Shown piece after piece: positions 1-64,000 of a stretch of DNA of 64,000 bases. The DNA is taken from contig CAWIVH010000021.1 of assembly GCA_963839475.1 (NCBI GenBank), forward strand, positions 585,265 through 649,264, written 5' to 3'. The stretch comes from an uncultured Acidobacteriota bacterium. Lineage in GTDB: Bacteria; Acidobacteriota; UBA6911. Every line of letters starts with the position of its first letter. Positions within the stretch are counted from its first letter, which is position 1. The notes under the pieces are model-generated. The model had not been told where the DNA came from and did no database searches. It worked only from the letters and a program-made list of their open reading frames with translations. Made by a program: the position numbers and the translations under genes.

Positions 1-8
1 TAAGAAAG

Positions 9-1997
9 ATGATTCGAGCCGCAGTTTTTTCAGTGGTATTCGTTTTCGCAATCGCTTTTTTCGTGAACAGCTGCAGGCAGCTTGTCAGGACACTGGGCAT
101 TGGCCGGAGTGAGAATCGAACCGACCGCATCGGAACCCGCATCAAGAGGGTGCTGGTAGTCGCCTTCGGACAATCCAAGCTCCTGCGCGAACCGCTGGCA
201 GGAATGCTCCACTTCTTCATTTTTTGGGGATTCGTGATCCTGCTTTCCGCGGTGCTTGAGGCAATCATCGAAGGCTTCTATCCCGGATTCACTCTGGAGG
301 TTCTGGGCCCGCTTTTCCCTGCAATTGCTATATTGCAGGAATCCGTCGGAATTCTTGTCGTCGTGTCAGTTCTCATTGGACTGGTCCGCTGGTATGTAGT
401 ACCTCCCAAACGATACTATGGCCCCGAGATAAGCACCCATGTCCGCACGGATGCCACTTTAATCCTCTGCACCATATTGTTGATCATCCTCTCGATGTTT
501 GGTGCTAATGCGGCGAAAATGATCCTGACCGGGAGTTATCCAGCTGCGCGCTTCGTTTCATTTCAAATGGCTGGGCTTTTCATGTCCGCCCCGGGGGTGC
601 GTGCCTGGTTCGAGGTTTGCTGGTGGATGCATATACTTCTGGTGCTGGGCTTTCTGAACTACCTCCCGCATTCGAAACACCTGCACGTTCTCAGTTCCAT
701 CCCGAATGTTTTCCTCTCCTCGCTGAAGCCCCGCGGAGCCCTTTCGAAACTGAACCTGGAGGATGAAAATGCAGAGAAATTCGGAGCTAACGATGTCGTT
801 GATCTGACCTGGAAGCAGCTGTTGGATGGCTACACCTGCACCGACTGCGGCCGCTGTACTGCAGCCTGCCCCGCCAATTTCACGGGCAAACCGCTCAGCC
901 CCCGGAAAATCATAATGAACCTTCGCCAGCGCACTGCTGAGCTGGCACCCGTCCTCCTCCAGCCTGGCGCTAGCGAAAATGTCGCTATCAAAGAGCATGT
1001 CCTGCTGGATAATTTCATTTCGGAGGATGAGCTTTGGGCCTGTACCACCTGTCAAGCGTGCATGCAGGAATGCCCTGTCACCATTGAGCACGTGCCGGCG
1101 ATCATGGATATGCGTCGGTATCTCGTCCTGACAGATTCCCGTTTCCCCGCCGAGCTGACCACGACCTTCAAAAACCTCGAAAACAATTTCAGTCCCTGGG
1201 CATTCAGCCCCGATACCCGCGCCGATTGGGCCAAGGGACTTGATGTGAAAATAATGAAGGATATGGAAGGCGAAGTGGAGGTCCTTTACTGGGTAGGATG
1301 TGCAGGAGCCTATGACAAGCGTTACGAAAAGGTTTCACGATCCATGGTCAAGCTGCTGAATGCGGCTGGGGTGCCATTTGCCATCCTGGGTACCGAAGAG
1401 AAATGTACCGGCGATGCCGCCCGCCGCGCGGGCAACGAGTATCTTGCCCAAATGCTGATGAACGAGAACGTGGAAACCCTCAACCGTTACAAGTTCAAGA
1501 AAATCGTGACAACCTGCCCGCACTGCTTCAATACCTTGAAAAACGAATACCCGGACTTCGGCGGGAATTATGAGGTGGTTCATCATACCGCTTTCCTGGA
1601 GGATTTGGTGCGAAGCGGAAAACTAAAGATCACCCGAAAGGCGGGCGAATCGGTGACCTTTCATGACTCGTGCTACATTGGCCGTTACAACGGGATCTAC
1701 GAAGCCCCGAGAAATTTGCTCGAATCGGCTGGCGCGAATCTCAAGGAAATGACTCGCTCCGGCGATAAAGGATTCTGTTGCGGTGCCGGCGGCGCCAGAA
1801 TGTTCATGGAAGAAACCATCGGCAAAAGGGTCAACGTGGAGCGCGTTGAGGAAGCCCTCCAACTCGCTCCTCAATCGATCGCGACCGCATGCCCGTTCTG
1901 CCTGACGATGTTGACCGACGGGCTTAAGGCGAAAGAAGCGGATGAAAAAACAGCGGTGAAAGATATTGCAGAAGTGTTGGCAGACACGATGGACTGA
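9..1997 (+). CDS. Membrane-bound Fe-S oxidoreductase, FadF/HdrF-like (DUF224; ETF:quinone oxidoreductase-like)
   Basis: N-terminal TM helices with His residues; two 4Fe-4S motifs (CTDCGRCTAACP, CTTCQACMQECP); two C-terminal CCG domains (KCTG, FCCGAGG). Confidence 0.85.
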   Translation: MIRAAVFSVVFVFAIAFFVNSCRQLVRTLGIGRSENRTDRIGTRIKRVLVVAFGQSKLLREPLAGMLHFFIFWGFVILLSAVLEAIIEGFYPGFTLEVLGPLFPAIAILQESVGILVVVSVLIGLVRWYVVPPKRYYGPEISTHVRTDATLILCTILLIILSMFGANAAKMILTGSYPAARFVSFQMAGLFMSAPGVRAWFEVCWWMHILLVLGFLNYLPHSKHLHVLSSIPNVFLSSLKPRGALSKLNLEDENAEKFGANDVVDLTWKQLLDGYTCTDCGRCTAACPANFTGKPLSPRKIIMNLRQRTAELAPVLLQPGASENVAIKEHVLLDNFISEDELWACTTCQACMQECPVTIEHVPAIMDMRRYLVLTDSRFPAELTTTFKNLENNFSPWAFSPDTRADWAKGLDVKIMKDMEGEVEVLYWVGCAGAYDKRYEKVSRSMVKLLNAAGVPFAILGTEEKCTGDAARRAGNEYLAQMLMNENVETLNRYKFKKIVTTCPHCFNTLKNEYPDFGGNYEVVHHTAFLEDLVRSGKLKITRKAGESVTFHDSCYIGRYNGIYEAPRNLLESAGANLKEMTRSGDKGFCCGAGGARMFMEETIGKRVNVERVEEALQLAPQSIATACPFCLTMLTDGLKAKEADEKTAVKDIAEVLADTMD

Positions 1998-2047
1998 GTC
2001 CGGATCCGGGGACGGTTGACACGATGATTGCCCCGCCTCGAAATCTG

Positions 2048-2638
2048 TCAGAAATTCCGGCGCCGGATCGTGCAGCCGCTTGCCCTTGTTTCGGGTGTGG
2101 TCACAGGCTTACCCGCAAGAACCTCGTTTAAAGCCTCCTCAAGGCCGCCGCCGCGTCCGCCTTCCCCTGGCTTTTTGCTGTCCAGGGCACCCTGGTAACG
2201 CAGGATTCCTTGACGGTCGATCACACAAAACGTGGGGGTTTGTGTCGCTTTCAGCTTTTCCGCCAGGATTCCGTCCTCATCAAGCAGGACGGGATACGGA
2301 AGGCTGAGATTTGCCGCATTGTGCCGGATCTCGAGCGGGCTCTCGTTGTTGTTTGAGTTCACCGCCAGCACTTCTACCCCGGCATCACGGTACCTGGCCT
2401 GGAGAGAGCGCAGCCTTTCGTCACTCGCCAGTACAACGGGGCATTTGAACGCCCAGAATACGAGAATTAGCACGCGCCCGGAATAGTCATTGAGGGAATA
2501 AGATTTTCCTGCCACGTCCGGCAGCCTGAAATCCGGCGCTTTCTGGCCGATTTCACCGGCGAAGACCAGAAACTGGCAAAAAACGGCCGTAAGAAGTGCT
2601 GAAGTCAGTCGCTTGAAGTGCCTTCTCCTGGTCATCAT
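2048..2638 (-). CDS. Exported redoxin / AhpC-TSA-like thioredoxin-fold protein
   Basis: Signal peptide; GQKAPDFRLPD, FWAFKCP, TPTFCVID and C-terminal GCTI motifs. Confidence 0.8.
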   Translation of the reverse strand: MMTRRRHFKRLTSALLTAVFCQFLVFAGEIGQKAPDFRLPDVAGKSYSLNDYSGRVLILVFWAFKCPVVLASDERLRSLQARYRDAGVEVLAVNSNNNESPLEIRHNAANLSLPYPVLLDEDGILAEKLKATQTPTFCVIDRQGILRYQGALDSKKPGEGGRGGGLEEALNEVLAGKPVTTPETRASGCTIRRRNF

Positions 2639-2759
2639 GATCCTAAAAGAGTGCCCGTCCTGAAAAAAGTTGCAGGAAGGTCGCGAAACGGGCGCCGCAA
2701 TCCTGAAACCGCTGTTGTTCCCTCAGCCCGGAACGGTCGCTCCAGCCTTACAAGCGTTA

Positions 2760-4106
2760 TCAGTCTACCCATTGACTCCAGGTCTGCAGCCGTCCTTTGA
2801 GGCTCGCCATAAACTGGTCTGCCACCGCGCCGTCAATAACCCTGTGGTCAAACGTGAGCGAAAGATAAACCATCGACCGGATGGCAATTGCATCGTGAAC
2901 AACGACCGGGCGCTTTTCAATTCCGCCGACGCCGAGGATTGCCACCTGAGGTTGGCTGATAATCGGTGTGCCGAATAGCGGCCCATAAATGCCCGGATTG
3001 GTAATCGATATGGTGCCGTTTTGAACCTCATCCGGTTTCAATCGCTTGGTTCGCGCGCGCTGGGCCAGGTCGTTCACCGCCAGGGCAATGCCGGTAAAAG
3101 ATTTCAAATGCGCATCTTTGACTACCGGTACAATCAAGCCCGATTCAAGCGCAACAGCAATCCCCACATTGACGGGCTTCTTATAGACAATCGAGTCACC
3201 GGAAACGGAGCAATTCATAATCGGATATTCGCGCACCGTATCCACAAGGGCCTTTACGATGAAGGGCGTGAAAGTCAGCTTGATGCCTTCGCGCTTTTCA
3301 AATTCGTCCTTGTGCCTATCCCTCAGGGCGACGATCGAACTTATATCCACTTCGAAAACCGTGTTGACATGAGCCGAGATACGCTTGCTGGCCACCATAT
3401 GCTCTGCAATCGATTTCCGCATCGAAGTCATCGGGACGGTCTCCGCCTCCCCGAAAAATCGTCCTGGTTCAGGCGCCTGGGCTGCCACCACTGCAGGCTG
3501 AGGAGTCTCAACAGCGCCCGATTCCCTGACGGCAGCTGCGGCAGCATCTGCCTTTCGTTGCTCGATGAAGTTGATGACGTCATCTTTGGTAATCCGGCCT
3601 TCCAGGCCCGATCCCTTCACCTCCGACAGGTCAATGCTGTTTTCACGCGCCATTCTCCTGACGAGCGGAGAAGTCCTTATGTCTCGCGGCTGCACAAGAG
3701 GCTGAGCTTTGGGTTTGATTTCGGCTGGTGAAGCGGTCATAGCCGATGCCGGTGCGGGCTCCGATGGAGCTGCCACTGCAGGCGGGGTTTCGACCTTCGG
3801 AGCGGGAGGCGGCACCGGCGGCGCAGGAACTGCCGGGGATTCCTGGGCAGGAGCAACCACAGCCCTATCCTCAGCCTCAATCACTGCGACCACGGTGTTG
3901 ATTTGAACGGTCTTCCCTTCCGGAACCAGGATCTCCTGGACGATCCCCGATGCCGGAGATGGAATTTCCGAATCCACTTTGTCCGTGGAAATCTCGAACA
4001 GGGGTTCATCCCGATTCACCTTTTCTCCGGCTTTCTTGAGCCATTTTGTGATGGTACCCTCAAAAATGGATTCACCCATCTGGGGCATGATTACTTTAGT
4101 CGACAT
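2760..4106 (-). CDS. 2-oxoacid dehydrogenase E2, dihydrolipoamide acyltransferase
   Basis: Lipoyl domain ISTDKVDSEIPSP, Pro/Ala linker, E3-binding SPLVRRMA..GRITKDD, catalytic FDHRVIDG. Confidence 0.95.
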   Translation of the reverse strand: MSTKVIMPQMGESIFEGTITKWLKKAGEKVNRDEPLFEISTDKVDSEIPSPASGIVQEILVPEGKTVQINTVVAVIEAEDRAVVAPAQESPAVPAPPVPPPAPKVETPPAVAAPSEPAPASAMTASPAEIKPKAQPLVQPRDIRTSPLVRRMARENSIDLSEVKGSGLEGRITKDDVINFIEQRKADAAAAAVRESGAVETPQPAVVAAQAPEPGRFFGEAETVPMTSMRKSIAEHMVASKRISAHVNTVFEVDISSIVALRDRHKDEFEKREGIKLTFTPFIVKALVDTVREYPIMNCSVSGDSIVYKKPVNVGIAVALESGLIVPVVKDAHLKSFTGIALAVNDLAQRARTKRLKPDEVQNGTISITNPGIYGPLFGTPIISQPQVAILGVGGIEKRPVVVHDAIAIRSMVYLSLTFDHRVIDGAVADQFMASLKGRLQTWSQWVD

Positions 4107-4221
4107 GGCCTTCTCGCTCTCCTGGGAATGGAATATACCAGTGATTCAGAACTCTACAGATTAATCGATAAATGTGGGCGGCACAATGGCACTGCGATCA
4201 TTGCCCCTCGGCCCTGCCGCC

Positions 4222-5196
4222 CTAATAAGCCGCCAACCTTCTTGCCGTTGCCATTACATCCGACACCTTGGGAAGAAAATACTCTTCCAAGGGCGGGCTA
4301 TAAGGAACCGGAGTGTCGGGGGCAGTCACGCGTAGGACCGGCCCGTCAAGAAATTCAAATGCCTCTTCATTTATGATTGCCGCGATTTCACCGGCAATCC
4401 CACCCGTACGGGTATCCTCGTGCAGGATGAAAACCTTGTTGTTCTTGCGCACCGATTCGAGCACGAGATCTTTATCGAGCGGCAACAGGGTGCGCAGGTC
4501 GACAACCTCCATCTCCACGCCTTCTTTTTCGAGCTCGGCTGCCGCCTCGCAGGCCACGTAAACCATAGCCCCGTAGGTCAGAACTGTCAGATCCGATCCT
4601 GGCCGACGTATCACCGCTTTACCAATCGGCACGACATATTCTTTCTCAGGCAATTCATCCTTGATTCTGCGATATAGGTATTTATGCTCGAGGAATATCA
4701 CAGGATCTTCGTCACGGATGGAAGATTTTATCAAGCCTTTGGCATCGTAGGCGGTGGACGGTGCCACCACCTTTAATCCGGGAGTATGAACGAAGTACAT
4801 TTCCGGGTTTTGAGAGTGGAAAGGGCCGCCGTGAACTCCGCCGCCCGAAGGCCCGCGAATGACGATCGGGACGCCTTGCCCCCAACGGTACCGTGACTTT
4901 GCCGCAAAACTGGTAATCTGGTCGAAAGCACAGGAGATGAAGTCCATGAATTGCATTTCCGCAATTGGACGCAACCCCATATACGCGGCACCGATGGCTG
5001 CGCCGACGATAGCGGACTCGGATATGGGGGTATCGAACACCCGCTCCGGACCGAAGCGCTCGAGCATTCCGGCGGTAACTTTGAAGGCCCCTCCGTACGT
5101 GCCAATATCCTCGCCAAGAAGGAAAACCCGGGAGTCCCGCTCCATTTCCTCCCATATGCCAGCGCGGATGGCCTCAAGGTAGGTGGTCGGACTCAA
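4222..5196 (-). CDS. 2-oxoacid dehydrogenase E1 beta (branched-chain/pyruvate type)
   Basis: GEDIGTYGGAF, DTPISE, EMQFMDF, GGGVHGGPFHSQ motifs. Confidence 0.93.
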   Translation of the reverse strand: MSPTTYLEAIRAGIWEEMERDSRVFLLGEDIGTYGGAFKVTAGMLERFGPERVFDTPISESAIVGAAIGAAYMGLRPIAEMQFMDFISCAFDQITSFAAKSRYRWGQGVPIVIRGPSGGGVHGGPFHSQNPEMYFVHTPGLKVVAPSTAYDAKGLIKSSIRDEDPVIFLEHKYLYRRIKDELPEKEYVVPIGKAVIRRPGSDLTVLTYGAMVYVACEAAAELEKEGVEMEVVDLRTLLPLDKDLVLESVRKNNKVFILHEDTRTGGIAGEIAAIINEEAFEFLDGPVLRVTAPDTPVPYSPPLEEYFLPKVSDVMATARRLAAY

Positions 5197-5270
5197 AACA
5201 GCCTCCTGCTCCAGGATTTTCTGTATTCAGCATGATCTACGGAACCGGAGATTTGCAGCTTCTTCAACGA

Positions 5271-6320
5271 TCAGCCCTCATAATAGACCCCGCCCAGGCA
5301 CTCCCTGGGTTCGGGATATGGATTGTTCTCAGCCCACGCCACAGCGGCATCCACTTCACCAAAGGCTTTTACGCGGAGTTCTTCAAGTTCCTCCTCGGTC
5401 AGAATGCGGGCTTGCAGCAGCGCTTCGCGGCAGATTTGAATCGGGTCTCTCTTTTCCCACTGCTCGAAGAGTTTGCGCGGCACATAAGCTGCATCATCAT
5501 GCGCCGAATGTCCGGTCATCCGGAAAGTTTTGCATTCGAGCAGTGTCGGCCCCAAACCTTTCCGCGCACGCGCTATCGCTCCACGCGTGGCCCGATAGAC
5601 TGCCATCACATCGTTTCCATCAACCACTTCACCTGGAATGCCATAGGCCGGGGCACGATCCGCAACATTCTCAACCGGCATCTGCTGTCTCAGCGGGGTG
5701 GAATAGGCATATTGATTGTTGTTGCAAATGAATACTGCGGGCAGTTTATGGATACCGGCCAGGTTCAAGCCTTCGTGCCAGTCGCCGCGGCTTGTGGCGC
5801 CGTCACCAAAATAGCACAGCACCACTCGGTCTTCCCTTTTCATCCGGAAGGCAAGAGCCATCCCCGCAGCCACAGGAACACTATCTCCAAGCATGCTGAC
5901 GAAGGGGATTACATGGTTATCCATGGACCCCATGTGCATGTTGCCATCCCGCCCTCGAGTATACCCACCCCGACGTCCCATGTACTGTGCGAGGATTCTT
6001 CCCGGCGTCATGCCGCGAATGAGGAAAGCCCCCATGTCCCGGTGAGAAGGGCAGATATAATCCTCAGGCAGGGTTTGGATACAGGAACCCACGGCGATAG
6101 CTTCCTGCCCGCGCCCGACATAGACGCCGCCAAGGATTTTGCCCTGACGATAGAGCTTCCTTTCGATCCTGTCCTCCAGCTCCCGGGTGAGGACCATATA
6201 ATAGAACATCAGCCGAAGAGTGCTCCGGTCAATATCCTGTATAAGGCTGGCTGCCTTTTCGATTTGTTCCACTCGCTCTTCCTCACTCATGGGGCGCGTC
6301 GTGCGTCTCATTTGTTCCAT
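5271..6320 (-). CDS. 2-oxoacid dehydrogenase E1 alpha (TPP-dependent)
   Basis: GQEA motif, TPP motif GDGA..NNQYA, RMTGHSAHDD loop. Confidence 0.93.
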   Translation of the reverse strand: MEQMRRTTRPMSEEERVEQIEKAASLIQDIDRSTLRLMFYYMVLTRELEDRIERKLYRQGKILGGVYVGRGQEAIAVGSCIQTLPEDYICPSHRDMGAFLIRGMTPGRILAQYMGRRGGYTRGRDGNMHMGSMDNHVIPFVSMLGDSVPVAAGMALAFRMKREDRVVLCYFGDGATSRGDWHEGLNLAGIHKLPAVFICNNNQYAYSTPLRQQMPVENVADRAPAYGIPGEVVDGNDVMAVYRATRGAIARARKGLGPTLLECKTFRMTGHSAHDDAAYVPRKLFEQWEKRDPIQICREALLQARILTEEELEELRVKAFGEVDAAVAWAENNPYPEPRECLGGVYYEG

Positions 6321-6390
6321 GCCGGACGGGCATTCCCTTCATTCCAGTTCGCCAGGTCCTCTCATTCGCAAAATGGCCATCCGCTTACGG

Positions 6391-7104
6391 TCAGCCTTTC
6401 ACCTCGGAAGCCTGCTCGAGTTTCAGGAGCAGGTTTTCTGCTGTGAGCCATTGCAGGCTCCGGCAGAATAAGCGTCCGAAGTGGACAGCATAATGCCGTG
6501 CAATTTCTTCCAGGGAAAAAGTTATCCCTGTCAACCCAGACATGGAGACTACGCCCTTGCCGGCAATTCCACACGGGACGATGAGGTCAAAGTACGACAC
6601 ATCGGTATTCACATTCAGCGCGAACCCATGGCGCGTAATCCAGCGGCTAATGTGTATCCCCATGGCGGCAATTTTCCCTTTGCGGGTCCATACCCCCGTA
6701 AGCTTCTCTCTCCGCTCTGATTCGATGCCGTACTCCGCGAGCAGATCGATCAGGCTCTGCTCCAGGGTGCGCATCAGGAGATGCACATCCCTTTCGCCTG
6801 CCCGCAGCTGAAGAATTGGATAGCCCACCAACTGCCCGGGTCCGTGGAAGGTTATATCTCCGCCACGTTCCACCTCAAAACGCTGAATCCCAAGGGACTG
6901 CAGCGTTTCATCAGTGGCGGTTAAATGCCTCCAATCCGCATTCCGTCCTAACGTGATCGTCGGCGAATGCTCCAATAAGATCAGGAAATCCTCATCCAAC
7001 CCATCTTTCTTTAAATCACAGGCCGCCCTCTGCAGGCGGAGTGCGCGCTCGTATTCCTGGCGTCCCATCCAGGCGGCATAAGTGGTATTGGCGATGTCTG
7101 GCAC
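6391..7104 (-). CDS. lipB: Lipoyl(octanoyl) transferase
   Basis: LEHSPTITLG, RGGDITFHGPGQLVGYP, KIAAMG, HGFALN, PCG. Confidence 0.95.
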   Translation of the reverse strand: MPDIANTTYAAWMGRQEYERALRLQRAACDLKKDGLDEDFLILLEHSPTITLGRNADWRHLTATDETLQSLGIQRFEVERGGDITFHGPGQLVGYPILQLRAGERDVHLLMRTLEQSLIDLLAEYGIESERREKLTGVWTRKGKIAAMGIHISRWITRHGFALNVNTDVSYFDLIVPCGIAGKGVVSMSGLTGITFSLEEIARHYAVHFGRLFCRSLQWLTAENLLLKLEQASEVKG

Positions 7105-7112
7105 TTCGGACC

Positions 7113-8516
7113 TCAGAAGTGAATGGCGGACCCGTAGATCGCGTGCGCTGCCTCCATGATCCCCTCCGAGAGGGTCGGGTGGGCATGGATGAGATGGGAA
7201 ACGTCCTCGGCTGCGGCCTCCAAACCAACAAGAGCCGTGCCCTCGCCGATCAGCTCGGTAACAAGGGGTCCGATCATATGCACGCCCAGGATCTGCTTGT
7301 ACCGTTTATCGCATACCAGCTTGACGAATCCGTCATTCTCGCCCAGGATTGTAGCCTTGCCTATTGCAGCAAAGGGGAAGCGGCTGGTGACGATTTCGTG
7401 GCCCCTTTCAAGAGCAACCTGCTCACTCAACCCGACGCTGGCAACCTCAGGGCTGCAATAAGTGCAACCCGGAACAAGATCGTAGTTTATCGGCTCCGTA
7501 GCCTGTCCGGCGATATGCTTCATTGCGAGAATCCCCTCGTGCGACGCCACATGGGCCAACTGCTGCGTCGGGACCACGTCGCCGATTGCGTAAATCCCGG
7601 GCTGACTCGTTTCCATGTTTTCGTCCACCGGAATGAAGCCCCGCGTCAGCGCCACTCGCAGCTTTTCCAACCCTATCCCTTCCGTAACGGGCCTGCGGCC
7701 CACCGCAATCAGAGCTTTTTCCGTGGTGAGCGTCTTTGGCTGGCTTCCTGCTTGAGTGATGACAGTCTTGACCAGCCCATCCTCCACCGAGAGATTTTCA
7801 AGCCTGGCATCGGTCATGATTTTGATCCGCTTGCGCAGCAGGATCTTCCGCAGCTCCTCGGATACCTCATGGTCTTCCACGGGTAGAATGCGCGGCAGCA
7901 TTTCAACGAGGGTGACGTCCGTGCCGAACCGTGCAAATATCGAGGCAAATTCAACGCCCACAGCTCCGGCCCCGACAACCAGCAAGGACTTCGGCACGGC
8001 TTCCAGGTCGAGTATTTCCTTGTTGGTCAGCACATACTGCCCGTCAATGGAAAGGCCGGGGAGCACCTTGGCTTCCGAACCCGTGGCGACGACGATTTTC
8101 TTCGCGCGCACCTCGGTCGAGGTTTCGCCCTCTACTTGAATCAAACCGGGAGCGACAATCGAACCCTTCCCGAGAAAGGTCGAGATTTTGTTTTTTTTCA
8201 TGAGGAAGTCGGTCCCCATGGCCAGCTTTTTGACAATTTTGTCCTTGCGGGCCTTCACCAGCTTGAAATCGAGATTGATATCCTTATAGAGAATACCGAA
8301 TTCTTTGCCGTGCAACGCTTTTTCATAGAGCTCGGCATTGAGAAGAAGGGCCTTTGTGGGGATACATCCCCAATGCAGGCAAGTTCCTCCGAATTTTTGG
8401 TATTTCTCAATGAGGGCGACCTTCAATCCCAATTGACTGGCCTTAATGGCGGCAACATATCCGCCGGGGCCGCTGCCAATAACTGCAACATCATAGGAGG
8501 TAGACTCAGCGCTCAA
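7113..8516 (-). CDS. lpdA: Dihydrolipoyl dehydrogenase E3
   Basis: GSGPGGY FAD site, GGTCLHWGCIPTK redox disulfide, HAHPTLSE. Confidence 0.97.
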   Translation of the reverse strand: MSAESTSYDVAVIGSGPGGYVAAIKASQLGLKVALIEKYQKFGGTCLHWGCIPTKALLLNAELYEKALHGKEFGILYKDINLDFKLVKARKDKIVKKLAMGTDFLMKKNKISTFLGKGSIVAPGLIQVEGETSTEVRAKKIVVATGSEAKVLPGLSIDGQYVLTNKEILDLEAVPKSLLVVGAGAVGVEFASIFARFGTDVTLVEMLPRILPVEDHEVSEELRKILLRKRIKIMTDARLENLSVEDGLVKTVITQAGSQPKTLTTEKALIAVGRRPVTEGIGLEKLRVALTRGFIPVDENMETSQPGIYAIGDVVPTQQLAHVASHEGILAMKHIAGQATEPINYDLVPGCTYCSPEVASVGLSEQVALERGHEIVTSRFPFAAIGKATILGENDGFVKLVCDKRYKQILGVHMIGPLVTELIGEGTALVGLEAAAEDVSHLIHAHPTLSEGIMEAAHAIYGSAIHF

Positions 8517-8722
8517 GGTTCACCTTCTCTGTCTCGGATTTTAATTAAATGTCTGGAAGCGTCGCCCGGCGGCCGGACGGCAGAAATCGGTTTTTCCGGA
8601 AGATACCTCTCCCCTTTTGCCTGCGATATCGCGCACATGCACCCGAGCGTTGCGCTTTCCCCGCAAAAGGGGCTTGGAGACCATTCCTGCTATCAGGCAG
8701 GGCGGCCTGAAAACAAGATGGA

Positions 8723-8752
8723 ATACTATCACCCGCTCAAGAAGGGAGTCAA
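8723..8752 (-). promoter_or_regulatory. Putative sigma70 promoter of the lpdA operon
   Basis: Minus strand TTGACT-18 nt-TAGTAT with extended -10 TG. Confidence 0.55.
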
Positions 8753-8788
8753 GGCAGCGTAACGGGTATCCTTAAGGATTCCAGCGTC

Positions 8789-8818
8789 TTGAACACGATT
8801 CCAGCCCTGGGGCATAAT
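8789..8818 (+). promoter_or_regulatory. Putative sigma70 promoter of xdhC (leaderless)
   Basis: TTGAAC-18 nt-CATAAT, ending 6 nt before ATG 8825; no SD sequence. Confidence 0.5.
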
Positions 8819-8824
8819 AGGCGA

Positions 8825-9658
8825 ATGGCTCTGGACATATTCGAAGAAATTGTTCGCTTGAGGCGATCTGGATCGAAGGCTGCACTTGCTACGATCGTGG
8901 CACGCCGCGGATCCACGCCGCGTAAAGATGCCGCAAAGATGATAATCCTTGAAGATGGCAGCCTAATCGGCAGTATCGGCGGAGGCTGCACGGAGGCGGA
9001 AGTGTGCAGGGAGGCCGCCAATATCATCCGCCTGGAAAAATCCGCCCTGATGAGCTTTGACCTTACCGAGGATGATGCAGAAGACAGCGGACTTCTCTGC
9101 GGAGGGACTATGGAGGTCTACCTGGAACCGATCCTGCCGGATCCGGTTTTGTATATTTTCGGAGCCGGGCACATCGGGCAATGCGTTGCCTCGCTGGCTC
9201 AGAATCTAGGCTTCAAGGTCGCCGTCATCGACGACCGGATCAAATATGCCAATCGAGACCGGTTCCCCGCTATTGACACCCTTTACGTCAACGAATGGCA
9301 TGAGGTGTTTCCCCAACTGCCGGTCAACGCGACGTCCTACCTCCTGATTGCAACCAGAGGCCATCGTTATGATCTGTCCTGCTTGCGATTCGCCTTGGGC
9401 ACCAACGCTCGCTATATCGGACTTCTGGGCAGCAGGCGCAAGACCAAGCTGCTTTTCGAGACGCTCGAAAAGGAAGGGAGAGATTTTAAGGATTTCGAGA
9501 GGGTATACGCCCCTGTAGGCCTGGAAATCGGTTCGGAGACTCCGGAGGAAATCGCCATCAGCATCGCCGCAGAGCTGGTAGCTGTCAAAAAAAACCTTGA
9601 TGTTCAGCCGCTAAAAAAGGCTATCCGATTTCTCAAGCCTGCCATCGCTGGATCCTGA
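8825..9658 (+). CDS. xdhC: XdhC/CoxI family molybdoenzyme maturation factor
   Basis: GSTPRK, GSIGGGC.E, LCGG, FGAGH, YIGLLGSRRK, APVGLEIGSETPEEIA. Confidence 0.9.
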   Translation: MALDIFEEIVRLRRSGSKAALATIVARRGSTPRKDAAKMIILEDGSLIGSIGGGCTEAEVCREAANIIRLEKSALMSFDLTEDDAEDSGLLCGGTMEVYLEPILPDPVLYIFGAGHIGQCVASLAQNLGFKVAVIDDRIKYANRDRFPAIDTLYVNEWHEVFPQLPVNATSYLLIATRGHRYDLSCLRFALGTNARYIGLLGSRRKTKLLFETLEKEGRDFKDFERVYAPVGLEIGSETPEEIAISIAAELVAVKKNLDVQPLKKAIRFLKPAIAGS

Positions 9659-9671
9659 AGGTAACCTCGCA

Positions 9672-10745
9672 TCATTCGCCACCGGATTTCCCGTACCAGG
9701 TCACCTCTCCGGTCAGAGCCTTGAGAAATTCTACGAGGTCTTTTTTTTCCTGCTGCGTCAGATTCAGCCGCTTCATTTTGGGGGAAAGCCACTTGTTCGG
9801 GTGTCCGCCCTCAACATAGAAATCCACGACTTCTTCCAGCGTTTTCTGCGATCCGTCGTGCATATAGGGCCCGCGTTCAGAAACATTTCTGAGGGTCGGA
9901 GTTTTAAAAGCACCCTGGTGGCCCTCAAGTTTGGTCACTTCATAGCGTCCCAGATCTGGTTTTTTCGCGGTCATTCCCACGCCGATGTTGTTGTAGTTTT
10001 CATCGGTGAAATTCGGGCCGGCATGGCAGGTCTCGCAGTTCCCTTTATTTTCATCTTTGAAAATCCGCATACCCCTTTGCGCGGATTCGCTCATGGCGTC
10101 TTTCCTACCCGCCAGAAAAAGGTCATAGGGGCTGTTGCCGCAAAGGATTGTTCGCTCAAAGGCAGCGATGGCCATTCCGATTGTTTCCTTGTCTATCCGG
10201 CCTTCTGGAGGGAAGGCCGCTTTGAATGCCATGACGTAAGCCGCATCCTCCGACAGCCGTGCGGCCGCAATCTTCATATCCGGCATCCCCATCTCCACCG
10301 GGTTCATCACAGGTCCTGTGGCCTGTTCTTCCAGTGAAGCGGCTCTCCCGTCCCAGAATTGAGCTCCACTGAACACCCGGTTGATGGCCGTCGGTGCATG
10401 GCGAGTCCCCTTTTTGCCGCCGACGCCGGTCGATAGCTGTTCGGGATCGGCAAACACCTTTTCCGGCTGATGGCAGGAGGCGCACGAAAGGGATCGATCC
10501 ATGGAAAGCGATCTCTCGAAAAACAACCGCCGACCGAGCTTGACCTTTTCCAGGGTCAGCGGGTTATTTGGCGGAATAAAGGCGCTGTCAGCGGATAGTC
10601 CAACTGGGTATAACAGCACAAAGGGAGCCGTCTGGGCAGGTGTCGGGGAAGATTCTTTCCTTATATTTCCGGATTGGCAGGCTTGAAGAAGGATAATCAG
10701 AGGCACCACGGCCCTTATCGATAAACGCTGGATTCTACCATCCAC
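9672..10745 (-). CDS. Di-heme cytochrome c peroxidase (CCP/MauG family) lipoprotein
   Basis: Lipobox LLQAC; two CxxCH motifs (CASCH, CETCH); QFWDGRA; FKTPTLRN; PYMHDG. Confidence 0.92.
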   Translation of the reverse strand: MDGRIQRLSIRAVVPLIILLQACQSGNIRKESSPTPAQTAPFVLLYPVGLSADSAFIPPNNPLTLEKVKLGRRLFFERSLSMDRSLSCASCHQPEKVFADPEQLSTGVGGKKGTRHAPTAINRVFSGAQFWDGRAASLEEQATGPVMNPVEMGMPDMKIAAARLSEDAAYVMAFKAAFPPEGRIDKETIGMAIAAFERTILCGNSPYDLFLAGRKDAMSESAQRGMRIFKDENKGNCETCHAGPNFTDENYNNIGVGMTAKKPDLGRYEVTKLEGHQGAFKTPTLRNVSERGPYMHDGSQKTLEEVVDFYVEGGHPNKWLSPKMKRLNLTQQEKKDLVEFLKALTGEVTWYGKSGGE

Positions 10746-10805
10746 AGCTTTCCACCTCCGGCGAAGGGGATTTTGAAAAAGGCGGGACCGTCGGCACCCC
10801 GATGA

Positions 10806-11297
10806 TCAGCCAAGAAGCTGATCGATACGATAAAGCATGCCCTCGCGGGTGTAGGATGCCAATTCCACAATCCCGGTATCCATGCGTATGGCATCCTCCG
10901 GACATGCTTCCACACAGAATCCGCAAAATACGCATACGCCAAGGTCGATGTCGAAGATCTTGGGCATTTTTTCCACGTTGGGATCGGGATGCTCCATGGC
11001 AACGATGTGAATGCAGCGAGCCGGGCAGACGGTTTCACACATCATGCAGGCTACGCAGCGGGGCGTCCCGTCGTTTCGTTTCATCAAACGGTGACGCGTG
11101 CGCAAGCGACGCGCAAATGCCCGTCTCTCTTCAGGATACTGGATAGTGACCGTTTCTCCCTTGTCCAGCTTGAATCCGAGCGCGCGGAGCAGGTGCCGCC
11201 AGATATTGACCATGAAATGCCGTGTGGTCAGGGCAATACCCTTGGTCACTTCTGTGATGTACAGTCGTTCAAGCAGCCCCAGGGGTTCCTGTTTCAT
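10806..11297 (-). CDS. nuoI: NADH-quinone oxidoreductase subunit I
   Basis: TIQYPEE; CVACMMCETVCP and CVFCGFCVEACP 4Fe-4S motifs. Confidence 0.92.
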   Translation of the reverse strand: MKQEPLGLLERLYITEVTKGIALTTRHFMVNIWRHLLRALGFKLDKGETVTIQYPEERRAFARRLRTRHRLMKRNDGTPRCVACMMCETVCPARCIHIVAMEHPDPNVEKMPKIFDIDLGVCVFCGFCVEACPEDAIRMDTGIVELASYTREGMLYRIDQLLG

Positions 11298-11305
11298 GAG
11301 CGGGA

Positions 11306-11334
11306 ATAGTAGCGAAAAGCAATTATTGGTTCAA
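11306..11334 (-). promoter_or_regulatory. Putative leaderless sigma70 promoter of nuoI with an internal 7-1-7 Fur-like box
   Basis: TTGAAC-17 nt-TACTAT, ending 8 nt before ATG; AAGCAAT-T-ATTGGTT at 11317-11331. Confidence 0.55.
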
Positions 11335-11436
11335 GCAACAATCCTGCTGCCGATGGACGAAACCTCCCGCCATCGGAAGCGAATCCGACACGGAGAAGCC
11401 CTCCCGTGCCCGAGGGCTCTAGATCGTCCAGCCAAG

Positions 11437-12405
11437 CTAGACCGAAGAGGCAACCTCACTCACACGCTGGTGGATCAGGTCAAAATGACGCTGTTCTGCT
11501 TCTGCGAACTTCAGGAAGATCCGCTTCCCTTCCGTATCAATAAACTTCTCGGCAAAGTCCCGGATAAAATTGGCGGCGCGATTCTCGTACTCCGTGGCAA
11601 GGGCAAGCGCATCCCGTGCATCCAGGAACAACTGACCATCCTTCGCATAGGCTGAAATGTCCGGCTCAATCTTTTTCAGATCGGCCCGATTGAAATGCAG
11701 AAAAATAGGCGCCTGCTCCAATCCGCTCTCCTGCTCCTGGACTTTTTTCAGCTCAGCCTGCAGGCCCTCCAGGTGCAGTAATTCTTCACTTATTACCTCT
11801 TCCAGCACCTCCCGACCCTGCGGGTCGCGGTTTCTTGCGGCTAGTTCGCGGTAGAACTCAATTCCACGGTTCTCCAGCTCAATGGCCATTCTCAGCGCAT
11901 CCCGGGCAAAAACCTTTTCCGTATCGTTTTTGTGCGGGTCGGCAGCTCCGGGCTGGGCCTGGCAGTCCTGGCAGATGCCATAAATTTCCAGCCGGTGCAG
12001 CATCGGCCTAAAATTATATTGGCCCACAATAGAATCCTGGATGCGTTCCAATTCAGGCGAAATAAACTCGATTGCCTTGTGGCACTCCGTGCAAACGATG
12101 TGGTGATGGTGCGGGTGCCGATAATCGTGCTCGAACCGGGTCACATCGTCATGCAACATGATCATGCGCGCAATGCCGCAGTCGGTCAGGGATTTCAAGG
12201 TGCGAAATACGGTTACGATGCCGACCCGCCTATCCTTCTTTTTTACGAGTTCGTAGACATCTTCCACGCTCAGGTGCCCTTCAGCCCTGAGAAAAGTCTT
12301 AAGGATTAATTCCTTTTGATGAGTTTTCTTCAGCCCGTGTTGGCGAAGATAAGAATGGAAGAGCTGGATCTCCTCCTCGACTGCCTTGTGCTCAGCCACG
12401 ATCAA
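11437..12405 (-). CDS. Fur-family regulator fused to a rubrerythrin/ferritin-like domain
   Basis: N-terminal HLSVEDVY, TVFRTL, HHHHIVCTEC, GICQDC; C-terminal AIELENRGIEFY..EELLH and EYENRA..EAEQRH. Confidence 0.88.
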   Translation of the reverse strand: MIVAEHKAVEEEIQLFHSYLRQHGLKKTHQKELILKTFLRAEGHLSVEDVYELVKKKDRRVGIVTVFRTLKSLTDCGIARMIMLHDDVTRFEHDYRHPHHHHIVCTECHKAIEFISPELERIQDSIVGQYNFRPMLHRLEIYGICQDCQAQPGAADPHKNDTEKVFARDALRMAIELENRGIEFYRELAARNRDPQGREVLEEVISEELLHLEGLQAELKKVQEQESGLEQAPIFLHFNRADLKKIEPDISAYAKDGQLFLDARDALALATEYENRAANFIRDFAEKFIDTEGKRIFLKFAEAEQRHFDLIHQRVSEVASSV

Positions 12406-12479
12406 AACCCTCCCTGACTATTGGTAAACTCCCAGGGTAAATCAAAGCGATCATAACACTTCATCAGCTTTTGAAATCA

Positions 12480-13262
12480 TTAAAAATGTCGGCAGAGGAA
12501 AGTGTAACTGATTCTGTGCCGCTCCGAAGATAGGACCTCAAAATGACGCGCTGGGAGTAGGTGCTCCAGTTCCGCCATTTCAAAAAAACCGAACCGGATG
12601 AATCGTTCCAGCAAAGGGGCGAATCCTGCAGAACGGGCAGGCCTGATTGTGGTTTGAGCCGAGAAAAAACCGCCGGGAACCAGTACCCGAGCGATTTCAT
12701 CCAGCGCATCGGCCGGGCGATCGAAAAGATGTAAAGCACCGCAGCAATTCACCCGGTCAAAGGTCCCTGCCAGAAATGGCAGGCGAAACGCGCTGCCCCG
12801 CATATAGGTTATATTGGCGGCCGCTTCTTTTCGCGCGAGTCTTTGCCCCCGGCGCAGCATAGGCAGAGAAAGATCGAGTCCAATCACTTCGCAATCAACC
12901 TGCCGTGCCAGGGGCCTGGTAAAGATCCCAGTTCCACATGCAAGGTCGAGGACTCGATCTCCTTTGCGGCATTTTTGCAGCCCGAGCACAGAAGCCATTT
13001 CGCTGGAAAAACTTCGTGAACTGGCCATGAAGTATCCCAACGGGCGCCAAATCTTTTCGTAGATTGATACCACCGCCGAGGATTGCATGATTCTCTGAAA
13101 GGGAGTGATTACATCCGCGGTCCCGCCTGTCATGTCCAGGATCCCTTCCTGCAGGGGGTAGAATCGCATACAGGAGGAGCACTTTGCGGATCCCGAATGC
13201 CGTTCCATTGTGTTCGACCGGCAGTTCGGGCAGCAGAGGTGAGTTTCAATAATGGTTGGCAT
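12480..13262 (-). CDS. Class I SAM methyltransferase with N-terminal Zn-ribbon (Trm112-like)
   Basis: CPNC..CSSC; VLDLACGTG; GLDLSLPML; start reassigned to ATG 13262. Confidence 0.85.
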   Translation of the reverse strand: MPTIIETHLCCPNCRSNTMERHSGSAKCSSCMRFYPLQEGILDMTGGTADVITPFQRIMQSSAVVSIYEKIWRPLGYFMASSRSFSSEMASVLGLQKCRKGDRVLDLACGTGIFTRPLARQVDCEVIGLDLSLPMLRRGQRLARKEAAANITYMRGSAFRLPFLAGTFDRVNCCGALHLFDRPADALDEIARVLVPGGFFSAQTTIRPARSAGFAPLLERFIRFGFFEMAELEHLLPARHFEVLSSERHRISYTFLCRHF

Positions 13263-13272
13263 CGCGCCCTGC

Positions 13273-14022
13273 TTATGCGGCCCTGGTGAGAATTTCGGGA
13301 CCGTTGTCGGTGACGGCGACGGTGTGCTCGAAATGCGCCGAGGGTTTGCCATCTGCCGTAACCACCGTCCAGCCGTCAGCGAGCACCCTTACGTGGTCCG
13401 TCCCCATGTTCACCATGGGCTCAATGGCCAGGACCAATCCGGGTCGCAGCTTGATCCCCCGGCCGCCAGCGACGTAATTGAGAACCATCGGGTCTTCATG
13501 CAGTTTCCTCCCGATGCCGTGTCCTCCAAGTTCCTTGACTATGGAATATCCGTTGCTTTCGGCATGCTGTTGCACAGCCTTTGAAATGTCGGAAAGATGA
13601 TTACCGGAAACCATCTGTTCAATTCCCAGGTACAGAGAATCTTCCGTGACGCGGAGCAGTTTTTCGACTTCGGGAGAAATCTTTCCCACGGGGACGGTGA
13701 TCGCCGAATCGCCGTAGTAGCCATCGTATATAACGCCGAAATCCAGGCCGACAATATCCCCTTCCGATAGAACCCGATCTCCAGGTATCCCGTGCACGAC
13801 TTCGTGATTAAGGGACGCGCAGAGCGACCCGGGAAAACCGCGATAGCCCTTGAAAGCTGGCTTGCCTCCTCGTTTTCTGGTTTCCTCTTCCGCGATCCGG
13901 TCAAGATCGGCGGTTTTGATGCCAGGCGTGCAGTTCTCCCGAAGCGTCGCCAGAACGTCGAAGACAATTCGGCTTGCCTGACGCATGAGTTCCAGTTCGC
14001 GTTTGGATTTGAGGGTGATCAT
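13273..14022 (-). CDS. map: Methionine aminopeptidase type I
   Basis: VVHGIPG, GYYGDSA, GHGIG..LHEDP, AIEPM, SAHFEHT. Confidence 0.97.
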   Translation of the reverse strand: MITLKSKRELELMRQASRIVFDVLATLRENCTPGIKTADLDRIAEEETRKRGGKPAFKGYRGFPGSLCASLNHEVVHGIPGDRVLSEGDIVGLDFGVIYDGYYGDSAITVPVGKISPEVEKLLRVTEDSLYLGIEQMVSGNHLSDISKAVQQHAESNGYSIVKELGGHGIGRKLHEDPMVLNYVAGGRGIKLRPGLVLAIEPMVNMGTDHVRVLADGWTVVTADGKPSAHFEHTVAVTDNGPEILTRAA

Positions 14023-14059
14023 ACCAACGGCTCCATCCCATTCAAGCTTCCCCGATGGC

Positions 14060-14464
14060 CTAATTGACCCACTTCAGGTGATCAGGCGGGACGGGGATTG
14101 TGTCCGATAGGGGTCTGCGATGAGCAAAATTCTCCCAGGTTTTATGCGTGTAGAGTATTTTTGCTTCGCCATAGGTCCAGCAGTAAAGGAGCTCCGGATC
14201 CAAAGATTGAAAGTCTACCGTGAAGTACCCTTTGGGCGCCGCACCAAATTGCCGGATTTTGTCTGACCACTCCGCCAGGGCGGTTTTTACCTCATTCATT
14301 ACGGACTCTGGCATTTCGGCCTCCGGATCCAGCGGATCCAAATGGAGCCGATGTCGGATATCTTCCAGGCGATCCACGGCCTCTTCTGTCGCAGCCGCCA
14401 CCTGGGGAACTGCGGCATTGGCTTCGGCCAGGCTGAAGACCTTTACAGGCATGCTCGGTGTCAT
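14060..14464 (-). CDS. DUF2203-like protein
   Basis: FSLAEANA..P start; VDF..YCWTYGE..I.Y.H..FAHRRPL. Confidence 0.7.
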   Translation of the reverse strand: MTPSMPVKVFSLAEANAAVPQVAAATEEAVDRLEDIRHRLHLDPLDPEAEMPESVMNEVKTALAEWSDKIRQFGAAPKGYFTVDFQSLDPELLYCWTYGEAKILYTHKTWENFAHRRPLSDTIPVPPDHLKWVN

Positions 14465-14501
14465 CCTCGTATCTCCGACCGCCCGGGCGGCAGGCTATTC
14501 T

Positions 14502-15530
14502 TTATTTCAGGGTCTCGAAAACGCTGATGTTTCTCAACTGCGCCAGCCGCTCAAAAAACGGAATTGCTTTGCGCACCGTATGGGTATTAATCATGAAGCT
14601 GCCAAGTATCACAGGAAGCATCGGCCGCGCTGCGGGACAATTCTGGCAAGCGGTGTAGCCTTTCAGGTCTCTGGAAAGATGCGCCTCCCGCAGCCGAACC
14701 ATGGGATCAGAGTTCCAGATTTCGCCCAGGCTGTTCTTCCTCAGGTCGCCTACTGGCGCCTGCGGATAAATATAACAGCATGGGAAAACTGTGCCATCAT
14801 AGTGTATGTACATCGGCCCCCGCCAGAGGAGATAACAGGGATGCTTGAGCGGCGGCCGGTCTATGTTGTCTCCTGGGATAGCGCTCCCTTCGTTGTGGAC
14901 CTCATCTTTTTTGATCCGCACCTCATCGATCCCTTCGACTCGCCACATACGTATCAGGTCCGGAATCTCTTTCCGGTTGTCCTTGAGCGCCACCATTTGC
15001 ACAATACAAAAGATCTTCGAGCGAAGCTGTTTTTTAACCCGCAGGAATGCCAGGATGTTGTTTCTCACCTTTTCAAAGCTGGCCCCCTTGCGATAGGTTT
15101 CAAAGCTTTCCTTGGTTGCCCCATCGAAAGCAAAAATGATGTAGTCCAGTCCGGCTTCGATCAGCTTCCGGCTGGAATCCTCGTTAAGAATCGTGGCGTT
15201 GGTCGATATCCCGCAGGGGACGTTCGATTGCCTGCAATAGGCAATCATGTCGTAAATCTCGGGATTGAGCAGAGGCTCGCCAACACCATAGGGAACGGCA
15301 AATTCAAGAAAGTCTTTGGCCTCGTCGATTATTTTGCGGAAAAGCGGAAGTTCCATGTCTCTTGGGGGGAAATAAATATTCTCCCTGGGACACATCGGGC
15401 AGAACAGGTTGCACTTGGCGGTGCTTTCGATCGCAAGGGATAGCGGGCCGCCCGGAACTCGTGAGCTTCTTAACAGATAGCTTTTCAGCAGGCCCAGCCT
15501 GTTACGCAATTGAGCCGAGAGTGATGCCAT
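14502..15530 (-). CDS. Radical SAM protein with SPASM/twitch domain
   Basis: CNLFCPMC, GEPLL; C-terminal C..GTVFPCC..CQNC. Confidence 0.9.
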   Translation of the reverse strand: MASLSAQLRNRLGLLKSYLLRSSRVPGGPLSLAIESTAKCNLFCPMCPRENIYFPPRDMELPLFRKIIDEAKDFLEFAVPYGVGEPLLNPEIYDMIAYCRQSNVPCGISTNATILNEDSSRKLIEAGLDYIIFAFDGATKESFETYRKGASFEKVRNNILAFLRVKKQLRSKIFCIVQMVALKDNRKEIPDLIRMWRVEGIDEVRIKKDEVHNEGSAIPGDNIDRPPLKHPCYLLWRGPMYIHYDGTVFPCCYIYPQAPVGDLRKNSLGEIWNSDPMVRLREAHLSRDLKGYTACQNCPAARPMLPVILGSFMINTHTVRKAIPFFERLAQLRNISVFETLK

Positions 15531-15672
15531 TCAATACCTGCAGATGATGCCGAAATGCCTGGTCCCAGAAGCTCCCATCCTCTTGCTGCAGGACGCGCTT
15601 CTGAATCAGGCGAAGGACCGGGTTTAACTGCGGGGTATGGGCCTGCCTGCGCATAGCCGGAGGCGCCTGAGA

Positions 15673-17013
15673 TTATCGATCCAATTCACCCGCAATCATG
15701 TTGATCGAGCCGAAGGTGGCCACGATGTCGGCAACCATGTAGCCTTCCAGCATTTTGTGCAGGCCTGCCATGTTGAAAAAGCAGGGCGGCCGGACGCGAA
15801 CCCGATAAGGGCGATCATTGCCGCTGCTGACCACGAAAAAGCCCAGTTCTCCGTTGGCACCCTCAACGGCGAAATAGGTTTCCCCCACCGGCGGCCTGAT
15901 ACCGTGGTAATCCATGATCAGCTTGAAGTGGTTCATCAGCCCTTCGATGTTGCCGTAAGTGTCATCTTTACTGGGAAGAACAACGCGCTTGTCTGCGGGC
16001 ATGACCCGGTCGTGGTGATGGCGCTCCGTACCCTCAAGCGTTGGCTCCACCGTCGTTAAAATATTCACCAGGCCGGCGGTTTTGCCCATCTTCGCCTGGT
16101 CTACCAGATCAAAAGATGCAATCACCTTGCCTTCCGAATCGACATTTACGTCGCCGCCGGGAAGTTCCCTGATCGCCTGGCGGGTCATCCGGATGCTCTG
16201 TCGCATTTCCTCCATGCGGACCAGGTACCGGTCATAATTGTCTCCGCGTTCGCCCAGCGGGACCTCAAAATCCAACTGGTCATAGGCAAAATAAGGAAAA
16301 GCCTTTCGAACATCATAATCGATCCCGGAGGCACGGGCCATGGGTCCGGTAATAGCGTAGCTGAGTGCATCAGCCCGCGTCAGCACCCCGACATCCCTGG
16401 TACGGTCCACAAAAATCCGGTTGCGCGTCAGAAGCTTGTCGACATCCGCGATTTCCTTTTCCGTCTTTTTCAGCGCAACTTCAAGCCGATCCCCAAACCC
16501 CTCGGGCAGATCACCTTTAATTCCCCCGATCCGGCCATAGGAGACCGTGAGGCGCGCCCCTGTGACCTCTTCCACCAGCTCATACAAATATTCCCGCGCC
16601 TTCATCAGGTACAGGAAAGCTGTCATTGCCCCCAGTTCCATCGCCGATGCCGCAATACAAGTCAAATGGTCGGTAACACGGGAGATTTCACTCATGATCA
16701 CCCGTATAAATTTGCAGCGATCCGTGATCTCGATGCCTAGAAGCTTCTCGACAGCCGCACAGTAGCCGAAATTGTTAATCAGGGGCGACACGTAGTTCAG
16801 ACGGTCCGTATAGGGCATCACCTGAGTCCAACTGGACTCCTCGGCGCTTTTCTCGAAAGCTCGGTGAAGGTAACCGATTTCAGCCTCCACCTTGACCACG
16901 GTTTCCCCTTCCAGTTCCGTGATCAGGCGAATGACCCCGTGCATCGCCGGATGCGACGGCCCAATATTCAAAAGCATGTTTTTCACTTCTTTGATCGCAG
17001 CGGCGGATTCCAT
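15673..17013 (-). CDS. nuoD: NADH-quinone oxidoreductase subunit D
   Basis: NIGPSHPAMHG, GYLHRAFEK, DRLNY, EGANGELG, IAGELDR. Confidence 0.95.
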   Translation of the reverse strand: MESAAAIKEVKNMLLNIGPSHPAMHGVIRLITELEGETVVKVEAEIGYLHRAFEKSAEESSWTQVMPYTDRLNYVSPLINNFGYCAAVEKLLGIEITDRCKFIRVIMSEISRVTDHLTCIAASAMELGAMTAFLYLMKAREYLYELVEEVTGARLTVSYGRIGGIKGDLPEGFGDRLEVALKKTEKEIADVDKLLTRNRIFVDRTRDVGVLTRADALSYAITGPMARASGIDYDVRKAFPYFAYDQLDFEVPLGERGDNYDRYLVRMEEMRQSIRMTRQAIRELPGGDVNVDSEGKVIASFDLVDQAKMGKTAGLVNILTTVEPTLEGTERHHHDRVMPADKRVVLPSKDDTYGNIEGLMNHFKLIMDYHGIRPPVGETYFAVEGANGELGFFVVSSGNDRPYRVRVRPPCFFNMAGLHKMLEGYMVADIVATFGSINMIAGELDR

Positions 17014-17021
17014 GACGTCCC

Positions 17022-17495
17022 CTATAAGAGCTGCTTCTCTTTTTCGATTCTGGTCTGAAGCTTCATGAGCCCGTCGAGGACAGCCTCAGGCCGGGGCGGG
17101 CACCCCGGAATGTAAATATCGACCGGAATGATCGTATCAATCCCCTGAACAGTCGCATAGTTATCGTAAAACCCACCGGTGCAGGTACACACACCAAAAG
17201 CTACGACCCATTTCGGCTCGCACATTTGCTCGTACACACGCTTCAAAATCGGGGCAATTTTGTGGCTGACGGTCCCGACTACGAAAAGAACATCCGATTG
17301 ACGGGGCGAAAACCGAGGCAATCCCGCGCCAAATCGGTCGATGTCGTAGTGACCTGAGGCCGCTGACATATACTCCATGCCGCAGCAGGCAGTGACGAAT
17401 GGATACACAAATATGGAATACTTGCGAGCCCAGCCCACAGCACGCTCAAGTTTCGATGTGAAGAAACCCGGTCCCTCACCCTGATCAATCGCCAT
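17022..17495 (-). CDS. nuoB: NADH-quinone oxidoreductase subunit B
   Basis: TACCGME, SPRQSD, GVCTCTGG, YIPGCPPRPE. Confidence 0.96.
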   Translation of the reverse strand: MAIDQGEGPGFFTSKLERAVGWARKYSIFVYPFVTACCGMEYMSAASGHYDIDRFGAGLPRFSPRQSDVLFVVGTVSHKIAPILKRVYEQMCEPKWVVAFGVCTCTGGFYDNYATVQGIDTIIPVDIYIPGCPPRPEAVLDGLMKLQTRIEKEKQLL

Positions 17496-17535
17496 TTCAG
17501 TTCCTCTCGCCTGCCTTCATGGTTCCCCTGACGGC

Positions 17536-18027
17536 TCACTGAAGAATTACATCGAAAGTGGAAGGCACGCTCTCCCGCGGCATCAGATTGGCACAATCGG
17601 CGCAGCTCAGCGAATCCAGCAAGACCGTGTGATCGCATTTCTCGCAGGAATGGAGTAAGTGGATTGCGTCTGCCAATTCCTTTTTCAGTCTATTCAGCGC
17701 CTCGAGACGCTGATTCACAGCCTCCAACTTTTCCGAAAATATGCTGAGCAGGAATCCTACGGCTTCACGGCTCTCACCGGAAGTCTTTTTTGCCAGAAAA
17801 ATGTCCCGGATTTCAGTCAGGGTCAGACCCAGTTCCTTCAGGAAATTGACTACCTGGATCCGTTTGAGGTTTTCCTGGCCATAGAGCCGGAATCCTCCCG
17901 CACTGTGAGACTCCGGCTTCAGCAGTCCAAGCTCCTCATAGTAACGAATCGCACGGACGCTGACGCGAGCGCGTCCAGCAAAATCGCCTATTTGCATCAC
18001 CTCGTCTGATTTGCTCTTTTTTGCCAT
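17536..18027 (-). CDS. MerR-family transcriptional regulator with C-terminal CxxC-x10-CxxC
   Basis: IGDFA..VSVRAIRYYEELGLL, GFRLY, LKELGLTLTEI; tail CEKC..CADC; start set to ATG 18027. Confidence 0.9.
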   Translation of the reverse strand: MAKKSKSDEVMQIGDFAGRARVSVRAIRYYEELGLLKPESHSAGGFRLYGQENLKRIQVVNFLKELGLTLTEIRDIFLAKKTSGESREAVGFLLSIFSEKLEAVNQRLEALNRLKKELADAIHLLHSCEKCDHTVLLDSLSCADCANLMPRESVPSTFDVILQ

Positions 18028-18033
18028 CCTCTC

Positions 18034-18063
18034 AACCTTAACGTTAACGGCATAGTTTGTCAA
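18034..18063 (-). promoter_or_regulatory. merR-nuoBD promoter with candidate MerR operator
   Basis: TTGACA-17 nt-TAAGGT; dyad AACCTTAACGTTAACGGCATAGTT at 18034-18057. Confidence 0.7.
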
Positions 18064-18099
18064 GCGACGATGCCATTGCCTCTGGTACATGCCTGAAAA

Positions 18100-18501
18100 T
18101 CAAGGATTAAGGTAGCTGCGGGGGCAGCTCAATTCGATTTCAATGCAGTCGAGCTTTTCGACCAGGGACATGGGGCGCTTTCGAACCCGGACGGTCACTT
18201 TCCGCACAGGAAAGGCCTCCAGGATTTCCCGGGCCAGACTTTGCGCCAAAGTTTCCAGCAGGTTGTACTCCCTGGCGTGGGCGACCGCCTGGACTTTACG
18301 CAAAACCTGACTGTAGTTTATCGCCCGGTCCAGTGAATCGCTGGCGGCTGCAGCAGAAAAATCGCCCTCAAGAATGACATCCGTCTGACATGGCTGGGGA
18401 AGACGCCGTTCTCCGGGGGTAACTCCGATCCGCGGTCTGATTTTGACACCAAGCAAGGAAATTTTATCCGTACGTTCGCTTTCGGCATCCATCCCGTTCA
18501 T
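18100..18501 (-). CDS. folB: Dihydroneopterin aldolase
   Basis: IGVTPGER..Q, SDSL..AINYS, YNLLETLA, VRVRK. Confidence 0.88.
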   Translation of the reverse strand: MNGMDAESERTDKISLLGVKIRPRIGVTPGERRLPQPCQTDVILEGDFSAAAASDSLDRAINYSQVLRKVQAVAHAREYNLLETLAQSLAREILEAFPVRKVTVRVRKRPMSLVEKLDCIEIELSCPRSYLNP

Positions 18502-18560
18502 CCTTGCTCCATTATGGAATGACACCCGCACCTCGATGGATCAAGAATGTCATTTTGTGG

Positions 18561-18596
18561 AAAAAAAAACGCGGGCTGAGATCAACGCCCGCGTTT
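18561..18596 (-). terminator. Rho-independent terminator after erpA/iscA
   Basis: Minus strand AAACGCGGGC-loop-GCCCGCG followed by T9. Confidence 0.85.
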
Positions 18597-18625
18597 ATAG
18601 CCGAGTAACTTTCTGTGCCGGCGCC

Positions 18626-18946
18626 CTATGCGTGGAACGACTCTCCGCATCCGCAAGATCCCTTGGAATTGGGATTGTCAAACTTGAACCCGGAACCGGT
18701 CAATCCATCCACGTAATCCACCTTGGTGCCGGTCAGGTACAACAGCGACCGGCTATCAACAAAAACCTTCAGGCCGTCCTGTTCAAGCACCTTATCATCC
18801 GCCGACGGCTGTTTATCCAAAGCCATCTGGTATTGAAATCCCGAGCAGCCGCCTCCTACTACCGAAATCCTAAGGCCGCCCTCCCCGCCACGTTCCGCAA
18901 TAATGGATTTGACCTTTTCAACAGCCGTGCTGGTCAAAGTAAGCAT
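18626..18946 (-). CDS. erpA: A-type Fe-S carrier (IscA/ErpA, HesB family)
   Basis: GGCSGFQY and NPN..SCGCGESF; SD AGGAG before ATG 18946. Confidence 0.9.
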   Translation of the reverse strand: MLTLTSTAVEKVKSIIAERGGEGGLRISVVGGGCSGFQYQMALDKQPSADDKVLEQDGLKVFVDSRSLLYLTGTKVDYVDGLTGSGFKFDNPNSKGSCGCGESFHA

Positions 18947-19011
18947 CGAGTCTCCTTTCCTAATCAATCCTGCTCCCACGGATCCTTAAATTCTCTCCCA
19001 AGAGCGCATTT

Positions 19012-19044
19012 AAGCTACAATATTCTTACGTTAATGTCAAGGTT
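19012..19044 (-). promoter_or_regulatory. erpA promoter with candidate MerR operator over the -35
   Basis: TTGACA-17 nt-TAGCTT; minus strand AACCTTGACATTAACGTAAGAATA. Confidence 0.7.
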
Positions 19045-19205
19045 GGCGGTTTGGCAGGCGCAATGAATTCCAGCCCAGAAATAACATTATAATCATTATT
19101 TTCAACATTTTAACGAAAGCCACCGCAGGGACTGGTGAGGACCTGAAGCGCTCAGTGAGCAGGATATTGTATACTTGTAGGCGGTTATCTCAGGAGACGC
19201 GCCCC

Positions 19206-19871
19206 GTGAAAGCGAAAAGTTCCGACGGGCCATTCAATAAATTGGAGAAACTTGTCAAAGATGCCGGGCTGCATTTGGGAAAGAAGCCCGAGGAGGTCAG
19301 AAAGATCCCGATTCCCATAAAAGAGACCAGTGAGGCGACATTCGAAACCGAGGAAGAGATGTTCTCAAGGGAGATGGAGGGCGTGCTTCGCCCCCATTTC
19401 AAGGTTCCGGTCCGGCAACCATTACCCCCTCCTGTACTAAAAGATGCCGAAGCGGAAAACCAGAGACTGATGGAATCGGCCTTAGCCGGGGATCCTGCCC
19501 TGCGGGTATCTGAGCACCCCGAATACATTGAGGGCTGGGTTGGGGTTTCGGCCAAGAAATATCTTCCCGGGCTCCGCAGCGGAATGTATTCCATCCAGGG
19601 CCAGATTGATCTTCACGGACTTAGCCGAGATGAAGCCAGGAGAGCGGTCGAAGAGTTTGTGGAGCGGATGTCGCGCTTCCGGCCCTGTTGCGTCAAAATC
19701 ATCCATGGCCGCGGCATCAACTCACCCAAAGACCGTGCGATACTGAAGGAGAGCCTTCAGCGTTGGCTGGCGACGCGGCGCTTGGGGCGTCACGTCGTCG
19801 CCTACGCTTCAGCTCCACTGAATGATGGCGGGGTAGGGGCCATTTACGTGCTTTTGCGGGCTCGCTCCTGA
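19206..19871 (+). CDS. Smr/MutS2-domain endonuclease
   Basis: IDLHGL, IIHGRG, GGVGAIYVLL; SD before GTG 19206. Confidence 0.88.
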   Translation: MKAKSSDGPFNKLEKLVKDAGLHLGKKPEEVRKIPIPIKETSEATFETEEEMFSREMEGVLRPHFKVPVRQPLPPPVLKDAEAENQRLMESALAGDPALRVSEHPEYIEGWVGVSAKKYLPGLRSGMYSIQGQIDLHGLSRDEARRAVEEFVERMSRFRPCCVKIIHGRGINSPKDRAILKESLQRWLATRRLGRHVVAYASAPLNDGGVGAIYVLLRARS

Positions 19872-19913
19872 TTCGCCCTCGAAAATCCCGCAGAAAAATG
19901 TCGAAACGCGCCG

Positions 19914-21149
19914 CTATTCGTAGCGCAGGCACTCAATGGGATCGAGGTTCGAAGCCTGAACCGCCGGGTAAATCCCGAACACAAGTCCTACGAAGGAGCT
20001 TACTCCGAAAGAAAGGCCAATCGACTGGGCGGTGATAATCGTGCTCCATCCCGAAAAAGCTGCTACCCCCTTGGAGATAGCGTAGCCCAGGGCTATTCCG
20101 AGCAGGCCTCCAGCCAGGCTAAGCCCAAGGGCTTCGGCAATGAACTGGAACCGGATATCCAGCTTGCGGGCTCCCAGAGCTCGCCGAAGCCCGATTTCGG
20201 CAGTTCTTTCCAGCACGGAGGCAAGCATGATATTCATGATGCCTATGCCGCCCACCAGGAGCGAAATGCTGGCGATAGCGCCCATGACAATATTGAAAAT
20301 CCCCTGTGTTTTCTGATTCTGCTGCAGAAGCTTTTCCGGCACAACCAGCGAGTAATCATCCACGTACCGATGCATCGTGGACATAAGGTTGCTGATGGCG
20401 GCCGCCTGCTCTCGAAGATCGGCTTCCGGAGGAATTTCGAGGATGACCTCATTCAACTCGTTTTCCAGGGCATCCTTTTCAAATTTCTTAATCGCCGTGG
20501 TGATAGGAATGTAAATATCATTATTCGGATTCTGGATTTTGACCCCTTCAAACTCCTGCTTTTCGACATTGGCATCCGCGAGCACGCCAATAACCGATAG
20601 CCACTGGTCATTGACTTTAATTTTCTTCCCTATAACATCGCCGAAACCGAATAATTTTTGTTTGGCAATAATACCAAGCACGCAAACCTGGTTGGCAGCG
20701 GTTTCGTCAAAAGGCTGGAAGAACGATCCATTGAGGAGCTTAAGGTTCTGGATGATGGGGTAAGTGCTGCTTACTCCGAGGACTCGGCTGTCGCTGCGAT
20801 TGGTCTCCGATAAGACCTGGAATGATTTCACCACCCGCTTCGCCGAAATCAGGGGTTTCGGCTGGAGAACTCTTTGGAGAGCCTCGATGTCGCGCAAGGC
20901 TAAACCGAGCGATTCGGTTCGGATCTGGCGCAGCTCTTCTGTTTTGAACTCTTTGGCTGAAATGATGATGTTTCGGATGCCGAAGTTTTCGATGATTTTG
21001 AGACTTTCTCGCTCTGCTCCGGCCCCAATAGAAAGCATCGCGATGACTGCTCCCACGCCAAAGATCATCCCCAGCATCGTTAAGAACGAGCGCAGCTTCC
21101 GCCTGCCGAGATTACTCAGGGCAACTTGAAGGGTTTCTAGGTTAAACAC
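19914..21149 (-). CDS. ABC exporter permease, MacB/FtsX family
   Basis: RSFLTMLGMIFGVGAV, LLVGGIGIMNIMLASV.ERT.EIGLRRALGA, LDPIECLRYE. Confidence 0.93.
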   Translation of the reverse strand: MFNLETLQVALSNLGRRKLRSFLTMLGMIFGVGAVIAMLSIGAGAERESLKIIENFGIRNIIISAKEFKTEELRQIRTESLGLALRDIEALQRVLQPKPLISAKRVVKSFQVLSETNRSDSRVLGVSSTYPIIQNLKLLNGSFFQPFDETAANQVCVLGIIAKQKLFGFGDVIGKKIKVNDQWLSVIGVLADANVEKQEFEGVKIQNPNNDIYIPITTAIKKFEKDALENELNEVILEIPPEADLREQAAAISNLMSTMHRYVDDYSLVVPEKLLQQNQKTQGIFNIVMGAIASISLLVGGIGIMNIMLASVLERTAEIGLRRALGARKLDIRFQFIAEALGLSLAGGLLGIALGYAISKGVAAFSGWSTIITAQSIGLSFGVSSFVGLVFGIYPAVQASNLDPIECLRYE

Positions 21150-21180
21150 GTCGGTTTATAGCTCCGAATAGAAATAGGTA

Positions 21181-22551
21181 TTAATGCATCTCGATGCGCA
21201 TCATCCTGCCAGGACCCCCGCCGCCCCCGGTGCTGGCTTTGCTGAAGTCCGGCAGATGGGCTTTGCGTTCTTCATAGGGATTCCGCAGCGCCACCAATTC
21301 CTTTTCATTCAATCCATCCAGGATGGTTGCCTGGCCATGGGCGCTTGCCCCCAGTTTCACCGGGCGAGGAAGGAACTTCTCGCCCTGCTTTACATAAACG
21401 AGATCCTCGGTCCCCTTGCTTGTGACCGCGCTGGCGGGAAGGACAAAGCAAGACGCATAGCTTTCGAGCACGACCATCGCCTTGAGCGCCATCCCGGGTT
21501 TGATTCTTTTAAGGTCTTCACCGGCATCGCGGATGGTGACTTCGCAGGTGAAGTACTTCAGCGGAGAGCCTCTTTCAAGGGACTGCGCCAGGGCCGTAAT
21601 GGTGCGAACCGTACCGCTGAATTTCCGTTCACTGATCGAATCCAGCAGGATCTTGACTTCCTTGCCCTGAGACAGGCTTCCGGCATCTCTTTCCAGCACA
21701 TACATCCGCGCTTGCAGCGCATTAAGATCGACAAGTTCCACAGCCGACTGCCCGCCCTGGTTTTCATCCCCGATTTGAGGATCCCGGTTCCTCTCCCGGC
21801 GATAGATCAGCAGGCCATCCTTCGGAGCCTTGAGTTCGAGCGCATCCAGGGTCTGCTTGGCTATGGAGAATTCGGCCTGGGCTTTGTTTTTCTCAATCGA
21901 AAGGATTTGCTGGTCGGATCGGTTTATGCGTTTCTGGACGCGCGATTTGTTGCCCAGAAAGCTTATCTTTTCTTTGGCAAAACCGGCATTGATCTTGGCC
22001 TCAATGATGTCCCACTTGGAAAAGATGGTTTCATCCTGCGGCATCACAGTGATAGCGTAGGTGTAATCCTTCTCAGCATCCGTGCGGTCGATATCCAGGA
22101 CCTTTTCGTTGGTGGTCTGGTTGCCCGATGTAATTTTGGTCCGCTGTGAGTTAGCGTCCAGCGTGTTCTGCTGCCTTTCCAGGTTTAGCCGCGCATCCGT
22201 GCTGTCGTACCGGATGACGATGTCACCGGCTTTGACAAAACTTCCTTCCGGGATGATCCAGGCGATCTTCAATCCGCCGGAACGCGTGGTCGGTGTGGGA
22301 ATCGGCACCGTTTGGAGTCCGATCACCTCTCCGATAGCAGGCACTTCTATCTGGTAGGGCTTCTTCTCGACGCTGGCAACAGGGATCGGATCTTCAGTCG
22401 TGGATGCCAGCACCTTGGTGACCTTGGAGGCGAGGGTTCCCCGGTTAAGGTACCCCGCCAGAGCCAAACCCATCAGGAGGAGTATAGGCAGAATGCGGAC
22501 GATCAGCCCCGACTTCCTTGCTGGTTTTTCGTGCTCTTCATGATAAGTCAT
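21181..22551 (-). CDS. Periplasmic adaptor (HlyD/MacA-type membrane fusion protein) 3
   Basis: N-terminal TM; EGSFVKAGD; coiled coil; APKDG; KPGM. Confidence 0.85.
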   Translation of the reverse strand: MTYHEEHEKPARKSGLIVRILPILLLMGLALAGYLNRGTLASKVTKVLASTTEDPIPVASVEKKPYQIEVPAIGEVIGLQTVPIPTPTTRSGGLKIAWIIPEGSFVKAGDIVIRYDSTDARLNLERQQNTLDANSQRTKITSGNQTTNEKVLDIDRTDAEKDYTYAITVMPQDETIFSKWDIIEAKINAGFAKEKISFLGNKSRVQKRINRSDQQILSIEKNKAQAEFSIAKQTLDALELKAPKDGLLIYRRERNRDPQIGDENQGGQSAVELVDLNALQARMYVLERDAGSLSQGKEVKILLDSISERKFSGTVRTITALAQSLERGSPLKYFTCEVTIRDAGEDLKRIKPGMALKAMVVLESYASCFVLPASAVTSKGTEDLVYVKQGEKFLPRPVKLGASAHGQATILDGLNEKELVALRNPYEERKAHLPDFSKASTGGGGGPGRMMRIEMH

Positions 22552-22563
22552 AATGGCGATGCC

Positions 22564-23790
22564 TCACGCTTTTGGTTTCGACCGGATCTTTTCGTTCGCT
22601 TCAAGACCTGCGCTGACGACGGCAGTCAGACCGTCATTGGTTTTGAGCTGAATTTCCCGCCAGTCGTATTCTTTTCTCTCGGGCTTCCAGACCTGAACAA
22701 ACGACCGTCCGGATTTCTCCTGAATGCAGGACAAGGGGATGACAATCACTTTTGGATACGACCCTACCATAACCTGCGACCGCGTGCTCATACCCGGGCG
22801 AACAAGATTAAGATCGGATCCTTCCATATTCAGATAAGCTTCCACGACCCTCTGAGGGCGGTCGAATGGTGGGAGTTGCTTTAGAATCGTGCTCAGCCCG
22901 ATCAATCTTCCTTTAAAAACCCGCCCCTGGACAGCATCGACCTGTATCGAGGCTTCCTGGCCGATTTTCACCTTGCCGGCGTCCACTTCATCAACATACA
23001 CCTTGGCTCGCAGGGTCGAAAGATCGGGGAGTTCCATCACCGTATTGTTGTTGTCGATGTAGCTTCCTATTTGGCGGGGCTCGTTGTTCCAGTCCCGTTT
23101 GTAGATCACCACGCCTGCGACAGGAGCTCGCACGGTAAGGGAATCAATCGCATCCAGCAGGGTGTCCATCCGGTTTTTGAAAAATCGCTGATTGCTGGTG
23201 GAAATCTGCAGGTCGATCCGACCGCTTTCCGTAAGCGATGCCACTTTCTTTTCAAGCAGCGCGACCTTTTCGCGCGCGGCGTCGCGCCGGATCTTGGTTT
23301 CGGCAATGACGATCGCGCTTTCCAGCTCAGCCTGGCGGTTCAGTTTGTTATCCAGTTTATCGGCATCGGATCTGGCTTGCTCGAGCTGCAGTTTCAGGTC
23401 CCTCAGCGAAATATCGAAGTCGGAACGCTTCTTTTGGAAATTCTCCTGTTCGCGCTGGTAATAAGCCGTCTGGTCGCGCAGCTGCAGGTTCAAGTCCGAG
23501 CCGTCAAATTCCAATAGAAAATCACCCTCCTCGACCACCTTGCCTTCTTCGACCATGCGGGCAAGCTTATATCGGTGCACATCCCGTATTTTCGGAGGGC
23601 CGATACTTACACTCTGTCTGGCTTCCACTACCCCTGGAGCCGCCACGATGAGGGGGAAATCCAGCCGCTGCACCGTAACAAGTTCCTTTTCCTCAGCGGA
23701 AGCAGACACGGTCAGGGAGCGGTAAAACCATGTGCCGGCCGCAGCACCAACGGCCAACACCAGGAATACAATGACCCATTTCCTTGACAT
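22564..23790 (-). CDS. Periplasmic adaptor (membrane fusion protein) 2
   Basis: TM anchor; EGKVVEEGD; APVAGVV; VDEVD; RPGMS. Confidence 0.87.
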   Translation of the reverse strand: MSRKWVIVFLVLAVGAAAGTWFYRSLTVSASAEEKELVTVQRLDFPLIVAAPGVVEARQSVSIGPPKIRDVHRYKLARMVEEGKVVEEGDFLLEFDGSDLNLQLRDQTAYYQREQENFQKKRSDFDISLRDLKLQLEQARSDADKLDNKLNRQAELESAIVIAETKIRRDAAREKVALLEKKVASLTESGRIDLQISTSNQRFFKNRMDTLLDAIDSLTVRAPVAGVVIYKRDWNNEPRQIGSYIDNNNTVMELPDLSTLRAKVYVDEVDAGKVKIGQEASIQVDAVQGRVFKGRLIGLSTILKQLPPFDRPQRVVEAYLNMEGSDLNLVRPGMSTRSQVMVGSYPKVIVIPLSCIQEKSGRSFVQVWKPERKEYDWREIQLKTNDGLTAVVSAGLEANEKIRSKPKA

Positions 23791-25097
23791 TATGGCTTCG
23801 CCTCCAATGTTTTCCGCACCGGTAGCAGACGATCGCCGACATTCACCCCGGACAGAATCTGAATCAGACGATCACTATAGGGACCTACTTCAACCACCTG
23901 CCGACTTGCAGTCTTGGAATCCGCCCCTTTTTGCACGAAATATTTGCCTTCAACGTCAAGGCCCAGATACTCACGGGGCACCGCCACTACCTGCGTGGCA
24001 AAGGTAACAGGCACCTCGATTTTTACCGTCATCCCGGGCTTCATCATTCCGATTTCCACTTTTTCCAGATTGATCACAGCCTTGAACACTTTGTGCAGGG
24101 AAGCGAAACTTTTTTTTGTCGCCACGCTGGTCAGGGATGCGATTCTTCCCTTCCAGATCCGGCCAGGCAACGCATCGAGAGTCAGGTCACACACCATGTT
24201 GGGCGACAAGAATCGCAATTCGGTGTCATACACGTTAGCGACAACCTGCAGCGAGGAAAGATCGGGCAAGGTCATCACCGGCATGCCACGGAACGCCATG
24301 TCTCCGACCTGGAATTTGCGCTGGCTGGCCCAATTGTCTCCATAAATGATGATTCCATCTTGGGGAGCATCCACGAGCATCCGGGCTATGTCGCCTTCGA
24401 TCTTCTTCAGGTTGATCTCTGCCTGGTCCCGATCAACTTCCACCAGAGCGACCTGCGCAGGGATGCTTTCGGTAAGGTTTTTCAGCCTCTCGTTTGCCTT
24501 GGATAGGGCGAGTTTGGCTTTCTCGAAATCCAGCTGATACTTCTGAAAGGTGTTGGCCGGCAGAAGCCCTTTGTCAATTTTTGCATACAGGGCCGCAACT
24601 TTGAGATTTGCCGTAGCAGCGCTGACCTCAATCAAAAGATCCGATTTCTGCACCTCAAGATCGGCTTTGGTCTTCTCAATTCTGAGCTTCGCTTCATCAA
24701 GGATGCGCTGAGCTTCGTTTTTCTGGCTCATCAACGTCGAAGCATCGAACTCGAGAATTCTATCCCCGCTTTTAACTTCTGTCCCTTCTTCCGCCATAAA
24801 GGTGATGGAAGATCCGAACATGGATCGGACTTCCGGGGCAGTGAGGTCCCTGGTTCGGGCGGCCTTGAGCTCACCGGTTATAAGTATGGTGGTGTTCAAG
24901 TCACTTTTGCCCACGGTATAGGCTTCAGTTTTTTCCGTCGCGTCCCCGGCTGGCTTGGTCTCAACCGCGGCTGTTTTCTTGCCGGCGCTGTCATCCGCCC
25001 TTGTCGGCTTTCCCAGGCGGAACGGTAGTACCACAGCGAGGGCGAGCAAAACCAACAGCAGGGAAATGTATGTCGGCCGTTGCAGGAGTCGTTTCAT
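23790..25097 (-). CDS. Periplasmic adaptor (membrane fusion protein) 1
   Basis: TM anchor; EGTEVKSGD; APQDG; KPGMT; start set to ATG 25097. Confidence 0.87.
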   Translation of the reverse strand: MKRLLQRPTYISLLLVLLALAVVLPFRLGKPTRADDSAGKKTAAVETKPAGDATEKTEAYTVGKSDLNTTILITGELKAARTRDLTAPEVRSMFGSSITFMAEEGTEVKSGDRILEFDASTLMSQKNEAQRILDEAKLRIEKTKADLEVQKSDLLIEVSAATANLKVAALYAKIDKGLLPANTFQKYQLDFEKAKLALSKANERLKNLTESIPAQVALVEVDRDQAEINLKKIEGDIARMLVDAPQDGIIIYGDNWASQRKFQVGDMAFRGMPVMTLPDLSSLQVVANVYDTELRFLSPNMVCDLTLDALPGRIWKGRIASLTSVATKKSFASLHKVFKAVINLEKVEIGMMKPGMTVKIEVPVTFATQVVAVPREYLGLDVEGKYFVQKGADSKTASRQVVEVGPYSDRLIQILSGVNVGDRLLPVRKTLEAKP

Positions 25098-25108
25098 TAA
25101 AATCACTC

Positions 25109-26260
25109 CTATTCTTGAGGACCGGTAGTTTTTGGTGAGCCCCCGGAAATGATACGCATACCACCCCCTGGATCCGCCTTCTGCATTTTTACCCAATCCT
25201 GCCAGTCCTTTTCAACCTGGTCCAGATTCGTTCCAAGATACCCATCACGGAAAAGAGCTTCGCGCGTCAACTTGCCATCCCGGTTCCATTGCACCGCCTC
25301 GCGCACTTTGGTCTCACCCAATTTTTCGATGGCATAACGGAAAAAAGTGGCGGCCTGGGCGTCAAACAGCATGCGGTCCTGCTGATCTTTGGGAAGATTA
25401 AAGGCGCGCTGTCCGCCTCCGCTTCCACCCCGCTGCCCGCCTCCGCCTCCCGGCATGCCCCCGCCAGGCATACCGCCCTGTGCGCCGCCGGCCGTTGAGC
25501 CTCCGCCGTCCCCACCCATCCTGATCACCACGTTTCCGCCTCCGACGCCGGTTTCCACAGGAGCAATGAACGGGCGGGGCATGACGAGCACATCCTCCAG
25601 AGGAAAAGCCTCCTCCAGGCGGGCCTGGAGAAATCCAAGGTTGGAGAAAGAACTCCCGGATGCGTAGGCAGCAAGCCCGATGTCAAGCCAGTCTGCCAGA
25701 GGACTTCTTCCCATATCCTCAATCCGTGAAGATCGGTATTCCTTGGTCGGATTCAGGGTGGTCATCAAAATTGCATAACACATCCGAAGTGAAGTTGAAG
25801 ATACGAGCCTCGCCTCTTCGGCGGCTTTCTGCTCCGGAGTCCGATTTTGGAAACGCTCCAAAATCTGCGGCGGAACCATGCCGCCCATTTGGGCTTTGAT
25901 TTGGGCCAACCGTTGCTGTGCCGCCACTTCAGAAGTCGTCTGAACCAGAACCCATTTGTATCCTTGCTTCAGAATTTGGGTTTCGTTCACTGAATCTTTT
26001 TGATCCAGGGTATTGCAGATGACGATCGCCCCCTTGGCCAATTCCCCGCCGAGGTAGCTTGCCAATATTTGTTGCGCATCCTTGATCGGTTTGGAAAAGG
26101 CGGCTATATCCGCAGACCCTGAAGCGAAAAAATCCACATTGGTGGAAACTTCCTTGAAATGTTTAAAGTTTTTGTTGAAATTTGCGTTCTGGCCGGAAGC
26201 CAGAGACGCACCCACTGCAATTATCCAAATTACTGTCAATACGGGCTTTGTTTTATGCAT
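25109..26260 (-). CDS. Secreted protein, degenerate peptidase-MA-like with Gly-rich insert
   Basis: Signal peptide; WLDIGLAAY, FPLEDVL, QAATFFRY, LDQVEKDWQDW pattern; no HExxH. Confidence 0.55.
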   Translation of the reverse strand: MHKTKPVLTVIWIIAVGASLASGQNANFNKNFKHFKEVSTNVDFFASGSADIAAFSKPIKDAQQILASYLGGELAKGAIVICNTLDQKDSVNETQILKQGYKWVLVQTTSEVAAQQRLAQIKAQMGGMVPPQILERFQNRTPEQKAAEEARLVSSTSLRMCYAILMTTLNPTKEYRSSRIEDMGRSPLADWLDIGLAAYASGSSFSNLGFLQARLEEAFPLEDVLVMPRPFIAPVETGVGGGNVVIRMGGDGGGSTAGGAQGGMPGGGMPGGGGGQRGGSGGGQRAFNLPKDQQDRMLFDAQAATFFRYAIEKLGETKVREAVQWNRDGKLTREALFRDGYLGTNLDQVEKDWQDWVKMQKADPGGGMRIISGGSPKTTGPQE

Positions 26261-26450
26261 TTTCTCAGACCATTACGGATCAATCACACTTCCATTTATT
26301 GCCTGCCAAAGCATAATTACGCCGGACATGATCCGCTGTTCCGCATTTTGCCTTTATTTCATGAAAAATAAAGCTTTCTTTGAAACAATCGGTCCATCCG
26401 GATATACCTCGTCCAACCCGGGCAAAACCTGAAGGACTGGTTGCCGGATT

Positions 26451-27002
26451 TCATTCCGGCAGGCGGGTGCTTCTCTTGGGCCGGGTGCGGCGGTTTTCCG
26501 TCTTTTTGAGACTGCGGGCAACCGATTCCGGCATGGCTTTTTTGCCGTTTTCGAAATAACCCTGGACCTGCTGCGGCCGGATCGAGTAAATGCGGGCAAT
26601 GGCCCGGCAGGCCAGGATTCGGACCAGCCGGTTATTATCCTCAACTGCCGCCACCAGGGACGTGAGGGTTTCGGCGATGCAGTTAGGGTAGGCAGCCGCG
26701 ATTCGTCCCAGGGCATATACCAAGGACCAGCGGACTGAGGCTGAATCGTCAGAAAGCCCATCCTGAATTCGAGCCAGGATTCGCACCAGACGCCTGGGAT
26801 GCGACTCGGACAGTCGGCCAATGGTTGCGGCAGCGCGTCCCCGTACGGCCAAATTCCGGTCTTCGAGCATTCCGACAAGTTCATCCAAACGCTTGGGATG
26901 GTCAACAACAACCCTCACAACTTCGGATGTGCGGAGATTGGAAAGAGGCACGGCACTCTTCTTCCGGCTCCGTGTAACCGTCTGACTTCTCGGATCCATC
27001 AT
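26451..27002 (-). CDS. HEAT-repeat protein
   Basis: Repeats LED..VRGRAA.TIG, LSD..VRWSL..ALG, VED..VRILA..AIA. Confidence 0.75.
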   Translation of the reverse strand: MMDPRSQTVTRSRKKSAVPLSNLRTSEVVRVVVDHPKRLDELVGMLEDRNLAVRGRAAATIGRLSESHPRRLVRILARIQDGLSDDSASVRWSLVYALGRIAAAYPNCIAETLTSLVAAVEDNNRLVRILACRAIARIYSIRPQQVQGYFENGKKAMPESVARSLKKTENRRTRPKRSTRLPE

Positions 27003-27111
27003 AAGCTCTGAATGCTTTCTGCTGTGCGACTGCGGCCAACGAGTCTCTTATCGGCATTATGAGGGCTGCCTGGGGCTATTTGCCGCGGTTCGCGGTTGCG
27101 CAAACACAAAA

Positions 27112-28470
27112 TCAGGCCTTCATGTTTTCCTTGGCAAAATCCCAGCTGACCATCCGTTTCTCCCGAATCGACCGGTTTACCATGTGAGCGCACGACGCCG
27201 CCCGGTGTCCGGCCAGGGCATCCTCGAGCGGCTGCTTTCGGGTTTTGATGGAATTGAAGAAGCTCCTGAAGTGGAGGAATGTGGACTCCATTCCCACCTC
27301 TTGATACTGCTCCTGAGCAGCCACGAGGTCAGGCTCGCGCGACGCGGGAATCTCTTCTTGCCGGTTCTTGGCCTCTTTGTAGTACGCCGCCTCCATTGCC
27401 GTGGGCCAGCTTTCGATGACCCATCGATTATCTTCATTCACGTTTTCGGGGAGGAAGGTCAGGGAATTCCCGAGAAGCAGGCTCCCCTTGGTACCCAGAA
27501 TCTGGAAACCACCCTCGGATGAAACCTGGTTGTTGAACGTGCTGCTCAGGTTGGCGACGAACCCCTCGGGATACTCGAGCACCGCATTGACGGTGTCGGG
27601 GACATCGCGCGATTCCTTCCAGCGATAAAGCTGTCCCATGGCCATGATGTTGGACGGCATTTTCGCGTTCATCATGTAGTGGATGCTGGTAACCAGGTGT
27701 ACAAAAAGGTCTGTGGCGATACCCCCAGAATATTCCTGGTAGCAGCGCCATCTGAAGAACCGTGCGTAATCGACCGGTCGTTTGGTCGAGGGCCCGAGAA
27801 ACATTTCCCAGTTCACGGTCTGCGGCGAGGCGTCGGGCGGAATAGGATAGATCCAGGCTCCACCCGCGGTATTGCGGTTGAAGAAAGCGCGAATAATTGT
27901 AATCTGGCCGAGTTTCCCCGATGCGATGATTTCTCGCGCCTTCTGCTGCAGCCGCGAACTCATTCCCTGGCTGCCAACCTGAAGAATGCGCCCTGTTTTT
28001 TGAACCTCAGCGATGATCCGGTTTCCTTCATCGGCGGTGTAAGTCAGCGGCTTTTCAATGTAGACATCCTTCCCGGCCTGAAGCGCGTCGATTGCCATGG
28101 TGGCGTGCCAGTGATCGGGAGTGCTGATGACAACGGCATCGATCGACTTATCGGCCAGGATCTCCCGGTAGTCCGGATAGACCTTGGGCCGGCGCCCGGT
28201 CCTTTCAAGAGCGCGCTCAATCCTGCTCTTATAGGCATCGCATACGCCGACGATTTCAGCGCCGGGCAAGGCCTGGATGGCCGCCATCAACTGGTGAGCC
28301 CGCGCTCCGGTACCTATCATGCCAACGGTGATCTTATCTCCTGGCGAAACCGCCGAAGCCGGCCCTTCGCTCGCGGCGAGCGTTTCGCTAAACCCCACTC
28401 CCAGTGTTGCACCACCCAAGGCGCTTCGCTGCATGAATTCCCTTCGATCGATCAGGTTTTCCGCTGTCAT
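27112..28470 (-). CDS. Tat-exported Gfo/Idh/MocA oxidoreductase
   Basis: DRREFM Tat motif; IGTGAR; TPDHWH; YIEKP. Confidence 0.93.
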   Translation of the reverse strand: MTAENLIDRREFMQRSALGGATLGVGFSETLAASEGPASAVSPGDKITVGMIGTGARAHQLMAAIQALPGAEIVGVCDAYKSRIERALERTGRRPKVYPDYREILADKSIDAVVISTPDHWHATMAIDALQAGKDVYIEKPLTYTADEGNRIIAEVQKTGRILQVGSQGMSSRLQQKAREIIASGKLGQITIIRAFFNRNTAGGAWIYPIPPDASPQTVNWEMFLGPSTKRPVDYARFFRWRCYQEYSGGIATDLFVHLVTSIHYMMNAKMPSNIMAMGQLYRWKESRDVPDTVNAVLEYPEGFVANLSSTFNNQVSSEGGFQILGTKGSLLLGNSLTFLPENVNEDNRWVIESWPTAMEAAYYKEAKNRQEEIPASREPDLVAAQEQYQEVGMESTFLHFRSFFNSIKTRKQPLEDALAGHRAASCAHMVNRSIREKRMVSWDFAKENMKA

Positions 28471-28546
28471 GGACTATCGTCTCCTTGCCGGCTGAACTAC
28501 CCCTAGGAAGATAATGGCCTATCGCTGCTCACTCGGTCTCCCCCGG

Positions 28547-28575
28547 AGTATGACGCTGTAGCGGATTGAAGTCAA
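28547..28575 (-). promoter_or_regulatory. Putative sigma70 promoter of the Gfo gene
   Basis: TTGACT-17 nt-CATACT. Confidence 0.5.
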
Positions 28576-28808
28576 TCACCCGCAGGGATCGTCACGGCAA
28601 GCGCTGGATGGTGATCGGAGAGAATCATCCTCCAAGACTCAACGCCTTCAGGAGGGATGCTGTTTGTTTGTCCGGAACGGCTCCGCATGAGGCGGCAAAA
28701 CCTTACAACAAGGCGCTATCGCCGCGATCGAGGCCGGGAAAAAGAGTGGTGTCACGTCCACACCGGAACATCATGGCTTTCGGTAAATGGACAGCGACTC
28801 AGGAAAGC

Positions 28809-29711
28809 CTACCGCCTCATCGGCTTTTCGCTTCCCATGCCTTTGAGGTACGGCCCCCGACTGCCGTTCGGTAAAATGGTGTTGGAGGAAGTGTGGGCGC
28901 CGCTCAATTGGTTCGGAGTGAGCCCCCGCGCGCCATCCAGGGCGGTACCGCGGAAATCGGTCATTCCCAGATTTGTTCCCTCAAAAATGGCTCCAACCAG
29001 AATCGCGTATGAAAAATCAACTCCGGACAGGTTGGCGTTGGCGAAGTTAGAACGTGAATAGTCCGATTTATAGAAATTGGCCTGGCTGAGATTGGCACCA
29101 GAAAAAACTGCACCATCTCCGTTGGTACCGCGGAAGTCGCAGCTCTGTGTAATGGCGCTGGAGAAATTGCTCAATGCCAGTCGCGCCCCGGTGAATCTCC
29201 CGGATTGAATTTTAGCTCCCCGGAACGAAGTCTTTTCGAGGTCGGCATCCGCGAAATTGCAGTTGAATAATTGGGAATGGTTGAACTGCGCCGATTTCAG
29301 AATCGCACCCGCAAAATCGCAGTCGAACATCTTACCGTCGAAAACCCGGCACTCGCGAAGGACGGCGCCGCAAAGCCTGGTATGCTCCATTCGCGTTTCG
29401 CACAGGTTAGCTTCGCCGAGGATGCAATTCTGAAGGTTTGCCCCGCTCAGATCCGCTCCCGTCAGATCGACGTGGTACATCGTGGCCCCACGGAGATCGG
29501 CACCCCGCAAATCGGCTCCGCTTAGGTCCGCATGAGACAAATTAGCCTCGATGAGCGAAAGGCTCGCCAAATTGGCTCGGCGCAAGTTGGCTTTTTGCAG
29601 ATCGCCTCTGTTCAGAAATCCACGACTTAAATCAGCCCTCACCCCGCCTTTGCCGGATAGCCATGCCACATGTGAATCCAAAACCGCCGCAATCGATTGT
29701 CCTCTGATCAT
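28809..29711 (-). CDS. Pentapeptide-repeat protein
   Basis: Long run of A(D/N)LxG and A.F.G units. Confidence 0.92.
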   Translation of the reverse strand: MIRGQSIAAVLDSHVAWLSGKGGVRADLSRGFLNRGDLQKANLRRANLASLSLIEANLSHADLSGADLRGADLRGATMYHVDLTGADLSGANLQNCILGEANLCETRMEHTRLCGAVLRECRVFDGKMFDCDFAGAILKSAQFNHSQLFNCNFADADLEKTSFRGAKIQSGRFTGARLALSNFSSAITQSCDFRGTNGDGAVFSGANLSQANFYKSDYSRSNFANANLSGVDFSYAILVGAIFEGTNLGMTDFRGTALDGARGLTPNQLSGAHTSSNTILPNGSRGPYLKGMGSEKPMRR

Positions 29712-30015
29712 AATTCTCAGCGCATCCTTGCAGCCGGGTCGACTCGGATCCGGCCAAGATAAAAGTTGAAGTGAAATTCACGGCCGGGATGGCTTATGTT
29801 CCGTCACCGATCGCATCTGCAGGTACCGCGGCGGTCTCATCAGCGCACGCGATAACTACATTCCTAATATTCATATCGAAATATTGATTGAATTCATTAA
29901 CTTTACGATGCTTGCCGATAGAGAGAGGGTGAAAAAGTCGTGTGTTGCTGGACACGGATAGTCCTTTGTGCCACTCTAAGCAGAGCAAGTTTGACAGCGA
30001 GTGTTCCTTTATCCC

Positions 30016-30999
30016 ATGATCGGCGAAAAATTAGGCAGATATACGATAATCGAGGAAATCGGTTCCGGCAGCATGGGAACCGTGTACCGCGCCGGAGACG
30101 GCCTGGATGGCCGTCCGGTCGCGCTGAAGCTTGTCAGAGCAAATGTCCTATATGACGCCGAACGAAGGGAACGATTCCTTCAATGTATGCTCGCGGCCAG
30201 TGAAATCCGTCATCCGGGCATCTGCCCTATTTTGGAAATCGGGGATGATGAAGACGATTTCTTTGTCGTAACTCCCTTTCTGCAGGGCGAAACCCTCGAC
30301 CACGTAATCCGGCATCATGGGACCTCCCTCTCCCAGGCTCTCCGCTATGCGGTTGCTGCAGGTGAAGCACTTCAGGCTGTTCACGCTGCCGGAGCGATTC
30401 ATCGAGCTTTCAAGCCCGCTAATGTCTGGCTGCAGCCCGACGGCTCCGTCATTCTGACAGACTGCGGCCTCGCTCGGTTTACGGAGATTGAGAGCCGAGA
30501 CAAACACCAGGCACGGCTCAATCGGATTGATTGCGCAGACACCATCATACCCATGAGTGCTCTCGCTTACATGAGCCCCGAACAGGTACGAGGGGACGAA
30601 CTCGACCATCGCAGCGACATCTTCTCGTTCGGCGTTGTGCTGTTCGAAATGATGGCAGGCCGCCACCCCTTTGAAGCACGAAATTCGCTGGCTCGAATGA
30701 GTGCGATTCTGGAAGCAGAACCCGTTTTTCCGGCGCTCCGACGAGCCAGCCTTCCCCGGGGCTCAGAAGCGGTAATCTGGAAGGCCCTGTCCAAAAACCC
30801 CGTCGACCGCTATGGAACCATGGAACAGATGCTGGAGCATATCAGGCAGCTTCGTGATGGGGGAGTAAGTCAGGCAGATGCGTTGAACCTGGATGAATCC
30901 CGGGGCCGGGTTCCGAAATCCATGAAGACATCGTTGATCATCGGGGGAGCCGTGCTCGCGGTGGCGTCGTTGTTGTCCTACCTTTTCACGGGCTGTTGA
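30016..30999 (+). CDS. Hanks-type Ser/Thr kinase homolog, probable pseudokinase, with C-terminal TM helix
   Basis: GSGSMGTVY, VALK, YMSPEQ and SDIFSFG kept; HRAFKPAN and DCG replace HRD and DFG. Confidence 0.85.
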   Translation: MIGEKLGRYTIIEEIGSGSMGTVYRAGDGLDGRPVALKLVRANVLYDAERRERFLQCMLAASEIRHPGICPILEIGDDEDDFFVVTPFLQGETLDHVIRHHGTSLSQALRYAVAAGEALQAVHAAGAIHRAFKPANVWLQPDGSVILTDCGLARFTEIESRDKHQARLNRIDCADTIIPMSALAYMSPEQVRGDELDHRSDIFSFGVVLFEMMAGRHPFEARNSLARMSAILEAEPVFPALRRASLPRGSEAVIWKALSKNPVDRYGTMEQMLEHIRQLRDGGVSQADALNLDESRGRVPKSMKTSLIIGGAVLAVASLLSYLFTGC

Positions 31000-31096
31000 T
31001 CCCCCGCCGGTTTTGCCGCGCGAGCCAACCATCTCAAAAATCGAACTGGAAACAGGACCGCCAAAGCGGTTGGTCCTATCGCATTCCGGGGCGCTG

Positions 31097-32110
31097 ATGC
31101 GAAAAATCTCAATTGCCGTGATCGGATTGGGCAACGTTGCGAGGTCCTTTCTGCGATTTTGCCTGCGCGAGGGCGAAGCTGCCCTGCCCTTCCACTTTGC
31201 GGGTCTTGCCGACAGGAGTGGGGCCGTATACCTCCCGGAAGGCACCGATTTTGAAGCGCTTTTAAAGAAAAAAACCGCAGGGCAGTCCCTCGCCAAAATC
31301 TTCGGATCGTTGGCTGTCAGACCTGTGGAGGAGTTTCTTGATTCGGCCCCTTCTCGTTCAGTAGATGTTGTGCTGGAATCGCTTCCGACGCTTCTTGAAT
31401 CAGCCCAGCCGGCGCTCAATTTCGTTCTGAAAGCATTATCCGTCCGTATTCCCGTGGTTACGGTGGACAAAGGCCCCTTGATCCATAACTTCAACGCAGT
31501 GATCGAGGCAGCCAAGGCCGCAGGAGTAGGGCTGGAATTCAATGGAACAACGGGCGTTGCTTCGCCGGAGGGATGGAACGGGGCGGAAGTCGTGGAAATT
31601 TCGGGCGTTTTGAACGGCACGACCAACTTCCTGCTTTCCGCAATGGCCGCCGGAGAGCAAGATTTTGACAGATTGATACAGACCGCGCAGGAAGCAGGAA
31701 TCGCCGAGCCGGATCCCTCGTTTGATATTGACGGCTGGGATGCAGCCTGCAAAATCCTCATCCTGGCATCGAAATGGATGGGTTGCCGGGACGGGATCCT
31801 CTCGGTGGACCGAACCGGTATCGGCCCTGAAACATGGCCGGCCGTCCGCAGCGCCGCCCTCCAAGGAAAGGTGTTGCGCCTCATCGCACGAGCTTTACTC
31901 CATGATGGACAGATTGTGCTGTCGGTCCGTCCGGAAGCTCAGGATCCGCAATCTCCCTTTTTTGATGTTTGGGGAACGGACAAATCCGCTGTTTTCCGCA
32001 CCAGGCACCATGGCGATTTCCTGGTTGGAGCGCGCTCAGGCCGAGATGAAATCGCCGGCGTTATTTGCCGGGACATACTCCGCGTCTGCCCTCCTGTGGA
32101 TCATTCCTGA
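31097..32110 (+). CDS. hom: Homoserine dehydrogenase
   Basis: IGLGNVA, VVTVDKGP, GVLNGTTNF, GIAEPDPSFDIDGWDAACK. Confidence 0.85.
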   Translation: MRKISIAVIGLGNVARSFLRFCLREGEAALPFHFAGLADRSGAVYLPEGTDFEALLKKKTAGQSLAKIFGSLAVRPVEEFLDSAPSRSVDVVLESLPTLLESAQPALNFVLKALSVRIPVVTVDKGPLIHNFNAVIEAAKAAGVGLEFNGTTGVASPEGWNGAEVVEISGVLNGTTNFLLSAMAAGEQDFDRLIQTAQEAGIAEPDPSFDIDGWDAACKILILASKWMGCRDGILSVDRTGIGPETWPAVRSAALQGKVLRLIARALLHDGQIVLSVRPEAQDPQSPFFDVWGTDKSAVFRTRHHGDFLVGARSGRDEIAGVICRDILRVCPPVDHS

Positions 32111-32243
32111 AACCATCCTGCCCGCCTGCGCCCCCCATAGGAATCTCTTCCTGCAAAATATGCCGCGGGTTCACGGATCAAGCTGTTTTAGTGAGGTTCG
32201 CATGGTTATAATTGGATTGAGAAACCGATCATGGGAGGTGAAT

Positions 32244-32630
32244 ATGCCGGTTTGCCCGAAATGCAGAGCCGAATACCGTTCCGGTAGCACCACGTGTACT
32301 GATTGCCAGGTCGATCTCGTAGACGTCCTGCCGGCACCGACGCCGGAGGAAGTCCAGGAAGACAATTTGTACAAGCTTGACGAACTCGCTGAACTGGCGG
32401 ATTTCAACACTTTTTCCGAGGCGGAAATGATGCAGGAGATGCTGTCAAGCAATCAGATTGAATCCACCATCCGGGGAGAGAGCGATCAGATCTACGCAGG
32501 TTCTTGGGTCCGGCCGGTTACCCTGTTGGTCGAAAAACACAATCTGGATTCGGCCCGGGAAATATACGAAGCTTATTTTGCCGGCCGGGAGATCCCCGAG
32601 GTTGAACCGCCGGAAGGGGAAGCAGAATAG
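32244..32630 (+). CDS. Zn-ribbon / DUF2007-like protein
   Basis: CPKCRAEY..CTDC; EAEMMQEMLSSNQI; SD GGAGG. Confidence 0.75.
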   Translation: MPVCPKCRAEYRSGSTTCTDCQVDLVDVLPAPTPEEVQEDNLYKLDELAELADFNTFSEAEMMQEMLSSNQIESTIRGESDQIYAGSWVRPVTLLVEKHNLDSAREIYEAYFAGREIPEVEPPEGEAE

Positions 32631-32697
32631 AGGCTGGCTTCTTTTTACCGCCAGAAGGTCCTGGGTTCAAGATCGGTCACATGGGGGATGGTTAAAT

Positions 32698-32892
32698 ATG
32701 ATCCGCTTCCTTCTCTGGTGCATTTTGTTCGTACTGTGCTGGCCGCTCGCCCTGCTGGCTCTGATACTCTATCCCCTGGTCTGGCTTCTCATGCTCCCCT
32801 TTCGCATTGTCGGAATCGCCGTAGGTGGGGTCTTAGACCTTATATGGGCGATTGTCACACTTCCCGCCCGGATTATTAAAAAGCTGGCCTGA
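32698..32892 (+). CDS. Small hydrophobic membrane protein (64 aa)
   Basis: MIRFLLWCILFVLCWPLALLALILYPLVWLL...; lies directly before kgd. Confidence 0.7.
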   Translation: MIRFLLWCILFVLCWPLALLALILYPLVWLLMLPFRIVGIAVGGVLDLIWAIVTLPARIIKKLA

Positions 32893-32909
32893 TCGGAAAG
32901 CAAAAAACA

Positions 32910-35900
32910 ATGGATGATCGTTTGACCGTGCCGAGTGAAATCAGCGAGTCGCAAAAACCGGATGAAAACATTAGTGCTCCAGCGCCCCAGCCGGATGAGG
33001 AATTGGTACCCATCCGCGGAGGCCAGCTCCGGGTGGTCGAAAATATGGAAGCCAGCCTCGCCGTTCCAACGGCCACCTCGTACCGCTCCATCCCGGTGAA
33101 GCTCCTGGAAGAAAACCGGAGGATCATCAACGCCCATATGGAGCGAAGCAATCGCGGGAAAGTTTCATTCACTCATTTGATCGCCTGGGCCATCGTATGC
33201 TCCTTGCGTCAGTTCCCTTCCCTGAATGCCACCCACGAGGTGATGGATGGCATCCCTCACCGTCGGATGCGCCGGAATCTGAACCTCGGGGTGGCCGTTG
33301 ATATTGAGCGCAAAGACGGAACGCGAACCCTATTGGTCCCGAATATCAAGAATGCGGGTGGGCTCTCATTCCCTGATTTCCTCCGCGCTTTTGACGGAAC
33401 GATCAGCCGCGCCCGCAGCGGAACGGCGGGACCGGATGAATATCAGGGCACAACGGTAACATTGACGAATCCGGGCACGGTCGGAACCCTCTCTTCCCGC
33501 CCCCGCCTGATGCGGGGGCAGGGCGCGATCATCGCCACCGGCACTATAGGCTTTCCTCCTGAGTACCACGCCTGGTCTCCCGGCGCCCTTTCCAGCCTGG
33601 GGCTTTCGAAGGTGATGACGGTCAGCTGCACGTACGATCACCGCATCATCCAGGGTGCGGAATCCGGTGAGTTCCTGGGTCAGGTTCATGACTTTCTTCT
33701 GGGCAAAGAACGATTCTATGAGCGTATTTTCGAGGACTTGAAGCTTCCCGAGGTCCCCATTCAATGGGCTCTCGACCAAAGCCCGGCGTTGCTTGGTTCA
33801 GCCTCCGTGCGCGACGATCTCGAAAAGCAGGTCGGCGTCCTGCAGTTGATCAACTTGTACAGGGTCCGGGGCCACCTGATTGCCAACCTCGATCCCCTGG
33901 CGGAAAGGGCCCGCTATCACGCTGAACTGGACCCCGCCAACTATGGTCTGACCCTGTGGGACCTCGACCGCGAGTTCGTTACCGGCGGCCTGGGCGGAAT
34001 GCAGCGAGGCACCTTGCGGCAGATCCTGGACATACTCAAGCAGACGTACTGCCAGAATATCGGCGTGGAGTACAGACATATCCAGGATTCAGGCGAGAAA
34101 GCATGGCTGCAGGACCGGTTGGAACCGGCGGAAGCACGCGCTCCGCTCGAGGCCAGGATCCGGCTTCAAACGCTCCAGCGATTGGTCGCCGCCGAAGATT
34201 TCGAACGCTACCTGCATACCCGGTTCGTCGGGCACAAACGGTTCGGATTGGAGGGTGCTGAAACCACGATCCCCGTCCTTGCCAAGGTGCTCGCCGAGGG
34301 GGCCAATGCCGATGTGCAGGAAGCGGTGATAGGAATGGCTCACCGCGGCCGTCTGAACGTGCTGGCGAATATCATCGGGAAACCGCTGCCCAAGCTGTTG
34401 TCGGAGTTTGAGGAGAACACCGATCCGCTTGCCACCCAAGGATCGGGTGATGTGAAATATCACCTCGGGTCTTCCGGGCGTTTCCGCTCGGCAGAGGGAA
34501 ATGAAATCTTCGTTTCGGTAGCCCCCAACCCCAGCCACCTCGAATGGGTCAATCCAGTGGTCGAAGGCATTTCCCGGGCAAAGCAGGATCGCCGCGGGGA
34601 TCGGGAACATGAAAAGGTGCTTCCGGTGCTCATTCACGGCGATGCGGCCTTCGCAGGCCAGGGAGTGGTATGGGAAACCATAAACTTCTCCCAACTGCAC
34701 GGCTATCGCACGGGCGGGACGATTCACATCATCATCAACAATCAGATCGGGTTCACAACAACACCCGATGAAGCGAGATCTTCGCAATACGCCACCGATG
34801 TCGCCCGCTCGGTTCAGGCACCGGTCTTTCACGTCAACGGCGACGATCCCGATGCCGCCATCCGGGTGGCCCGCATCGCGTTCGCTTACCGGCAACGTTT
34901 CCGCAAGGACGTCGTAATCGACATCTTTTGCTACCGCCGGCACGGCCACAATGAAGGTGACGAACCAAGCTACACCCAACCGTTGCTTTATAAAAAGATC
35001 AGCGAGCGGCCTTCGGTGGTCGCTCTCTACGCGGAAAAACTGGTGAGGGAAGAGGTGGTGTCCCAAGATGAAGTCCAGCAGCTTCACGCCAGGCTCCAGG
35101 CAGAATACAACCAGGCGTATGAAGCGAGCCTCAAGGGGGATCAGCGTTTCGATCCCGACCTACCCCTTGCCGTATCGGAGGAAGAGCTGAGTGAATTCCA
35201 GCCGACCGGCGGAACCGGCGTTGAGGAGGATACCATCCTGGCGGTGGCCAAAGGCCTGACGAGACTTCCGGACAAATTCCGGCTGCATCCCAAACTCGAG
35301 CCGTTCTTTGCCCGCCGCCGCGAATTGCTCGAGGGAAAAACAGAAGTCGACTGGCCCTACGCCGAAGCTTTGGCGTTCGGGACTCTGATTTTCGAAGGAA
35401 CACCGGTAAGACTGAGCGGTCAGGACAGCGCTCGAGGAACCTTCAGTCAACGGCATCTTGTTTTGCGTGATGTGGAGGACGGCCGGGAGTACATCCCTCT
35501 GAAGAACATCCACCCGCACCAGGCGGCATTCGAGGTATTTGACAGCTCCTTGTCCGAGGCGGCGGTGCTGGGATTCGAATTCGGCTACAGCGTGGCCGAC
35601 CCCTTGAGCCTGGTAATTTGGGAAGCGCAGTTTGGAGATTTTGCCAACAGCGCCCAGGTGATCATCGACAATTTCATTGCAAGCTCCGAAGCCAAATGGC
35701 GGCAGCCCTGCGACCTCGTGATGCTACTGCCCCATGGATACGAAGGCCAGGGTCCCGAACATTCCAGCGCCCGTCTGGAAAGGTTTTTGACGCTCTGCGC
35801 TGAAGACAATATGCGGGTATGCACCCCCACGACAGCGGCCCAATATTTCCACCTCCTGCGCCGCCAGATGCGCGATGCGCAAAGAATACCGCTGGTGGTC

Positions 35901-36374
35901 ATGACCCCCAAAAGCATGCTCCGGCATCCGCGCATGGCGTCCGATCCGAAGCTGCTTACCACTGGCTCATTCGAACTCGTGATCGATGATCCCTATATCC
36001 AGAACAAGAAGGAGGTCCGCCGGCTGCTGCTCTGTTGCGGTAAGGTCTACTATGATCTCCTGCTCGAACGCGAGCGGCGGAAGATCTCCGATGTCGCCAT
36101 CATACGCATAGAGCAGCTCTATCCCTATCCGGACTGGAACATTTCCCAACTGCTCGAAAGCTACTCAAGGTCGGCCGAGGTTGCCTGGGTTCAGGAAGAA
36201 CCGCAAAACATGGGGGGATGGAATTTCATACGGCCCCGTCTCCAGGAGAGCGCAGCCTTCCTCCGCGAGTTCCGGTATATCGGCCGAGTCGCCTCTTCGA
36301 GCCCGTCGACCGGATCGCTCAAAACGCATCGTATGGAACAAACGACTATCCTCAAAACTGCATTCGATTCTTAA
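32910..36374 (+). CDS. kgd: Multifunctional 2-oxoglutarate dehydrogenase (E2 catalytic domain fused to E1; Kgd/OdhA type)
   Basis: YDHRIIQGAESG acyltransferase domain; GMAHRGRLN, GDVKYHLG, GDAAFAGQG, WEAQFGDF, GPEHSS. Confidence 0.93.
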   Translation: MDDRLTVPSEISESQKPDENISAPAPQPDEELVPIRGGQLRVVENMEASLAVPTATSYRSIPVKLLEENRRIINAHMERSNRGKVSFTHLIAWAIVCSLRQFPSLNATHEVMDGIPHRRMRRNLNLGVAVDIERKDGTRTLLVPNIKNAGGLSFPDFLRAFDGTISRARSGTAGPDEYQGTTVTLTNPGTVGTLSSRPRLMRGQGAIIATGTIGFPPEYHAWSPGALSSLGLSKVMTVSCTYDHRIIQGAESGEFLGQVHDFLLGKERFYERIFEDLKLPEVPIQWALDQSPALLGSASVRDDLEKQVGVLQLINLYRVRGHLIANLDPLAERARYHAELDPANYGLTLWDLDREFVTGGLGGMQRGTLRQILDILKQTYCQNIGVEYRHIQDSGEKAWLQDRLEPAEARAPLEARIRLQTLQRLVAAEDFERYLHTRFVGHKRFGLEGAETTIPVLAKVLAEGANADVQEAVIGMAHRGRLNVLANIIGKPLPKLLSEFEENTDPLATQGSGDVKYHLGSSGRFRSAEGNEIFVSVAPNPSHLEWVNPVVEGISRAKQDRRGDREHEKVLPVLIHGDAAFAGQGVVWETINFSQLHGYRTGGTIHIIINNQIGFTTTPDEARSSQYATDVARSVQAPVFHVNGDDPDAAIRVARIAFAYRQRFRKDVVIDIFCYRRHGHNEGDEPSYTQPLLYKKISERPSVVALYAEKLVREEVVSQDEVQQLHARLQAEYNQAYEASLKGDQRFDPDLPLAVSEEELSEFQPTGGTGVEEDTILAVAKGLTRLPDKFRLHPKLEPFFARRRELLEGKTEVDWPYAEALAFGTLIFEGTPVRLSGQDSARGTFSQRHLVLRDVEDGREYIPLKNIHPHQAAFEVFDSSLSEAAVLGFEFGYSVADPLSLVIWEAQFGDFANSAQVIIDNFIASSEAKWRQPCDLVMLLPHGYEGQGPEHSSARLERFLTLCAEDNMRVCTPTTAAQYFHLLRRQMRDAQRIPLVVMTPKSMLRHPRMASDPKLLTTGSFELVIDDPYIQNKKEVRRLLLCCGKVYYDLLLERERRKISDVAIIRIEQLYPYPDWNISQLLESYSRSAEVAWVQEEPQNMGGWNFIRPRLQESAAFLREFRYIGRVASSSPSTGSLKTHRMEQTTILKTAFDS

Positions 36375-36390
36375 AAAGACAAGGAGACGC

Positions 36391-37515
36391 GTGAAAATCG
36401 GCATCACTTGCTACCCGACCTATGGCGGGAGCGGCATCGTAGCAACAGAATTGGGGAAAGAACTGGCGGCGCGCGGTCATGAAATACATTTTATAAGCTA
36501 TGCGCCTCCCCTACGGCTCGATCGTTCAGACCCGGACATCTATTATCATGAAGTTGAGGTGACCACCTATCCCCTCTTCGATCACCCGCCGTACACGCTG
36601 GCCCTCGCAACCAAAATGGCGGAGGTTACAGAACAGGTATCCCTGGACCTGCTCCACTGCCATTACGCCATCCCGCATTCAGTGAGTGCTTTTCTGGCAA
36701 AATCGATGTTGCACCCGCGCAAAGTCCCGGTAGTAACAACCCTTCACGGAACCGATATCACTTTGGTTGGCGCCGACCGCTCCTACCTGCCGATCACCCG
36801 GTTTTCGATCGAGAAGTCGGATGGAGTCACTGCGGTTTCTAAATATTTGAAAGACGCTACCTATAGCACGTTCGGCGTTACCAACGAGATCGAAGTTATT
36901 TACAACTTCGTAAACTGTGACGTCTACAAGCCTGCTGCAGACGGAGAACTCCGTGACAAATTCGCGCCCCGGGGAGAGCATATATTGATCCACCTCTCCA
37001 ATTTTCGAGCCGTTAAACGCCCTGGGGATGTGGTGGAGGTTTTCTCCATGGTTCAAGCCGAGCTGCCGGCAGTCCTTCTAATGGTGGGGGATGGTCCCGA
37101 GCGCAGCAGCGCCGAATGGTCCGTGCGCCATCTTGGCCTTGAAAAAAAGGTGTTTTTCCTTGGTAAGCGACCCAACATCGAAGACCTGATCGCGAGCGCC
37201 GACCTCCTCCTTCTTCCCAGCGAGAATGAATCCTTCGGCCTGGTTGCCTTGGAAGCGATGGCCTGTGAAGTTCCCGTGGTGGTATCCCGCGTCGGCGGAT
37301 TACCGGAAGTGGTGACCGAAGGGGTCGATGGATATCTGGTGGAGCCCCATAATACACGCGCCATGGCCGAGCGGGCGCTCGAAATCCTTTCCGATCCGGC
37401 CAAGCGGGTTGAAATGGGAAGGCGTGCTCGCAGGAGCGCCCGCTCCCGCTTCTGTTCGAGCAAGATCATCCCGCAGTATGAAGCCTTTTACCGCAAAGTG
37501 CTCGCATCTGTTTGA
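36391..37515 (+). CDS. bshA: N-acetyl-alpha-D-glucosaminyl L-malate synthase
   Basis: KIGITCYPTYGGSG, HYAIPH, TTLHGTDITLVG, ESFGLVALEAMAC. Confidence 0.92.
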   Translation: MKIGITCYPTYGGSGIVATELGKELAARGHEIHFISYAPPLRLDRSDPDIYYHEVEVTTYPLFDHPPYTLALATKMAEVTEQVSLDLLHCHYAIPHSVSAFLAKSMLHPRKVPVVTTLHGTDITLVGADRSYLPITRFSIEKSDGVTAVSKYLKDATYSTFGVTNEIEVIYNFVNCDVYKPAADGELRDKFAPRGEHILIHLSNFRAVKRPGDVVEVFSMVQAELPAVLLMVGDGPERSSAEWSVRHLGLEKKVFFLGKRPNIEDLIASADLLLLPSENESFGLVALEAMACEVPVVVSRVGGLPEVVTEGVDGYLVEPHNTRAMAERALEILSDPAKRVEMGRRARRSARSRFCSSKIIPQYEAFYRKVLASV

Positions 37516-37533
37516 TTGCGGCATCCCCAAGGC

Positions 37534-38646
37534 TCAAACTTTCATGAACCTCAGGCAGGATTCAAACACTTCCTCCGGTGAAATGGCGGCCAGACCAAGT
37601 TCCCGATGTGCAGTGTCTTCGGCCCTCAGGACACGAGCCATGGATTCGGAGCAATAGGGTCCGCAGTCTGTTGGAGATTTGCGTGAAAACAAAGCCACCA
37701 GGGGAGTTCCAACAGCGGCCGCAATGTGCATCGGCCCCGTATCGGGTGTGACCAGAAGGCTCATTCGCTTCAGGACTCCCTTGTAGCGGTCAAAATCTGG
37801 CGGGCCGGACAGAATTTGCACGATGCCGCCGCTTTCCTTTGCGATTTCCTCTACCAGGATCCTCTCTTCCGGCAATACATCCATCACGATATTCCAATGC
37901 CTGCCGTTCACCTTCGCATATCGGTGAAGCAAATGCGCCAGCGAAATAAACGAAACCGCAGGCCAGGAACGATGGATCCGGGTATCCCTCTTGCGGAATG
38001 CCGGAGCACCAGCACTGCTGCAGGTCGCGTGAAAGCCGATGACCGTTGCTTCGCCTTCGATTCCACCTGCCTGGTAATAAATCGCAGCCTTTTTCTTCCC
38101 TTCCTCAGTTACAGGCAAGTAAACGTTGAACCTGGGAACAGACACCTCTAGCGCCTTTTCGGCCAACTCGACGCAACATTCACTGTAATGCTGGTTCGGG
38201 GATCGGTTCTCCAGGTAATAAACGGGAGAAGCCAGTGCGCGGAAAAGTCTGCGGAATCGGAGATCGGATTCAAAAACCAGAACCAGGTCGTATCCATGGG
38301 CACGGATACTTTTCAATAGTGCTGCACGCTCCAGGAATCTGCGCACCGGTCCGCCCCGGCTGATATGGAAGGTGGTCAACCGCGGATCGAATCCGGAGAT
38401 AATCCGCTTCCCTTCCGGACCGGTCAGCAAATGGATTTCAGCCTCGGGTTGAACCGCGAAAATAGCTTTCAGAGCCGGAGTGATCATGACCATGTCGCCC
38501 GCGCGGCCGACTCGAACTACCAGAATCCGGCGGATGGATCGCATTATCGGAATCTCCCATTCAACATAGCGCGGATCCCGGTCCCGGATCGGGCGGCTCG
38601 CCGGGGGCTCCGTTCTTTTCGACAAGAATTTCATCATATCATTCAT
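37534..38646 (-). CDS. Glycosyltransferase family 9 (heptosyltransferase-like)
   Basis: GRAGDMVMITPAL; DTGPMHIAAAVGTPLVALF; start uncertain. Confidence 0.85.
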   Translation of the reverse strand: MNDMMKFLSKRTEPPASRPIRDRDPRYVEWEIPIMRSIRRILVVRVGRAGDMVMITPALKAIFAVQPEAEIHLLTGPEGKRIISGFDPRLTTFHISRGGPVRRFLERAALLKSIRAHGYDLVLVFESDLRFRRLFRALASPVYYLENRSPNQHYSECCVELAEKALEVSVPRFNVYLPVTEEGKKKAAIYYQAGGIEGEATVIGFHATCSSAGAPAFRKRDTRIHRSWPAVSFISLAHLLHRYAKVNGRHWNIVMDVLPEERILVEEIAKESGGIVQILSGPPDFDRYKGVLKRMSLLVTPDTGPMHIAAAVGTPLVALFSRKSPTDCGPYCSESMARVLRAEDTAHRELGLAAISPEEVFESCLRFMKV

Positions 38647-38798
38647 GGCCCTCCAACAGCTGAAGTTGAGGCATTTCTCCCAGGGGAGCCGGCGGAAGTC
38701 ATTCCCGTGGATCTCGAAGGCGGGAGCAGCTATGATTCCATGCGGTACCTGGGATGAAATCATTCCGTAAATAGCCTGTAGCTGCAATTGAGGTTGGA

Positions 38799-39638
38799 AT
38801 GGCAAAAAAACTCTGGTTCGTTATTGGATTCGCTGTCCTGCTGGCATCTTCGGCAATATTCGGCCAGCAATCCCGGAGCGCGCCAGCAACGGCCTCGGAC
38901 AAGAACGTCAAGGGAATCGCGGTCCGGATCGGGCAGGACGAAACTGCCGGACTCGAGCTTTGGCAAACCCTCCTGGGAAAATTTTGGATCCCGAAGCCAG
39001 GGGAATGGGTTATGCCCCACCTCGAGTGGGAACAGGCTATCGAGCGTGTTTACCACCACCCCGTCGTTCACGTGCAACGCGGCGATATCGTACTGGACTG
39101 CGGGGCGCATATCGGCGGCTTTACACGGGTCGCTCTCAACGCCGGGGCAAAAAAGGTCATAGCGATTGAGCCGGAGAAGGCGAACATCGCGGCCTTCCGC
39201 CGAAATTTCGAGCCCGAGCTCCTATCGGGCCAGGTCGAGATTGTCGAAAAAGGAGTATGGGAGACCGCCGGAAAGCTGGCGCTGCACCTTTCAGGAGCCG
39301 GAGATTCTCATAGCATCGTTGTCGCACAGGTGCGAAAGGAAGATGAAGCTATCGAGGTCACAACACTGGATGCGATCGCTAAAGCGCTGCGCCTCCCGCG
39401 GGTCGATTTCATTAAGATGGATATTGAAGGCTCCGAAAGGAACGCTCTCAAGGGCGCGAGGGAAACCCTGCAGAAATGGCATCCCCGCCTTGCCATATCG
39501 AGTTATCATCTCAAAGGGGATCCCGGTTCCATTGCAGCCTTTGTTTGGGATATCCACCAGGATTACCTGATCGATAGCAAGGATAAGGTGGAAGGGCCGG
39601 GCGGTAAAAAAGTGCCGAAAGTTTTGTTTTTTCACTGA
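38799..39638 (+). CDS. FkbM-family methyltransferase with signal peptide
   Basis: VLDCGAHIG, AIEP, IKMDIEGSE; N-terminal signal peptide. Confidence 0.85.
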   Translation: MAKKLWFVIGFAVLLASSAIFGQQSRSAPATASDKNVKGIAVRIGQDETAGLELWQTLLGKFWIPKPGEWVMPHLEWEQAIERVYHHPVVHVQRGDIVLDCGAHIGGFTRVALNAGAKKVIAIEPEKANIAAFRRNFEPELLSGQVEIVEKGVWETAGKLALHLSGAGDSHSIVVAQVRKEDEAIEVTTLDAIAKALRLPRVDFIKMDIEGSERNALKGARETLQKWHPRLAISSYHLKGDPGSIAAFVWDIHQDYLIDSKDKVEGPGGKKVPKVLFFH

Positions 39639-40005
39639 GCGCTCTTCCCCTGGAACCGTTTAGCATTTTGATGAGAATGCGGGTTTTCGCCTGCTTTCCA
39701 GGCAAAGATCCGCGATCATCTGTGTACCCTAATAAAGTCCCAATATTTGTAAATTGGAGCATTAGGCCGATTTAAAGGCGCTGAAGTACAGACGCATCCA
39801 GATTCGGATTGGAAAAATGCTTCTGCAGAATGTAATATGTTGGCAGCTCTGCTCCGTGGCGGCATTTTCGGCGGGAATAACTCTCGGGGATCCGACTCAA
39901 AGCCGGAAAGCGGCACAAGGAACTGAAAGCCGGTCTTTATTCGAGCGCTCGGGCGGTACACTGAAACCGAAAATCTGAAAAACCTATTCAAGTTCGAGGA
40001 AATCT

Positions 40006-41337
40006 ATGCGTGAAATCACCAAATCGGTGCTTGGCTACACCTTCTCCGCGCCTCGTTATGCGATCCAGCAGTTGATCGCGACCCTGAATGATTCCGACGC
40101 GGGAGAAGGCAAGGAAGGCTCCCCCAGAAGCGGCGCCTACGCCGCGGCTGTTCAAGCAGCGGAGATGCTTGATGCCATGCTTAGCGCCGGAAACACGATC
40201 CAGGATGACGTTATCGATGCCGGGTTTCGTGCAATGGAGCCTGAAACCTGGACCCCCAGCGGTATGGCTCGAGCGGCTGCTGATATCAGTTCCCGACTGG
40301 CGGATAGCCTTCGCTATCTGGATCCTTCTCAGGCAGGTTTTGCCGCCTGGCGTGAGTTGGGCAACAAGGTTGAGATCTACCGTTTGGTGAAGGATATCCG
40401 ATTCAAGCTCGATATTCCTTCAGGCCGGTTTGAATTGGCCGAGTACGTGAAACGGTGCTATGACTTGGGCCCCTTCCCGGCTCTGTGGGCGGTTGAAGGG
40501 CTTGGCCATTTCTATACCGTCTCATTCAAGCCTTACAGCGAAAGCACCAGCGGAATCATGATGGCACCCGAGATCGGAAACCTTCCGGCCAAAAGCATGA
40601 CCATGCTGAACGCCGGCATCGGACTGGCCTTCGCAGAAGATCTTCTCAAATCCCTGTCAGCCTCGAGCCCGACAGAAGAGGTTGTTTCAGTATTGAAGCT
40701 TTATTTGCGCCTTTGCCATCAGAACGCCCGGCCGGGATATCTCGGAGCCGCATTAGAATCGCTCGGATTAGTTACCCGAACTTGGCATCCCGAAATAATG
40801 AAGCCGGTGAGTGAACAGCTCGCCCTGCTCGACGAAGTCGCCGCGCAGTATTTCTGGCGTGGTGTGGGTCGCGCTCTTTTCTTCCTCCCGGTCAATTTTG
40901 TGCCGGGGTACGGCTCCATAGCCAATGCTATCCGGATGTCGAAGCAGGAAACCACCGATGAATCAGCCCGGAATAACACCCTTGCGGGAATTGCCTGGGC
41001 ATCAACCGTGGTTAACATGATGCATCCGGCCATCATGGAATCGTTCCTCGAGCAGCACGGTGACGAACTCGAAGGACAGGAGGCATTTGCCAACGGCGCC
41101 GCTTCATCCATCATCATGCGTTACGACACGACTCCCGATGAGCCGTTCATTGCCGAGTTTATTGACCGTGAGCCGGGAGGAGCAGGATCGCATCTTGCGG
41201 AGCTTTGGAAGGAACATATTCGCACGCCCGCCAGAAACGCTTTGGACAAATACTACCCTGTGCTGAGGGATCGCGGTCTGCTAGGAGAGGTCTTTCGCTA
41301 TCAGGACATCGGAGCACTGGTCGCAGCTCACCCATGA
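40006..41337 (+). CDS. Hypothetical alpha-helical protein
   Basis: 443-aa ORF with SD; repeated G-x-G-x-A helical motifs. Confidence 0.7.
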   Translation: MREITKSVLGYTFSAPRYAIQQLIATLNDSDAGEGKEGSPRSGAYAAAVQAAEMLDAMLSAGNTIQDDVIDAGFRAMEPETWTPSGMARAAADISSRLADSLRYLDPSQAGFAAWRELGNKVEIYRLVKDIRFKLDIPSGRFELAEYVKRCYDLGPFPALWAVEGLGHFYTVSFKPYSESTSGIMMAPEIGNLPAKSMTMLNAGIGLAFAEDLLKSLSASSPTEEVVSVLKLYLRLCHQNARPGYLGAALESLGLVTRTWHPEIMKPVSEQLALLDEVAAQYFWRGVGRALFFLPVNFVPGYGSIANAIRMSKQETTDESARNNTLAGIAWASTVVNMMHPAIMESFLEQHGDELEGQEAFANGAASSIIMRYDTTPDEPFIAEFIDREPGGAGSHLAELWKEHIRTPARNALDKYYPVLRDRGLLGEVFRYQDIGALVAAHP

Positions 41338-42134
41338 AAATCACCGCGAAAAGTCACGGCCGATGCGGCGTCCTCAGCTCCATCGCTGTGATAATGGCAC
41401 TTTGTCAAGCGTCCCCAGGCCTCGGGCAGGAGTCCGTTCAGGAACCCCTGCCCGAAGCCGAAAAAGTCCTGGAGAGGTTCATTGAGGCCACAGGCGGCAT
41501 TGAAGCTTACTCGGCGCTCAAGAATATTTTTTCCAGCGGCACCTACGAAATATCCGGCAAAAGCCTCCGGGGCAGGTACAGCACGTACGAAGCCCCCCCG
41601 GACCGTACTCGCACCATCCTCGAATTCGACGGCGGAAAGAAATATGAGGAAGGGACCGTTGAAGGGCTGGCATGGGAATTATCAGAGGATGCGCAACCCA
41701 GGATCAAAACCGGGGCGGAAAAAGCTTTTGCCTTGCGCGAAGCCTCCTTCAACTCCGTCATCCAATGGCGGAAGCTTTATGCCAAGGCGGAAACCCTTGG
41801 AATAGAAAAGATCGCAGGTATGACCTGCTATAAGGTGAAGCTCTCGCCCGCCAGCGGTCATCCCATCATCGACTATTTTGACAAAGTATCAGGCCTGCGC
41901 GTTAAAAGCGAAACCGTCGTGAGCACTCCAGCGGGAGACATTACTTCGGAGAATCTCTACAACGAATATCGGATTGTGAACGGGGTTAAATTCCCCTTCA
42001 AGATGATGCATCGGATTGGGGATGAGGCAGGAGTCATTGCCTTGGAAAAAATAGAATGCAATATCGATATCGGCTGGTATCGCTTCGACCCTCCGCGTGA
42101 AGTAAAAGCCCTGCAGATCAAAGGGAAAAATTGA
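41334..42134 (+). CDS. Secreted protein, LolA-like/DUF620-like
   Basis: ATGA overlap with upstream gene; signal peptide; FIEATGG.EA, YFD..SGL, YR.VNGVKFPF. Confidence 0.65.
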   Translation: MKITAKSHGRCGVLSSIAVIMALCQASPGLGQESVQEPLPEAEKVLERFIEATGGIEAYSALKNIFSSGTYEISGKSLRGRYSTYEAPPDRTRTILEFDGGKKYEEGTVEGLAWELSEDAQPRIKTGAEKAFALREASFNSVIQWRKLYAKAETLGIEKIAGMTCYKVKLSPASGHPIIDYFDKVSGLRVKSETVVSTPAGDITSENLYNEYRIVNGVKFPFKMMHRIGDEAGVIALEKIECNIDIGWYRFDPPREVKALQIKGKN

Positions 42135-42158
42135 ATCTTCTCAGGCTTTGGGAGGGAA

Positions 42159-43346
42159 TCAAGACTCCGCTTCCCCGCCCTTCAGCACCAATCCGGCAGC
42201 CCATGGAAAAACCAGCACCGACATCAGCGCTGAGGCCACAAGGGCGGCCCCCGTTGTCTCGTTAATCGCCTTTAACTCGGTACCGATTTGAACCGAAGCC
42301 ACAGTAAAGGACAGAGAAGTGGCTTGCAGCAGCCCGGCCGCCACACTCTTGCGCCAGCCGATATAACGCCGGTAAATGCACGCCGGAAGCCCCCGTACGA
42401 CCAGCAGGGCCGCCAGGTAGACCGGTATCTGTGCCATGCCGGCAGTGCTGTGGATCAGCGCCCGCAGATTAAAGCGGAGGCCGCTGGCGACGAAGAAAAC
42501 CGGAACAAAGATCCCATACCCGATCGCCTCAAGCTTGGTATGGAATAGCGGGTGTGTTCGCGACGCCTCGCTGTCCACCATGGAAAGGATTGCACCCGCG
42601 ATAAACGCGCCCAGTATCGTCTCAAGGCCAAACCGTTGAGCTACGGCGACCAAAGCCACCAGAAGCAGCGCCGCTCCTCGAATGCGGATCTGGGCTGTGG
42701 TGTTCTGAAGGCGAAATAGCGCCGCCGACAATACATTGGATTTTCCCCCGCGGAGAACCATGACCACTACCGCCATCGACAGCAAAAGAAATCCGGAGAG
42801 AAGCGCCAGCTGCGTGCCGGCTCCGGCGGCTTCGCGCGAAAAGAAAAGTGACAGAAGTATTACGGTGCCAAAATCGGAGATAGAGGCCGCGGCCACAACC
42901 AGCTGGCCAAAATTGCTGGCGATATGGCCGGTGTCTTTGAGAATCGGCACCACCAACCCCAGTGCGGTCGCCGCCAGGACAATGGCGATAAAAAGGGGCG
43001 AGTCGACCAGCCCCGCCTTTTTCAACCCGTAAGCCATACACAGGGATAGTACAAGGGAAACGCCGAAACCTGCTGCGGCAAGCATCAGGGGCGTGCCTCT
43101 CAGGCGATGGAATTCTATCTCCAACCCCGCAAGAAACAGAAGGGCCGCCAGCCCGATCACCGATATGACCTGGATTGGCGTATCCACCTGCACCCAGCCC
43201 AGCACCGAGGGCCCAAGAATTACGCCGACAGCAATTTCCAGAACGGGAGAAGGCATTTTGAGCCGGGGGAAAAGGCCGAGAACGAGCGGAACCCCGAATG
43301 CAACTGCGGTGACGACGGCGAGTCCGTTGAATGAAATTGGAGCCAT
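42159..43346 (-). CDS. Cation:proton antiporter (CPA2/Kef family)
   Basis: About 12 TM helices; LLFLAGLE, ILGAFIAG, VPVFFVASG. Confidence 0.9.
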   Translation of the reverse strand: MAPISFNGLAVVTAVAFGVPLVLGLFPRLKMPSPVLEIAVGVILGPSVLGWVQVDTPIQVISVIGLAALLFLAGLEIEFHRLRGTPLMLAAAGFGVSLVLSLCMAYGLKKAGLVDSPLFIAIVLAATALGLVVPILKDTGHIASNFGQLVVAAASISDFGTVILLSLFFSREAAGAGTQLALLSGFLLLSMAVVVMVLRGGKSNVLSAALFRLQNTTAQIRIRGAALLLVALVAVAQRFGLETILGAFIAGAILSMVDSEASRTHPLFHTKLEAIGYGIFVPVFFVASGLRFNLRALIHSTAGMAQIPVYLAALLVVRGLPACIYRRYIGWRKSVAAGLLQATSLSFTVASVQIGTELKAINETTGAALVASALMSVLVFPWAAGLVLKGGEAES

Positions 43347-43447
43347 CGGAATTCTCCACGATTAAAGGCAGAAACCTGCGAGCATGATCCAGAACCATCC
43401 CGGATGGTCTCAAGCAAGTCTGCGGTTTGCCGGGATGAATTGGCGCT

Positions 43448-44158
43448 TCAGACCTCGATGGAAGGGGAACCGATCTCGCCGATGTAAGGAATCCCCTTCT
43501 GCCTTGCCCTCGTTATTTCCTCGATCACCCTTTCAGCCAATTGTTCGAAGCCCTTGGGGTGAGTAGTCAGGACCAAGTTGGCCATCGCCAGGTACTCGGT
43601 CCTCATATCACCGCCGCCGGATGGACACCAATTGTCCTCAAATAATACCCCGTCCTCCTGCCGCCGCGCGCGGATCTTGAAATGTCCGAAAAACAGCTTG
43701 TTGGTTACCTTGACATCCACGGACCCTTCGTCCTGGCTCATTCCCGGATCCTGGGTGAGGTTCCACTCAATGAGCCCGAGAGCAGCCACCATCATCGCTG
43801 CCATGGAGCGCCCTGCGGCAGCCCCCGCTTCTCCCAGCCTTTTCCCTTCCTTCTCAAATTCCTTCGTAAAAGGGTTGAAATGGATATAGCGCGTGCGGTT
43901 CCTGCGGCTGTAGGTCTCCTTTTTGATATCCATGAATTCCCGATAGTCGGCGAACAACACCCCTTGGATCAATTCTTCGACCGAAACGCAATCTACCTTG
44001 TATTCCGTCCTGAAGTGCATTCGCTTGCCGGCGAAGGGATTGAACACCGGCAACCCTAAAGGGACATTAAAAGGTATTCCGGCCTGCTGGATGCTTTTAG
44101 TTTCTTTACCGAAGGGCTCAAGCACAATCTGTCCGCTGGAAACAGTCATCTCCGTCAT
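43448..44158 (-). CDS. Hypothetical protein
   Basis: 236-aa ORF filling the gap; no recognised motif. Confidence 0.6.
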   Translation of the reverse strand: MTEMTVSSGQIVLEPFGKETKSIQQAGIPFNVPLGLPVFNPFAGKRMHFRTEYKVDCVSVEELIQGVLFADYREFMDIKKETYSRRNRTRYIHFNPFTKEFEKEGKRLGEAGAAAGRSMAAMMVAALGLIEWNLTQDPGMSQDEGSVDVKVTNKLFFGHFKIRARRQEDGVLFEDNWCPSGGGDMRTEYLAMANLVLTTHPKGFEQLAERVIEEITRARQKGIPYIGEIGSPSIEV

Positions 44159-44450
44159 CCTCGATCAGGTCTGCATTTTGTCCGGGAGTGTTTATTATCT
44201 ATCGAGCAGCCGGCCCGCACCGGCAATACGCTTCAAGCTTGACTAAATCTTATGGATGCCGGTTCGAAAGTTCAAGCTTTTGATGGGTAAAACAGCATGA
44301 TCCGCCTTTACAGCGGTGGGGCTACTGGGTATCTTTAAATTACGCGGGGCATTCTCTAGCCCCAGCAGAGTTTTCCTCTCTCAAAAGCGTCGAACATGGC
44401 TGGATCGTTCACGGAGGTTCAATCTGCCCGGTAGGGCAATGCGGAGAAAG

Positions 44451-45722
44451 ATGGCTGACAAACAGAAACTTGAGTTGGAAGACAATACCGTACTCACCGA
44501 GGACGACAGAACCATCCTGGACAGCGCGGAAGGTTTCCTGTCGGATGGTCTCGCATTAAAGCGATGGTTTGAGGCCACGCAGCAGAGCGGGTCCTTCGCT
44601 AATCGATTCGAATCGATGCACACCTACAATCGCTCGGACCGGAGTTTTGGATTTTTTGGCGAGGCTCCGCTGGACAAAGGCACGATGCCGGTTATGGGGT
44701 TGATCGACGACGTGTTCTATGATTTCCCAAAGGGCGCCGATACCGGTCGGGGCAAAGCCGTTGAAATCATGAAAGCGCAAATCCGGGAGTTCGTGCTGCA
44801 CTACTTCCTGCGGATATCCGATTACCGCCAACCGGAGCGCGCTCCCGATCCCGAAGCTGAACAGGTTCCTTCATACCTGCGCCCTTTGAGCTGGCGCGCC
44901 GAGGCGGATATCCATCGCAGCGGGATGGAGTTTACCCAGAGATACTACAAATCCGCTGCCACCGGCAAAATCGGCAAATTTGAAGGTAATGAGGTCCGTG
45001 CCGTGGCTGATCTTCGCCATGTCGGATCGAAGTACAGCTGGATGATTCTCCAGCTCAAGATTTTTGATTTCACGATCACGGTTAAGCCGGCCGGCAACAC
45101 CGGCCCTCAGGTGCAAATGCCCCTGAAGGAGGAAAGCTACCTCATCGTTACTCCAGATTTTATCACGGACAGGGAAAGTCCCGAGCCTGGGATTGCCGGG
45201 GAGTACGGATTCGGCTACGCATTCATCAAGAATCCCGGTCGAGGTCCGTTTGCCTATGGCCCGGGCGAATTCGAGGCAGCTTTTCAGACCATCAACTTCC
45301 GCGTGCTGGATACCGGCGAGGTTCGCGTGCGCATGCCATTTGTGTCCAACCGCCCGGACAAAATCATGAATTTTTCGCTGGATCCGGTGGATTGGGGACT
45401 GAATCTAGCGGATCGCCTTACCCTGGGAATAGGTTCTTCGCTGGTGAAGCCGATTCGCGCAGCGTGGCAGGAGTGGGCCGGGATGACCGGGCCGGCCGCC
45501 GATCCCGTGGTGGCTGGCATCAACGTAGCTGATTTCATCAGCATGGGTCAATCCTCCAAACAGCTCAACATCACCCTGGACCAACTAAACCGCGGATTTC
45601 TTGTGCGCCACTCGCTGCAACACTACATGACGGTCTTCGGATCGCTGCGCACCTGGAGACAGATACCGGATTGGCGCTCAGAAAGCCTTCCCGAATGGGT
45701 TGTCGACGGCAACAGCTCCTAG
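44451..45722 (+). CDS. Hypothetical protein
   Basis: 423-aa ORF with SD GGAG; aromatic/Gly motifs GEYGFGYAF, AYGPGEF. Confidence 0.7.
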   Translation: MADKQKLELEDNTVLTEDDRTILDSAEGFLSDGLALKRWFEATQQSGSFANRFESMHTYNRSDRSFGFFGEAPLDKGTMPVMGLIDDVFYDFPKGADTGRGKAVEIMKAQIREFVLHYFLRISDYRQPERAPDPEAEQVPSYLRPLSWRAEADIHRSGMEFTQRYYKSAATGKIGKFEGNEVRAVADLRHVGSKYSWMILQLKIFDFTITVKPAGNTGPQVQMPLKEESYLIVTPDFITDRESPEPGIAGEYGFGYAFIKNPGRGPFAYGPGEFEAAFQTINFRVLDTGEVRVRMPFVSNRPDKIMNFSLDPVDWGLNLADRLTLGIGSSLVKPIRAAWQEWAGMTGPAADPVVAGINVADFISMGQSSKQLNITLDQLNRGFLVRHSLQHYMTVFGSLRTWRQIPDWRSESLPEWVVDGNSS

Positions 45723-45760
45723 CCGGCTGGCAGCCGGAATGCCGGCAACATTGCAGCCTT

Positions 45761-47398
45761 TTAATTGTGCACACCGGGAGCTTCGCGCCCGGTCTTGGTG
45801 CAGTATTCATCGTACGTCCCAGGATAAAGGAGGGGATCGGTGTGATCGGTTCCCTTTCCGCCCAATTCCAGAACCCTATTGGCAAGCCCTCGAAGAAAAG
45901 TACGATCGTGGGATACGAACAGCATGGTTCCTTCGAAATGGCTGAGGGAAGAAACGAGCATTTCCTTGGTCGCAAGGTCGAGGTGGTTGGTAGGCTCATC
46001 CAGTACCAGGAAATTCGGCGGGTCGAAAAGCATTCGAGCCAAGACCAGGCGCGATTTTTCGCCACCCGATAAAATCCTGACCGGCTTCTCCACATCATCC
46101 CCGGAAAACTGGAAAGCCCCGAGAAGATTCCTGAGCGCTCCTATCGATTCCATGGGAAAATCCCGCTGAATCTGTTCCATCACGGTCAGCTCGGGATCGA
46201 GCAGGTCGAGCGACTGCTGTGCGAAATAGCCGAGCTTGAGGCTGGCCCCGAGCCGGACAGTGCCGGAATCGGGCGCCAGAGCGCCAACGACCATCTTTAG
46301 CAGCGTCGTTTTGCCGGCGCCATTTTTGCCCATCACGCACCAGCGCTCCCCCCTGCGGATGAGAAAATCAAATCCGCGATAAATCACCCTCGGCCCGAAA
46401 GCCTTGCTGACAGACTCAAGGATCGCGACATCCTGGCCGGAGCGAGGCGGTTCCTTGAAATCAAAAGCTACAACCCGGCGCCTTTTGGGGAGCTCGATTT
46501 TTTCAATTTTGTCCAGGGCCTTTACCCGGCTTTGAACCTGGGCGGCCTTGGCCGCATGCGCTTTAAACCTCTCGATAAAGCGGCTTTCCTTGGCCAGCAT
46601 GGCCTGTTGTCTCGCATAGGCGGCTTCCCGATTGGCCTCTCTGAGCGCCCGCTCTCTTTCATAGTTATCGTAGTTCCCGGTATAGAGGAAGACCTCTCCA
46701 CCGTCGATTTCCACAATCCGGTCCACCACGCGATTCATAAAATCGCGATCATGGGAGGTCATGATTAGAGTGCACTTGGCATCTTTCAGGAAATGCTCGA
46801 GCCATAATATCGACTCGATATCCAAATGGTTCGTGGGTTCGTCCATTAGCAGCACATCAGGCTTGCCAAGAAGCACCTGGGCCATGGAAACACGCATCTT
46901 CCACCCCCCGGACAGATGCCCCACATCACCTTCAATCTGGTCGTCCTCGAATCCGAGGCCATGCAGCACCTCCCGCGCCTGGGATTCCAGCGCGTACCCG
47001 CCGAGGCTTTCGTAACGGTGCTGGACCTCCCCGTAGCGTGTCAGGATGTCCTCCACCTCTGCCGCGCGGGACGGATCCGCCATTTCATGCTGCAGCTTCT
47101 CGATTTCGTGGTGCAGCTTTCCCAGTTCGCCGCTTCCGGCGATGGCCTCATCCAGGACGCTCCAACCTGACATCTCATCGACTTCCTGGCGGAAGTAGGC
47201 AATGCTCAGACGATTGGGGACCGAAACCGAACCTTCGTCGGGCTGTTCGGCGCCTGCAATAAGTCGGAAAAGCGTTGTCTTCCCGCTGCCATTGGGGCCG
47301 ACCAGTCCCGCCTTTTCATTGGGATTGATCTGAAAACTGATGTCGGTAAACAATATCTGCTTTCCGTATTGCTTGGCGACATTTGAAAAAACAATCAC
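45761..47398 (-). CDS. ABC-F ribosome-associated ATPase
   Basis: Two Walker A motifs (GPNGSGKT, GKNGAGKT), LSGG, DEPTNHLD twice; no TM. Confidence 0.95.
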   Translation of the reverse strand: MIVFSNVAKQYGKQILFTDISFQINPNEKAGLVGPNGSGKTTLFRLIAGAEQPDEGSVSVPNRLSIAYFRQEVDEMSGWSVLDEAIAGSGELGKLHHEIEKLQHEMADPSRAAEVEDILTRYGEVQHRYESLGGYALESQAREVLHGLGFEDDQIEGDVGHLSGGWKMRVSMAQVLLGKPDVLLMDEPTNHLDIESILWLEHFLKDAKCTLIMTSHDRDFMNRVVDRIVEIDGGEVFLYTGNYDNYERERALREANREAAYARQQAMLAKESRFIERFKAHAAKAAQVQSRVKALDKIEKIELPKRRRVVAFDFKEPPRSGQDVAILESVSKAFGPRVIYRGFDFLIRRGERWCVMGKNGAGKTTLLKMVVGALAPDSGTVRLGASLKLGYFAQQSLDLLDPELTVMEQIQRDFPMESIGALRNLLGAFQFSGDDVEKPVRILSGGEKSRLVLARMLFDPPNFLVLDEPTNHLDLATKEMLVSSLSHFEGTMLFVSHDRTFLRGLANRVLELGGKGTDHTDPLLYPGTYDEYCTKTGREAPGVHN

Positions 47399-47561
47399 GG
47401 TTTTTTTCCTTTGAGCATTGCCAAAATGGAAAAGTCGGGCTGGCTACGATCGACAAATAAATTGAAATGACCGGCAGCGAGCGACGTAATTTAGCACGAT
47501 GGCTAGCGCATTGACCCGATTTATTTCTATTTTTATCCCCATGCATCCTTTGCATCGCAGG

Positions 47562-48308
47562 ATGAGCGGCGCTTCATTATGGCTGCTGGCAGCCATATTC
47601 GCGGTTGGCTCATGTTTTTCGGCAGAAAAACCTTCCGAAGGGGAGGCATTGCACGCCGATGTACTGGCGAAAACCGAAGAATATTTGTCGCGGCTGCAGG
47701 ATCTGCTTCAACTGTATGAAAAAAATGAGGTGGGTGCGGCAAAGTTGCTGGAGCAGCGGAGCGAGCTGTTTAACCGGGGATTGATCTCGCGCGATCTCCT
47801 GAATGCCAATCGCCGCGCTCGCGACGAAGCCAAGGATAAAGTCGACGAGACCCGGGCGCTCATAGTCTCCGCTCAAAAGCTGAGTTCTGAGGTCCGGCTT
47901 GCTATAGAAATGGAAAAGTCGCCGGCGAACGAACCTCCGGCACAAGAAACGGTTGTATTCTTCGCCGGCACCGCTCCCTGGGCGCTTTCCGAAACGGTCA
48001 AGGTAGAATCCTATTTCGTTTCGCATTTCGGAATATCGCTTCCCGTAAGTGCGGTCGGCCAGACTGAATTGCACACGCGGATGGGCTTCAACCATCGCGA
48101 GGCGGTTGACGTCGCGCTCCACCCCGACAGCGTCGAAGGCCAGAACCTCCTGCAATACCTGAAATCGGCAGGATACCCCTTTATTGCGTTTCGCAATGCC
48201 GTGGCCGGCTCAGCGACAGGAGCCCACATTCACATCGGACGCCCATCGGTCCGATTGACCGCAAGTGCAAGGATGGACGCGGTTCCCTCGACCAAGGCAT
48301 CATTTTAG
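47562..48308 (+). CDS. Exported coiled-coil protein with LAS-like metallopeptidase motif
   Basis: Signal/lipobox AVGSC; H..NHREAVD..GAHIHIG. Confidence 0.55.
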   Translation: MSGASLWLLAAIFAVGSCFSAEKPSEGEALHADVLAKTEEYLSRLQDLLQLYEKNEVGAAKLLEQRSELFNRGLISRDLLNANRRARDEAKDKVDETRALIVSAQKLSSEVRLAIEMEKSPANEPPAQETVVFFAGTAPWALSETVKVESYFVSHFGISLPVSAVGQTELHTRMGFNHREAVDVALHPDSVEGQNLLQYLKSAGYPFIAFRNAVAGSATGAHIHIGRPSVRLTASARMDAVPSTKASF

Positions 48309-48412
48309 GCAAACGACGCAGGTCGTAACTCACCCCCATTCACAAAGACGGCAAAAAGGATGGACCCTCATCACATCGTGTATCCATCCTAAATTGGAGC
48401 CACTGCTTCTTA

Positions 48413-48967
48413 CTATGTCTTGGGAAAACAGGATGGAGGTGGAGGCTGATTGTCCTTGGTGCCCAGCCATTCGACGCCAAGGCCGGCACCGCGGCGAAGC
48501 AGCAATGCCAGTTGGCCCGTGTGGTGTTGAACATGGCGGAGGTTGTTCATGAGGAATTCACCTACACTGAGCTGATACCACCAAAATCCACAACGTTCGA
48601 GGGCTCGCTCATCCGTTAGCCGGCCAAATGTTTCGTCGCATTTTTGCAGACAGCGATCGGCATAGGTCAATAGCTGATTCTTGGTGAAATTTTTCTCAGG
48701 AGTGGTGACAACTCCGGCGAATTCCCGATAGTCGCCGGGAAGCAATTGTGCGTTTTTTTGGTGGAATTCTATTGCCCGGAATGACTTTTCATCGTCAGAC
48801 AAATAGAAGTCGGCGTAGAAAAGCGCGTGGTATGCCAAGTGCCAAAAAGGCGAGCCCCCCGAGCGGTCATCCCATAAGGAATCCGGGCATGCCTCGATGG
48901 CGGACCTGAGCATCTGAATCGTAGCGGCAAACTGCCGGCCTAGCATCGTCTGCCAGTGGCTCCCCAT
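48413..48967 (-). CDS. DinB-family protein
   Basis: CPDSLW, FWHLAYH, NLRHVQHHTGQL. Confidence 0.85.
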   Translation of the reverse strand: MGSHWQTMLGRQFAATIQMLRSAIEACPDSLWDDRSGGSPFWHLAYHALFYADFYLSDDEKSFRAIEFHQKNAQLLPGDYREFAGVVTTPEKNFTKNQLLTYADRCLQKCDETFGRLTDERALERCGFWWYQLSVGEFLMNNLRHVQHHTGQLALLLRRGAGLGVEWLGTKDNQPPPPSCFPKT

Positions 48968-49014
48968 GATCATACCTCCCAAAAGCAATAATTTCAGCCT
49001 GCCGTCCCAAACGA

Positions 49015-51225
49015 TCAGCGAGGGATGCCGGGAACCGCCGCAAGAAACCGGCGGGAATCGTCTCCATACAGTACTATCGCAGAGACGGGATCGTCCGAGG
49101 CGACTCGGATGTACCCATCTATTTGTGTGTACCCTGGCTCTTGCAGCAACTCGGAGAGCAACGCTGCATGCTGCCGGTAGGGCCCGAGTACAACAACGGC
49201 GGAGCGAAGGACTGTGCCGTCCGCCCCAACCATATCGAGAACCACACGCACGGATTTGTTGAGGTCATTCATCAATGAAACGCCGGTCCAATAGGAGATC
49301 CCGCCCAGGGCCCCTTGTGCCACCTGATTGAAGTGAAATTTGCTGTGGAGAGAAGTTGCCAGCTGGTAGCAGGAGGAGAGCGATCCGGACCCGTTCGACC
49401 ATGAATAAGAAAGGTCCCCTCCGATCCTGCCGCTTCCACTGCGCACCCGTACGTAGCCCGCAGTTAGATTCCCGCCTGAAGGAAGTATCGACGCGTCCAG
49501 CAGAAACGAGGCTTGCCCGCCGACGGCAATGTCCTGTTCCAGGGTACCAATCAATCGGCCGTCAGAATCAGAGAGGTCAAGATATACCGGACCGGCGCTG
49601 CCATCCATTTTCGTGACTCGAACCACAGTCTGCCACATGCCCGATCCGGATGGTCCCGCAACGAAATGCGCACCGACCAGGATGGGTCCAGATGTATCTC
49701 CGGAAACAGCATAGGAATTCGCGGTGGAACCGAATCGATCCCTGTAGGTAGTCAGACCTGAAATTTTCGAGCAGGTATCGGATTTGATGGAGTTGGAGTT
49801 GTTGCACGTAACCCTCAGGCTGGCCGCTGACGCATAATCCGGGAGAGACAGAATGCCGGAACCAGGTCCGAGATAAAAATCGCGCAGCCCCGCTCCAGCG
49901 ATGAAAAACTCCGGCTCCGCCGCCAGGACACGACCTTCCTGGTCGAGAAGCTCCAGCCGGACCATGACGTCGTCATAGCCCAGATTGAGTAGCGTGATCT
50001 CCGTGCTATCTCCATTTTGAAGGCGAAGATCGGGGAATACGAGCAGGCTGCTACCCGATTCCACACCAATGTTCCCGTCCAGTGCAGTTCCTGGTGCATC
50101 GCCTTCCAAAAACATGGCCTGCACGTCGCCTTCGTCGGAGTAGATCTCAATCCAGCCTAACTCGCCCGGACCCAGGATGGGCCGCCGGTCATCCTGATTC
50201 AAGCTGCGAAAGATTTCGCTCGGGTAGGCTGCAAACTGCTGACCAGCAGAAAACCTATAGGTCACCGGGTTCTCGATACCGTCCCCGGCGATTAATGCGC
50301 CGCTGTAATTACGGGCGATGTAGGTCACACGAATCTCACGATTCGCCGGATTGGTCACGGCCAGCCCCGTATCGTTGGTGAAACGCGGCAGGTAGGACTT
50401 ACCAGCCGGCTGGGAAACAAGACTATAGGGATTGGCGAAAAAGCTGGCCGCCGTGCGGGGCAGGTCGAACAAGACGCTGTTGATGGCACCGGTGGTATCT
50501 CGTTCGAGATCGTATTCGGCCTCTCCGTACGCGGGCTTCCCTGGTGCCACTTGGCCGTAATTGAACGACCAGTACATGCGAATCTTGTTTTGGAGAAAAA
50601 TTGGGGTGATTATTCCCCCGCCTACCTGTGCATTCAGGCCGTCATACCATGCGTAAGGCATGGAAATGCAACCCCAGCACGCGCCGACATATCCATGCGC
50701 AAGATTCTGCTTGCCCCTGGGGAGGCGCAAATCGTACAAAACGTAACTGCCATTGCCATCGATGAAACCATCGACGATAACCTTACCGTTACGGTCATAA
50801 AAGGAGAGCTGACTCGACTCGGCACCCTGGAAGCCTTTGCCAACAATCTGTCCCTGTTCGTCGAGCACATTCAACTCGACGTTGTTGTTTTTTCGTACCA
50901 CGCCTGCGACCCGGACACGTACATATTGCCGGCCCTGGCTGTCCCGACCGGCCCGGCTCAAAAGATTCACATTTATGTTGACTACATCAAGACCCCAGAA
51001 AGGCTCGGTAATCGAAACGGTTGTGCTGAACGAGACAAGCATGCTGAAAAATAGGGCATTCTCCCGCAGCGCCTGAGCGAATTCCTCAGAGGTGCTGTTC
51101 TCCAGACGCGGCATTGGCCGATCGTCAGCCACCAGGGCCCCGGCGGCAGCAAACGCCACGCAAAAGATGCAGAGGAATATGCGGTGCGGGATCCGCCTTA
51201 TTGCCAGCCGCTCCTCGGTGAACAT
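49015..51225 (-). CDS. Large secreted protein with repeated beta-sandwich modules
   Basis: Signal peptide; recurring TGLAVTNP / TEITLLN / TGVSLMN..GYIRV modules. Confidence 0.7.
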   Translation of the reverse strand: MFTEERLAIRRIPHRIFLCIFCVAFAAAGALVADDRPMPRLENSTSEEFAQALRENALFFSMLVSFSTTVSITEPFWGLDVVNINVNLLSRAGRDSQGRQYVRVRVAGVVRKNNNVELNVLDEQGQIVGKGFQGAESSQLSFYDRNGKVIVDGFIDGNGSYVLYDLRLPRGKQNLAHGYVGACWGCISMPYAWYDGLNAQVGGGIITPIFLQNKIRMYWSFNYGQVAPGKPAYGEAEYDLERDTTGAINSVLFDLPRTAASFFANPYSLVSQPAGKSYLPRFTNDTGLAVTNPANREIRVTYIARNYSGALIAGDGIENPVTYRFSAGQQFAAYPSEIFRSLNQDDRRPILGPGELGWIEIYSDEGDVQAMFLEGDAPGTALDGNIGVESGSSLLVFPDLRLQNGDSTEITLLNLGYDDVMVRLELLDQEGRVLAAEPEFFIAGAGLRDFYLGPGSGILSLPDYASAASLRVTCNNSNSIKSDTCSKISGLTTYRDRFGSTANSYAVSGDTSGPILVGAHFVAGPSGSGMWQTVVRVTKMDGSAGPVYLDLSDSDGRLIGTLEQDIAVGGQASFLLDASILPSGGNLTAGYVRVRSGSGRIGGDLSYSWSNGSGSLSSCYQLATSLHSKFHFNQVAQGALGGISYWTGVSLMNDLNKSVRVVLDMVGADGTVLRSAVVVLGPYRQHAALLSELLQEPGYTQIDGYIRVASDDPVSAIVLYGDDSRRFLAAVPGIPR

Positions 51226-51402
51226 CGCGCACCTCAAAGAATCCGTTAAGTTAGATCGAATCCGGTGGTGAAAGTCTCAATAGGATGACGTACGTCGAAG
51301 AACAGAGGCTGCGGAAAAAGTCCGGTCCCACGGCAAGCAGCAAAGGCCCCGTTTCCGGCCGATCAGCATCGGGTCGGTATTGATCCTCAGCGGACACTGG
51401 CG

Positions 51403-51807
51403 TTAATGACCCATTCGTACTATTTCGTCCCACTCTTCCCTGCTGACTGGAGAGACGGCGATGCGCTGGATCTTGAGAAAGGCCATTCCCGACAGCCTTT
51501 GGTTCTCCCTCATGGCGGCCAGTGGCACCGGTTTCTTGAAAAAGGCACCCGGCTCCATATCCACCACCATCATTTTCCGCTCACAGTCCTTGGGATCCGG
51601 ATAGGGATCTGACAAGACCTTCGCCGTCCCGATTACGGCTTTATCGGGCGCCGTATGATAGATGAGAGCCTTATCACCTTTTTTGAAACTGCGGAGATGC
51701 TTTTGGGCCAAGCTGCCCGCTATGCCATCCCACACGGTCTTCTTGTCTTTCAGCAAATCACCAAATCCATACGATTTGGGATCCGCTAGCAACAGCCAAT
51801 GATTCAC
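51403..51807 (-). CDS. EVE-domain protein
   Basis: HWLL..DP..Y, TVWDG, KKGD.ALIYH, YPDP; GTG start with SD. Confidence 0.88.
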   Translation of the reverse strand: MNHWLLLADPKSYGFGDLLKDKKTVWDGIAGSLAQKHLRSFKKGDKALIYHTAPDKAVIGTAKVLSDPYPDPKDCERKMMVVDMEPGAFFKKPVPLAAMRENQRLSGMAFLKIQRIAVSPVSREEWDEIVRMGH

Positions 51808-52098
51808 ATCAGACTCCCGATGCTGAATTGGGCGAGATTTAGGCCCCGCAAATTGCGTTGTTGACGAACTGCACTTCTTCCCTATGGTACTCAACGGGAG
51901 CTCTAAAGGCAAAAGAGACGTTGGATTTGTACGGACGGCGCGAAGTGTGCGCTGGGGCAGATATCGAAATCAGGGAGTGCGGCCGGCCCAATCTGTACCG
52001 GGATTAGAACCGGCCGGTCTGGCCTCGCTGTGATACATTGATCTCACGCCGCTCGAACCTGCATCATTCGGGCTGCAACAATCCAAAGGAGGCGTCCA

Positions 52099-52572
52099 AT
52101 GACCCATGAAAGCATGAAGCAGACTCTCAAGAGCATGAGGGATTATTTTAACCGTTCGACACGGCCGCTCGCCGAGGAGCACTCCAGCTTTGCCCCACAG
52201 GAGGGACTCTATACGGTGGCTGGCCTGGTCGCCCATGTTGCTCAAACGATCGAATGGTTCTATGAAGGGGCTTTTGCCAATGAATGGCGTATGGATTTCG
52301 AGGTTATGGACAAGGAGGTTCGAGGAATGACGAGCCTCGCGCAAGCACGCGTCTGGTTCGATCGTGCCATAGAAAAGGCTCTCTATGAGACTGAAAAACA
52401 CAGCGAAGAGGAATGGGCAAGCCTCTTTCCGCCCAATCCCATTATGGGAGAGGTCCCGCGCTTCTCGATCCTTGAAGGGGTGATGGACCACACCGCTCAT
52501 CACCGTGGTGCTCTCACCGTGTATCAACGTCTGTTGGGGCTCAAGCCTCCCATGCCGTATATGGAGGGCTGA
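52099..52572 (+). CDS. DinB-family protein
   Basis: LVAHVA, DHTAHHRGALTVYQR.LG..PP. Confidence 0.88.
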   Translation: MTHESMKQTLKSMRDYFNRSTRPLAEEHSSFAPQEGLYTVAGLVAHVAQTIEWFYEGAFANEWRMDFEVMDKEVRGMTSLAQARVWFDRAIEKALYETEKHSEEEWASLFPPNPIMGEVPRFSILEGVMDHTAHHRGALTVYQRLLGLKPPMPYMEG

Positions 52573-52780
52573 AAAAGCGTCTGCCGAGTCGGTTCTCACG
52601 CCGTGAAGGATGTGCGAATACCCTGCCGCTTCCGTCTCGGCAGTGGAAGTAGACTTAGCCTGGGGGAAACAGCCCGCTGGTTGTTTAGGGGCGGAGGTGG
52701 CGTCCCATAGTGGACGATTTCCGCAACTGAGCGGGATCTTCAGTATCAGTATTGAGGACTTCTCTGGAGTGCTTGCTGAA

Positions 52781-53020
52781 TCAAGCTACATCCAGCATTT
52801 TGTTTGCGTAGTCTCTCCCTGAAGTCGGTGGGGGCAAAGGCTTATTATCCTTTTTATAGATCTCGATCACTTCTTCCACAATCGAGCACAATTCCCCAAA
52901 AACCTGCTTTTCATCGTCTCCATGGCAGCCCCCATAAATCAGACCCGGACAGCTTCCAACAAAGCACTGGTCTTCCTCCGACCATTCGACTATTTTTACG
53001 TACTTTGCGCTTTCCTTCAT
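52781..53020 (-). CDS. hicB: HicB-family antitoxin
   Basis: VEWSEEDQCFVGSCPGL, HGDD, KPLPPP; ATGA overlap with hicA. Confidence 0.8.
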   Translation of the reverse strand: MKESAKYVKIVEWSEEDQCFVGSCPGLIYGGCHGDDEKQVFGELCSIVEEVIEIYKKDNKPLPPPTSGRDYANKMLDVA

Positions 53021-53215
53021 TTTTTCGATTCCTCAATAGCTAATCGGACTGCTGTCTCCTGGTATGCGTGTGCATCATCTCCATCTTTTCCGGAAATTGT
53101 CACTGGCCTGGAAACCTTCGGGTGCACAAAATTACGGTGGCTTCCCCTTCCTCCGCGATCAACAAAGCCGGCAGCCTTTAAGTCCGTGTATCAGCTCCCT
53201 TATTTTTCGCGGCAT
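53017..53215 (-). pseudogene. hicA: HicA toxin, frameshifted
   Basis: MPRKIRELI, then one extra base, then DLKAAGFVDRGGRGSHRNFVHP..VTISG..DA.AYQ; 199 nt = 3n+1. Confidence 0.8.
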
Positions 53216-53421
53216 AGCCTAAGATCACTTTTGTCTTACAACGCCTTTTAACCATACATCGAGATCATCTATGGTCAATTTTTGTATTTTATCCCACGAT
53301 GGATTTCTAAACCAGGAGCCTGGAAGGTTTTGCAGACATTCACGGATGGTCATTCCTCCGAAAAGCCATTATAGGGGATAACTGCTTTGGAGGCCACTGC
53401 TTCGGCATAATCAGGCAGGCG

Positions 53422-53498
53422 TGGCGTCCCCAACGGGATTCGAACCCGTGTTGCCGCATTGAAAGCGCGGTGTCCTAGGCCGACTAGACGATGGGGAC
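53422..53498 (-). tRNA. tRNA-Glu(UUC)
   Basis: GTCCCCA/TGGGGAC acceptor stem; anticodon loop CT-TTC-AA; GGTTCGAATCC; encoded CCA. Confidence 0.97.
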
Positions 53499-53508
53499 GC
53501 AAGCGGGA

Positions 53509-53536
53509 ATTATACGCTTTCAGATTCTGATTTCAA
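53509..53536 (-). promoter_or_regulatory. Stable-RNA promoter of tRNA-Glu
   Basis: TTGAAA-16 nt-TATAAT followed by GC-rich discriminator TCCCGC. Confidence 0.75.
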
Positions 53537-53647
53537 GCGATCTTCCGCTTTAAAAAGCGTAAACTGGGCCGGCAGACACTCGAAGCCTCATTTTATGAAC
53601 TGATCGCGGAGGAATTTCCTCCAGCCGAAAAATCCGGAGATATCGAA

Positions 53648-54466
53648 ATGAAGCCGCTGATAACTTTGCTGATCTGCCTGGCACTCTCTGCCCTTCTAAT
53701 TGCCCAGCAACCCGCCGCCGGCCCGCCCAAAATACAGACGCTCATAATCACCGGGCAAAACGGGCACGATTGGCGGGGCACAACTCCGCTCCTGCGTAAA
53801 CAGCTGGAAGACACCGGCCGGTTCACCGCCCGTGTAACCGAGGAATTCCGCGGGGCCGGACCCGAAACCCTCGCACCTTACGATCTCGTGGTGGTCAATT
53901 ATTATGAGCAGCGCAAGCCCGAACTACGCTGGGGTGAAAGGGCTGATAGTGCCTTTTTGGAGTTTGTCCGGTCGGGCAAAGGGATCGTAATTTACCATTT
54001 TTCGGTCGCTGCTTTCGATGGATGGACAGAGTATGAAAAGCTTTGCGGCGGCAACTGGCGGCCGAATAACGGGCATCACTCTGCCGCCCATGACTTCAAG
54101 GTCGAGATCAAGGATGCCGATCATGCGATCACTCGCGGGCTTAAAATGCAATTCCCGCAACCCAATGATGAGCTCTACGCCAATCTTCGCTGGCAGCCTG
54201 TCGGGCAATACCATGTCCTCGCGACCGCATGGGATGAGCATGCGCTTTACAAAGGCAAAGCTAAACAGCCCATTCCAGGCGACGGGCTGAATCATCCGAT
54301 GCTTTGGACTACCCAGGAGGGAAAGGGGCGCATCTTTATCACAGCGCTTGGCCATGATATCGCTGCAGTTCAGACCCCGGCATTCACAACCACCTTTACC
54401 CGGGGTGCCGAATGGGCAGCAACCGGCAGTGTAACGTTGCCGGTGCCGGAGGCGATGGCACGCTGA
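53648..54466 (+). CDS. Secreted ThuA-like domain protein
   Basis: Signal peptide; ITGQNGHDW, DELY, GKGRIFITALGH. Confidence 0.85.
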   Translation: MKPLITLLICLALSALLIAQQPAAGPPKIQTLIITGQNGHDWRGTTPLLRKQLEDTGRFTARVTEEFRGAGPETLAPYDLVVVNYYEQRKPELRWGERADSAFLEFVRSGKGIVIYHFSVAAFDGWTEYEKLCGGNWRPNNGHHSAAHDFKVEIKDADHAITRGLKMQFPQPNDELYANLRWQPVGQYHVLATAWDEHALYKGKAKQPIPGDGLNHPMLWTTQEGKGRIFITALGHDIAAVQTPAFTTTFTRGAEWAATGSVTLPVPEAMAR

Positions 54467-54559
54467 AGAGCACCGATGGAAGCTTTGTCCCGCATTTGGG
54501 GTCGCTAGCCAAAGATAGTATTATTCTGCTCACACCGACCCACCCCGATAGGAGGATTT

Positions 54560-55888
54560 GTGTCGCAGATCCAATCGCAAAAGCATTCCTGCAAGTTGCA
54601 TCTGGCTGCGTTATTCGCTCCCCTGATCCTGCTGGCTGCCGCCTCCGCGATGCCGCAGAAACCGGCTATTAAAAAAACCACGGTCCTTAAACCAGCCCGT
54701 GTTTTCGATGCCGTCGACGGGAAAATTCATGAAGGCTGGGTTGTGGTTGTGGAAGCTGATCGAATCGCCCTGGTCGGGCCGGATCAGCAAATCAGAGCTG
54801 CGGACGACGCCGCTCTGATCAACCTGCCCGGCATGACCCTCTTGCCCGGGCTCATGGATGTCCACTCTCATATTTTCCTTCATCCATACAACGAAACCCT
54901 GTGGAATGACCAGGTTTTGAAGGAGCCACCGGCTTATCGTACCTTGAAGGCCGCGCAGCATGCCCGTGACACTCTCATGTCCGGCTTCACACTCCTGCGC
55001 GATCTGGGCACGGAAGGAGCAGGCTACGCAGATCTTTCCGTTCAGCGGGCGATCGAAGACGGCCTCATTCCCGGGCCTCGGCTCCTTGTCGCAACCCTCG
55101 CCATTGTGGCGACGGCGAGTTATGGCCCCGGTCCGCTCGGCTTCGCTCCCGACCTCGACCTGCCCAAAGGCGCCCAGGAGGTCAGCGGAAGTGCAGAGAT
55201 ATTGAAAGCCGTGCGTGAACAGGCCGGGCATGGAGCGGATTGGATCAAGGTTTATGCCGACTATCGCAGGGGACCCAAGGGAACCGCCACGCCGACCTTC
55301 AGTGAGGAGGAGCTTCGCACCCTGGTTCAAGAATCCCACGCTTCGGGGCGCATGGTGGCATCCCACGCGGCGACAGCCGAGGGGATGCGGCGATCGGTCG
55401 AAGCAGGAGTCGAAACCATCGAGCATGGTTACGGAGGAACATCCGAGGTCTTTAAGCTGATGGCCGCCAAGAAAGTCGCTCTTCTGCCCACCCTGACGGC
55501 CGGCGCCGCTTATGCCGAATATTTCGACGGCTGGAAGCCCGGGCAAAGACCGACTCCTGCCATGCAACAGTCCGAAAAGGCATTCAAGCTTGCACTGGAT
55601 CTCGGTGTCATCATCGGCCTGGGAAGCGATGTCGGTGTCTTCGCTCACGGCGCCAATCACCGGGAACTCGAGTGGATGGTCCAATACGGCATGTCTCCGG
55701 CTCAGGCCTTGCTGGCAGCCACTTCAGTCAACGCGCGAATTATCCGGATGGAAGATAAGCTGGGACAGATCCGGCCGGGGCTGTTCGCGGACCTTATCGC
55801 GGTGGAAGGCGATCCGATCCAGAATATCGCCGCCTGTCGCAAGGTAGCCTTCGTGATGAAGGGGGGCACGATTTATAAAAGGCCCTGA
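54560..55888 (+). CDS. Amidohydrolase family protein (prolidase-like)
   Basis: LPGLMDVHSH, GADWIKVY, TIEHG, GSD, ADLIAVEGDP. Confidence 0.92.
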   Translation: MSQIQSQKHSCKLHLAALFAPLILLAAASAMPQKPAIKKTTVLKPARVFDAVDGKIHEGWVVVVEADRIALVGPDQQIRAADDAALINLPGMTLLPGLMDVHSHIFLHPYNETLWNDQVLKEPPAYRTLKAAQHARDTLMSGFTLLRDLGTEGAGYADLSVQRAIEDGLIPGPRLLVATLAIVATASYGPGPLGFAPDLDLPKGAQEVSGSAEILKAVREQAGHGADWIKVYADYRRGPKGTATPTFSEEELRTLVQESHASGRMVASHAATAEGMRRSVEAGVETIEHGYGGTSEVFKLMAAKKVALLPTLTAGAAYAEYFDGWKPGQRPTPAMQQSEKAFKLALDLGVIIGLGSDVGVFAHGANHRELEWMVQYGMSPAQALLAATSVNARIIRMEDKLGQIRPGLFADLIAVEGDPIQNIAACRKVAFVMKGGTIYKRP

Positions 55889-55903
55889 AAAGGAGAAAAC
55901 AGA

Positions 55904-56242
55904 TCAGGAATCTTCCGGCTTCTGCAAACGAAGCCTCAGCAGGTGGCTCGGATTGTATTGCTTCTGCGACCACTGGTAGCCGCTGGCGAATTCAACCCCG
56001 ACGAAATATCCGGTCAGTTGAAAAAAACAATATTTGACCTTTCCGATATATTCACCGCTCGGGTAAAGGATGGTGATTGGCGCAGATTCCTGTATCGGAT
56101 CCTCCACCTGAAGGCAAGCACCATGAGCGGAGATATCCTCCAGGGTGGCGTAGGCTTCCCTTGCCTCGCCGTCGCCGTTCATCCAGCGGACCTTCAGAAG
56201 ATCCGCGCAAAGATTCCTCTCAAACCTGCGAGTCCGTTTCAT
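55904..56242 (-). CDS. Single-domain PilZ protein
   Basis: RRFER (RxxxR) and DISAHG (DxSxxG). Confidence 0.85.
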   Translation of the reverse strand: MKRTRRFERNLCADLLKVRWMNGDGEAREAYATLEDISAHGACLQVEDPIQESAPITILYPSGEYIGKVKYCFFQLTGYFVGVEFASGYQWSQKQYNPSHLLRLRLQKPEDS

Positions 56243-56299
56243 GCACAAAATATCGGCAGACAACTCCTTGGAGTTTAGCTCAACTGGAATTTTTGCCGA

Positions 56300-58504
56300 T
56301 CAGGGCTCATATTCGCGCTCCGTATAGGCACGAATCTCGTCTTCTTCAAACCAGATCCGCTTGTATTCCCCGCGGCTGAACAAGCGGATTTGATCACGGG
56401 CGTGCGGGGAGTCTGCACTGGTCGTCTGGCCATAGGCAAGGATGGAATAGGCCGTGACCGGCTTGGTGAACTCCACGGCTAACACCCAGGCGTCACCGAA
56501 TCCGACGGGAGGATCGCCGGGTTTTATCAGTCCGGCGACTCGCAAACTTCCTTCGGAAGGCTGGAACCGAACTACGCGAAACAGACCGTAGGTTCCAGAA
56601 GCGCCGTCGCCGGGCAAATCGATCCCGGGAAAGCGGAAACGGTGAACCTCACCCCATGCGACTCCAAGACCGCCGTAATCTTTCCGGACTGAAGCTGCCG
56701 CGGTCTCAAAGATGCTCACCGCCAGGGCAGGATCGGCCAATCCCTTGGGAGTCTGCATGGGATCCACCGGATCCCAGGGTGTCTGATAAGGCTGTGGCAG
56801 AGCTGCGATATATTGGTCCCAGAATCGCTGGAATAAAACCCCGCCGCGGCTCGCCGCCTCGACCGTATTGTCCCAGGATTCCAACACGGACCATCCTTCG
56901 CGGATATCTTCGGAGGGATTCTTCCTTGCGCGCAGGGCTTCCATGAGGCTGGGCTTGACGCGATCGGCTAAAAGCATGTGGTCATTAAACTTAAGCCGCT
57001 TTACTTCATCCATCGAAAACTTCTGTGCACCGTCAAGCATCCCTAACGCCACTTGGGGACGCAAAGCAAGCTCCGCCTCCTTTTCCAGGTATGCGGGAAA
57101 CTTTTTGGGATCTATGGGGGCCCGGAGTGTGGTGTACCATGGGGGATTGTTGCAGTTTTGTATATACCCGCCCGCAGGATTTAGAAGGTGCGGCAGTTCT
57201 GCCAGACGATGCACCTTATCCGAGACATGTCTGCTGTCCTCCGCCGGAATATCCAGGGAATAATCGGTGCCGTCGGCAGGCCGGCGCGGAACCCGGGCAT
57301 TCCATTGATAAAGGATATTCCCGTCGGCATCAGCATAAGTGAAGTTCGAAGTGGGAATGTACCCCCGTGAAAGAGAGCTCCGGAACTCCTTGAGGTTTTT
57401 CGCCTTGGTTAGAAGGTTGAATCCTTCATAATAGCGGCAGGCATCGATCAAAGTTGATTTCACGGCGAAGGCGTGGTCCTTGTCGCGATAGATAATGCGG
57501 CCGAGATGCGACTCCCAATAGACTCTGGAGAGGCGCTTCAGGCCGCCTCCCGAATCCCGCACTTCGATAGAAACCTCCCTGCGCACCAGGGGTCGGGACT
57601 GGCCATAAAACTTGTAGTGATCAGGCTTTCCCGGATCAAGGGTTAGGGCGAAGATATCGGTCGTATCCGGCGAATTGTTGGTCGTAACCCAGCCGAGGCG
57701 CCCATTGAATCCCGCCCGCAAAACCGGAATCCCAGCCAGAGTTGAGCCGAAGAAATTCACTTTCCCCGGAACCGTGATCTGAGCTTCCCAGTAGAGTGAA
57801 TTCCAATTGAGATGCGGATTTCCCAGGAGGATCGGCACTCCGGAAACCGTTCGCGTTCCGGCCAGGGCAAAGGCATTGGACCCTGCTTCTTCATCGACCC
57901 AATCGCCGGCGGCCGGAGGAACGGCCAGCGTAACAATCTCAGGTCCTTGCTTCTCGGGTTCGCCCCTGGGAGTAGGATATTTCTTCCTCAGCTGTCTTAC
58001 CGCCTCAGGGGAATGAACCTGACGGACCGCGCCGGCGCGCCGATGGGCCATCACATCTGCTGCTGAAAAAAGGGGTATCCAGGCGGGCAATTCCGAGCGG
58101 TGCAGATCCACGTAGCGGTTGAATCCCCGGACATAGGCAGATACCCATTTCCTGTATTCCCTGGAAATCCGGGAGAGATCGCGCTCGGATTCTCTGGCAA
58201 CTTCATAGAATTTGATCAGAAAATCGTTTTCGATGCCGGTGCCAAAGTACTTCGCCTCTTCTCCCCTGGCCGAGACGTAGGCTCGCGCAATGGCAACGCA
58301 ATGATCTTCCGCCTGGGCATACCCCAGAGCATAGGCGGCGCTCTCTTCGGTCGCAGCCAAAATGTGGGGAATTCCATACGAATCGCGCCGGATTTTGGGC
58401 GTAACAAAATCCGATGCCCCAATCGGATCCGTTGAGAAGCAGATGCACAACAGCACGAGCAAAATGGAATGTAATGACTTTCTGTGGCATTGGAGATCCC
58501 TCAT
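56300..58504 (-). CDS. Penicillin acylase family (Ntn hydrolase)
   Basis: RDSYGIPHI, GSNAFAL catalytic Ser, NPHL, NFTYADADGNI. Confidence 0.92.
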   Translation of the reverse strand: MRDLQCHRKSLHSILLVLLCICFSTDPIGASDFVTPKIRRDSYGIPHILAATEESAAYALGYAQAEDHCVAIARAYVSARGEEAKYFGTGIENDFLIKFYEVARESERDLSRISREYRKWVSAYVRGFNRYVDLHRSELPAWIPLFSAADVMAHRRAGAVRQVHSPEAVRQLRKKYPTPRGEPEKQGPEIVTLAVPPAAGDWVDEEAGSNAFALAGTRTVSGVPILLGNPHLNWNSLYWEAQITVPGKVNFFGSTLAGIPVLRAGFNGRLGWVTTNNSPDTTDIFALTLDPGKPDHYKFYGQSRPLVRREVSIEVRDSGGGLKRLSRVYWESHLGRIIYRDKDHAFAVKSTLIDACRYYEGFNLLTKAKNLKEFRSSLSRGYIPTSNFTYADADGNILYQWNARVPRRPADGTDYSLDIPAEDSRHVSDKVHRLAELPHLLNPAGGYIQNCNNPPWYTTLRAPIDPKKFPAYLEKEAELALRPQVALGMLDGAQKFSMDEVKRLKFNDHMLLADRVKPSLMEALRARKNPSEDIREGWSVLESWDNTVEAASRGGVLFQRFWDQYIAALPQPYQTPWDPVDPMQTPKGLADPALAVSIFETAAASVRKDYGGLGVAWGEVHRFRFPGIDLPGDGASGTYGLFRVVRFQPSEGSLRVAGLIKPGDPPVGFGDAWVLAVEFTKPVTAYSILAYGQTTSADSPHARDQIRLFSRGEYKRIWFEEDEIRAYTEREYEP

Positions 58505-58803
58505 CGCCCTCCCCTTCCTCCTTTTTGGACAGGCTGCGATCCACAATCTTTAACACAAACCAAATCCAGATCAAACCTGGGGATTGAGCGACCACCATGG
58601 AGAAAATCAACCGGCAGATCGTGACCGATGGCTACGTCTCTTTCCCCAGTGGCGCTTCGGGCGCGGCAGATCCGCGCACCATCCCACCACAAATCAGCCT
58701 GATTAATAGGCTCTCGGCTGTGATTGTCGGGATTTTATGCACTTTGGCCTGGCTATTAGTTTGTGCTTGATGCCCGGCACAGGTCTATGTCCTAATTGTC
58801 GGC

Positions 58804-60552
58804 ATGGGTGTTCGTACTGCGGGGGATTCCGTTTGCCGTTTCGGAGACTACGAACTGGATCGGAGGACGCTGGAACTCCGGAAATCCGGCCAGAAAATCA
58901 AACTGGCACCTCAACCGGCACGGGTTCTGGGATTGCTGGCGAGCCGGCCGGGCGAATTGGTGGCGCGCGACGAAATTCGTCGTGAAATCTGGGGCGATGG
59001 CACTTTCGTCGATTTCGAGCGAAATCTAAATTACTGCCTGAACTGCATTCGTGCCGTTCTGGGCGATACAGCGCAGTCCCCACGGTATATCGAGACTCTT
59101 CCCCGCCGCGGGTATCGGTTCATTGCGCCGGTGGAGCGCCAGCGGCCGTTTGCGGAGCCCACCTTGGCGGTGTTGCCCTTTGCAAACTTGAACGCCGATC
59201 CTGCCCAAGAATACTTCGCCGATGGCATCACCGATGCGCTGATTACCGAACTGGCACGGATCCCGGCGGTGCGCGTTATCTCACGCCAATCTGTGCTTCA
59301 TCTGAAAGGAAGCAATCGGAAACTGGACGAGATCGCCCGCGACTTGAGCGTGGATGGTGTTGTGGAGGGAGCGGTCCTGCATGAGGGCATGCGGGTTCGC
59401 GTGACAGCCCAATTGATTCTGATGGACCCAGAGCGCCACGTATGGGCCCAAAGCTACGACTGCGATTTATCTGCCGTATTAATCACGCAGCGCAAGGCAG
59501 CGAAGGCGATTGCTGCGTGTGTAGCCACATCGCTGAGTCCCAACGCGGCTGCGATGCCGACCCTGGTTCCAAGGGGTGCGGAGGGCACCCTGGCGTCACC
59601 GGAAATCATCGATACCTATTTCAAAGCAATCGCCGAGCTCGGCAAGATGAATGCGGAAGGGATCGGGAAATCGCTTCAGTACTTCCGGGAGATAACTGCC
59701 AAGGCGCCCGATTTCGCGCTCGGGCTCGCCGGGCATGCCTCCGTTCTCTTCTCTCTGGGTTGGTGGGGGCATGCTCCCGCCCGCGAGGTGTACCCAACCG
59801 CTAAGCAGATGCTGTTAAACGCCATCGCCATTGATGAAAGTCTCGGCGGGGCCCATATGGTGCTCGCCCACATAATCTTGCTCCTCGACTGGGACGTAAC
59901 CGCTTCGGAGCGGGAGTTCCGACGCGCTATTGAATTGAGTCCGAGCGATCCGGAAGCCCACATTTTGTACGCGTTGTTTCTTTGCTGTTTTGGCAAGCAT
60001 GCCGAGTCAATCTCGGAGGCTGAGTACGGTTTGCGGCTCAACCCCACTTCGCTCCTTCCGAATCAGGCGGCTGCCTGGAACTACCTCAACGCCGGCCATC
60101 CCGAAATGGCTAACTCCCAGGCCAGGCGGACCATCGAATCGTTCCCGGATTCCCTTCAGCCTCATTTCGTACTCGGCTGGGCGGCTTGGTGCCAGGGTAG
60201 GGCAGAGGAAGCTGTTGCCGCCTTCGAGAAGGCTCTCGGCCTTTCTCACGAAGCCCTCTCGCTCTCGTTCCTGGGGCATGTCTACGGTCGGCTGGGCCGC
60301 AGAAACGAGGCCATGTGCCTACTCCAGGAACTTGATCTGCTCTCTTCCCAAGGTAAGGCTTCCCCGCTCGCGCTCATCGTATTGCATGCCGGCCTCGGCA
60401 ACGCTGATGCGGCTTTTGAATGGTTGGAAACAGCCTACCGCCTCCGGGTTGACCTACCCTGGCTCCTCACGGCATTTCCCGGCCTCGATCCACTTCGCTC
60501 GGATCCACGCTTTACCGATCTGGTCAATCGCTTGAGAATCGTGCTGCCATAG
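58804..60552 (+). CDS. Winged-helix (OmpR/CadC-type) + TolB_N-like + TPR regulator
   Basis: IETLPRRGYRF; LAVLPFANL..QEYFADGITDALI; TPRs; DPLRSDPRF. Confidence 0.9.
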   Translation: MGVRTAGDSVCRFGDYELDRRTLELRKSGQKIKLAPQPARVLGLLASRPGELVARDEIRREIWGDGTFVDFERNLNYCLNCIRAVLGDTAQSPRYIETLPRRGYRFIAPVERQRPFAEPTLAVLPFANLNADPAQEYFADGITDALITELARIPAVRVISRQSVLHLKGSNRKLDEIARDLSVDGVVEGAVLHEGMRVRVTAQLILMDPERHVWAQSYDCDLSAVLITQRKAAKAIAACVATSLSPNAAAMPTLVPRGAEGTLASPEIIDTYFKAIAELGKMNAEGIGKSLQYFREITAKAPDFALGLAGHASVLFSLGWWGHAPAREVYPTAKQMLLNAIAIDESLGGAHMVLAHIILLLDWDVTASEREFRRAIELSPSDPEAHILYALFLCCFGKHAESISEAEYGLRLNPTSLLPNQAAAWNYLNAGHPEMANSQARRTIESFPDSLQPHFVLGWAAWCQGRAEEAVAAFEKALGLSHEALSLSFLGHVYGRLGRRNEAMCLLQELDLLSSQGKASPLALIVLHAGLGNADAAFEWLETAYRLRVDLPWLLTAFPGLDPLRSDPRFTDLVNRLRIVLP

Positions 60553-60568
60553 CTGGGATGCCCACGCC

Positions 60569-61174
60569 CTATCGGGATGGCGGCGCAAGAACCTCAGCGT
60601 CGATCGGGGCGGCCCAGGCAACCGGCAACGGGCTGAAAGTGGCAGCGATCTCCGTGAATCGCAGTTGCATCCCCTCCACAGGGCCACTCGTTCCACGGCC
60701 AACAAAGCGGGCGCGCCCAATCCACATATTCACATTCTGCACCTTGCTTCTGTCGTTCGTGTAGCTCCCTTCCCAAACGCCGCCGGCATCCAGGTCAAGC
60801 CGAAAACTACCCCACACGGGACCGGCCGCATCGGCATTCCAGTTAGCGTTGATTTCCCAATAAATCCATCCAGCGAGCAGCGGGCTCCCCGACGTCACTC
60901 TGGAAAACCCAGATACGCCGCGCAGGTGGATGGGTCTGCCCGGGGGACAGGGCTGCAACGGGTCGCCAGTCGGCTGAGAGCCCGGACAAATCAGCGTGCC
61001 GGGGTTGATGATAGTCCCCACTTGCTCAATCCCAGGAAGTCCGAGCGGATTGAAGACCTCCGTAGCGGTAGATTGAATGGTTACAGCCTGAGCCGTGGCG
61101 AAGATCGGAAACAGAAGCGACAGCGCCGCCGCTAAGAACAGAGCCTTTATTCTCATGAATTTGCCATTACGCAT
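60569..61174 (-). CDS. Secreted beta-rich hypothetical protein
   Basis: SD GGAGG; signal peptide ending ATAQA. Confidence 0.7.
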   Translation of the reverse strand: MRNGKFMRIKALFLAAALSLLFPIFATAQAVTIQSTATEVFNPLGLPGIEQVGTIINPGTLICPGSQPTGDPLQPCPPGRPIHLRGVSGFSRVTSGSPLLAGWIYWEINANWNADAAGPVWGSFRLDLDAGGVWEGSYTNDRSKVQNVNMWIGRARFVGRGTSGPVEGMQLRFTEIAATFSPLPVAWAAPIDAEVLAPPSR

Positions 61175-61230
61175 AGGGTGTATCCTCCATGAGGAAATTA
61201 TTCCATGGGAAAATTTTGGTGGGTGCCAGG

Positions 61231-61263
61231 CCATGATTAGTTTTCTATTGGCATTCTATTAGT
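61231..61263 (-). promoter_or_regulatory. Three 11-bp direct repeats, candidate wHTH operator
   Basis: Minus strand ACTAATAGAAT GCCAATAGAAA ACTAATCATGG. Confidence 0.6.
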
Positions 61264-61494
61264 AGCGAATTGTCTGTTCCTGAGAGATCGCAGTGGATGA
61301 TGGAATCGGGCGTGGGCAAAGCCCGTGCCTGTGGGGACGAACGGGCCAGGAACCTCTGTCTGCTGACTTGGCGGCTGCCCTATATGCCAATAATCATGAG
61401 ACACCTGCACCTTGATAATTTCATGTTGAGGGTAGGGAGAAGATCCAAGATGGGAATCGCGGAATTAAAGCGAGAGACGGGAATGGGTGCCCCG

Positions 61495-61770
61495 TAGTCT
61501 TGGAACATCGCGAAGCGGCTCGGCCCGGTGAAGTGGTGTTGCTTTTGCCTGCCTGTAATTCTCGATATATTAAGCAGATACGTGGTTGGCTTGATGATTG
61601 CCCTGCACAAGAACAGCGCGCTCGCCAAGCGCCTCATAGCGGAAACATGCGGCAAGCAGAACGTGCTGCCAGGAGAATGGACGATTCAGGCCGGCCGTGG
61701 ATCCTCAATGAAATCAAAACCCCCGCGGCTTTGCTGCTGCCGATCTCGGCATTATTAAGAGCCGCAGCTA
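61495..61770 (+). pseudogene. IS3-family transposase integrase-core remnant
   Basis: *SWNIAKRLGPVKW..VILDILSRYVVG..LAKRLIAETC..RGSSMKSKP; in-frame stop, frameshift, catalytic Asp residues lost. Confidence 0.8.
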
Positions 61771-61792
61771 TGGCCTCGATTCGGCCGGGCGT

Positions 61793-62380
61793 CTACCGCG
61801 CCATGTACTTCGCGATCGAACCCCGGATCGGCGAAACCGGCTCGTGAACCAACCGGTGAAGGAACACCGACTCCGGTTCCCCGGCCCGAAGCCGGGTGAG
61901 CCAGTCGTCCGGATTGAACTCGACTCCGATGGGATTCAGGCTGAATTGCGTCGCCATGAATGCCCTCGCGCCATCGCTCGAGCCGAGGCAATCCACCTGG
62001 AACTCCATTTGGTTATCGTCCGGATCGGCATAGTAAAGCGATGCCGTGATGCCGTGATGAATGCACCAGTACGGAGTGATTCCCTTCTCCTTGAGCAGCG
62101 CATAATTCTCCAGGAGGTCACGCAGAGATGCGTGGGAATATCCCAAGTGATCAACGCCGATCGCTCCTTGCCGGTCCGCTTCGACGCCTTCCGGCTGAAA
62201 GACTGACATGTTGACCAGTGCGAACCGGTGGTGCTCGTCGTCAAAAGTCAAGAATGCCAGGGCCGGATTCTGATACTGAATCCTGGCGTCGAAAACCGTT
62301 AGGTACCAGAGCAGCATCTCATCGAAGCGGCGAGTGCGATAGACAACATGGGCCGTCTTGGTCGGGCGAACGTAGGCCAT
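61793..62380 (-). CDS. VOC-family (extradiol dioxygenase-like) protein
   Basis: AHVVYRT, DDEHHRFAL, DHLGY, HHGITASLYYADPD.NQMEFQ. Confidence 0.85.
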   Translation of the reverse strand: MAYVRPTKTAHVVYRTRRFDEMLLWYLTVFDARIQYQNPALAFLTFDDEHHRFALVNMSVFQPEGVEADRQGAIGVDHLGYSHASLRDLLENYALLKEKGITPYWCIHHGITASLYYADPDDNQMEFQVDCLGSSDGARAFMATQFSLNPIGVEFNPDDWLTRLRAGEPESVFLHRLVHEPVSPIRGSIAKYMAR

Positions 62381-62466
62381 AATTGGTTCTCCTCTGGGAT
62401 TTTTTGCAGGATAGCATGCACCGCCGTGCGCAGATAGGGGAACATTGGATAAAAAGGATGAGCTGG

Positions 62467-63003
62467 CTAGGTCAGATTGATTTCGAAAATGCAGCGTTTG
62501 CTGCCGCCGAGCTTCGACTCCTTGAGAGAAGCATGGATGGGCTTCCCGAAAATGGTCTCGAAGGCTTCCATTTGATACCCTACGGAGCAGTTGCACCAGA
62601 GCACCGGTGTTCGCGTGGAATCAACGAGCGGGCAACCGCACTCGCCTTCGGCTACCGCCACGGTGATTTTGTTGCTTTTCTTGTCCCACGAGAATTCAGT
62701 GCCCCAATTCTTCTTGGCGGCGGCAAAGTACCCTTCAGGGTCATTCTTAAAATTGACGTGAAGCTTGCCCAGTTTGGCACACTCCCGGCCGGTCTTTTGC
62801 AGGATCCCAACAGCGGCCTCCGAAGTCGTATCTGCCGCGATGAAACCCAGCATCTTGGATAACTGATAACGAGCGAATGCGAGCCGCTGGTCTATGGCAT
62901 TCACATCCTCGGCATGCAACGACTCAACGGCCACGATGGGACTTAGAACACATCTGCACACGCCCAATCCACAGACGTTCTTCAGGAATTCTTTCCTATC
63001 CAC
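62467..63003 (-). CDS. Cys-rich hypothetical protein (DUF6144/V4R-like) with Tat-like N-terminus
   Basis: DRKEFLK; GRECA; ECGCP; WCNCSVGY; KRCIFEI; SD GGGAGG. Confidence 0.65.
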   Translation of the reverse strand: MDRKEFLKNVCGLGVCRCVLSPIVAVESLHAEDVNAIDQRLAFARYQLSKMLGFIAADTTSEAAVGILQKTGRECAKLGKLHVNFKNDPEGYFAAAKKNWGTEFSWDKKSNKITVAVAEGECGCPLVDSTRTPVLWCNCSVGYQMEAFETIFGKPIHASLKESKLGGSKRCIFEINLT

Positions 63004-63342
63004 ATTTACCTCCCTTCTTCGGGCGATTCTGAATATCCTCTGGGACCACACATACAAAATACGTTCTCCGCTGGAGAACGTTCCTAATTCTCGTCAGCGT
63101 TCTGGCCCATGCAATTAAGAGTGTACCGGTACCCGCAGCAGCAGGTTGGGAGTGCGCCGACGATGGATAGTCATTGCTGTGTCCCAAGCGCGAGTGTAGG
63201 ATGCTTGAACAGTAGCAGATCGGTGGCGCCTGCAAGCAGCAGGTCATGGCGTCCTCCCGCCGTCGAGGCCGCCTATCCGGCTTAGGCGCACCGGTTGTTA
63301 TAGCTCCAGTTCAGCGACATACATTTCGGGAGCAGCGCGCCT

Positions 63343-64000
63343 GTGGATTTCGCACCTGGCCCGGGAAGGGCAGCCGTGGATGTCGCGCTCGTCGAGTGGC
63401 GCAAAAAGGCCGCCAATATCCTGCTTGCTGTAAGCGCCGCTGCCTTCCTGCCATCTATCATCCTTTTCTTATTCGGCTATGGGCCGTCTATTCCGTCACT
63501 CGTGAGATCGATTGTCCTGATATCATATCTCCTCATGATCGGCGCCGCCCTGTTTCGCCGGACTGAGTACCGGAGGCGGCTGATTGCCTACTTCATAGCG
63601 GCATACGCTATCGTGGCATGCGCGAACCTTGCGCATCCCGGATCCGTCGCTGAGGTTGGCCTTGTTGCTACTCCGATCCTGGTTTTGGTGCTTTGCGGCT
63701 CCGCGGCCGCCAGGATTGCCATCCTCACGAGCTTCACCATCCTTCTCTTAACTCCGTTCCTGCGGAACCTGCCCCGCGTTGCCCGAGCCCTGGGAATCGG
63801 CCCCACGCAATCATACCCGCCGGACCTCGTCTGGTACCACGCAGCCGTTATAGCGGGGTTTCTGGTCATTCTGATGATGCTGCTGGATCGCTTCCACCAC
63901 TTTCTCCTGGACGCGCTCGCCGCCGAACGCCGGGCGACCGGTAAACTCCAGAGCGAAATCCAGGAACGGCGGCAGCTTGAGCGAGACGTGGCGCGCATTG
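63343..64000 (+). CDS. Membrane sensor histidine kinase (NarX/UhpB-like), truncated by the window end
   Basis: Open frame from GTG 63343 (SD GGGAG); several TM helices, then EIQERRQLERDVARI coiled coil; absent from the supplied ORF track. Confidence 0.65.
   Translation, partial: MDFAPGPGRAAVDVALVEWRKKAANILLAVSAAAFLPSIILFLFGYGPSIPSLVRSIVLISYLLMIGAALFRRTEYRRRLIAYFIAAYAIVACANLAHPGSVAEVGLVATPILVLVLCGSAAARIAILTSFTILLLTPFLRNLPRVARALGIGPTQSYPPDLVWYHAAVIAGFLVILMMLLDRFHHFLLDALAAERRATGKLQSEIQERRQLERDVARI

Follow-up and report, generated by a model that had tools for sequence, protein, structure and literature searches.

A four-cysteine MerR-family protein and a conserved palindromic operator at erpA in an uncultured acidobacterium: a candidate repressor of Fe-S cluster supply

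The stretch of DNA analysed here (the window) comprises 64,000 nucleotides from the genome of an uncultured Acidobacteriota bacterium. It carries the genes erpA, folB, merR, nuoB and nuoD in this order on the minus strand (Table 1). The erpA-like product belongs to the A-type carrier family (TIGR00049, 129.9 against a cut-off of 58.8); its score with the ErpA equivalog model NF010147 is 114.9 against a cut-off of 117, and the scores with the SufA and IscA models are also below their cut-offs. It is the sole A-type carrier found in this genome (G000; a single tblastn match). For merR the likely start is the ATG at 17997 (MQIG..., 153 aa); with the alternative start at 18027 the protein would have 163 aa. 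The MQIG start occurs in 14 of 25 aligned four-cysteine MerR proteins. Models of nuoD other than the one listed match in two stretches.

Table 1. Genes, promoter elements, operator copies and terminator of the erpA-merR locus (window positions)
Feature	Positions	Strand	Remarks
nuoD, 446 aa	15673..17013	-	TIGR01962 484.3 vs cut-off 459.35; insertion of ~60 aa
nuoB (cluster N2 subunit)	17022..17495	-	NF011392 271.5 vs cut-off 271; 40 nt after merR
merR, four-cysteine MerR-family regulator	17536..18027	-	PF13411, PF00376, PF09278
Cysteine tail codons, C118-x2-C121-x10-C132-x2-C135 (MQIG numbering)	17593..17646	-	directly after the dimerisation helix
merR operator copy	18034..18057	-	in gene orientation AACTATGCCGTT and AACGTTAAGGTT; -10 TAAGGT inside the right half-site
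merR -10, TAAGGT	18035-18040	-	read from sequence; 17-nt spacer to -35
merR -35, TTGACA	18058-18063	-	read from sequence
folB-like gene, dihydroneopterin aldolase family	18100..18531	-	PF02152; start uncertain: 18531, 18501 or 18492
Intrinsic terminator 3' of erpA	18561..18596	-	10-bp stem and U9; -19 kcal/mol, z -3.96
erpA-like A-type Fe-S carrier, 106 aa	18626..18946	-	above the cut-offs of PF01521 and TIGR00049
erpA -10, TAGCTT	19012-19017	-	read from sequence; 17-nt spacer to -35
erpA operator copy	19021..19044	-	AACCTTGACATT and AACGTAAGAATA; -35 inside the left half-site
erpA -35, TTGACA	19035..19040	-	read from sequence

A preliminary description of the locus held that the terminator behind erpA separates two transcription units. 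The terminator does fold, and a terminator-like stem with a T-run is visible after erpA in 11 of 12 loci, but the folB-like gene, missed at that time, lies between the terminator and merR, as it lies between erpA and merR in all 12 loci. Synteny, which had been left for comparison with relatives, is well retained: the order erpA-folB-merR-nuoB-nuoD recurs in 10 of 11 relatives with a merR ortholog, and in the eleventh, L006, the locus breaks off past merR.

The erpA and merR promoters had been described as sigma70 promoters. Their hexamers with 17-nt spacers are readable, and TTGACA-17-TAnnnT is present at erpA in 12/12 loci, but a consensus promoter scan called neither promoter because each -10 fits TATAAT at only three of six positions. 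A promoter that the scan did call, TTAAAA-16-TATAAT at 19113-19086, is not conserved in relatives.

Each of the two promoters carries a copy of a 24-bp palindrome with the half-sites AACCTTGACGTT and AACGTCAAGGTT. The two 24-mers reported earlier were found as described, AACCTTAACGTTAACGGCATAGTT at 18034-18057 on the plus strand and AACCTTGACATTAACGTAAGAATA at 19021-19044 on the minus strand, and 14 of their first 16 nt are indeed identical. With at most one mismatch, the pattern AACCTTRACRTTAACG has two matches in the window against none in 100 shuffles; in the genome-wide scan that had been proposed, the same two sites were the sole matches in 8.26 Mb. The palindrome is placed differently at the two promoters. 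At erpA its dyad centre lies 2 nt past the -35, which puts one half-site over the -35 itself; at merR, where the centre lies 12 nt past the -35, the other half-site falls on the -10. Read forward, the half-site yields a -35 (TTGACr), and read backward it yields the -10-like TAAGGT. If the palindrome is an operator, the locus would show a single half-site serving as either promoter element.

The erpA copy is conserved across the acidobacterial family together with the regulator gene. It covers the -35 and the spacer in 12/12 merR-bearing genomes, in which the flanking intergenic DNA is unalignable. In a scan of 41 genomes with the same pattern, matches with zero or one mismatch occurred solely at erpA, in 11 merR-bearing genomes, and the twelfth has two mismatches at erpA; the reversed-pattern control gave 10 matches (the erpA loci of G016, G018, G020, G022 and G024 were covered by this pattern scan alone). 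Matches with two mismatches upstream of rex (G005, G012) and of cysM-mec (G009, G014) and near a hemerythrin-like ORF (G019) were discounted because their number equals the reversed-pattern expectation. The erpA sites score 16.1-26.6 bits in the 12 merR-bearing genomes, in contrast to -7.0 to 4.9 bits in five genomes of the same family that have erpA and lack merR. Three of these five keep the arrangement erpA-folB-X-nuoB and the -35 in CCTTGACTTTT, while ACGTAAGAA, and with it the ACGT core, is absent. The copy next to merR is strong in this genome alone (1/12) and weak in L008 (9.5 bits). The claim of an operator at both promoters stands for erpA in all 12 merR-bearing genomes, but for merR it stands here and, weakly, in one more genome.

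Four-cysteine MerR proteins were also found outside this family. Among 61 relatives of a metagenome-assembled 'delta proteobacterium' genome, which is unrelated to the acidobacterium, 12 carry such a protein, 27% identical to that of the window; nifU is the next gene in all 12 and nifS follows in at least seven. All 11 readable upstream regions of these merR-nifU units carry the palindrome on TTGACr with a spacer of 17-18 nt. A weight matrix trained solely on these 11 sites ranked the merR site first (27.4 bits) and the erpA site second (24.9 bits) among 16.5 M positions of the acidobacterial genome. It supersedes a matrix derived from the erpA sites of the 12 loci, which placed the merR site only ninth, with 14.5 bits. 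Two further, tentative matches of the independent matrix in the genome lie inside an ATP-grasp ORF (21.5 bits) and roughly 250 nt ahead of a radical-SAM gene (20.7 bits, C21:570324).

The arrangement operator-merR-erpA-nuoB was seen on one metagenome contig, and the operator precedes sufB on two contigs; several target promoters are TTGACr-17-TATATT, which is near consensus. In six Latescibacterota-type loci merR is directly followed by erpA; the window-type operator is absent from these six, and other palindromes are present. The association with Fe-S biogenesis claimed in the preliminary description recurs in other phyla, with erpA, nifU-nifS or erpA-nuoB as neighbours, although no Fe-S neighbour is evident at five four-cysteine MerR loci (L058, L061, L062, L063 and L173). 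Of the 56 operator-type sites in the metagenome scan, 29 lie within 220 nt of the start of a MerR gene. Most of these (24/29) belong to cysteine-less MerR proteins next to MFS transporter genes, and therefore the DNA motif alone does not define the four-cysteine subfamily. Eleven metagenome matches are non-regulatory: there the palindrome encodes NLDVNVKG of ribosomal protein S11 (this reading was seen in L155, and an alpha-operon leader is nearby in 3/3 loci scanned). Taken together, these comparisons support the motif as a real, conserved operator tied to the four-cysteine MerR and erpA.

The MerR protein of the window has the winged helix-turn-helix of the family (PF13411, 61.3 bits, and PF00376, 45.8 bits, both over the cut-off) and its coiled-coil dimerisation region (PF09278, 36.9 against 25.4). 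In the AlphaFold model a helix spans residues 76-119, and the C-terminus, SCEKC-x10-CADC, follows at pLDDT below 50. The preliminary description noted that this ending is not the SoxR motif, which is borne out by the sequence and by a score of 50.7 with the SoxR model TIGR01950 (cut-off 116.9). All 16 NCBIfam equivalog models compared stayed under their cut-offs, the best being ZntR (NF007069, 69.8 against 143). The closest curated models and solved structures are CueR, ZntR, CadR, MerR and SoxR. The metal sensors among them align over residues 1-118, and the tail occupies the effector-binding position of metal-sensing MerRs; the tail itself has no match among solved structures. Its conservation, another point left for checking, proved complete: C-x2-C-x10-C-x2-C is invariant in 25/25 aligned proteins and in 12/12 loci. 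Judged by its sequence, the product of 17536-17997/18027 probably belongs to a separate MerR subfamily with an invariant C-x2-C-x(8-10)-C-x2-C tail. A quick tree of 64 rows from the N-terminal 112 residues supports the lineage clades (93, 99* and 99*) and leaves the backbone open, which is compatible with one origin of the four-cysteine proteins as well as with several. The remaining MerR paralogs encoded in this genome do not have the shared recognition stretch, and the one palindrome visible among them is different.

SoxR is, to our knowledge, the sole Fe-S protein known in the MerR family. It resembles the MerR of the window in fold and in having four cysteines immediately past the dimerisation helix, but its motif is C-x2-C-x-C-x5-C rather than C-x2-C-x8-10-C-x2-C. 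SoxR activates a long-spacer promoter and controls soxS, not Fe-S biogenesis. CueR, ZntR, CadR and MerR differ from the window protein in their metal loops and in operator position, and its scores with their equivalog models are all far under the cut-offs. The operator of LiuR is an ACGT-centred palindrome, and cysteine-less Actinobacteria-like MerRs use the operator type found at erpA in the window, CCTTGACGTTnACGTnAAGGTT; all of these lack the cysteine tail, and they control catabolic genes or MFS transporters. LiuR is itself a MerR-family repressor (PMC3223726). Closer in the function proposed here are two regulators of other families, as described in excerpts of a 2021 review (PMC8593673). 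Holo-IscR of the Rrf2 family acts through inverted repeats as a repressor of isc, of erpA (in E. coli) and of nfuA; its function is that proposed for the window protein, while its fold and operator are unrelated. SufR, a DeoR-type [4Fe-4S] protein, is dedicated to repressing an Fe-S operon and also regulates itself; it has four cysteines in a C-terminal site and a palindrome as its operator, but these cysteines are spaced C-x12-C-x13-C-x14-C and the operator is CAAC-N6-GTTG. What is understood of how Fe-S cluster supply is regulated comes mainly from these two proteins. The excerpts name IscR and SufR alone as dedicated Fe-S regulators, do not contain the word MerR, and state that for many bacteria it is not known how Fe-S supply is regulated (PMC8593673). 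Our literature search found no four-cysteine MerR regulator of Fe-S supply.

We propose, with somewhat better than even confidence, that the four-cysteine MerR is an Fe-S- or iron-sensing repressor of erpA analogous to IscR and SufR. In this model a MerR dimer would recognise the 24-bp palindrome, and the bound dimer would exclude sigma-70 at erpA, where the left half-site is the -35, and at merR, where the right half-site is the -10. It would repress erpA and, in this genome, also its own merR-nuoB-nuoD unit. Under Fe-S shortage or oxidation the four-cysteine site would lose its Fe-S cluster or iron and DNA would be released, giving a feedback loop that resembles those of IscR or SufR. The parts of the model are not equally firm. 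That the protein binds the predicted operator is highly probable, and it probably represses the target promoters, while the odds of an Fe-S cluster or iron being the ligand of the four cysteines are about even.

Repression itself has to be weighed against the habit of the family, since most characterised MerR proteins are activators, and SoxR, CueR, ZntR and MerR, the nearest solved or curated relatives, are among them. A canonical activator would remain on the DNA and, upon a signal, remodel the promoter from an operator centred in a spacer of 19-20 bp. Here the spacers are 17-18 nt, a half-site covers the -35 (erpA) or the -10 (merR), and several targets are near consensus already. With 17-bp spacers at both promoters the bound dimer should exclude sigma-70, which makes a repressor most likely; the preliminary description had suggested as much from the spacers, and the position of the operator favours it. 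We consider an activator of this kind quite improbable. Still less credible is that the erpA element is a mere strong promoter, or the site of another factor such as an Rrf2/IscR-like protein, and that the merR site resembles it by chance. The element does include the -35, the genome has an Rrf2-like gene, and the erpA-derived matrix ranks the merR site only ninth. However, in 12/12 loci conservation of the spacer equals that of the -35, relatives without merR retain the -35 and lose the core, the independent matrix puts both sites at the top, and about half of the metagenome sites lie near MerR gene starts.

A further rival reading concerns the nature of the signal. The same regulator and operator could work with a tail that binds structural zinc or acts as a thiol/zinc redox switch. 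Oxidation of the C-x2-C pairs, and not cluster occupancy, would then free the operator, so that oxidative damage would be followed by induction of Fe-S supply genes. Two C-x2-C pairs with 8-10 residues between them form a common zinc motif, as in the classic zinc ribbon; the tail is unmatched among solved Fe-S regulators, and the model gives no tail geometry. We nevertheless hold such a tail to be unlikely, as the cysteines sit at the effector position of metal-sensing MerRs, at the end of the helix at residue 119, and almost all of the linked genes serve Fe-S biogenesis. Moreover, the dedicated regulators of such genes described in the review excerpts bind clusters (PMC8593673).

A more far-reaching reading, on balance doubtful, would add this protein to IscR and SufR as a third class of regulators devoted to Fe-S biogenesis: a MerR-type repressor with an Fe-S-holding four-cysteine tail, spread across Acidobacteriota, Latescibacterota-like and Desulfobacterota-like lineages, that would gate erpA, nifU-nifS or suf and here also tie an A-type carrier to nuoB-nuoD. 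A MerR-type regulator with a sensor tail of its own and a clear operator would extend Fe-S regulation to little-studied phyla, and the 24-bp site, the four cysteines and the two promoters offer an experimental handle.

The complex I regulon claimed in the preliminary description is not supported as it was put forward. The proposed link rests mostly on synteny and on the one independent merR-erpA-nuoB operon, because the merR site is rarely strong, the gap between merR and nuoB measures 99-205 nt in 8 of 11 loci (with a -10-like TATACT in three of these), and the other nuo loci yielded no operator. A search at suf, at an iscS-like gene and at the other nuo loci of the genome found no operator (best score 11.9 bits). 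Were the link real, it would tie an A-type carrier to the N2-carrying Q-module (nuoB-nuoD) in a genome where complex I genes are scattered, and the locus hints at possible separate regulation of the Fe-S-bearing complex I subunits and the membrane arm. The suf genes of this genome have an Rrf2/IscR-like gene upstream.

The four-cysteine MerR-family regulator encoded in the window and its 24-bp palindromic operator appear to form a real, conserved pair acting on Fe-S supply genes. Both 24-mers reported in the preliminary description, one at erpA and one at merR, were recovered, and a scan of the whole 8.26-Mb genome with AACCTTRACRTTAACG, allowing at most one mismatch, returned these two sites only (two matches in the window versus none in 100 shuffles). 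A weight matrix built from the 11 merR-nifU promoter sites of 'delta proteobacterium' MAGs alone, and thus independent of the window, was used to score 16.5 million positions of the same genome. At the top was the merR site, at 27.4 bits, with the erpA site next at 24.9 bits; matches of 21.5 bits (within a gene) and 20.7 bits followed. The last of these, the fourth-best distinct operator-like site of the genome (C21:570324-570347, i.e., L143:4025-4048), lies outside the window, about 250 nt upstream of a gene for a 651-aa radical-SAM protein with an HMPTM zinc ribbon, and has TTAACGTAAGA in common with the erpA site.

Features of the erpA-merR-nuoBD locus and of the scattered complex I gene set (window coordinates unless a contig of the same genome is named)
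Feature	Position	Strand	Remarks
TTAAAA-16-TATAAT match	19086-19113	minus	upstream of erpA operator
Operator, erpA copy	19021-19044		
erpA promoter	TTGACA, 19040-19035		17-nt spacer, TAGCTT; read from window sequence
erpA-like A-type carrier gene	18946-18626	minus	
Terminator	18561-18596		between erpA and folB-like gene; 10-bp stem, U9 tail
folB-like gene	18531-18100	minus	
merR promoter	TTGACA, 18063-18058; TAAGGT, 18040-18035		17-nt spacer; read from window sequence
Operator, merR copy	18034-18057		
merR	start 18027 or 17997, end 17536	minus	
nuoB	17495-17022	minus	scattered set, merR-linked
nuoD	17013-15673	minus	scattered set, merR-linked
radical-SAM/SPASM and DUF2203 genes	14060-15530	minus	3' of nuoD, next in gene order
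map		minus	after nuoD in gene order
Fur-rubrerythrin fusion gene	11437-12405	minus	140 nt upstream of nuoI-like gene
nuoI-like gene	10806-11297	minus	scattered set; 2x[4Fe-4S]
nuoA-C-G-H	C6:236.5-240.3 kb		scattered set; without B or D
nuoJ, nuoK, several antiporter-like (L/M/N-type) genes	C21:257-263 kb		scattered set; tblastn matches only

The terminator proposed earlier folds well (-19 kcal/mol, z -3.96), and the regulator does end in SCEKC-x10-CADC. The folB-like gene had been overlooked; all 12 loci retain it between erpA and merR, and neither a link to Fe-S metabolism nor an evident promoter was seen for it. A consensus promoter scan called neither the erpA nor the merR promoter. The TTAAAA-16-TATAAT match lies in an AT-rich stretch and has no conserved counterpart in relatives; it might serve as a second promoter or as an UP-like element. 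The radical-SAM/SPASM and DUF2203 genes are kept downstream in the four related loci whose contigs reach that far (L050-L053).

A full-length ortholog with the Cys tail was found in 12 of the 41 genomes searched, the window's own included, all of them in the window's family. The order erpA-folB-merR is kept in all 11 relatives, and nuoB-nuoD is also visible in ten; the eleventh locus stops after merR. The conservation of the motif itself held for one copy but not for the other. At erpA, cAACCTTGACwTTnACGTAAGAAtT sits 67-116 nt upstream of the gene in 12 of 12 loci, within intergenic DNA that is otherwise unalignable, and erpA is followed by a terminator of the same form in 11 of them. The merR-proximal copy was scored by the independent matrix in the window and in one relative (L008, 9.5 bits), and none was found in the remaining ten loci. 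When the 41 genomes were scanned with the pattern, matches with zero or one mismatch occurred solely at erpA, in 11 MerR-bearing genomes, and the twelfth carries two mismatches at its erpA (a reversed-pattern control gave 10 matches in total). Two MerR-bearing genomes of one genus (G009 and G014) also have TTACGTwwACGTAA palindromes just upstream of cysM-mec, encoding cysteine synthase and a JAMM peptidase (L046 on G009 C2, L047 on G014 C18).

Relatives that lack merR tell the operator from the promoter. The erpA loci of 20 genomes were retrieved for comparison. Upstream scores were -7.0 to 4.9 bits at best in the five same-family genomes that have erpA without the ortholog, versus 16.1-26.6 bits in the 12 genomes with it, and at most 12.9 bits in other families (ten loci, seven genomes). 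Three of the five (G002, G006, G007) retain the order erpA-folB-X-nuoB, and their ErpA is 77-82% identical; CCTTGACTTTT is still present at the -35, whereas ACGTAAGAA is gone. The operator core therefore goes with the regulator and not with the promoter. X, in merR's place, is a small protein, 100-124 aa long, that matches Fer2_4 [2Fe-2S] weakly (L211:2473-2790, with like genes in the folB-nuoB slot of L215 and L217).

The ideal operator is AACCTTGACGTT followed by AACGTCAAGGTT, with a half-site that reads TTGAC forward and TAAGGT backward. By our count, the window's erpA copy agrees with it at 11 of 12 left-half positions and 7 of 12 right-half positions, and the merR copy at 20 of 24. The left half serves as the -35 at erpA, nifU, sufB and on a merR-erpA-nuoB contig, and the remainder occupies the 17-nt spacer, often ahead of TATATT; at the window's merR promoter the right half is the -10. 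Since promoters of this form need no activator and a bound MerR dimer would cover a sigma-70 contact, we infer that the four-cysteine MerR is a repressor. LiuR is described as a MerR-family repressor in the available part of PMC3223726.

The pairing recurs outside the family. A 'delta proteobacterium' MAG encodes a four-cysteine MerR 27% identical to the window's, with orthologs in 12 of 61 relatives of that MAG; merR is followed by nifU in 12 of 12 and by nifS in at least seven. In all 11 upstream regions that could be read, these loci (gene content confirmed by Pfam for L131) carry AACCTTGAC[AG]TTAACGTTAAGGTT on the -35. A metagenome palindrome scan yielded one operator-merR-erpA-nuoB contig, three merR-nifU contigs, and two contigs on which sufB has the operator about 100 nt upstream (L172:361-382, L177:1006-1027). 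The latter have TTGACG-17-TATATT promoters and a SufB sharing 80% identity with the window genome's own, and no merR on the stretches examined. In six further loci (Latescibacterota, Handelsmanbacteria and an unclassified record), an erpA homolog directly follows the gene for a full-length distant relative with the Cys tail. Latescibacterota-type merR-erpA loci (L055-L060, L067) have different conserved palindromes, either TATATTCAC-N-GAAATATA, which overlies the -10, or ACGTCA-CT-TGACGT ahead of the start codon.

The operator type is not confined to regulators with the tail. The metagenome scan gave 56 distinct sites, 29 of them no more than 220 nt from the start of a MerR gene; the tail is present in only five of these MerRs and absent from 24, most of which are akin to actinobacterial proteins preceding MFS transporter genes. 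The operator type is thus that of a wider MerR clade. In L152 and about 20 further GC-rich (actinobacteria-like) loci, the palindrome also precedes merR-MFS transporter operons whose MerR has no cysteines, in some of them with a second copy ahead of the second transporter gene. The other 27 sites have no MerR gene, and 11 of them were rejected as regulatory, being coding sequence of ribosomal protein S11, where the palindrome encodes NLDVNVKG (L155:2501-2522 and ten similar loci), a source of false matches. The three other MerR paralogs of the window's genome lack the shared [ST][VT]R[AT]IRYYEE-GL stretch, and the promoter of the CueR-like one itself carries a different palindrome. A quick tree of the N-terminal 112 residues, with supported lineage groups and a weakly resolved backbone, would fit one origin of the Cys tail or several.

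The Cys tail of this MerR subfamily is new. C118, C121, C132 and C135 (numbered from the MQIG start) do not vary among the 25 proteins aligned, 24 of which were picked from a list of 120, and neither do L126-L127-D128 and V144-P145. In 38 tail-bearing sequences from several phyla, two Cys pairs 8-10 residues apart are followed by a proline and a short hydrophobic helix. The structure model places the dimerisation helix at residues 76-119, with C118 at its end, and gives the tail a pLDDT below 50. The match to solved MerR, CadR, CueR and MtaN structures covers no more than residues 1-118, and the protein scores far under every cut-off of the NCBIfam equivalogs, SoxR included. The tail may hold an Fe-S cluster, rubredoxin-like iron or structural zinc, or may be a thiol switch. 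Because of the target genes we favour an Fe-S cluster or iron; here we infer the cofactor, as we did the sign of regulation. A full-text search covering part of the literature found no MerR-family regulator of Fe-S biogenesis. In the available part of PMC8593673, the dedicated Fe-S biogenesis regulators are IscR and SufR, holo-IscR acts as a repressor of erpA, and the word MerR does not occur.

The preliminary description went further and proposed a possible complex I regulon. E. coli ErpA-type carriers reportedly have a role in complex I assembly, going by the title of Burschel 2019 among the references of PMC11327457. Just left of the window, the genome carries a compact operon (C21:577-584 kb; nuoA-B-C-D-H-I-J-K and one antiporter-like gene), and it also has a second, scattered set. 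As nuoA-C-G-H on C6 lack B and D and the rest lie elsewhere, the merR-linked nuoB-nuoD is probably the sole Q-module of the scattered set. The merR-nuoB gap is 27-51 nt in three of 11 loci and 99-205 nt in eight, three of which have a conserved TATACT, and the operator was not found at other nuo loci of this genome. The complex I link thus comes down to synteny conserved in one family and one independent merR-erpA-nuoB contig, which is suggestive only and does not establish a regulon. The lone nuoI-like gene lies downstream of a gene whose product joins a Fur-family protein to a rubrerythrin domain, so that another Fe-S subunit of the scattered complex I stands behind a metal-type regulator gene. 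The window's NuoD has an insertion of about 60 aa at about residues 290-350 relative to curated NuoD models, which is kept in relatives.
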